Part shown: piece after piece, positions 1 to 35,952 of the stretch
How the letters are laid out: each line of letters opens with the position of its first letter
Numbering within the stretch: position 1 is the first letter of the stretch
From: Perkinsus chesapeaki ATCC PRA-425
Lineage: Eukaryota > Protista > Perkinsozoa
Assembly (NCBI GenBank): GCA_013115145.1
Contig: JAAPAO010000364.1
Location: forward strand, 1 to 35,952
Direction: 5' to 3'
Length of the DNA stretch: 35,952 nt
The notes under the pieces: generated by a model
What the model was told of the DNA's origin: nothing
What the model saw: the letters and a program-made list of their open reading frames with translations, nothing else
Database searches by the model: none
Program-made: the position numbers and the translations under genes

Positions 1-178
1 CTCGAATAGCGCGATCGAATGTGGACAGACGATATAATTAAAGGGCGCGCGGGAAGCACATGCTATCCCAACAAAGGTCGTCAGAGATCTTGGTACTCTT
101 GAAAGTCTTGCAATTCCTCAACGTGTTAATGTGAATCTTCCCACTCGTCAATTGATTCTATTTTTCTCCTCCTCGAAC

Positions 179-905
179 ATGTCTGATATGTGGTGTGTAT
201 GCTTTGACTGTGAAGGTGTCCTCGTTGGTGAGGCCTGGTTAGAGCTTCAGAAGAAAACTGGTCTTGATGGTCTAAAGTTGACCACTAAAGACGAGCCTGA
301 TTACGACAAGCTCATGATGCACCGCATTAAAATACTGCGCGAAAACGGCGTCAAATTGGAGGACATGAAATCTGTAAGTTTCCACTGTCTCTCCTCCTCC
401 CATATTCTTTTCCAGGTGGTTGAGACCATGGAGCCTCTAGAGGGAGCTGTCGAGACAATCTCATGGCTCTACCCTCTTTGCCCCAGGATCATAATCCTTA
501 CCGATACCTTCCAGAACTACGCCCAACCTCTTTTCAACAAGCTAGGCCAGTGCACTGTGTTTTGCCATGCCGTCCAAGTTGATGATGAAGGTTATATAGA
601 GAAGCACGTCCTCCGTCTCAAGGTGAGCCTCATCACAATTTCTTCGTCATTCTCCCTGTCAGGACCAAAAGCGTAAATCCGTGGAGGCCCTAAAGGGTCT
701 CAATTTCAACACGGTTGCGATCGGCGATAGTTACAATGACATATCAATGCTCAAAGCAGCCGACAAGGGTATCCTTTTCCGCCCTGGTGAGAAGGTCCTC
801 GAGGACTTCCCTGAATTCCCAGTTGTTTGGGACCATGCAAGCCTCCGTGTCCTCTTAGCTGAGACCATGGGCCTTCCTAAACCCACCACGATGAATGGTA
901 AATAG
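179..905 (+). CDS. thrH: Phosphoserine phosphatase / homoserine phosphotransferase (HAD family, ThrH-like), 3 exons
   Basis: Introns 374-415 and 623-662 (GT..AG) join the ORFs into [20 protein letters not shown]...[15 protein letters not shown]...[10 protein letters not shown]...[23 protein letters not shown]. The HAD motif I variant (FDCEGVL) and the GDSYND motif are characteristic of ThrH. Confidence 0.9.
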
Positions 906-1235
906 TTGACATGATAGATAGGCAGTTTTTGACTCGCCGATGTTGCGTTCAGTTTGGTGGTCGGTGCGATAATTTGGCTAATTTTTGTCGTTGTTCGAAA
1001 GAACCGCGCGCGCCCGGGTAATCTGTACCTTTATTCTTGTTCTCTCTGTGTCACTATTGATCAGTGGAGATCTACAATAGGATCGTCTTGGGTGATTGAG
1101 GTGTTCCCCGAGGCTAGCACGACCTTGAATTTTCTGATAGAAAAACCGTAAAATGACGGTATTCGCTTTTTATGGAGGAGCTGCGCTTCACTAAATTAGC
1201 CATTTCATAGATCGAAATATCTGCTTACTGTGTAG

Positions 1236-2904
1236 GGTTTGAATGATAAATCCTTTGAAAGGAGGTTGACCGTGCAAGATACAAATAAGGTCAATCGGAT
1301 TGGCATTGTAAATTGGTCAGTTGTCCCCTTTTACAACGCATCCTTACATGGCAAGTCAGTTACAAACCCCATCAAACGCCTTCGGTGGGGGCACCACATC
1401 ACTGTTCGATTCCGACAAGCCCAACAACAATTCAATCGACAGTCAGCAGCAACAGCCTGCCAGATGGTATCGTTATTGGAATGAACAATATAATCGATAT
1501 TTCTATTGGCAAGAAAGCAACTCAATATCGACCTGGGACCTCCCCCCTGATGGTGACACGGTTGTCGACTACACCACCAAGGAAGTCGTTTCCGGCCCCG
1601 ATTCGACAACTACTGCCGCCAGCGCTGCGATGAGTCCTGACGTGTGGCGATCAGCTACTCCCGAGCAAAACGCAAACCAACAGACATATGACATGCCCAG
1701 CAATCAGGATATATTAGATCGATACGACGCCACAGCCGCCTCGGCGACGGCTGCCTTATTTGGTCCTGGGCCGACATCATCATCAGCAGCCTCAGTTGAC
1801 TTTGATGTTCTTGCGAGAGGTGGAGGAAGTCTGCAAGGAGGTGCCGGGATGCCCAGCTTTGATAAGTAACCAAAATCACCCGATTAATTTTAAAGTCGTT
1901 TCTTCAGTTCCGTTGGAGATAGTCTTTCGTGGCTGCAGAAAAGCGTATCACCAGTCGCCCAGCAGCAGCAGCCTAACTCATCATCCATCAACTCTCAAGT
2001 GGTTGATAGTCTATTCCCAAGTCTCGTGCGAACGACTTTGGATGAAATTGACGGGGGAGGGCTGCGTCAAAGACAGCAGCAGCAGCAGCCTTCGGGAGGG
2101 ATGTTTGGCATGTCAGCTGATGGCTATCAGCAGGTAGGATCAGGGAGATAGGACTAGAGTTGTGTGATGATAGCGTCGTCGGACAGAGGTCGCAGCTCAT
2201 CTCTGTACAGTCGATTGGTGAAGCTACTCGAGCTAGCATGGCTTCATTTGGGAGGATGACCCCTTCTTTGCAGCATCATCATCACCAGCAACCATCATCA
2301 GCACAGCAGCCCCGGCCGACAGGGATGATGCGGATGAACGCACCGCGTCGACATGATCAACGGCAGCAGCAGCCGACTATTTTGGATAAAAAAGTGCAAG
2401 AGGTGTGTGAGGCGCTAATCTGACCTATTTCGTATCTTGCACGCTTCGACCTAAGATTCTTTTTACCAGGAGCACGATCGTCTCATAGCAGAGAGGATGC
2501 AGGCCGAACTTGATCGGGAATATGAGGAACGTTTGACAGAAGCGCCGCTACCGTGTGAAGCAGCTCAACATAAGCAGAGCAAAAAGGATAAGAAAATGGG
2601 GAGGGTAGTATAAATAATAATAAAGTGAAGTTGAATGGGACATCAGATGCCCAAAGCGACAAAACCCATAAAGTTAATCGGCGGTGGGGGACCGTCGGCC
2701 TGGGGAGCCTCACCGGGGCCGTCGGCGTCGTCTATGACACCTCGAGGGAGAGAGCGCCCTAATAGCGGTAATGCGGAGAGTAACGCTGAAGATGAGCTGG
2801 CCAATGAGATGGCCGCGCATGGGATTGTATTAAAGAAAGCGAAGATGAAGTCACATAAGTCTGGTCGTCAGCAGCCAAAGGCGATACCAGTCGGCAGGAA
2901 ATGA
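1236..2904 (+). CDS. WW-domain protein with Q-rich low-complexity regions, multi-exon; 5' end unresolved
   Basis: PARWYRYWNEQYNRYFYWQESNSISTWDLP fits the WW consensus (W-x9-YYW-x7-TW-x2-P). Phase-compatible short GT-AG introns link polyQ exons, a helical EEHDRLIAERMQAELDREYEE segment and a K-rich C-terminus. Confidence 0.65.
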
Positions 2905-3464
2905 TGACATTAAGCGAATTGAAGAGGACGAGGAGGAGACTCAGTAACAGCTAACAATGGAGATGTTGTGGCGACATTGTGGTATCTTTTAATATCCAGT
3001 GTTATGCGCACTATGAAGATTTTACGAAATCGATTGATGATATCTTCCTATTTTTATGACAGCCCTTGTGGATGAGAAAGTTGTCTCTGTGCAGCAGCAT
3101 TGTACTTCTCATTCTTGCTACCCCCTTCGAAAGGAGGCATCATCTTTTACAGCCGAGGATCGATGTTACCAATCTGCTTAGATATTCTTCACAGTGCGCA
3201 CCCCCCCCCCGCATCGGTACCAACATTCTCGCCTTGCCGTATCTGTTTTTGTTGTCTCTACTGGTCATTCTTCCTCCTCTGACATCATTGTCGCTGTCAT
3301 CTTGCTACTATTACTTCCTAGTGATGATGGTGTTGTATATCTTTATCATCATCATTGCCACTAGTAACAACCACAATCATCATAATAAAAACGATAGCCC
3401 TGTAGCCATCTCATCTGGGCATTGTGTTGGTCAAGTCAATCAGATAAGAAGGTTATAATGTAGT

Positions 3465-6049
3465 CATGAGGCGAAGTGCAGTGTTGGCATACCAGCCTGC
3501 TTCCTCTGCAACCCTCGCAGATCGGGTGCATAACAGAAATATGCAGAAATTGCAAAAAAATGTGTTTTCGTCGGCATCCTTTGGTTCCGCTAGAATGTAT
3601 TGTTCCCGAAGATCCGCGCATCGTAGAGAGTATACCCAATAACGATTCGGTGAAAAAATTCTTGCGCTTTGCTGAAGATGGCCGGCAGACACGCGGAGAA
3701 TGGAGAGCTAATAAGGACGGTGCTCGGTGAATCTGAGAATACGAGGATTGCAGGAAGTCGATTGCGGTCCTACCAGTATGAGCTCCATCGGCCTCTCAAC
3801 ATCGGACAGACGAGTTGATTGTCTGATGGATGAGCAAAGAAGGTTCATCAAAGACGTCACCGCCTGGATTGACAGCCTCAGGGGAAGGCTAACATCATTG
3901 GAAAGTAGCCAATTGACATATCTCAACAGCAATACGATTTTATACAAGGGTTCTAGCCGCCCGACCCCTACACACTACTGACCATGGTGAACGGGAAATT
4001 ACGATGTGTACGATCGTCATGTTGTCAGGAGCCCGGCCATCGTCAGACGAAGCTCATCTCGACAGTCTGCGTCAGCGTGTAGCTGAGATGGAAAACGAAA
4101 CACTGGCTTTAAGGAGATCTAGTCGAGATTACGTTACCGTTAACAGTTTGGAGAAGCGCCTTAATGAAGTTAAATCGTAGAAGTACCAAAGTCAAAATAA
4201 GACTGCAAAACAGGTGGAAAAAAGAAGGCCGGAGCGAACACTATTCCCGAAACATGTCTGTCGATGCCGAGACGCTGTGCCCAGTTCTGGTGGCTACCTA
4301 TCCGTGGAGGACCCTATCTACAGGTGCGTCTCGTTGATCTTTTATATTCACAATAGATACTTTGACATCACTTAATCTTGTTCACGAAGCTCTGCAATAA
4401 CTGGGCGAATAAGCTTTCACCTTTAGGACATTTGTTAGGTTTCCGGAAAGCTAAACAAACAATAGCAACTCGCTCAGGAATCTACTTCCTTGGCTCCGAA
4501 GGATGGTCATGGGAGAGTCCGGTTTTTGTATGTTCAAGATCAGCGAAGCCCGAAGAGTGCCGTGAAATCTTCGAGCCCGAAGAATCACTTGGCAGCACAC
4601 TCTGATCCGTCGTCGCAGAAGCTCTGAAATACTCTCATACGAAGACCTCGCAGTATGGCTGTGAAATGGAAAAAATCTACTTTAATTTTCCCCAAAAATT
4701 TTCCCCTTTTCGCAGGAGAATTTTTTCCAGGGAGCCGTTAATAATGCTGACTTAACATGCACGTTTTTAGGTCTTTGTGTAGTCGATTGGAGGACTTAGA
4801 AATGTCATCTTTGCGGAGGACAGATCGTCATTTTATCGAGGATTGTGCAAAGGTGAAGAATCCCTGAAACCTGTCTATTGATGATGGTCGCAAACAGTCA
4901 GTAATCGGCCAAACAGAAACGGAGAGAAGTGCCTTAGTGAAAAGAATAGAACGATTGGACAAAGCCATGAAGATACTGCAGGCCGATTCCGTCAAAGTGG
5001 GCCTTGGATCACGCAGCGTGATTGACAGCGAATCGTCGTTCGTTTTCAGCTTGTCGTTAGCCAGCCTGGCTAACGATAAGCTCGATGTTACTTCGTCAAC
5101 ATGTTTCTATTATACCCTCTCGGAGTATTATTCGACACACGAACAACCTTGTTCAGATGGATCGCTGCGACGTCCTCGAGAGTCGAATCGGCAAGCTTGA
5201 GATGGGTCGGGTGCATGAAAAAGATGAGCAGTTCCAACTTGCGGACAGGCATGTTGCCTGAGGCAGCTTCTACATGTTTATTGCCGATCTGATTGACCCG
5301 TTGAGGGCCGTTATTGTTGTTCAGAATCTGAACTTCAGATTCGACGCTCTTCGGGAGGGCCTAAGCAGTCACATCCTCCGCGTCATCGAAGTATTAAAGA
5401 ATGATATTTATAAGCAAGTATTGCTCGACCGTTGGATTGCATTGGAAAAACGCAGTGGCAGGTGGACGGCTCCATCCAGTCTTATGTGGCCAACCTAGAG
5501 CAATCTCTCTCCGATGCCCTCTTATCGGAGCGTCGTCTTTTTAATGAGAACATCGATGCGAGAGTGGAGGAGATGGTCAAAAATTTAAGCGAGCGACTCA
5601 AGGAGGATACTGTAGCGATTGGACTAGTCATGAAGTTTCAGTTACTGCATGTCAGAGGTTATTACGAGAAGAATGTCTCAAAGGCGTCGACGAGATGCTT
5701 TCGGCGTCGATTGCTGGTAAAGTGGGAAGTCCCAGATCAGTTATAGTTGAGACCCAGGAAAGCAAGCATGCGGATAAAATTGTTGGTGAGTTCAGCCCAT
5801 GTGAGGAGGTGTCAGACAAGAGTCCTGCCAGATGAACCAAAGATGCCTATAACGGAGCCCGAAGAGTCTAACAATGAGGAGCTGCAATTTGCGCAGACTC
5901 CTCTAATAATGAAGTCAGAAGTTGCCGTTGTCGAAGATGAAAACTCATCCCAATCCGAGAGTATTTCGGACGATGAGGCCAGCGTTCACGATCCGGATGC
6001 GTTGCTTGCTGAATTGGGAAATGATTGGGATAATGAGAGTGACACTTGA
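3465..6049 (+). CDS. Hypothetical coiled-coil protein(s), multi-exon; could be one or two genes
   Basis: Successive + strand exon-like segments with heptad character (IDSLRGRLTSLESS; LDSLRQRVAEMENETLAL; VKRIERLDKAMKILQ; ANLEQSLSDALLSE) and an acidic terminus (..DWDNESDT*). No family recognised. Confidence 0.5.
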
Positions 6050-6437
6050 TGTCTGACTTCCATGTGCCTTGCGTTGCAGAACGGAGTTTTGAGAACGTGG
6101 TGCTGTCGATATTGTAAATGAACTGACACTTGATCGAATCGAAGGAATAACATACACATCTTACAATAATTGTAAGTTACAATTTGTAATACAATCGTTC
6201 TAGTAAAGAAATGCATTAGATATTGTGAATTATTTGTGCGATAATACCTGGTATATTATTCGTCACTGATAGTTGGTCCGACAATCGGTCGCCCGATTAC
6301 AATAAGGTTGTTCAGTGTTCACAAATTGAGGCTTGCAGCAGTGTTTACTTTGCGGGAGTTATCGAAGTTGGGTGACTGAGTGATTCGGGATGACTCAACA
6401 CGCCAAGTAGATGAAACGGAAATAAGGACACATGACA

Positions 6438-9400
6438 TCATTCATCATTCGGTAACCCAAACGTCGCTGGACCTAATTCCATGTCCATGGGCTCCGTGCC
6501 GCCATTGGTTTGGGCAATATGATACCTGCAAGGGGAAACAAAGCAGTTTTGGGAACTGACTCTTCGAAGAGCAAAGCTGGTTGCCCGCTGGCATTAAGCA
6601 ATGCTTAATAAGCATTACTTCGGAGCGGCGCTATCTACGTTCGTTAATTCCGCACAGTCTTCCTGTACGTTCCACGCAAGAGCAGCAGCTATGAGTGCGG
6701 CGAAGCTACCAACGCCCAGCACTGCCGAAATGGAGCCACCTAAATCAACAAGAATCGAGGACTGAGGCAATTTCCGCTTACCTTGAAAAGCAAAGATCAG
6801 GCTAGAGATAACGCTCATGGTGATCTCCGGGTAGCACTGCGATAAGTTGAACACCGCAGTCAATCTAGCTCTGAAACAGCACCCGACGTATAACGCTGCA
6901 ATTGAGAACAGGGGCTACTCGATACCTGTGATCACGAAGGTCCGGCCTGCAGCATGTCTTTGAGACAAAAGTCCATGGTAACTGATGTGTTGCAGCCATC
7001 GGTATCCCAAAGAGGATGATGCAAAAACGGGATGCGGGAGCAGAGCCTGAGCATGTGATCATTACGGTAACAGGAATACAGTTTTTGGGCAGCCCCAAGT
7101 TATATAGTGCATCACGATCGGGTGGAGTACATGATGCTCTCCAGCAACCCAGTGGGAAGTGCTCACTCCCTTGATAACTGCTTATTAGGAACTGGGGTGC
7201 AATTTTCAAAGGTCGGCACTCAAAACTTGCGTATTCGATACGATTGAAACTCAAACTTCCTTCCCAACCGACTTGTGATTGGAAAGCAGCTTTCCGAAAG
7301 CTCCCGAGGGGAACGGTCCAGCCTCAGCTAACATTAGTAACAACGCGTTACAGAGAGTGAAACCCCAAGAGCATGTTATCATTACATCATGCTGAGAAGG
7401 AACGGCCGAGAACCCTTTCTGAGGTCTTGTCAATCAACGCGTCTGCCACTTACTAAACCACATTGACCATCTGGCAGATGGCATCTGCTTCCGGCTCGAA
7501 GCCTGGCAGTGAATTCTGATGATATCCGGCTTTAGACTTCACTGGTGATGAAGATTATATTTGTCACAACATAGTCTTCCTAGCCTTCAAATGCCTTTAA
7601 ATATTGGTTTAGCTTCAACCTCATTACTAACGAGCCAGTAGTTAAATGACCTTCTCGAATGCATTGTCGAAGCATCCGGCTGTGTCGCCCATGAAGGTGT
7701 TGGGTTGTATGAGACACCGAGGAGCGAGCACATTTGACTCATGCCTGACAATACAAGCTCCATTCTCTTTGCTGTCTCACGCATGGAGAAGCCAACGACG
7801 AGCATGCAGAAATTTGCTGGTGTATGCAACTTCCCGCAGCAATCGTCCGATCTGCCAAGACCCTGTAGTACGGGATCAAAACTGCTGAAGTCTCCGTTTT
7901 TAAGAGAGAATAAATGTCGTTAATGTATTCGAAATTGAACCGATATGAGCGGAATGCTCAAACCGTTCACCGCCTACCGTTGACACGTTTCCAGCTGGCC
8001 GGTCAATATGGCCTCAATGCTTCTTAACCGAAAACCCGGTTCTCGACAGTGGGTGTACAAGTCCTGCAGCAGGACTTGTCATGAGAAATCTTGCTGGACT
8101 TGGACGATTCGGGATTTGGGACCGATTAGATGTGGTAATACAGTGTTGGATACTATCCAATGGATAGTACAACTAGCACTCTGCTGCCAGCACGAAAACA
8201 CTGCAGGTTCCTAGCAGGCTGCTAGTAGCAGCGCCAGCAGTAAGAAATCGTGGAACGGTGGTACTCCCACCGTGGTAGTACCCCTTTTGGTACTGTACCA
8301 TTGATACATGGCATTCAGAGGGCAAAATGCTGGAACTTCAATAAGAAACATCTTCTGCACCTCAACGCAGTGATTGGCAGTCGTCTGGCCTACTCACGAG
8401 TAGTGACGCACTCAGCAAGCTCCCAACAAGAGATATCATGCACAACGACCACAGGCGAGCCAGCGAGATCTGCAATACATGACAGGAAAAGAACGCGTTG
8501 AATATTATCACAGGTTCTTACCTGGCGCTGCAAAGCTGGTAAGACTAGAGATACAATGCTGCAAAGACACGCAGACATGGCTAAACTGGCATTAGCATAT
8601 CTGACACCGTCTGCAAATAATCGCTTCTCGGAGTCCGAAGCGCCCTCCGAGTTCGAGCCACCGAAAATGACCAAGCCAACCCATTCGGTAGTGTACATGT
8701 AAATAGCGAACCATGCAAGATAGCTGAATGATTGAGCCGCGAAAGCGATCCGTATGGATCGCGGCATGACCCGAACCTAAATCGCGTAGCTTCGTCGATC
8801 GTCAGCAACTTCGTTGAGCAACGATCTCGATCGTAATGAATATGTGCATATACGTTTAATAACAAAACTATATTGGATATAAAATGACAGGCGAATGTGT
8901 TACACATTCGCAGATTATACAGTATCACTGTCTGTAAGTAAAAGACTTCTACTAGAAGTTTCCGGCTAACAAAGTGCCCCTCATCTCACCCCATCGCAGG
9001 CTTCCTTGAGAAACCTCTTCCCGCAATTCTCAGACGATATAGATGACACTTCCTTGCCCACGGCGTTAGACGTCGTCGAGTCCTCCGGGACGCAGCAGAC
9101 TGCAAGCGAACCAGAAATGATGACGTAGATGGAGGTGAAGGCGAAGACGGCGGAAACTTCGGAAGTGAAGGAGTTGCTAGAATCTGAAAATTACACAAAG
9201 CCGAGGTTTTCGGAATGTTCCGGTCGGATCGATAGAACCGATTTACTTGCAAAGTCGATTCCCCCGATAAAATAGCCTAATGCCGTACTGAGCCCAGCCG
9301 TCACACTAAGAGCTGCATTAGCCCGTGCCTGGAATGACACGGGGGGAAAGAAAGCAGGAACGTGCTAGAATACCTGAAGTGGCTCTGGAACGGTATCGAC

Positions 9401-10064
9401 CAATAAAGCGCGGAGTGGACCCTGATAGGCGTTGATAGAAATATCCAAAAACCAGAATGATATGGCAGCAGACAATGACGAAGTCGCATTGGAGAAGGCG
9501 AGCAAACCCGAGACCATACCAAACAGACCTGAAAGAGCATTCATTATTACTCGGTATTACCAACAATCCTTACCAGCGATGAGGAAAGGTTTACGCCTCC
9601 GCCCTATTCGATCGGAAAGCACACCGACAATGGGCTGAACGAGCATACCAGAAAACGGTCCTGCGAGCCAGGTGAGGGAAACCTATCAACTGCAGCTATT
9701 CCAGACAACATACATCCTACAATTTCTCTGGGGCGAAGATAACAGACGTTTCTGATTGCGAATCAAAATGCACTATCAGTCAGGTTATCGAGCTTCGACG
9801 CAGATGGAACACAGTTGCCGCACTGGCCTGTTGTAGAGCAGCTCAGCCACCTTTAGTGTGGCACAGGAAATGAACGTACAAGATTATAGTCTCGCTCTCC
9901 GCAGCCAGAAGAGAAACCCCCATACAGTCGCAACCACCCACCATTGTGTTAGACATGCCTAAGCCCTTTAAGGTAGGAGTGCTGTACCCTATCTGGACCG
10001 CCCAACTTATCATACAGCAAGACCATGATAAAGATAAAAGTAATATTACCAACCACGAATGCAT
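6438..10064 (-). CDS. Sucrose/H+ symporter-like MFS transporter (SUT/SLC45, GPH family), many exons
   Basis: Family motifs occur in the expected order: SWAVQIGYSTPTLKGLG; GPFSGMLVQPIVGVLSDRIGRRRKPFLIAG; FSYLAWFAIYMYTTEWVG...FADGVRYANASL; IILFGIPMAATHQLPWTFVS; TAVFNLSQCYPEI. A phase-2 intron (~6526-6618) adds a last exon YHIAQ..LPNDE* ending at 6438. The start codon is uncertain. Confidence 0.85.
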
Positions 10065-10383
10065 GGAAAGGGAACGCTGCAATCAGGCTCTCTTGAAAAG
10101 GGGACACAACACAACAGACGCTACCATAACCAACACTCATCACGCAATTATAGAATCGCCGCCAATGAGCAGCAGCAGCAGCAAACGGCGGACAAGAACA
10201 GTGAAGAGGAACACCTGATGGGCCTCCTAAGAGCGAATTAAAAAGGTATCAAGCGGTATCGGACGACCGAGAACAAATCTGCACGCGCCGTAAAGATGCG
10301 GTTGTGCGATGGTGGTGGTGGTGCAGCACGACACAGAACAAAAGATATGTTACACAATGCAACACTGAAACATTATATTCTCA

Positions 10384-12400
10384 TCAGACTGGTGGCTCCA
10401 ACGCCGCTGATACTGAAGCAGTCGGTTGGACCACTTCCAGCACGAATTCAACGCGGTTGTTTTTCGTCGAAATATCGTCATCCTGATTTTCGGAAACTGA
10501 GTCCTCGCCCGACTCCTCGAAGACATCTCCCATTAGTCGATGCCTAACCTTGTGCAGAAGCTTTGTGAGAAGATGAATGCTGAAACCTAAGGGGACTCGG
10601 AATTAGAATAATTATTGTTATTGTTGAGGTCGTCGCCTTACATCCAAGAAATGCAGCAAAACCATAACGTCCTCCAATGTCACCTGTCCACCACCAAATA
10701 GATATTAATAATATACCACTCCAAATACCAGTAATAAATATTGATATTATATCCGATAATATTGGCTTATTATTAATAGATATTAATGAATATGAACCAG
10801 GTGATGCAGCTGGACCACTCATACCTAATAATAATTATAATAATAATAACTAACAACAACAACCATTACCAACAAATGAACCTGTCCAAATGAACAACAT
10901 CAACGGGTTCGTGCTCGGCGGTAAAAACAATCCCGCTGCTAACGACACCATAGCAGAGGCAACCACTGGAGAGAAATGAGGGTTGAAATAGAGATGGAGC
11001 CAAAGCGTGACAGCCTAAAGAAACGATCCACAAAACACGCTTCTCCATGCAAAAGCTACACTTGCAACCGCGCACGCAACAACAAAGCTTATCGTCACCA
11101 TTGTCGAGATGAGGACGTTGCCATCCGCGTAGGAGTGAAACCATCGGTCTGTCCTGAAACAGATGATGGGAAGCTGGTGAGCTTTCATCGCCTACCAAGA
11201 TTGGAATGCATCGTCAGGGTCAAGACTTGTGGAGGTCCAAGTGCCGGACTGAACTAGGACTATAAATAGTGCGCTGATGTGACCAGCGACATAGGCCATC
11301 ATACCTGTGGAGGGATGCTAATGAGTAAGGGGCTGGACGGACTCATACCGAGTTTTCCTCCGATACCATGCAGCACATGGCGAAGGGAAAATGTGACGCA
11401 GATGAAAACAAAACACACGAAAGGCTCCCATTGGAGAGTGAAGGCCTGAGTAGCAGCAGTCATATAATGGGCTTCCTCTGCTGAGCTTTAAGATTCTCTC
11501 GGCGACTCATCATCGATAAAACATTCTTAGCTGGGAATGCAGAAACCGGAAATGCGGCCTTCCCTCGCCAACACTTAGGCAAACGAATGTTCTATGAATC
11601 GACACTTTTTCAAAGTATTCCAACACTGCCTAACCTACATCATTCGTCGAAGCCGAGACAAAACTGGCTCCATAGGCAGTCTCTCGATAGGGCGATGACA
11701 AGGTCAAACCAGCTAGGATCTGACGTATGCGTACGAAAGTACAAAGATTGAAACGAGCTCACTCCGATGACGCTTGCTGATGCAACACCGTTAATGCCAT
11801 AGATGTCTTGGGCGACGTATTTGGCCAAGAGGAGGGATGCTAGTGAGACACAGTAGCCGATGAGAACGGTTAATAGAGAGCGTAGGATTCTGGATAGGAC
11901 ATGCTTGTATCGCGAAGGGCAAGAGGAAACAAACCGCATCAACTACATGTATAAGATGTTTGATAGGAAATATGTTACTAGTGATACAGAGAAGGAGATA
12001 TAATAGAAAGGAGTTTGATAGGAGATATGTTACTAGTGATACGGAGGAGGAGATATAATAGAAAGGAGTTTGATAGGAGATATGTTACTAGTGATACGGA
12101 GGAGGAGATATAATAGAAAGGAATTTGATAGGAAATATGTTACTAGTGATACAGATGAGGAGATATAATAGAAAGGAGTTTGATAGGGAATATGTTAGTA
12201 GTGATACGGAGAAGGAGATATCATAGAAGAGTTTGATAGGAAATATGTTACTAGTGCAGATCTATATGCCTGCTTGAAAGATACGGCCCACAGGAACGGA
12301 ACAGAACAAATCTATATCGCGTCACTCGATGCTCGTCTATGATTCTCTCGTCACCCACATCAACGCCGAGGGAGCCTCTTCGGGAGGGACACCGGACGAC
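10384..12400 (-). CDS. Uncharacterised dual-repeat multi-pass membrane protein, paralog 1 (start uncertain)
   Basis: Spliced read: LLAKYVAQDIYGINGVASASVIG|ILAGLTLSSPYRETAYGASFVSASTN|AFTLQWEPFVCFVF..HGIGGKLG|...LPPSTNPLMLFIWTGSFVG|MSGPAASPG..WWTGDIGGRYGFAAFLG|..FSIHLLTKLL..EPPV* (stop 10384-10386). Confidence 0.8.
11958..12256. repeat. 55-bp minisatellite, ~5.5 copies, probably intronic in paralog 1
   Basis: Unit gtttgatagg(a/g)aatatgttactagtgatac(a/g)gagRaggagatataatagaaagga starts at 11958, 12013, 12068, 12123, 12178 and 12231. Units are diverged at several positions, with one 2-nt deletion. Confidence 0.95.
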
Positions 12401-12578
12401 ACAAGTGTTACAACAACTCAACAGCAAAGGCTTGAAGTAGAAAACCCATTACCCGAAAATACGATGACTAGCGTAAGCTAAATAACAGTGGGAAACATGG
12501 ACATAAGCCCCTCCCAGAAGGGTAGCGATCTACAGAAGGCATTCTCTTAGAGAATATATCAAATATATACGTCATCAG

Positions 12579-14896
12579 TTATACAACACTCGAGTCATCT
12601 TCAGAAACATCTTCTTTTTCGACCGACTTCATTCGACTATTGAAATTCTGTACACATTTTGTGAACAGATGGACGGTGAAACCTAAGGGGACTCGGAATT
12701 AGAATTATTATTGTTATTGTTGAGGTCGTCGCCTTACATCCAAGAAATGCAGCAAAACCATAACGTCCTCCAATGTCACCTGTCCACCACCAAATAGATA
12801 TTAATAATATACCACTCCAAATACCAGTAATAAATATTGATATTATATCCGATAATATTGGCTTATTATTAATAGATATTAATGAATATGAACCAGGTGA
12901 TGCAGCTGGACCACTCATACCTAATAATAATTATAATAATAATAACTAACAACAACAACAACCATTACCAACAAATGAACCTGTCCAAATGAACAACATC
13001 AACGGGTTCGTGCTGGGCGGTAAAAACACGCTCGCTGCCAAACTGACAACCGATGACGCCGTTACAGGATTGGCAGAGTGATGAACATGAAACCACAATG
13101 TGAAGGACTAAGGACAGCAAAATCGCGACATTTCGTGGCGAGTGACGCACCGCTGAGAGTCCACAAGCAGTGATCATGCCGATAGAACTCAGCATTGACA
13201 GCAGTAGAGAATCATATCGAAATAACCAGATTCCAGTCCTGAGCACAAGTAACTGCATGTCGGGGCATTCACTCTTACCAATTAGTGATGCCATATTCAG
13301 GATTGAGTGTTGCGGTGTCCCATGTAGCTTGACCGAATAGGACCAAAATGACCGCCGATAGATGACCAGCGAGATAGGCAGTTGCGCCTGTTAGAGCACA
13401 CGGTGGTCAATTGATATGGGGAAATCGGAGCTACCTAATTTGCCACCGATCCCTAGAAAAAATGGCCGGAAGGCGAAACTAAGGATGACGAAAAGGAGGG
13501 CTATGAAACCTTCCCAACGAAGAGTGAACGCCTGAACAATGCCATACCGACACTTCCACAACTAGTCTTACTTTGCTGGATGATGAAGCGATGAACCCAG
13601 CACCTAGCGAGAACTCCCTGTATGGCGAGGGGAGCAAGCTTCCTGCTATAACCTAACACAAGTGGCAGCTTTCAGCTGCACCAGCTCGGAAACCTCCAAA
13701 CCCAATCGCAAAATTATGCAGTCATAAATAGACTAACGCAGAGGATACGCTTATCGTTGGACTGTGATCTCCCTGGGGACTGCTCCACTGGACCGTGGCT
13801 AATAGGAATACAAATTGGCAGAGGAGTCTTTGTTATGTGGGATATAATACGAATGGATATGGAGTATATGGCCCTGTTAAATCCGATTTAAAAAATATAT
13901 TAAACGAGGAGGGAGAACGAAACACGAAATCTGATAACAACTGATGGTCCCAGCGGCTTATGCACAAAGATTCAAGCCTTCAAGCTTAAATTCCTGTCCT
14001 GCACAAATAGATCATATTAGAAGGAAACGCTAACCGAGTGAAAGCCTGGAGACATAAATGACAACCCTGCTGGCTGCTTCAGAGAATAACTTATTCGGGC
14101 GAGACGAATGTTCCAAAGCCTCGGCAAAACCGAATAACATATGACAAACTGAGGCAAGTCACGGTAAATCCAAAACGGACACCGAGCGGCGGCAATACAC
14201 TAATAAAACTACACCAGGGCTGCTTGCAACGAATTAGCCCACTGCCCACTCGATAGTCGTACAACGGCATGGAGAGCCGTTGAAAACACATACGGCGATC
14301 TTATCAACAGAGCAGTGACCGCCTGCGCGCTCAGAGCATCCTCCCACCGTTCTCAAACCAACCCGATATTACCCCTACGACGCTTGATGCGGTCATGCCG
14401 GTGACATTATTAACGTCACGCGCTATATATTTAGCCAAAAGCTGTGATGACAGTGTAACGGTGTAGGCCAGAAGGAAGTCCTTGAGGAGGGGAAGGAATT
14501 GAACGAACAGGAGAGTAGCAATTCTGGAGGATTGTGCTTCATTATTTGTACGCATCTGTCAGCGAAAAAAACTGTGAACAGGCCTGGCTTGTTAACGTTG
14601 AAACTCAAGATTCTTATTATTAAGACACATGTTGGCTGCATTCCCCATGGACAGGATGATGCTCTCCACCACCACCACACGGTAGGCTCTGCCGCCGTTC
14701 CAGGGTGATACCAGCAAATGCTGCAATGACGCCACCAAGCAGAGTGATGCCTTTTGGCAGGGATATCTGATGGAGGAATCACTCATCAGTATAATATTAT
14801 TACCTCATTAATTATAGCATAGCCGAAAGATGCCACCCAGATGCCCACAATGACGAATAGCGCTGCTGCAGATAAAACCAATAAACGGTAGGCCAA
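12579..14896 (-). CDS. Uncharacterised dual-repeat multi-pass membrane protein, paralog 2, with extra N-terminal TM exons (may extend to ~15650)
   Basis: LLAKYIARDVNNVTGMTASSVVG|(720-nt intron 13653-14372)|VIAGSLLPSPYREFSLGAGFIASSSSK|AFTLRWEGF..FLGIGGKLG|..NPVTASSVVSLAASVFLPPSTNPLMLFIWTGSFVG|MSGP..GDIGGRYG|..FTVHLFTK..DDSSVV* (stop 12579-12581). Phase-0 exons 14804-14896 and 14629-14766 splice in frame onto 14555. Confidence 0.75.
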
Positions 14897-15769
14897 CTAA
14901 GGGAAGTTGCATTATCGCCTCTTGCCTGTTGGGTACCCTTTTTTGCCGTTTCAAAGTCTTCCTGGCTTGCCTTTCACGCTGAAGCTCCAGAAGGCATCTT
15001 GTTAGGAGAGCTGGATCGACGCCGTTCTTCGCCTAGAAAAGATACTTCTACACATCAGCAATGCGGGGTGGTGTTGATATGGAATTCAATCCAAAACAAA
15101 TACAGACGGATCGAATGACAAGGCTTGAAGATATCAACTATTGTAATACCGGTTATCTGCCCGAAGGAGGATCACCTACCGTAAAGTCCTCCTCCTCCTC
15201 AAGAGAGTACTTCAAGCACCTAAACCCGAGCTGTAGCTTCAGACAACAGCGTCGCTACTTCTCATCTCCAGCAGGGAACTGGGTGTATATATCGGCTGTC
15301 ATGGAAGCAATAAGTATTAGCTGAAATCATCGCCTACAGATCTTAGCGGAAAAAATTCAGACATTTCACGGAATTTCTGGCATCCTCCAGCGAGTATCCC
15401 AACCGAGGATGCCCAAAAAATGCCAACACTGCCTAAAACGGCTCCTGAATTAATGGCGAGAACTCTACAAAGGAAACACTTTGCTGGAAATGACAACGGG
15501 AACTGTCGAAACCGAACAATGATCGGTGGGGTTATCAATTAACAGCAATTGTAGAATCGTTGTAAAGTTATATAGACGATAGGAACATATATACCAGCAG
15601 TAACGACATCACCCCACAGCACCGAGCACACCAGGAGCGGCTTCGGTGATCTGTATAGTGATGATAACCATATTAAGTAACGTACACGAAGAACTATACA
15701 CTAGCTGTAGAAGCATGAAGAAATAATAAGCGACTAAATGCAGCAGCAGCAAAGGCCTGGAATGGCTAC

Positions 15770-17505
15770 TTAGAGATAGGCCTGCATTTCAGACACCGAG
15801 CGTCGTGATGTGTGAATGCTATCCATTTCCACTGCATTTCTGTAACGTGGCATCTGGAGCGTCTCGATAACCACGCCGCTTTCATTATCGTCATTGGCTT
15901 CCTCTTCTGGTTCGGCAATAGCATTTGGCGCATCAACAGAATCCTCACCAAACACGCCTGCTGCGGAATCTCTACTTTGCACCGACGAGAGTTCATCGTC
16001 AGATCCGCGATGACTGTCATTTTCCGGATCAGGTTCGTCGCCAGAGGCGCCCTTAAACCCTTCGGAGACCTCATCATCTGGTTCGCTCTTCACTGCCTTC
16101 ATTTCGAATGCAGACACAATATCATCAGTACTACTGCTGTCAATCTTCTTCTTGCTCAGACCATTATCCTCCAGAGCTGCCTTAAGCTCCCTCCTCTCAT
16201 TGCGCCATTTCGTGAACAAATGCATCGGCAAGCCTGATTGGGAATAATAATCAACTGTTTGGGCATGGAGACTTACATGCACAGTGGGCGATGAATCCGA
16301 ATTTCCCACCGATACCAGGTGATGTCCACCAGATACCAATCTGGATTAAACCAGCAATGACGCCAGTGATGAATATCGATACCATATCAGAGTAAACCTG
16401 CGGTTTATTATCAAAATGCACGAGAGCGTAAGCGCCGGGTTTGGCAGCTGGAGCGCTCATACCTGAGTAGGACAATAGAGTTCTAGATTTATACGGTTAT
16501 GACTAATATTACCAACAAACGAACCAGTCCATATGAAGAAGTTGAGGGGATTCGTTGAAGGTGGTAGATACAAACCAGCTGCCAGTGATACTATAGATGA
16601 TGCCACCACTGGGTTGGAGTTCTTATCGAAATGAACATGCAACCACAAAGTTACACACTAAAAAATAAACAACTTTATTAATAGCATCCTAACACTCCGC
16701 TTACCCCGGCTAACGCGCATGCCAAGACGAATGCTATGTCGACGAATACGTTAGTAACAATACTTCCGTTGTTGAAGCGATAAAACCAAAAGTTGACCCT
16801 AAAGCAGGGAAATAAATGACCGATTCCAAGTCTAGTTGGGGGCAGTACCAAGTGCCGAACCTAGCTGTTGGATCCAAGCATGTGGTCTCCCAAGTACCTC
16901 CTTGGAAGGCGACAATAAATAATGCACTAATATGACCAGCAACGAACACAGTCATACCTGAGATGGATGCATGGTGGGTTGGAAGAGGCAATGGGCTTCT
17001 TACCTAGCTTGCCACCTAGGCCGTTGAGAATGGGACGGAAGGCGTTATTAACGGTAATGAAGACAAAGCAGACCCATGCCTCCCATTGTATAGTGAAAGC
17101 CTGAGGATGACGGTGGCGGTGGAATTGGGTAAATATATCTTACAGCATTGGTAGAACATGATGTGAAACCTCCACCATATGCAAACTCTCTATATGGGGA
17201 CGGTAAAGTGAGACCAGCAAGTAACTGAATATATAATATATTATAATAAATATTATTATTATTACACCAACAACACTTGCTGATGCTACACCATTAATAT
17301 GGTATACACCTCTTGCTACATATTTAGCAAGTAATTCATATGGGAATGTTATTAACCAACCAAGGACTTCTTTTGTGATAAAATCAGCAATAAAGTCATA
17401 AGTAGGTGATGGTTTCTTCCCTTCTCTACGAAATAACTTAAAGAGGAATATATTAAATATCCTCTCAGCTTCCTCCATTGAGAACCATATACCGTCGTAA
17501 GCCAT
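15770..17505 (-). CDS. Uncharacterised dual-repeat multi-pass membrane protein, paralog 3, with acidic C-terminal tail
   Basis: MAYDGIWFSMEE..LLAKYVARGVYHINGVASASVVG|LLAGLTLPSPYREFAYGGGFTSCSTNA|AFTIQWEAW..NGLGGKLG|MTVFVAGHISA..|FWFYRFNNGSIVTNVFVDIAF..|PVVASSIVSLAAGLYLPPSTNPLNFFIWTGSFVG|MSAPAAKPG..SPGIGGKFGFIAH..tail..RRSVSEMQAYL*. All joins use GT-AG introns. Confidence 0.85.
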
Positions 17506-17914
17506 ATTTATATAGTATGCCCCAAAGGGTAGTGAAACTAAAAAATCAAAGTAATAATTGACAACCAAAGTGACACAAAATAATAATCGTCCGTGGCTAA
17601 TCACCATTTGCTTAACCTGGAATACTCTAGAAAACCCGCCTCTGGCTGCAACGGACAGCCAATCCGACGAATTATTCATCTCTCTGGACGTCATACACCT
17701 TCACGCGCCTCGTAATTATATCGCCCGCCTTGTGCGGTGCACCGCTCGGCGCAAAAGCGTGTTACGAGACGAAGTTGTGGCCAACAGTCACGACCCATGA
17801 AAAACATCTCGAACCGTTTATAATGGAACAGCTTCTATGCTATTATTGTGTTCGTATTGAAGTATTCTTGCCGCAGGACTCCTGCGTATCTTCGAGCTAA
17901 ACAGCGTCGCGTTA

Positions 17915-20495
17915 GTGACAAAAGTGCTGTCACACGTTAGACGTGGACAGCAGTGCTGTCACAGCACCAATCTCTCGGATGATCGTCGAGTCATAACTTA
18001 TCAGAGATTTCGTCACGAAATTTTCGTGCTGTCTCCTTCGGAAGGGGGCCTTATCACACTCCCGTACCATGGGTTTTTACGATGACACTCTGAGTCAGCG
18101 CCACTGACACTTCGACGGCCAGATGCATCGCATGCTGCCCGAATCTGCAACTACGATTCGTTTTTTGTTTTCGGAAAGCAAAAACTCGTCGAATAGACTC
18201 ACAAAGTGAGTCTCACATAGAGGCCGACCTCTCGTCCATACTCTCAGACTCTGAGACTCAGTGTTACTCATAGCCGATTTGTCCTTTGACTGTCAAACTT
18301 TGACAAAGTTTGACATTGCTGACGACGCTTCCAGTGGAGATGATAAAGGTAATCGACTATCCTCCGGTCAACCCATTCGGTTGACCGTGGGTGACACTGT
18401 CACCCATCCCGAACAGGGCATGGGGCCCATGCCATGGGCCAAACATTCTCCGAGACGGTGGCTAATCCGTCATGTACCTTATAGTCTCGAATAGCTAAGC
18501 AGGCTTAAAGCAGCTGCCAAGTTGGCAGTGCCAACATCCATGCCCGAGGCTTGGACCTCAAGGTCCTTGAGGTCCTTGAGTCAAGGACTCCTTGACGAGG
18601 AGTAAGCGAGCTCGGAAGACCCGTAATGATAGAGAGCAAAAGTTTGGGAAGGAGAGAAAAAAGTTTGGGCCGGCGCGGAACAAAAGATTTGGTCGCCCAG
18701 TGGGCGCCGCCAACCTGGCGGTGTCAAGAGTCATGTCGCATGAGTCTCTGACTCTGCCGAATCGTATTGATAGGTCTCTGAGATAGAGACCTCTCTATAC
18801 ATTTCGGCATTAGCCTGGGACCTGTACACAACCACGTTGAGGCTTTCGCAAGCACAATTACTCGAAGGAACAGAGAGGTGGGCCACCTCAGGTGGCTTTC
18901 TCTCGATGAGAATCTCACCACAAAATGTGTATAATGCTATGAGATGGTTCCAAGAGCGACGCGATATTCCCTATTATGAGGAGTCCTCATGTGATCATGA
19001 TATGTCATATGGCATTCTCATAGGATCCCTAGATGGGTGCGATTATGGCGCTGCCATATCAGATTAGCTAATAGACCCGAGGGAAACCCTGATATTTCCT
19101 ACAATCGCGAAGGCTCCCATTCCCTGAGTTGCGTGCTCGTCGTTAGTGACGATATGATGGTAAAGTACGCACACGTTTCTAAGACAATGACGACAATTAA
19201 ATGTTCAAGTTCGTACCTGACGAAGGCGTCTTTGCCATTTCCCAGAGGCGTGACGTACCCATAGGCGGAAACAAGGCATGACACAAGGCAATAGACAAGG
19301 TGGAGCAAGTCACATGCGCAAATCCAACATGGATTTCTGAAACTGTTAGTAAGTGAACAGGTCACCTGGTGACCGTCACCATGAGCAGCTCATACATTCG
19401 CTTCGGCCAACTTGGCGAGTGGAGCTCGCATGACAGTAATTTAGTGTCACTAAGGATTTCTACTCTACAGTAATGGGAAGGCTTTGCACCAAGATTGCCT
19501 GTCACAAACAGCGGACTTGAGCTTACGAACTTTGACAGTTCGACAATTCAACTGGCAGATTCAGCGCACGTGACAGTTCAGCTGGCCAGTTCCCAGTAGG
19601 CCCAAATGTGAGCTGAGCGGGCACAATCATCACAAGGCTTGACACACCCCAGGCTGAGCCATAACATAAAGGCAGGCATGAATTCTAGATCAACAACCAG
19701 GCTACTGCCGTCTTGCGTAATACGCAAATGCGTATATCTGTCGCACTTTTCGCCATGTCCAATATTATTCATCCGCCGAATTTGCTGATTGAAACTCGAG
19801 CACCATCGTCGGTTCATTTTCATTTGAAGAATAAGCGAACGACCATCATGAGCTTCCGCTGGATGTCATCGCGTTACCCGATTCATGCGGTGGACGTTTC
19901 TGACAGAAACTTCCTGTAGTACGGAAATTCTGTAACATAATGGTGCTGTATGGTAAAGATTTTATAGTGAGATCACGACCAGCGGTCGTACTGTTACAGT
20001 TGTACTGTAAGCGATCGGCTCCTCTGGGGGCTAAAAACTTGTTAGTTACGCTCTCAATAACGGTTACAGTAACCGGGTTACTGAGTAACCTGATAGGTTA
20101 AACCCATCGAGAGCTTCCATAATCGCAGGTGATGCTTTAAAAATGAGGACCCTCTAATAGTTGAAGCTTGGTTGTGGGATGCTAACACGTGTGAAACTGC
20201 TACGAGCTACAGCACAGATATTCGCGTTCTTATTTACAACACGATCATTGCCTTTCGACACATAAAAACCTGAACATTGCTCAGTGTCACTTAGTCAGCG
20301 AGCAGCTGAACGGACTGAAATTGGGATTGCGCAGTGTTTCCTCGAACCACCACAAAGACTACAGAAATATGAGTGAAACCGAGCAACCGTTCCACCTACT
20401 GTAAAGAAGCACGGACGAAACATCGGGCAACTGACACTCTATCACTGATGATCACTCCGTACCGAGTGACCGTATACCGTCCATGATGGATGATA
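17915..20495. repeat. Non-coding field of short overlapping palindromes
   Basis: About 27 perfect palindromes with 6-12 bp arms and a single central base. Examples: 18291-18315 tgtcaaactttg-a-caaagtttgaca; 18553-18575 ggacctcaagg-t-ccttgaggtcc; 18388-18406; 20061-20100 (chain of four). Confidence 0.9.
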
Positions 20496-20497
20496 GA

Positions 20498-22906
20498 TCA
20501 AAGATAGTCTCCCATCTCGGTCATCGTTCTTTTCTTCATGCCTTGCGTGGTGCCCCCGTCATCATCCCGTCGACTCAGAGTCTCGATTATAACGCCGGCT
20601 CCCTCGTCCGAATCGGGAGGGCTTACAGTTGAAGACACGGGGGTGTTTCCTTCACTTGCACAATCACAGTCCGAGTCACCGGAAGAGGCATCGCTGAAAT
20701 TTGTGCTCCGATCCTCAGGTGGAGAATCATCGTTAGTAGCAGTGTGTCTGCCGCAACCAGCAGTCTTGGTTCCAGAATTGTCGAATTCGATCTTGAACAA
20801 CCTCCTCTCATCCCGCCACTTCGTAACCAGGTGGACAGGTACACCTGAAGGCGTAACAATGTCACGGTAAGCTATCATAAGTGATATATAGCAGTCATTT
20901 GGTTACGGCTGACCGAAGAATCAGCTAGGGCGTGGAGACTTACACGCACAGTGGGCGATGAATCCGAATTTGCCACCGATACCAGGTGATGTCCACCAGA
21001 TACCAATCTGGATTAAACCAGCAATGACGCCAGTGATGAATACCGATACCATATCAGAGTAAACCTGCGGTTTATTATCAAAATGCACGAGAGCGTAAGC
21101 GCCGGGTTTGGCAGCTGGAGCGCTCATACCTGAGTAGGATACAAAAGTAAAATAAGTCTGTAATATTATCCTGGGTAATATTCCAGATTTGTATAATATC
21201 CCAGGTAATTACTAAGGCGATAATTATTACCAACGAACGAACCAGTCCAAATGAATAGACTGAGGGGATTTGTAGAAGGCGGGAGATACAAACCGGCTGG
21301 TAATGATACCAATGCTGATGCTAGCACTGGATTAGAGTTCTTATCGAAATACACATGTATCCATAAGGTAATACACTAAGAAGCGCAATACACCATAAGG
21401 TATAAGACTAAATGACATACTCGTGAACCTACACCAGCGAGCGCACATGCAAGGATGAACGCTATGTCGACGAATACGTTAGTAACAATACTCCCATTAT
21501 TGAACCGATAAAACCAGAACTCGGACCTGAACCGGTAACTTCCCCCTGCCATCACTCTTCTGATCTCTTACCATGTCTGGAAGCGCTGGGTTGGATCAAG
21601 GCTTGAGGTTTCCCATGTGGCGCACTGGAATGCTACTATTAAGAGCGCACTGATATGTCCGGCTATGTAGACGGTGAAGCCTGCAGTAGTAGGTAATGCG
21701 AGCTAGATATGGGTGTGCAAGCTGCACCTAGCTTCCCGCCTAAGCCGTTGAGGATTGGACGAAATGCGTTGTTGACAGTGACGAAGACAATACACACCAA
21801 TGCCTCCCATTTTATAGTGAATGCCTAATAAGACAAAACAGAGTGGAAACAATTAGGTGCGATAGACGAAATCGCATATACACGTGCTCGGTAATGTATG
21901 TTTCTCCGGCGAATAATATCCGGATCGCGCAGCTGAAACTGTTTCAACTACAGTGTTACACTGTTTCACACTGTGCGGATCTCGCCACACAACTCGCTAT
22001 GAAGCTAGTAAGAGAAGGAGCGTAAAAAACAATTTCCAGCCTTTTTATCCATACGTTGGTAATACCGAGTCGGTATTTATCGGGTGCTTTTGAGAACGTA
22101 CTTCCTAGAATTTCGAGGGAGTACGGTAATTCCAAGCTGGTATAACGCTGTCCACAAGACGCATATTCCAGCGACATGCCTAGCCATAAAACTGGTCGGG
22201 GGAGGGATGCCTGAGCTGTAGCCATATCAAAAAAGTTGTCAAGAAGCAGTTTTGTTTCGCAACACCATATAGACTATATTGTGCTTCGAAATCAAAAGCT
22301 TTGATTCAAAGTGCTTCTCAAGTAGCGTTCAAGTCAGTTCTACAAGTAGCTATATGATATAGACTACTGTATATCATAGTTGCTAGTCGTGTCTATGACG
22401 GGATAAGACCATCTCTCGAGCTGTTACTCCAGATGTCACTTGCATCAATGAAGGATTAGTACCGAGTCTGAATTATATTATATAAGCTATACTCAAAGAC
22501 TTCAAGTTGAAGTCTAATCATACAGCAGACCCTGGAGATCTTACAGCATTGGTAGAACATGATGTGAAACCTCCACCATATGCAAACTCTCTATATGGGG
22601 ACGGTAAAGTTAGACCAGCAAGTAACTGAATATATAATATATTATAATAAATATTATTATTATTACACCAACAACACTTGCTGATGCTACACCATTAATA
22701 TGGTATACACCTCTTGCTACATATTTAGCAAGTAATTCATATGGGGATGTTATTAACCAACCAAGGACTTCTTTTGTGATAAAATCAGCAATAAAGTCAT
22801 AAGTAGGTGATGGTTTCTTCCCTTCTCTACGGAATAACTTAAAGAGGAATATATTAAATATCCTCTCAGCTTCCTCCATTGAGAACCATATACCGTCGTA
22901 AGCCAT
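20498..22906 (-). CDS. Uncharacterised dual-repeat multi-pass membrane protein, paralog 4
   Basis: Same exon series as paralog 3, with a 720-nt intron (21825-22544) after STNA. The tail ends GVIIETL..KRTMTEMGDYL*. Confidence 0.8.
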
Positions 22907-23304
22907 TTCAGTTACTCATACAAAAAGCCTTTAGCCAATTATTCAATACAAGAAATCTCGCTCGACAAAAGTCGACTCGACTTGGTCGCCTGCGAACGCA
23001 CACACACAAACCCAGAGATGTAGGTGAACACGTTTATCCAAAGAGGCGATCCACAGAGGACTGTTCCCATGCTAATTTGAAACTACTGTGCGCAACTACA
23101 TAGGTTGCTTCATGAAAATGGAACGGTAAATAATTAGAAACAAAAACAAAGCGTGAGATATCTTCCACTGAGAGTCTTCTATAACATTTAGAATGTATGA
23201 AGCTCACAACCCCTCGACAAAGGCCTCTACGCATGAGAAGCCTCGTCTGTGCTATTTGATAGACATTAAGTGCTCGTTATTACTAGCAACATCGAGCTAC
23301 AGTA

Positions 23305-24207
23305 TCAATATGCTAGCGTGAAGTTACCCGACGGCCCAGGAACCTCCGAAGACCGTCTAATAAATAGCGCATGCCCACATGGACTTAGCTCCGGAACATA
23401 CTCGTCGGGAAGGGACAAACCAGTCTTTAACGACGATATAGTGACTGCGGAGCCTTTCTCTGGTAGCAAGTACAACAAGAGTAGTTCACCAAACCACTGA
23501 CCATCAGCCGCTTCAGATTCCGCCTCCAAACAAATAACATCAAATCCTACTAGTGCGATGAACGGCACATAAGTTGCCTCAAAAGGTGCTTCAATAACCC
23601 TTGTTGTTATTGTACTCGAGCCTTGCTTATCCACAATAACGAAGTAATTAGCTTCTTCAGTCATATCGTTATGTATTATACGATAATGCCCTTGGCCTGT
23701 TTCCAATATATCAAACGCGTGAACAATGGTCGTTGTTATCGAGTAAATGAGTTCGAACGACCGTTCTGGTGCCTCCCAAGGATCAACTCGATATATCTTG
23801 AACACATATGCCCCAATTAACCCGTAATATAGGATACCCTTGCGATGCACAACCATCCACATAACGACAAGTTCGTTATCAGCTGGTGGTGGCTCAATCG
23901 TTAATGGCTCAGCCAACTGGGATGACCTGACCTCAAATTTGCCTTCCCCTTTATTCTCAAGGACAGCATTTTTCTCAAGAAATGGTGTTGTTCTTAAGCC
24001 AACATTATTCCGCCACCATCCGCCTTCGCGGCAAATTGAGCATCTTGCACCACCGTGTTTGAGAATACCTCTAGGGTGCCGTGGGAAGGTTAAAAACTCC
24101 CAAACACCACCAAAGATATCGGTTGGTATTCTACTACAGCTTAGGTGTCGTTTAAGAGAGTTTAGTTCGAGTGCTACACGTTCTCTTGTAGCTAACAGCA
24201 GCATCAT
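23305..24207 (-). CDS. Intronless 300-aa hypothetical protein, possible degenerate N-terminal F-box-like motif followed by a beta-rich region
   Basis: Uninterrupted 903-nt ORF starting ATG ATG. RIPTDIFGGVWEFL resembles the F-box LPxEIxxxIxxFL pattern (weak). Confidence 0.65.
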   Translation of the reverse strand: MMLLLATRERVALELNSLKRHLSCSRIPTDIFGGVWEFLTFPRHPRGILKHGGARCSICREGGWWRNNVGLRTTPFLEKNAVLENKGEGKFEVRSSQLAEPLTIEPPPADNELVVMWMVVHRKGILYYGLIGAYVFKIYRVDPWEAPERSFELIYSITTTIVHAFDILETGQGHYRIIHNDMTEEANYFVIVDKQGSSTITTRVIEAPFEATYVPFIALVGFDVICLEAESEAADGQWFGELLLLYLLPEKGSAVTISSLKTGLSLPDEYVPELSPCGHALFIRRSSEVPGPSGNFTLAY

Positions 24208-24248
24208 CTATTACAAAGCCGCTCTTGGCATTAAAAACGATTTAAAAA

Positions 24249-24270
24249 TGTCTCTTGCCGGGATCGAACC
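24249..24270 (-). other. tRNA 3'-end-like fragment (T-loop/B-box + acceptor 3' strand + discriminator A, then oligo-T)
   Basis: Minus strand GGTTCGATCCCGGCAAGAGACA-TTTTT. No recognisable 5' half. Confidence 0.45.
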
Positions 24271-24299
24271 TGAGTGTTTTGCTTTCTACAAACTGCTCA

Positions 24300-24694
24300 C
24301 TATAAACCAATAATGTTGCTATATGCAAAAACATAACCATAAGTTTGGCCAGTAACTGTAATGAGCTCGTCCTCCTCCTCTTCTCCCCCTCCACCTCTTC
24401 TATCATATACCCCCAAAAAGCCCAGACCGTGCCCAACAACGACCTTACGATTCTTCCGGTATGGTAATGAAGAATCCCTTTTTGTCATAGGCTCACCCAA
24501 TGAGGACATAGTCACGGTAATAAGGCAGTTTCGAACACTTCAGTACGACTTCCGATAATCAATGGTTTAAGATTTCTACTGGAGAACCGATTATAGAAAT
24601 AATGGTTTATTATATTTTCTGCTATTACCGTATTATTATGCCCAGAATCGTGACTCCACCGAACAGGGCAGCTGCACCGTATAATAATACACAC
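24300..24694 (-). CDS. Hypothetical protein, C-terminal portion; structure unresolved
   Basis: Open frame ..RKVVVGHGLGFLGVYDRRGGGGEEEEDELITVTGQTYGYVFAYSNIIGL* looks protein-like. The upstream exons are unclear. Confidence 0.3.
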
Positions 24695-24848
24695 CGTACA
24701 GTATGAATATGTAACAACTGAGGTTAAATTTATACTCAGCGCTTCAAGCTTGTTTGACCATTACTGAATTTATGCTTGCTTTCCCTAGGTCTACCGCTAC
24801 TGCGTCACAGAGGGCCAAGATCCACCCCATCTTGAGGAGGTCTCGGAG

Positions 24849-26179
24849 CTATCCGGCCATAAATTTGGCGTGTCTGATATAGCCGTCAATAGCGTTGGAA
24901 CTGGTAATATGAGGCAAGCGCGGTATGGAGAGCACCTTATTACAGTTATCGTCACCAGTGGACTGGATTCGACTGTGAGAGTTTGGAAACGCTCTCGGCA
25001 GGGAAAATACGAACATTAGTAATACCGGAGAGACTTCAGCTCCATTGCACCACATCTCAGTCGGAACATTCCGGCAATCGGCGGTAAAACCATCGACATT
25101 GGGGACATTGATCACATTGGGGTCCTCACTCGAGAGGCAGGCCGCTATAATGTTATGGTATAATAACGATGAGAGTACTCCACTTCCTATGTGGGCAATC
25201 AGGTCTCAATAGGCTCCGCTGGTGGGAAAGTTCACTTTACCGACTTGGCAACCGACGCCTCGTCTGCTGTCGAGTCCACTGCCGTTCGCGGCACCAAGAG
25301 ACCTGCCAAGCGTTTGATACCTCCTGTAGACTGCCTCTACCGAGGAGCCAATAAAGCGTATCTAGGATGTGTTACAGCTATGGAGTTGGTAAGAAACAGC
25401 CGCCAATGCTCAGACGACTGTTGGTCAGTCCGACGATGGGTCGTATCTCACGTATGGTACTTCTAGTGGGTATGTTGGTGTTGCTTGTCTGAGGTGTGGA
25501 GTGGAGGATAATGCTCTCAAGTTGGAATGCAGTTTACAGGGTGTTATGAGATGTAAGGAGAGTCATCTTTCCGAAAACAGTCATGGAGTTTTGGTCAACC
25601 TTCCGGATCTCCCACCGATTTGGCTCTATACATTCTCAAACGCTGGTGGAAAAATCGACCGGAATTTTCCCAAATTTTCTGTCTTCATTCCTCACCGAAA
25701 TAGATCCAGATATTGCAGAGAACATCCGAGAAGTGTGGTAGGCAGAGTAAACCGATCTGCCGACATGAATCCCTTTTGTTCCACCAAAGTCATTGTGACC
25801 TCCTCAACACTATTGATTGCCTAAATTGTGGAGTTTTGGAAGACCTACCAAAATATCCAATACGGACAGGTTGCATCCTCAAGGCCCTCCTCCCCAGATA
25901 AGTGGTAAAATTCTCGACGATTGTGTCGCCGACTTCTGTGAGATGTTTTTCGATTTCTCCAGGAGCAATCGAAGCTGCTGAGGAGCCCACAGATATATTA
26001 TCTCCCCTCATATTTCTGCATGGCATTTCGTACCAGGGTTTTATCGAGTTATCATCGCTCAGTTCCCGTTTAGGTTTCAAAACGGCTATTTCCTCGCCCG
26101 TGAGATGCCTAACCATTGTGGGTGATACGTTGTTGGTGGGCGGCGAGGCGAATGTAGGAAAGATAATAGCATTGGACAT
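24849..26179 (-). CDS. Hypothetical protein(s); ORFs 25790-26179 and 24849-25190 possibly joined by introns
   Basis: Two same-strand open frames starting at ATG 26179, with a plausible AG acceptor near 25190. No family recognised. Confidence 0.35.
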
Positions 26180-26189
26180 GTAATAGAAA

Positions 26190-26212
26190 TGGAGGTGCCG
26201 GGGATCGAACTC
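26190..26212 (-). other. tRNA-Ala-like 3'-end fragment
   Basis: Minus strand GAGTTCGATCCCCGGCACCTCCA-TTTC matches the eukaryotic tRNA-Ala 3' end pattern GGTTCRATCCCCGGCAYCTCCA. The 5' strand of the T-stem and the 5' half of the tRNA are absent. Confidence 0.55.
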
Positions 26213-26287
26213 ACGGTCGTGCAGGACCCGCTTATCCGGCTATCTCGTGGACGACACTGCAGATAAAACTAGCGACACTAAGCCAAA

Positions 26288-27427
26288 ACGGTTGGCCATG
26301 AACCCAGCTGTAAGACCGCACCACAAAGGATTCTCGGAGCTTTCCGTCAGGTTGTGGGATCCATCCCTTTGAATTACAGTTGTCGTGTATTGGCCATTCT
26401 CGTGTCCGAGTCCCCCTCTACCGATAATACCACACGGCTCATCACACTGGTGTAAGCTGGCTCGCCACGTGCTCGGGAACTCGGGTTGGTTTTGGTGGCA
26501 TCACTGGGAGAGAAGATTCCCAGTCGGGTGGTTGAGTTATGAGCCAATAGCTTGTCTACGTTCCAATCACACAGACACTCTATACAGTATTACTCAATAA
26601 AACTTCTTTCTCTTTTCGGACCCCATAGGATTCGCGACTGACCTTCTGTAGGTCCTCGGACGGTGTCATGAGAGTCCAAGCATTACCGAACAACGCGGAG
26701 CAATGGTCGAGCCAACGGTCTCGAGAAACGTTGGCTCAATTCGATCTGAAGCCTAAAGGTAATAGATTGCCGGGTTGCATTCGAGTTGGCATCTAGGTAC
26801 ATTGAAGCTTTCACATGTCGCGATCAGTGGCGCTGCGGCGGCCTCACTGAAAGCCGATGCTAAGTGGAGAGACTGTGTTGCTGTTGGTTTGGCAGCCAAT
26901 GGCAGTATTGAGATGTAGGCAATGAAAATGAAAGGTTATGATTGGGTAAACCTTGTGAAGTGGAGATTGCGTGGAAAATCAGGACAACGACTCGAGATAG
27001 GATATAGCTTAGAGTTTGTCATTTCCGATCAAACATCCGTGTCGAGAAGGTGTTGAATTATTCACTGTTCGACGAAGCTTAGTATGTTGGTATTTATGGT
27101 CCTTGTGTGGTATCAGTTACGATCTGCGGGAATGTGCCCCACCCACCATGCCCGAACTCCCTATTGAAGTTGAAGGTGGTGTTTTCGATATGTTCAAATC
27201 TGCCGCATCACAACATCGACAACTCACTCAAACAGAGGACTGGCAACAGCAGCAGCAGCACGTTGAGGAGTTGGGTCATTACGTCCAACCAGAGACGGGT
27301 AAGGGACTGTTGTTTATTCATGGATGGCATCAATTCGTCAGCAGATGGAGACGTGGAAATGAAGAATGCCGAGGCAGCAGTTGGGCCACCACCACCACCA
27401 GAGCATCATCCTGCCCAGGGATCGTGA
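26288..27427 (+). CDS. Hypothetical multi-exon protein with Q/P-rich C-terminus
   Basis: Exon-like segments (SSDGVMRVQALP..; GTLKLSHVAISG..CVAVGLAANG; ELPIEVEGGVFDMFK..QQQQQH; ..PPPPPEHHPAQGS*) separated by GT-AG candidates. Exon structure is uncertain. Confidence 0.4.
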
Positions 27428-27742
27428 ACGTTGTTTCGTTGAATATAGTCCGTGATGCGTTTGAGAAGTGAATCGAGGAGAAGAGATGAAGACTACTTTG
27501 CCAACTGACCAGTTCATACTAATCAAAACACAGCGAACGTACATACTTCAAACTTTTCCGAATTTACAAAAAGAAAAACGGCAAGTGGTGTAAGACTTCC
27601 AGAGTTAATTGATTTTCGTACGAGCAAAACCCGTCCCGCCCAGGACAGCTTCGCTGTCGACTGTGGAAGTACCGCAGGTGAGAAGGACCCACGGAAAACA
27701 CAACACTGATAATATCGGCAAACATGTTGGTCAAGAGTTAGT

Positions 27743-30290
27743 CTATTGCTTTGATAAACATCGGTTCAATTCATCACAGAATCTTCCAACATCACCAAAC
27801 CGACAATACAGTGGCGCCGGCGCCACACGTATGAGGTTAGGGTTCCTGCAACACACCGCATCAACGCCACTCGCCGCTCGAATGGCTCCACCTGTAGTCT
27901 GTAATTATGCCCTCATCTTCAAGTTGTCTGTGGACCCTCAAGGTGAAATCAGTCAAGTTGCTCTCGGGGGCCTTCTCCGGAACTGCCTGGAATGCTTTGT
28001 TCAGACGTCGACTTGTCGTCAGCAAGGTACCTTAAAATGCAGACTCAGTTGAGCTCCGCGCTGACCGGGATCTGTTGGCGTGATTATCCCGAAAGGATGT
28101 TGCTCCTCCGGCCAGTCAGCCAGCAAGGCTCGGAGCTTGTGCTCGAGGAGACCCGTCATGATGATCGATTTAGTCCTGACAAAGTCGTCAGCCTTTTCAA
28201 TCTCACTCCTTCAGAGATTACACTGCTAGAAGATGCAAACTAGAGCTTGGAAATTTTCTCCCTGCTATGACAGGCGGTACAGGAACACCGTTGTGGATGA
28301 TGACAACTCACCATCCTCACCTTAGCTCAGTCATGTTGGTCTTCTTGAAGGTCTCGAGGCTGCCCATCATCGACGCAGCAGATAACATCGGGACATTAGA
28401 CAGTCTCATGGCGGCCGCACCAGGCTCAGGCTCCCATTTGTTTGTCATTTCAAAACGAGTGGATTCAGCGTGGCCCCACCAACCTGCACAAAGGAGCCAA
28501 CTTCCATCTACTCGACTCACCAGTACCGCGTGCGCAATCTCCTTGGACGAACTCTGTCATTTCTTTTTCTGTGGAATCCTAGAGTGCGATGTTTATAGAT
28601 CGTGAAATAGTATAGCGGAAGGGTCCTCAAAAACGTCGAATCAGACCATGCGGAGAACATTGAACGTTTTCAGGAGGAATCGATCGCTATTGTAGCGCCA
28701 CTGCGCTCTTAACGTTCTTCACCAGTGCTTGTACATTTCGGGAACGACAATTGTCAATAAAACATACACATGTAAACCAGCTGTAAGAAATCCATGTTTA
28801 AGCTCCCTAGGACCTGGAAAATCGAGTGGTATGCTTGATTAAGCTAAAGAATTTTGGAGCCCCCATCGTCTATCCGCAGATGCTACCCGTAACAACGGAA
28901 TGCTTAGTCATGAATAATAGTGATTCTCCTCACCTTTAAGATAAGCCTGACGCTCAGGTCCATCGTTGCACGAATGATGCCTCTGGTGGAGAAACAGCCC
29001 ACCTAAACCTCCAGCTCCGGAGTTAAGGTACTTATACGTACACCACACAGCACCTAATTCTATAATGAAAGTAAATCACATGATATGGCACACCGTCAAC
29101 ACCCCACTTGTGAAGGGCGAGATCTAAATTCCCGGCCGCATGGGCAAGATCCCACAGGGAGATCGCTCCGACAGCTTGGGTCACCGCAGTGATCTTCTCA
29201 ACTGACGGGAGCCCGTTAGGGATGCACAATAGAGAGATCATTACTGTCGAAATATTGGCCGGAATAGTATTGGACGCCACTCAGGCACACTACAGAAAGG
29301 CAATCTTTATTCTTGTTTATCGCATCAATAATGTCATCCTGACAAAGAAGGCACCTTACACAGTAGTACAAGTACGAGTTCAACTTGCTTCTATTCTGTC
29401 AACTGTCACACTCAGTGGTTTCACTTGCCAATTGTGTGGCACGAAATGATGGACGATGTGGAGTGCATTTAACTTACCGTTCTCAAAGTATGTTCCCCTT
29501 CTCTTGGGTATAACTCTATCAAAGCATCTTCGACACGGTAACCGTGAAGCTCTAGTTCAGACATAACTGAACCAGGCATGGCACTTGGGGATTCCAAGGC
29601 TAGTTACAAGCGTAGTGGTCGCTGGGGAAGCACCCTCCTTCACACAGTAGTTTGAACCTCTCCTTGGTAGGCTTATAGAACCGTAACTGACACAGCATTC
29701 ATCAAAGGGGACATCTAGCACACAACCGACCAATAGTAGATGGAGATTGACCGTAAGGCTGTTCATCAATGCGACTTCTTCAACACTTGCAGCACCAACG
29801 ATATCAGCCATCGCCTTCAACAGATATCTGTCGAAGGTGTACAGTGTGTATGGGTTCACCGTCCTCACCGGTCCATGGGCATCCAAGGCAGTTCACCTTG
29901 GAAGTGGCCCTCAATAGCCATAGAACCCCACTTGTCCATTTCTCGATTAACAATCCTGTAATGTAGCTAGTGGTGTCAGAAAATTCTAGCGAAGCTCACT
30001 CTTTAGAGCGGCGTGGCATCAAGCCAAGGGAATTGCCCAGAAAGTACACCACGCTTTTGTCGCCACCGGCAGGATGCTTGGGAAACACGAAATCGTCTGG
30101 AGGGAAGACTAAGGCTAACAAGATGGCCAATTTCACCTCTGAGGGATTTGAGAGGATCGTTATCATCGAGCCAATTAACGAACTCAGCATCATCCATGCC
30201 AGACCTAAAAAGGAAGATCTTGATTATTCTGGGAATGCCAACACATGTTGGATATCTTGGAAGTCAGCAAAGTCCCGCTCGATTTGCCCT
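27743..30290 (-). CDS. KYNU: Kynureninase (PLP-dependent, class V), many exons; extra 5' exons possible up to ~30700
   Basis: Motifs in order: [11 protein letters not shown]; [11 protein letters not shown]; [16 protein letters not shown]; [20 protein letters not shown]; [13 protein letters not shown] (PLP lysine); GWWGH..TRFEM; RLSNVP; [12 protein letters not shown]; IITP..QRGAQLS; [21 protein letters not shown] (stop 27743-27745). Confidence 0.95.
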
Positions 30291-30900
30291 TCTAAACAAG
30301 TTACTGCATATTATATCATTACATATATCTGCTTGTTTGTAATATGCACAGTGTGATTCTAGCAAGTGTATCATTACCAGTATAAGTCACTTATTCCGCC
30401 CGAACTAAGTGATAATAACGGTCGTATCAGATATACAAAGCACGTGGGTGTAATGATAAATATGACACATAGAGCTGGCAGGGAGCTCGTACCCGGCATG
30501 TGTCGCCAGTTGCTCTAGGATGGTGCAGCAGTCTTTGATCTCAACGCGACCGTCGGAAAGACGCCGTGTGCCTGAGAAATGCACCCATCACCTCTGCTAG
30601 ACTTTCTTCCGGCCAATGCTTGAAGAGCTAAATGTCATTAACATGGTTCAGCGCTTGATGAGACTTGCAGAGTGCTTTGAAAGTTGTGAGAACGAAGCCC
30701 CACCGATTTGGATTCCACCATAGGAAATCATGTTCTCAGTGCTGGTCGGGTGGTTCGCTGTATGATGACCGCCTAATAGGTAGACATCCTTGCTAGTAAT
30801 AAATCACGGTCGACCTACTAAAGCCCTCGCAGCCGGCTGTCATTACGTATAAAAAACTGAGAAAATACTAACACCACGAACCAACACAGAACGACGAATC

Positions 30901-31834
30901 TCAAAGGAGGCAGCCGAGATACCGAGCACGCGGCCATTTACGGACCAGTGGCTCCCATTGAACGACAAGTGAATCACACAGACCCAGATGGTACAGGATG
31001 AGCCCGGTGAGAGAAAGTGTCTCCACTCGGCACACTGACTCGACATAAATTATGGAGCAGATACCTGCCAATATGATACCAGAGATAAAGGAAGTCGCAT
31101 TGTCTTCTTACATCTTGAACCGCCTAACGCCTGTAAAACGGCAACTGCTAGAACTACTGGTACACAAGTCCCTGGGCCATTAACCAGCAATAGGGAAGGC
31201 TGGGATGACCATACCATGTAGAGAGATGATAGAAATGACTTGATGGTCGAGAATAGTGTAGTTAGGTAACTGAAGAAAGAAGGGAATTAGTGAGACAACA
31301 CTCATCAGCCGATCACGACAAAGTGGCAGTAGCGTACCTCTGTCCGACTTCACGGCACCTTGGGATGATATACCACTCAACATTAGCCTTCTCTAGTAAC
31401 CTAGATGCCTTGGAGATGCTCCCTTTATCTGTATCGGCAACAACCAACTGAAGTCTACAACAGAAGGACCATCAAAGGCGGCGGCGGCATGGACCGGAGG
31501 CTGTCCTTACCGTGTTATACGAGATGACCGTTCGTCCCTCAGAACTGCGGCAAGGATCGTCAACATTTCACTAGTATGGCCACCAGAGCCCAACACCGCC
31601 ATGAAACTGCCATCCTCCTTGCTGGCACTTCTCGCTCCACTAGTGACCACCTAAAGACAAAATCGACCGGAAGGACGTCATTCATTTGCGGAATAATTCA
31701 GGCAACGAAAGAGGGACAATTCCTACCCTGGACTGGCGCCTTATTCGCCTCAAAGAGTCGATAACTAGCCGAGCTGCTAGAGTCACCATGGGCAACATCA
31801 GCACCAGACTGATGATGACCGCGAGGCCCGTCAT
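30901..31834 (-). CDS. ALG14: UDP-N-acetylglucosamine transferase subunit ALG14
   Basis: N-terminal membrane anchor MTGLAVIISLVLMLPMVTLAA; AVLGSGGHTSEML; LLLVNGPGTCVPV; IYVESVCRVETLSLTGLIL; VVQWEPLVRKWPRARYLGCLL*. Confidence 0.95.
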
Positions 31835-31909
31835 GATTAGGCCAACACTGATACTGTGGGAGGAAAAGGGGCACTAGGCAAATACTCTAGTTAGTGAGGA
31901 CACGTTCTA

Positions 31910-32386
31910 ATGTCTATCAGCAAGTCCGATAATTGGTCCAGGGGAGGCACACGAAGATTCGCTAATGTTCAAACAATTTCACCGGGAAGACCGATAGGGA
32001 AGTCTATCCGCTCACCAGAGACTGAAGGACTCTACTATCGGCAAGCCCAATTCTGTTGTGTACAGTGGAGGTTAAATAGGCGTAAACGAAGTGAGCAGCT
32101 GGAGGACGAATTTGACGGTTTCCGAAGTCTTCTTCTAATACTCAAACAGGTCGTGATGAGAATGTTCATGACGGCTTGGATTCCGCGTCATGATTCCTCT
32201 CTATTATAGCGGTCAACAGTACTAAACGAAACAAGATCAGCCATACCACATTTCGTAGAAATCAGAGGGTTAAGACACCTCTATTTCAGAACGTCAAACA
32301 TCGAAGTACTGTACTGCCGCAGTAAATCCGTGGACGTGATCAACGAAATTGAGAACGACTTTCGATTAACACAACTCGCCTTCTAG
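31910..32386 (+). CDS. Small hypothetical protein, multi-exon
   Basis: The ORF from 31910 and a terminal exon (..PHFVEIRGLRHLYFRTSNIEVLYCRSKSVDVINEIENDFRLTQLAF*) are separated by a GT-AG candidate. Confidence 0.35.
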
Positions 32387-32468
32387 GACGGCTAAAAACC
32401 TCGGTATGGGCGGCAAAATACTGCTCGTAAGAAAATTCTTATGGTCGTGTGCGACGGAAAACTAGAAG

Positions 32469-33397
32469 TTAGAAAGTATCTGGGGGAGGGGTAGTTTCCT
32501 CACAGGGGGGCAATGTGGGCGACTTTTCCTTCGGAGATTCGGTAAACTCAGTCGTGGCAGTTGTTGTTGATGGGCAAGGAGAATGAGTACTGGACTCCGT
32601 AGTAGTGGTCGTAGTTGTCGCCGGCTCACTCATAGAAGTGGTTGTAGTTGTCGTCGGCTCAGTTGTAGTTGCGGTCGTAGTTGTCGTCGGCTCACTGGTA
32701 GTAGTGGTCGTAGTTGTCGTCGGCTCACTGGTAGTTGTGGTTGTAGTTGTCGTCGGCTCACTGGTAGTAGTGGTCGTAGTTGTCGTCGGCTCACTGGTAG
32801 TTGTGGTTGTAGTTGTCGTCGGCTCAGTTGTAGTTGTGGTTGTAGTTGTCGTCGGCTCACTCGTAGAAGTGGTCGTAGTTGTCGTCGGCTCACTTGTAGT
32901 TGTGGTTGTAGTTGTCGTAGGCTCACTCGTAGAAGTGGTTGTAGTTGTCGTCGGCTCAGTTGTAGTTGTGGTTGTAGTCGTCGTCGGCTCAGTTGTAGTT
33001 GTCGTCGGTTTCTTTGTAGTTGTAGTTGCACCACATGGTACAGGATAGCGTTCCGGACATTTTATAGTAGGATTTCTGAACCAGCACATCTCGGAGCTGA
33101 TGGAGGGGTCCTGCAAATAGTATCTAAGTGACAATTACGAAGCCCATTCATATAGCATCTGACTCACAGTGCATAGCAGTGCCCAGGTCCCCCAACGGCA
33201 GGCTTGCAATAAGAGAACTTGCATCCAGGAACTTGCCTACAAATGTCCTCGCAACTGTCCTGAGAGCGAAAAATTCACATCAATGGCATCAGTGGTGCAA
33301 TAGGACCCACTGTTGCTTGGGTGCTCCTTCTCAACAAGTCTTTACCAGACACCGAGTACACAAGCGATAGAGCAGTGACTACAATGAGTCGAAGCAT
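32469..33397 (-). CDS. Secreted protein: signal peptide, 8-Cys domain, Thr-rich mucin stalk
   Basis: MLRLIVVTALSLVYSVSG signal, then the spliced domain DSCEDICRQVPGCKFSYCKPAVGGPGHCYALYYLQDPSISSEMCWFRNPTIKCPERYPVPCG, then (T)nSEP repeats. No TM or GPI-like hydrophobic tail seen. Confidence 0.85.
32630..33034 (-). repeat. Coding tandem repeat, ~33-bp unit (TTTTTTTTSEP), ~11-12 copies
   Basis: Recurring gtagttgtcgtcggctca at ~33-nt spacing on the + strand. Confidence 0.95.
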
Positions 33398-33468
33398 GTC
33401 CAGGAACGTGATACTGATGAACCTGGGAGAAGAAACGGGAGAAGGCGGCCCGCGATGAGCATCCAAGC

Positions 33469-34344
33469 GTGACGTACCGAAGGAAACTGTCTATCGGTCA
33501 CAGTCGGCTGTCACCCAGCAGCGGTGTCACGGCCGCGAAATGGAGCCAAACCTCAACAGCAGCAACCATATACCAATGTAATAACCGGCACCACCCCCTA
33601 GAGACCAAAGGGAAGCAGGACAGTCTGTGTACGGGGAGCGACGGAGCGGAGGCTTTCCCTTCAAGCGCTGGTTCCATTGCTCACGGAACAACAGCCCCAA
33701 GGATACGTGTTAGCTTGTAGTCTGTACTCGATTCTTGATCACCAAACTTCAGCCATCTTAGTTCTACTATTATAGTTTGTACTCCTCAATCTTGGGTTTC
33801 GTTACCTACAATTGGTCCTAGAGGTAGCAAGTCGAGCTGATGCGGTGTGCAAGGAACAGTAATGCCCGCCGTCATAGACAACAACTAACTAGGGTCACTA
33901 TGATACCACAACATCCAAGCAGGGAGCTATGAGGATTACACGATGGACTCATCACTTGTCCTCTACAAATCTCACACTGACGGGAATATCCCCTCCTCAG
34001 GAACCACAGGGCGTCAGTCGAGTCCGGATGATTGAACAGGTTTGAGGGCGGCTTCATTCGATGAAGGTTGTCACTTCTCATCATAATATCGTCAATGCAC
34101 CGCGACGCCTGACGCCTATACTAGAGCCTGCCCAAGCTAGCACTGCTTTATTAAGAGCAGTGCAGCAATAGATTCACATCATCATCATCATCATCATGAT
34201 GACTTATGCGTGCATGGTGTGACCGAAGCTCTGAGCGTTGTGGAAATGGAATCCATTTCTATCAATGGAAAGACCATAGTGAACTCTAAAAGTGTTGATA
34301 CTCCACTCGGAAATGGTGTCGCATACGTGGGTCGACAACAATGA
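33469..34344 (+). CDS. Possible hypothetical multi-exon gene
   Basis: Only short open frames (e.g. ..VVEMESISINGKTIVNSKSVDTPLGNGVAYVGRQQ*). Strand and structure are uncertain. Confidence 0.25.
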
Positions 34345-34450
34345 GAACAATTTTCAGATGTAAAATCTGGGCGTTCTTGTGAGCCCAGTTTCTTTACCAT
34401 TAGACGACTGAACAAAAGAGTAGCTAAGGAAACTGCATGCCTGTCACCAT

Positions 34451-35606
34451 CTAATCATCGACAACCTCAACTATACCATCTGTTACTTTCAAACGGTCGT
34501 CAATCAACAACTGTATGGCTTCAGGGAGAGCTTCTCGCTCGGCAGCGACCACTTTGTCACGGACAGATTCCCAGCTGTCACTTGAAGACACATTACAAAC
34601 CTGAAACGATTGAAGTCGGCAAACGGTAGTTCGGGAATTATTCAGGCAAGTCAAAGTGGCCGTGAAGGTATCAAGGTCTCTCGGTTTAAGTTACGGCTAA
34701 GCACGTGGGAGGGATAGTCTAGCGAAGCCCTTGTCGGCGTTGGACTGTAAACTCACACACAAAGTCGCAGCCTGGGGTAAAGAACAAGGGACATGTACCT
34801 TTTGCAAGATGATTGGGCCAGCGTCATATTCATTAGTAACAAAATGTACCGTACATCCTGTCACTTTAACACCACGTTTAACAACCGCCCGATGGACCAG
34901 ATCACCATACATGCCCTCACCGCTGAAGGCAGGTATCAAGGACGGGTGGACCTGGACAAATAGAGCTTCTAATTCGATAGTTATCGCATGATCCCATCGG
35001 ATGAGGATCGCTTTAGGTTTCCTACTCAACCTACTTTAGCTTTACAGAGAACTATGTTGGCATTCAAAACCGCATTACCGTACTGAGCCCGCGAACCTAT
35101 TCAATCAGGCGTTGTTGTGTTGACACTCACGTTCAAGCACCTGCCGCATTCCCATTGCGGAGGCAGTTTGTAAAAACACATATAGCCAGCCAATACGAGG
35201 ATATCTGGCTTGTAAGGGGCAAGTGCGGCAGTTACCGCCTCTGACATCGCCCCCCAGTCGGGAACTGTCTTACCAGATTCCTGCACGAGCGTACCTACTC
35301 CGCTTAATCCAGCGGCCGTGGGGGGTTAAGTGGGCTCTATTACGGTATCGCTTGGATTCCACCAAAACCGTCGGTATGTCATGTTTTCTCGCTCTTTCCA
35401 GCCCACCCGCACCAGCCCGCGAAGACAGGACCACAGAAATCTGTGCGTTCCTCAAAGTCCCGCTAAGGTATGCCAAATGACCTCCAGAGAATCACTCCCC
35501 ACGGAAGATACCTCTGGATGCGATCGATTAGGTTCTGTAATGTCGTACCACTCCCAGAGAGCAGAACAGCCAGACGCTTCGGGGAGGCGGACGCTCGAGG
35601 GGCCAT
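34451..35606 (-). CDS. purN: Phosphoribosylglycinamide formyltransferase (stand-alone PurN/GART)
   Basis: MAPRASASPKRLAVLLSGSGTTLQNLID; ISVVLSSRAGAGGLERA; PDILVLAGYM; CLN|VHPSLIPAF..YG..VH; TGCTVHFVTNEYDAGPIILQ; ..VVAAEREALPEAIQLL..VVDD*. Confidence 0.95.
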
Positions 35607-35952
35607 GGGCGTGAAAACTTGCTAAACCATGGGCCTTGCTGACCATAACGTCCATAAACTGGGAAATCATGACGCCAAAATGACAGCAATAGCCAAGTTG
35701 AGCAGGCCGCTATACTGTGTCCGCAAATACTCACCGGTGCAGAACTTCCAGTTTGGGTTCAACGGTTTCTGTGTTAAAGTGCACAAGTTCATGACAGAAA
35801 TTAGCGCGTTTTGGTGCAATTAGCGCGCGCCCGAATTTGAACCCCGGAAGCGTGCCACACTATGGCCTATGGCGGTGCGATCGAATTGAGCAACCTGACT
35901 TTCTTGCTAAACTTGCCAACCTGCTCAATCCTACATTCTCTGCGAACGCTGC

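Follow-up and report, generated by a model that had tools for sequence, protein, structure and literature searches.

The described membrane proteins closest in architecture to the family reported here are the urea transporters (UT/SLC14) and the Amt/Mep/Rh ammonium channels, together with the structurally related subunits RnfD and NqrB. Like the family, they consist of about 300-350 amino acids (aa) arranged in two five-helix halves (inverted, as is probably also the case here) and contain short tilted helices. They are the closest structural neighbours of both of our models (Z 5-6.8 over 160-200 residues, below the reliability line of Z 8), but the superposition is loose (TM about 0.36, rmsd 4.5-6.6 Å) and they show no detectable sequence relationship to the family, which has the motifs GPVxAS, C[GA]SFxGM and GxGGKLGT of its own. 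Histidine is absent from the invariant and near-invariant columns of an alignment of 80 prokaryotic members (A4), and the family thus lacks the twin-His of Amt. We know of no split single-repeat subunits for UT or Amt. CLC proteins (PF00654) share many short helices and, probably, an inverted repeat with the family. In CLC the anion is coordinated by glycine-rich N-terminal helix ends (GSGIP, GKEGP), to which the family's G-x-G-G-K-L-G loop before helix d is analogous; however, CLC proteins have about 18 helices and at least 450 residues, their global superposition fails (TM 0.13-0.20) and there is no Pfam match. In 2HCT/CitS proteins, intramembrane loops bear GGxG-like motifs at their tips and, as in GltPh and DASS, the two inverted domains with glycine-rich tips resemble the family, which is nevertheless much smaller, has no scaffold or oligomerisation domain, and matches them neither in sequence nor beyond Z 5 in structure (rmsd 6-7 Å). 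Dual-topology or split small membrane proteins such as Fluc/CrcB-FEX and EmrE-type pairs occur in the same pattern of single-repeat genes, adjacent pairs and fused proteins, but they are unrelated in sequence and their repeat has four helices instead of five (FEX Z 3.1).

The window, i.e. the whole stretch of DNA analysed, is the 35,952-nucleotide contig JAAPAO010000364.1 of Perkinsus chesapeaki. A first-pass annotation had described four same-strand paralogs with shared intron positions, and gene modelling bore this out. Four intact minus-strand paralogs (A to D) span positions 10384-22906 exactly, from the stop codon of A at 10384 to the ATG of D at 22906. In the spliced models, all four have an open frame of eight exons and seven GT-AG introns with homologous positions and phases:

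10384..11939, minus strand: paralog A, 365 aa, spliced open frame; exons 11939-11763, 11719-11639, 11445-11349, 11304-11196, 11153-11060, 11014-10870, 10824-10642, 10595-10384
12579..14555, minus strand: paralog B, 330 aa, spliced open frame; exons 14555-14373, 13652-13572, 13531-13435, 13387-13279, 13238-13151, 13107-12969, 12920-12738, 12691-12579
15770..17505, minus strand: paralog C, 471 aa, spliced model and RNA contigs; exons 17505-17266, 17224-17144, 17100-17004, 16957-16849, 16798-16705, 16657-16513, 16462-16277, 16233-15770
20498..22906, minus strand: paralog D, 432 aa, spliced open frame; exons 22906-22667, 22625-22545, 21824-21728, 21680-21572, 21526-21433, 21375-21231, 21129-20944, 20844-20498

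Most introns are 40-57 nt long. Longer ones are intron 2 of A (193 nt), introns 6 and 7 of D (about 100 nt) and two introns of 720 nt each, intron 1 of B and intron 2 of D. The idea that the latter two are copies of one inserted element was rejected, as self-blastn found no similarity between them or to the rest of the window. RNA contigs from public runs support all seven introns of C: introns 1, 2, 4, 5, 6 and 7 are seen as spliced joints at the model coordinates, and at intron 3 the loose ends of RNA contigs continue into the next exon. Another loose end carries the spliced leader and places the 5' end of the C mRNA 34 nt ahead of the ATG, at about 17539. Another candidate donor for intron 4 of C, which lies 12 nt upstream and also preserves the frame, was ruled out by the extra F-x-x-W residues conserved among the paralogs and by the RNA joint 16797/16848, which confirms the downstream donor. 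Copy B had zero coverage in four very small public RNA libraries. The models also correct the public annotation: FOL47_006524 (P0001), which contains A fused to B, is a fusion of three separate genes, and FOL47_006526 (P0126, 436 aa) corresponds to D except that its intron-5 donor is placed 12 nt further on, which adds four residues present in no paralog or orthologue.

The first-pass annotation had also proposed an internally duplicated module, and both motif strings that it quoted are found in the spliced C protein, where repeat 1 extends across exons 1-3 and repeat 2 across exons 6-7:

16849..17340, minus strand: repeat 1 (R1) of copy C, with helices a, b, b', c and d; carries GVASASVVGLLAGLTLPSP, a degenerate GGGFTSCS and GLGGKLG (hhalign, and helices from the AF2 model of D)
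16190..16798, minus strand: repeat 2 (R2) of copy C; carries PVVASSIVSLAAGLYLPPSTNP, TGSFVGMS and GIGGKFG (hhalign, and retained family-invariant residues)

Within single Perkinsus proteins the repeat is modest: z is 7-8 for C and D, whereas the signal is weak for A and B, and an hhalign comparison of R1 and R2 from Perkinsus only gave an E-value of 3e-4. It is the prokaryotic homologues that make the twofold repeat unambiguous, since their R1 and R2 match each other with a probability of 99.9% (hhalign, E 4.4e-32). Each Perkinsus half in turn matches both prokaryotic halves: the R1 profile reached 97.5% against prokaryotic R1 and 97.0% against prokaryotic R2, and the R2 profile 98.5% and 98.8%, respectively.

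Homology to this prokaryotic family is evident from profiles (Perkinsus A3 against prokaryotic A4: hhalign 99.65%, E 3.7e-25, 231 columns), from BLASTP (E 3e-10) and from a search with an exon-6 profile. The prokaryotic relatives have about 330 aa and are 21-27% identical to the Perkinsus proteins. They form at least 254 protein clusters and occur in at least 517 GTDB species of Chloroflexota, Spirochaetota, Bacillota, Thermotogota, Synergistota, haloarchaea and others. The first-pass annotation was right in pointing to GSFVGM/GGKLG motifs in unannotated prokaryotic membrane proteins, and the large family found is one of "hypothetical" proteins, which is also the RefSeq name in cultured Natrinema and Pseudoalteromonas (plasmid tblastn). 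Neither Pfam nor NCBIfam has a model of the family, its structure has not been solved, RefSeq gives it no name, and its signature motif is not mentioned in the literature searched, where queries for the GGKLGT motif and for horizontally acquired Perkinsus transporters returned nothing relevant. Besides full-length proteins, single-repeat members of 122-198 aa occur, and adjacent two-gene pairs are present at three prokaryotic loci (L006, L007, L008) and in Pseudoalteromonas.

A G-x-G-G-K-L-G loop precedes the last helix in each repeat of the family. In R1, all four paralogs keep G171, G173, G174, K175, L176 and G177, and in R2 they keep G303, G304, K/R305 and G307; in copies A and B, positions 301, 305 and 306 are occupied by D, R and Y. 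The C-[GA]-S-F-x-G-M motif of helix b' reads T-G-S-F-V-G-M in R2 of all four paralogs and is degenerate in R1 (G-[GA]-x-F-x-[SA]-[ACS]). In the prokaryotic members, a cysteine is near-invariant at the equivalent position of each repeat. About one third of the family-invariant residues have been lost from the Perkinsus proteins, including both cysteines, the G-M pair of R1 and R274, and the function of these proteins may differ from that of the bacterial ones.

The queries of the remote searches were P0126 as the annotated form of D, P0001 fragments representing A and B, and the orthologue P0002 from P. olseni. As the first-pass annotation had anticipated, no known transporter signature was matched, and no confident full-length match to a characterised family turned up in Pfam, NCBIfam or PDB sequences. 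Neither single exons nor full-length orthologues matched Pfam or NCBIfam; UT (PF03253) gave no match at E-values up to 1 for P0002, P0006, P0003 and P0001; PF03390 (2HCT/CitS) matched neither Perkinsus nor prokaryotic members; and the PDB sequence-profile search was blank at E-values up to 10. When 80 full-length and 10 half-size prokaryotic members were run against Pfam at E-values up to 10, only scattered chance matches appeared.

AlphaFold models were obtained for a bacterial protein (pLDDT 93, pTM 0.91) and for Perkinsus D (pLDDT 79, pTM 0.78). Both have 5+5 helices in which the pattern a, b, b', c, d occurs twice, and helices b, b', c and d measure no more than 13-18 residues. The G-x-G-G loop between the fourth and fifth helix of each repeat is modelled as a stretch of about 10 residues and not as a helical hairpin. 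The K+R counts of successive loops alternate in a manner that would have helix a run in-to-out in R1 and out-to-in in R2, and the same charge bias recurs in the C-half subunits of split pairs. From this bias and the helix lengths we infer a pore and an inverted orientation; the repeats most likely lie inverted in the membrane with cytosolic N- and C-termini. An exhaustive structure search of the PDB with VIA-align placed almost only UT, Amt/Mep/Rh, RnfD and NqrB at the top for both models (Z 6.2-6.8, 160-200 residues), below the program's reliability line of Z 8, under which a match may reflect a common helical arrangement. UT structures gave Z 5.4-6.8 over 157-204 residues with an rmsd of 4.5-6.7 Å, again below this line, and a Foldseek TM of 0.30-0.37; Amt/Mep/Rh structures gave Z 5.0-6.2. 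UT was also the nearest named family in a language-model search. Foldseek searches of the PDB, Swiss-Prot models and the ESM Atlas returned no named fold above TM 0.37, and the Foldseek E-values of the structural resemblance were 1.7e-3 or higher. The predicted fold is confident and has no close structural neighbour.

Our preferred reading, to which we assign a probability of roughly 0.45, is that this ancient two-repeat family builds a pseudo-symmetric channel or facilitator for a small solute, with an Amt/UT-like architecture. The Perkinsus genes are tandem paralogs of an ancient unnamed membrane family that is spread over many anaerobic and halophilic bacteria, haloarchaea and some marine protists. 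Each repeat contributes a full transmembrane helix a, the short helices b and b', and then c and d joined by the G-x-G-G-K-L-G loop, and the two repeats would enclose a single pseudo-symmetric pathway. Its lining would consist of the short helices' N-terminal ends (GP-V-x-A-S, S-F-x-G-M) and of both glycine-rich loops with their conserved lysines. Prokaryotes also build the unit from two separate single-repeat subunits encoded by adjacent genes, which indicates that a dimer of repeats is the functional unit. A transport role is plausible in view of the predicted 5+5 inverted-repeat architecture and the weak but consistent resemblance to UT, Amt, RnfD and NqrB. Our best guess for the substrate is a small anion or a small polar nitrogen or C1 compound. 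The suggestion of an expanded solute transporter family holds as far as a real, expanded and uncharacterised membrane family with a true twofold repeat is concerned; for solute transport itself, the architecture and the weak Amt/UT likeness (Z 5-7) are at most suggestive.

The proteins might instead be secondary active carriers of the elevator or rocking type, in which b/b' and c/d form re-entrant hairpins whose G-x-G-G tips bind the substrate, as in 2HCT/CitS, GltPh, DASS or CNT. The short helices of the models and their glycine-rich loops, which look like hairpin tips, fit this idea, as do the VIA-align matches to GltPh/EAAT/ASCT (Z 4-5), INDY (4.4) and CNT (3.8) and the fact that GGxG at hairpin vertices is a 2HCT hallmark. 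However, for both models these carriers score lower than UT and Amt, with an rmsd of 6-7 Å, the core of about 250 aa lacks the separate scaffold domain of elevator carriers, and no Pfam match to these carrier families was found. We regard a carrier as rather unlikely.

A role outside transport is unlikely. The proteins would then be membrane enzymes, cofactor- or metal-binding subunits comparable to RnfD/NqrB in redox complexes, or structural or stress membrane proteins. RnfD and NqrB are among the structural matches, the near-invariant cysteine in each prokaryotic repeat could bind metal, and two prokaryotic loci adjoin genes for molybdopterin oxidoreductase/FdhD/MobA or for CODH/ACS. Yet both cysteines are gone in all Perkinsus copies, no soluble or catalytic domain is attached, and the conserved positions cluster in glycine-rich intramembrane loops and at helix ends, as is typical of permeation pathways. 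Nor was a conserved partner gene found in nine look-ups and in the clustered flanking ORFs of 80 GTDB loci: the best recurrent neighbour was present at 11 of the 80 loci, all of them close relatives, and the recurrent SerRS and CAP/LysM neighbours merely mirror related Anaerolineaceae genomes.

Returning to the channel or facilitator, its wider extension is speculative and on balance improbable, but not far-fetched. The family could be a hitherto unrecognised superfamily of channels with a pseudo-symmetric 5+5 inverted repeat and a remote kinship to Amt/UT. Three stages would still be extant (single repeat, adjacent-gene heterodimer, fused), and the channels would serve a small solute for which anaerobes, halophiles and marine protists have no known dedicated channel. 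In Perkinsus, the array would then reflect a diversification specific to the parasite, with a changed selectivity, as the loss of both cysteines and of the R1 motif would suggest. The presence of fused, paired and single-repeat forms in one family makes it a tractable system for studying the origin of inverted-repeat channels and transporters, and the family is a candidate for an orphan transport activity.

A recent, Perkinsus-specific acquisition of the genes from bacteria, which the first-pass annotation had suggested, is quite improbable. It would agree with the size of the prokaryotic family, with a search of 5.8 billion proteins in which the close eukaryotic relatives were all from Perkinsus, and with an exon-6 profile that, among 1.84 billion representatives, matched only Perkinsus proteins and one bacterial-type protein. 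In the phylogeny with prokaryotic hits, however, the Perkinsus proteins form one monophyletic clade with a very long branch, which lies outside the sampled bacteria and is nested in none of their groups. The split between A/B and C/D is older than Perkinsus speciation, identity to the bacterial proteins is just 21-27%, and the genes have seven spliceosomal introns each, with spliced-leader trans-splicing. Searches of AFDB and the ESM Atlas moreover returned eukaryotic clusters, mostly of diatoms (TM 0.63-0.71), as well as two AFDB accessions that we take to be haptophyte or protist entries; diatom and haptophyte relatives thus appear to exist. Least probable of all is a very divergent member of a described family (UT, Amt, CLC, HPP or SulP): the UT/Amt likeness is weak but consistent, the lowest Foldseek E-values belong to CLC (about 1e-3) and one half-size AFDB relative and one protist relative bear the names "HPP family protein" and "SLC26A/SulP domain", but these names are automatic (the HPP link consists of one such name only), the CLC matches have a TM of only 0.13-0.20, the PDB profile search was blank, and none of the 80 full-length and 10 half-size members matched PF03253, PF00909, PF00654, PF04982 or PF00916 at E-values up to 10.

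The array adjoins a SUT/SLC45-like gene, as had been noted from the sequence. In P. olseni, where the adjacency is conserved (P0130), the MFS part of the orthologue (P0130:240-717) matches the solved proteins Arabidopsis SUC1 (E 2.7e-25) and SLC45A4 (E 2.5e-17) as well as PF07690, and the window ORF 9365-9544 has the same motif around QGPLRALLVD as P0130. Perkinsus is a pathogen of commercially important bivalves, and P. chesapeaki is a clam parasite. The four-gene array and its conserved synteny with a sucrose-transporter-like gene suggest that it takes part in exchanging nutrients or ions with the host.

In pairwise comparison, proteins of the A/B type are 48-56% identical to those of the C/D type, and C and D are 70% identical to each other. 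B is the most diverged copy and has a long branch in the tree, and orthologues of A are found in P. olseni (P0003, P0130) and P. marinus (P0129). The dN/dS ratios are 0.34 (A-B) and 0.27 (C-D), and the paralogs are under purifying selection. The two types separated before the Perkinsus species diverged, with tandem duplication afterwards. Copies C and D have long acidic, serine-rich tails, presumably cytosolic, which could be regulatory. Gene conversion keeps the paralogs partly identical, and self-blastn detected three tracts:

17137..17505, minus strand: conversion tract C=D, partner 22538-22906, 99.2% identical; exon 1, intron 1 and exon 2, ending exactly at the ATG
16261..16472, minus strand: second conversion tract C=D, partner 20928-21139, 98% identical; exon 7
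10562..10939, minus strand: conversion tract A=B, partner 12658-13038, 96.6% identical; part of exon 6, intron 6, exon 7 and intron 7

The tracts are shifted towards AT: in the C=D tracts GC3 amounts to 0.33 versus 0.49-0.51 elsewhere, and in the A=B tract to 0.27-0.31 versus 0.46-0.54 outside it.

The four minus-strand paralogs of the window, A, B, C and D, represent a new family of membrane proteins that are pseudo-symmetric and resemble channels or transporters. The window (35,952 bp) is one entire contig of P. chesapeaki, an alveolate that parasitizes clams, and six-frame reading with manual splicing recovered all four genes intact:

11939-10384, minus strand: gene A, spliced model, 365 aa
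14555-12579, minus strand: gene B, spliced model, 330 aa
17505-15770, minus strand: gene C, spliced model, 471 aa
22906-20498, minus strand: gene D, spliced model, 432 aa

Each gene has 8 exons and 7 GT-AG introns, mostly 40-57 nt long, and the codon positions and phases of the introns are shared. The spliced models thus bear out the four-paralog array with common intron positions proposed in the first-pass annotation. The span given there, 10384-22906, coincides exactly with the stop of A and the start of D, and both motif strings it quoted were found in copy C after splicing.

Contigs from public RNA runs (four libraries, all very small at 2-5 million letters) were compared with positions 12400-17800. 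Their joints skip 41, 43, 50, 47, 50 and 43 nt, which are exactly introns 1, 2, 4, 5, 6 and 7 of C; at intron 3, loose RNA ends on both sides run into the adjoining exon. A spliced leader (reverse complement ...CCATTTTGGCTCA or ...CCATCTGGCTCA) joins C at about 17539 and precedes the ATG by 34 nt. Copy C is thus transcribed, receives its leader in trans and is spliced in agreement with the model. Coverage of B was zero in these libraries, which are too small to argue against its expression. The RNA contigs also delineate another gene:

15322-14625, minus strand: separate small gene of five exons; spliced leader of its own at 15322, poly(A) tail at 14625
15322-15257, 15217-15179, 15031-14937, 14896-14804 and 14766-14627, minus strand: exons of the small gene

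Its product of about 115 aa contains one or two hydrophobic helices and matches nothing in Pfam. Since this gene has its own leader and poly(A) tail, FOL47_006524 of the public annotation (P0001, 694 aa) is an erroneous fusion of three genes, namely the small gene, B and A.

Searches of Pfam and NCBIfam gave no match for single exons, the annotated D protein (FOL47_006526, P0126), the orthologue P0002 of P. olseni at full length or other Perkinsus proteins. An exon-6 profile run against 1.84 billion representative proteins retrieved Perkinsus proteins and a single bacterial-type relative, P0006, which is 323 aa long and carries both motif sets of the Perkinsus proteins. From P0006, a family of at least 254 clusters was reached at E < 1e-3, present in at least 517 GTDB species representatives. 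The bacterial carriers are Anaerolineae, Spirochaetota, Clostridia and other Bacillota, Thermotogota, Synergistota, Atribacterota, Acetothermia, Omnitrophota and Desulfobacterales; haloarchaea are carriers too, and many of the species were obtained from digesters or from anoxic or soda-lake sediments. The prokaryotic members lack any precomputed Pfam domain and are called “hypothetical” in every source; RefSeq uses this label in cultured Natrinema zhouii and Pseudoalteromonas sp. THAF3 too. A further cultured strain with a member is Dethiosulfatibacter aminovorans DSM 17477. P0002 matches P0006 by BLASTP with E 3e-10, and profile-profile comparison of the Perkinsus and prokaryotic proteins gave 99.65% probability and E 3.7e-25 over 231 columns across both repeats. 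Homology to the prokaryotic family is secure. This profile match and the blank Pfam and NCBIfam results support the earlier proposal of an uncharacterised family that has a twofold repeat and relatives in prokaryotes. The main interest of the family is that it is large, unnamed, confidently foldable and kept in split as well as fused form.

Within single Perkinsus proteins, the internal duplication is of modest significance (hhalign E 3e-4 with Perkinsus sequences only). When the two halves of the prokaryotic alignment were compared, the probability was 99.9% (E 4.4e-32, 39% consensus identity, 106 columns), and every Perkinsus half matched every prokaryotic half with 97-98.8% probability. The consensus repeat unit starts with a TM helix followed by G-P-V-x-A-S-x-x-V-G-L-x-G-G-L-x-L-P, and continues with Y-C-[GA]-S-F-x-G-M-S, a helix, G-x-G-G-K-L-G-T and a further helix. 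It is also found free-standing, in complete single-repeat proteins of 122-198 aa, and at four loci (L006, L007, L008 and one in Pseudoalteromonas) a single-repeat gene abuts or overlaps a second one of 125-133 aa. That the repeat occurs alone, in neighbouring gene pairs and in fused proteins argues for two repeats together as the functional unit.

The AlphaFold2 model of P0006, built from an 80-sequence alignment (pLDDT 93, pTM 0.91), has two N-terminal helices and then twice the succession of helices a (20-23 residues), b (15-19), b' (13-14), c (17-18) and d (16-18). The model of the Perkinsus D core, built from a combined alignment (pLDDT 79, pTM 0.78), shows the same a-b-b'-c-d pattern twice and lacks the two extra N-terminal TM helices. 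Four of the five helices per repeat are too short for a perpendicular bilayer crossing. In the 80 sequences, K+R per loop of the first repeat (R1) amounts, in order, to 1.5, 0.2, 1.25, 0.04 and 0.14; for the second repeat (R2) the values are 0.9 in the a-b loop, 1.85 in the b'-c loop and 2.7 at the C-terminus. Separate C-half subunits have the same charge bias as the fused proteins. This bias fits a topology with both termini inside, R1 helix a running in-to-out and R2 helix a out-to-in; the repeats would thus be inverted, with an odd number of crossings each.

Every test of membership in known families by sequence failed. Foldseek found no PDB chain at E < 1e-3; the lowest E-values were those of CLC proteins (TM 0.16), and the highest TM-scores, 0.30-0.37, those of urea transporters (UT). 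No named relative was found among Swiss-Prot models or in the ESM Atlas. The relatives in AFDB clusters are unnamed, a few of them half-size; two bear the automatic names “HPP family” and “SLC26A/SulP domain”, identities that Pfam scans did not bear out. VIA-align was run exhaustively over 48,161 PDB representatives. For the bacterial model, it gave Z 6.2 for Amt1, 5.7 for dvUT, 5.6 for AmtB and about 5.5 for UT-A/UT-B, followed by Mep2 (5.2), RnfD (4.4) and NqrB (4.0). For the Perkinsus model, 12 of the 13 top matches belonged to UT, Amt, Rh, Mep, RnfD or NqrB; as many as 204 residues could be aligned, and the Z values, 6.8-4.9, lie below the level at which VIA-align is reliable for helical proteins. 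Two independently built models thus reach one structural group at sub-reliable Z. Members of the UT/Amt/RnfD/NqrB group consist of two inverted five-helix repeats. In a protein-language-model search, UT was the closest named family. Because of these convergent matches, we describe the predicted architecture as Amt/UT-like without claiming membership; the likeness is one of predicted fold, and the family sequence matches none of these proteins.

Conserved positions cluster in the glycine-rich loops and at the N-terminal ends of helices, and include one lysine per repeat. Elements of this kind build sites for anions or polar solutes in CLC and other anion-binding proteins. On the predicted structures, a transporter function of the four proteins is plausible, and our best reading is a small-solute channel or facilitator (probability about 0.45). 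A carrier mechanism in place of a channel seems unlikely, and we regard a role outside transport as improbable. The gene neighbourhoods of prokaryotic members contain no conserved operon partner. On a metagenomic contig (L007, 145-8597), the split two-gene form lies inside a molybdopterin oxidoreductase / Fe-S / FdhD / MobA-like / MOSC cluster, and in another genome (L011, 1-6989) the fused gene comes after CODH/ACS genes (CdhD, Prismane, RACo). Such loci are isolated and form no recurring pattern; their neighbours give a faint hint of C1 compounds or small anions as the solute.

The Perkinsus proteins keep both G-x-G-G-[KR] loops and the S-F-x-G-M motif of R2. Both cysteines, the G-M pair of R1 and R274 are absent, so the specificity of the putative channels may differ from that of the bacterial members. 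C and D carry acidic, serine-rich cytosolic tails of 100-150 residues (15770-16230 and 20498-20840), which end in V-I-I-E-T-L, a basic stretch and [ST]-x-[ST]-E-M-x-x-Y-L; this ending is common to P. olseni and may be a phosphorylation or sorting signal.

A horizontal origin, also raised in the first-pass annotation, is not supported: the Perkinsus proteins form one clade outside the sampled bacteria, and its branch is longer than 4 substitutions per site. “Eukaryotisation” of the genes is complete, and searches of AFDB and the Atlas point to clusters from eukaryotes, diatoms for the most part, that have the same fold (TM 0.63-0.71). Identity is 70% between C and D, 56% between A and B, and about 48-52% between the A/B and C/D types. 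In an ML tree, the C/D type clusters with P. olseni proteins, the A/B type with proteins of both P. olseni and P. marinus, which indicates that the two types separated before Perkinsus speciation. Tandem C/D-type copies are also present on one contig of P. olseni (P0127 and P0128). dN/dS is 0.34 for A-B and 0.27 for C-D. Three near-identical patches (96.6-99.2%) are marks of gene conversion:

10562-10939 / 12658-13038: tract pair
17137-17505 / 22538-22906: tract pair
16261-16472 / 20928-21139: tract pair

Third codon positions in these tracts are strongly AT-shifted (GC3 0.27-0.33, against 0.46-0.54 elsewhere in these genes). The array has a conserved neighbour:

~6800-10200, minus strand: SUT/SLC45-like gene, adjoining the A-type paralog

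The P. olseni orthologue of this MFS gene matches Arabidopsis SUC1 (E 2.7e-25), and in P. olseni too it lies beside an A-type paralog (P0130).

Some minor features of the window concern its introns and repeats. Intron 1 of B (13653-14372) and intron 2 of D (21825-22544), which differ in position, are exactly 720 nt each; their counterparts in the other paralogs measure 41-43 nt, and the two show no similarity to each other or elsewhere in the window. An extra exon that the annotated model sets within B intron 1 has no support from any paralog. In annotated D, the intron 5 donor (region 21376-21444) is set 12 nt downstream of the donor consistent with paralogs and orthologues, which inserts V-G-S-R. 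Tandem repeats of about 55 nt (11958-12256) separate A and B, and others of about 33 nt (32599-33002) lie within long ORFs of both strands (32.5-33.1 kb).

Follow-up and report, generated by a model that had tools for sequence, protein, structure and literature searches.

Densely packed 22-nt palindromic scars in Perkinsus chesapeaki probably record hAT-type transposon excision

Introduction

Cut-and-paste excision of DNA transposons is normally invisible in genomes because the footprints it leaves are short and heterogeneous. The excision mechanism of hAT elements is textbook knowledge, and hAT footprints are the closest described counterpart of the structures reported here. When Ac/Ds elements excise, they leave palindromic insertions whose central base is the complement of the base next to the element; the arms can be as long as 20 nt in yeast, and the joints commonly show microhomology (PMC5873905). 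Footprints of Ac/Ds and of other hAT elements in plants, yeast and Candida are heterogeneous, mostly short and derived from single donor sites in experiments. Templated palindromic additions are also produced during V(D)J recombination, where a sealed flank hairpin made by RAG is opened off its tip to give P nucleotides. RAG nicks exactly at the border, which makes P tracts even-centred palindromes only a few nucleotides long. Template switching and polymerase-theta end joining create inverted templated insertions near breaks, which are seen as quasi-palindromes or short inverted copies of adjacent sequence. Finally, target duplications of 8 or 9 bp and hairpins on flanking DNA are known from the MULE transposon Muta1 (PMC5499845).

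Here we describe a dense field of palindromic scars in Perkinsus, an oyster and clam parasite and an early-branching relative of dinoflagellates and apicomplexans. The scars resemble the footprints of Ac/Ds and other hAT elements in the 8-bp target duplication on each side, in centres that are complemented bases and in the proposed microhomology at the joint (PMC5873905). Unlike those footprints, they are dominated by one product, whose 7-nt arms are complete on either side and whose gain is always +14 bp, and they stand densely with no element nearby. They share with P nucleotides the templated palindromic addition but have a single central base, arms of at least 7 nt and, in addition, the flanking duplication. 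The size of the duplication (8–9 bp) and the hairpin on flanking DNA are also features of Muta1; in that system, however, the hairpin is formed without offset and excision is mostly precise (PMC5499845). Template-switch, quasi-palindrome and polymerase-theta insertions are similar in being short inverted copies of neighbouring sequence but lack a fixed 8-bp unit, complemented single-base centres and a stereotyped gain of 14 bp.

Results

Odd-centred palindromes crowd a spacer between two tandem genes

The studied window is the whole of contig JAAPAO010000364.1 (35,952 nt) from assembly GCA_013115145.1, the proteins of which are deposited under Perkinsus chesapeaki. All positions below refer to this window. 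An original prediction, made from the letters alone, had claimed about 27 perfect palindromes with one central base at positions 17915-20495 against a chance expectation of about 0.6. A direct scan of this interval for palindromes with a single central base and arms of 6 nt or longer returned 29, compared with 0.68 ± 0.78 (maximum 3) in 200 dinucleotide-preserving shuffles. We conclude that the crowd of palindromes between the two P. chesapeaki genes is real. The shuffled controls that had been proposed as a check, taken across spacer lengths, placed the excess in odd-centred palindromes only. Even spacers of 0, 2, 4 and 6 nt gave 0, 3, 2 and 1 palindromes, respectively, which is chance level. 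Spacers of 3, 5 and 7 nt were also in excess, mostly as identical palindromes counted again with shorter arms. Across the whole window 74 palindromes were found compared with 9 expected.

The palindromes are regularly spaced. Their centres lie 7 nt apart in 15 neighbor pairs and 8 nt apart in 3, while every other distance up to 30 nt occurs at most once, and the modal arm length is 7 nt. Nearly all coordinates in the original list of palindrome chains hold; the exceptions are 18251-18261, which has 5-nt arms, 19720-19735, which has a 2-nt centre, and 20086-20100, which has a 3-nt centre. That list was also incomplete, having missed an exact chain at 18007-18028. Its statement that the arms all differ, and hence form neither a repeat family nor the binding site of a single factor, agrees with our searches: the arms are mutually unrelated, the 8-bp sites deduced below are all different, and no direct-repeat family was found in the field. 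We therefore rejected a repeat family or binding site as the origin of the pattern. Likewise, the field showed neither tandem repeats nor a shift in composition, and we found no paralogous copy of it inside the window.

An origin of the field in faulty assembly was rejected as well. A unitig of 3,527 nt covering 17476-21002 is present in Logan contigs with 0 differences, 0 gaps and flat depth, and this support comes from three DNA runs on two samples in two studies. The recurrence of an identical unitig across independent runs indicates that the field sequence is real and not an assembly artefact. A lack of support from raw reads had been named in advance as grounds for dismissing the field; the independent read assemblies reproduced it. 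The field is monomorphic in the sampled reads, and no site polymorphic for an 8-bp and a 22-bp form was seen. One minor variant was recorded in two runs of one sample, where minor contigs carry an extra A at 18571/18572, inside a compound palindrome, at a depth of 77–103 compared with 189–253. Either the variant is genuine or the extra base arose as a slip of sequencing or assembly at the hairpin.

The chains follow a single 22-nt format built on an 8-bp unit

The chains of overlapping palindromes share one format, x-D-y'-rc(D)-x'-D-y, in which D is 6 nt long, x and y are single bases and the total is 22 nt. Such a 22-mer reads as an 8-bp word forward, in reverse complement and forward again, a gain of 14 bp over the plain word. 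It can equally be described as a pair of 15-nt palindromes, each with 7-nt arms, at a centre-to-centre distance of 7 nt. The two central bases of every 22-mer complement the bases at the two ends of the unit. Exact 22-mers occur 13 times in the window compared with 1e-4 expected, and 7 of the 13 are located in the field (Table 1). The original view of the field as the accumulated footprint of a process is supported.

The format is specific for the 8-bp unit. Exact scars in the window on units of 6, 7, 8, 9 and 10 bp number 1, 0, 13, 2 and 0, respectively, and a search of the window for the blunt form D-rc(D)-D yielded no case. Direct 6-mer repeats show a sharp single peak at an offset of 14 (28 compared with 5.3) and none at an offset of 8. 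The classical two-copy short hAT footprint of 16 nt is not enriched (1 compared with 0.35), which means that a repair outcome producing these scars would need to be unusually uniform. As a separate observation, the form on a 5-bp unit is slightly above chance (4 compared with 0.55).

We then allowed for mismatches between the arms. The window contains 13, 6 and 14 22-mers with 0, 1 and 2 broken pairs, respectively, compared with 0, 0.05 and 0.1 in shuffles, and the scars thus span a range from pristine to decayed. Within 17860-20110 there are 19 scars with 0–2 broken pairs. The density in native non-coding DNA reaches up to about one scar per 120–150 bp.

The deduced 8-bp sites were inspected for a common pattern. 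Many hAT elements have the target consensus nTnnnnAn, in which positions 2 and 7 matter. T at position 2 and A at position 7 account for 19 of 46 cases compared with a background of 0.27 (p = 0.02), a weak bias in a small sample. Bases 2 and 7 complement each other in 11 of the 23 sites (p = 0.015, again a small sample); the other symmetric pairs show no such complementarity.

Table 1. Coordinates of scars, related palindromes and flanking genes in the studied window.
Position	Strand	Feature	Inferred 8-bp site	Remarks
5246-8959		Second scar field		Inside the ranges of genes 3778-6049 (plus) and 6438-9646 (minus, MFS_1)
15770-17505	minus	Membrane-protein gene (paralog 3)		471 aa
17506-20497		Intergenic spacer		About 3 kb; separates two tandem Perkinsus-specific membrane-protein genes
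17865-17886		Decayed 22-nt scar, 2 broken pairs		Contains palindrome 17872-17886; candidate empty-site partner in paralogous contig
17946-17967		Exact 22-nt scar	GACAGCAC	Template scan
18007-18028		Exact 22-nt scar	ATTTCGTG	Template scan
18242-18263		22-nt scar, one broken pair	TCTCAGAG	
18284-18315		Compound		22-nt scar at 18284-18305 (one pair broken) and, overlapping it, a 25-nt palindrome at 18291-18315 (arms of 12 nt)
18388-18406		Lone palindrome, 9-nt arms		No third copy
18418-18439		Exact 22-nt scar	GCATGGGC	
18514-18535		Exact 22-nt scar	CTGCCAAC	
18553-18596		Compound		Palindrome with 11-nt arms (18553-18575), 9-nt tandem duplication and exact 25-nt scar (18572-18596)
18875-18896		Exact 22-nt scar	GAGGTGGC	
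19360-19381		Exact 22-nt scar	GGTCACCA	
19713-19735		23-nt scar		22-nt format plus one A after the second centre; palindrome 19713-19727
19896-19917		22-nt scar, one broken pair	GTTTCTGT	
20061-20107		Exact 22-nt scar (20061-20082), then decayed palindromes (20076-20090, 20086-20107)	CGGTTACT	
20498-22906	minus	Membrane-protein gene (paralog 4)		436 aa
22055-22513		Three decayed scars, each with 2 broken pairs, plus several odd palindromes		Intron of paralog 4

Scar field limits and departures from the format

Inside the intergenic spacer the scar field spans 17865 to 20107 (Table 1). Some of its members depart from the 22-nt format. The two exact 25-nt scars of the window, at 6160-6184 and 18572-18596, are built on a 9-bp unit and may stem from target duplications that were sometimes 9 bp long, or from another transposon family. 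When each 22-mer was collapsed to its 8 bp, no second-round (nested) scars were uncovered. Similarly, the palindromes with 9–12-nt arms, the 9-bp-unit scars and the compound structures could not be reduced to nested 22-mers. Together with the 23-nt variant, these forms may represent long hairpin tracts on one side only, or else events in which 9 bp were duplicated; the lone palindrome at 18388-18406 would be an example of a one-sided tract.

A candidate empty site was found for the first scar of the field. A short paralogous contig of higher depth matches 17774-17861 at about 86% identity and then appears to diverge. When aligned by eye, the 30 letters that follow match the window again once exactly 14 nt are skipped, and the skipped stretch falls on the scar at 17865-17886. 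In place of the scar the contig bears a plain 8-mer that is one base off the inferred site. The contig and the scar thus form a suggestive but thin candidate for an empty-site/scar pair, over 30 letters of a paralog about 86% identical.

Scars recur elsewhere in the window and in Perkinsus olseni

Having defined the format, we located scars in other parts of the window. A second field contains exact 22-mers starting at 5319, 6594, 7281, 7467, 8146 and 8211, together with the 25-nt form at 6160-6184 and several decayed scars. As this field falls within two gene ranges (Table 1), its scars are presumably intronic. Decayed scars were also found in an intron of paralog 4 (21827-22537), which is about 680 nt longer than its counterpart in paralog 3 (17103-17136). 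The flanks are 82–99% identical. The extra DNA holds the decayed scars and many odd palindromes. The conserved gene block at 23–36 kb contained no scars in its introns and spacers, which amount to about 5 kb.

Scars of the same format are present in a second species. At the syntenic locus of P. olseni (JABANP010000061.1), exact 22-nt scars lie at 7-28 and 2405-2426, and three near-exact ones at 252, 1163 and 1902. These are located upstream of and inside an Alg14/KYNU-like gene, and the P. olseni spacer homologous to the field is nearly free of palindromes. Between P. chesapeaki and P. olseni only exons could be aligned (about 70–75%) and intergenic DNA could not; an alignment of P. olseni strains over about 10 kb contained no 14-nt indel.

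The presence of scars in other parts of the window and in P. olseni points to a trait that is genome-wide but clustered. The notion that the field is a special locus does not survive under the rule that had been set for it, since the same scars occur at 5.2-9.0 kb and 22.0-22.5 kb in introns and in P. olseni. Local hopping of an element or local tolerance of insertions are possible causes of the clustering.

Discussion

Excision of a hAT-type element would account for the scar format

We consider it likely that the field is a graveyard of excision scars left by a hAT-type cut-and-paste DNA transposon. Insertion of such an element would duplicate an 8-bp target x-D-y, with D of 6 bases. At excision, the transposase would nick one base into the flank and seal the two strands of each flank as a hairpin, the tip of which would be the complement of the element-adjoining base (y' on the left and x' on the right). 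The left hairpin would then read x-D-y'-rc(D)-x' and the right one y'-rc(D)-x'-D-y, with the 8 nt y'-rc(D)-x' common to both. Opening of the hairpins by host nucleases several bases off the tip would produce 3' tails that end in the 8 nt y'-rc(D)-x', over which the two ends complement each other perfectly. Pairing of the tails through this 8-nt microhomology, followed by gap fill-in and ligation, would always give x-D-y'-rc(D)-x'-D-y, that is 22 nt in place of 8 (+14 bp). Because different nick positions would converge on one product, the scheme would explain the uniformity of the scars. It predicts odd centres only, centres that are complemented bases, an 8-bp unit, a gain of 14 bp and a centre spacing of 7 nt. 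The transposon itself, the opening of hairpins far from the tip and the joining by microhomology are parts of the scheme that we infer. Among the mechanisms put forward in the original prediction, P-nucleotide-like hairpin opening after transposon excision is thus the one that fits the 8-bp unit, the complemented centres and the gain of 14 bp.

A different hairpin-forming superfamily could have made the scars instead of hAT proper, either a Mutator-like one with 8–10-bp duplications or an undescribed group. We regard this as improbable. The duplications and flank hairpins of Muta1, and the two scars on a 9-bp unit found here, speak for it. The hairpin product of Muta1 is 43+43 nt, however, and without a 1-nt offset it would give an even palindrome, a form absent here; moreover, over 90% of Muta1 excisions are precise (PMC5499845). 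Our scans found neither an excess of even centres nor any D-rc(D)-D, and the 13 to 2 ratio of 8-bp to 9-bp units likewise argues against a Mutator-like source. The lack of an element in the window and the strong clustering and great uniformity of the scars would also suit a transposase-derived host nuclease, or some programmed hairpin-forming activity, acting without a mobile element. Against such an activity, a third copy of D can arise only where 8 bp had been duplicated beforehand, and such a duplication is the signature of insertion; a single break with hairpins would yield X-X' alone. We know of no transposase-derived host enzyme that makes such scars, and we judge this origin to be very improbable.

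The remaining two readings concern processes other than transposition, and both had been raised in the original prediction, the second for a centromere or origin. Template switching at replication (quasi-palindrome or fold-back) and snap-back synthesis by polymerase theta yield inverted templated insertions at breaks and could in principle build X-X'-X arrangements. They do not predict a fixed unit length, where we observed 13 scars at 8 bp and none at 7 bp, nor 1-nt centres that complement the outermost bases of the unit, and both processes need loops longer than 1 nt. Accordingly, we hold snap-back synthesis or template switching to be very unlikely as the source. The very high density of palindromes in one spacer would suit DNA selected to form cruciforms at a centromere, an origin or a regulatory region, a reading to which we give almost no credence. 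The same scars are present in introns outside the field and at non-homologous places in P. olseni, whose homologous spacer is almost without them, and they mark neither a unique locus nor a conserved position. Their arms are unrelated, they decay by substitution as neutral DNA does, and the field has no tandem repeat or compositional shift.

Novelty and meaning of the scars

While the mechanism of hAT excision is known, we found no published description of the uniformity and density seen in Perkinsus. A literature search on Perkinsus palindromes, hAT elements or end joining returned nothing relevant, and we found no description of a dominant, uniform +14-bp footprint at such density in native DNA. 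The Perkinsus footprint is long, uniform and recognizable from sequence alone, so that past excisions, their target sites, ages and clustering become directly countable. The scars point to an unusual resolution of DNA hairpins and joining of breaks, which bears on the outcomes of genome editing in Perkinsus. For annotation, such palindromes should not be taken for regulatory elements, centromeres or origins.

We tentatively extend hAT-type excision to a broader proposal, which we put forward as a possibility that is less likely true than false. Flank hairpins in Perkinsus might nearly always be opened well away from the tip and the ends joined by way of the 8-nt microhomology, each excision adding an identical, self-identifying scar of +14 bp. 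Tens of thousands of past jumps would then be countable in the non-coding DNA, part of which would consist of scars, and dense fields would be trails of local hopping. Classical end joining is perhaps weak or missing in Perkinsus.

Other features of the locus

A scan of the window and of the P. olseni locus revealed no transposon or transposase relic. Candidate inverted termini with 7–9-bp duplications, sought in the window and in JABANP010000061.1, were rejected as AT-rich chance matches only. The spacer holding the field is untranscribed in the one RNA run analyzed, in which no contig crosses 17400-20945. Rfam and tRNA searches gave zero matches, and Pfam searches of the 10 longest open reading frames of the spacer gave no signal of a hidden coding sequence or transposase relic.

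The surrounding region (10384-22906) is a tandem array of a Perkinsus-restricted membrane-protein family located beside an MFS transporter gene (6438-9646). A matching array is found in P. olseni (JABANP010000061.1, 10001-22065), where one family member is annotated as an MFS_1 fusion of 1,352 aa. At 23305-24207 on the minus strand, an annotated single-exon gene of 300 aa has only itself as a homologue among 5.8 billion proteins. It has no counterpart at the syntenic position in P. olseni, which is bounded by the WD40 gene and the family gene, and is thus an orphan gene or else an artefact of annotation. Two tandem repeats were also noted. At 11898-12256, a 55-nt unit is present in 5–6 tandem copies within the range of a 694-aa family gene and is presumably intronic. 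The gene at 32469-33875 contains, at 32500-33093, a 33-nt unit (11 codons) repeated in tandem at least 13 times, with a strong skew of G over C and T over A.
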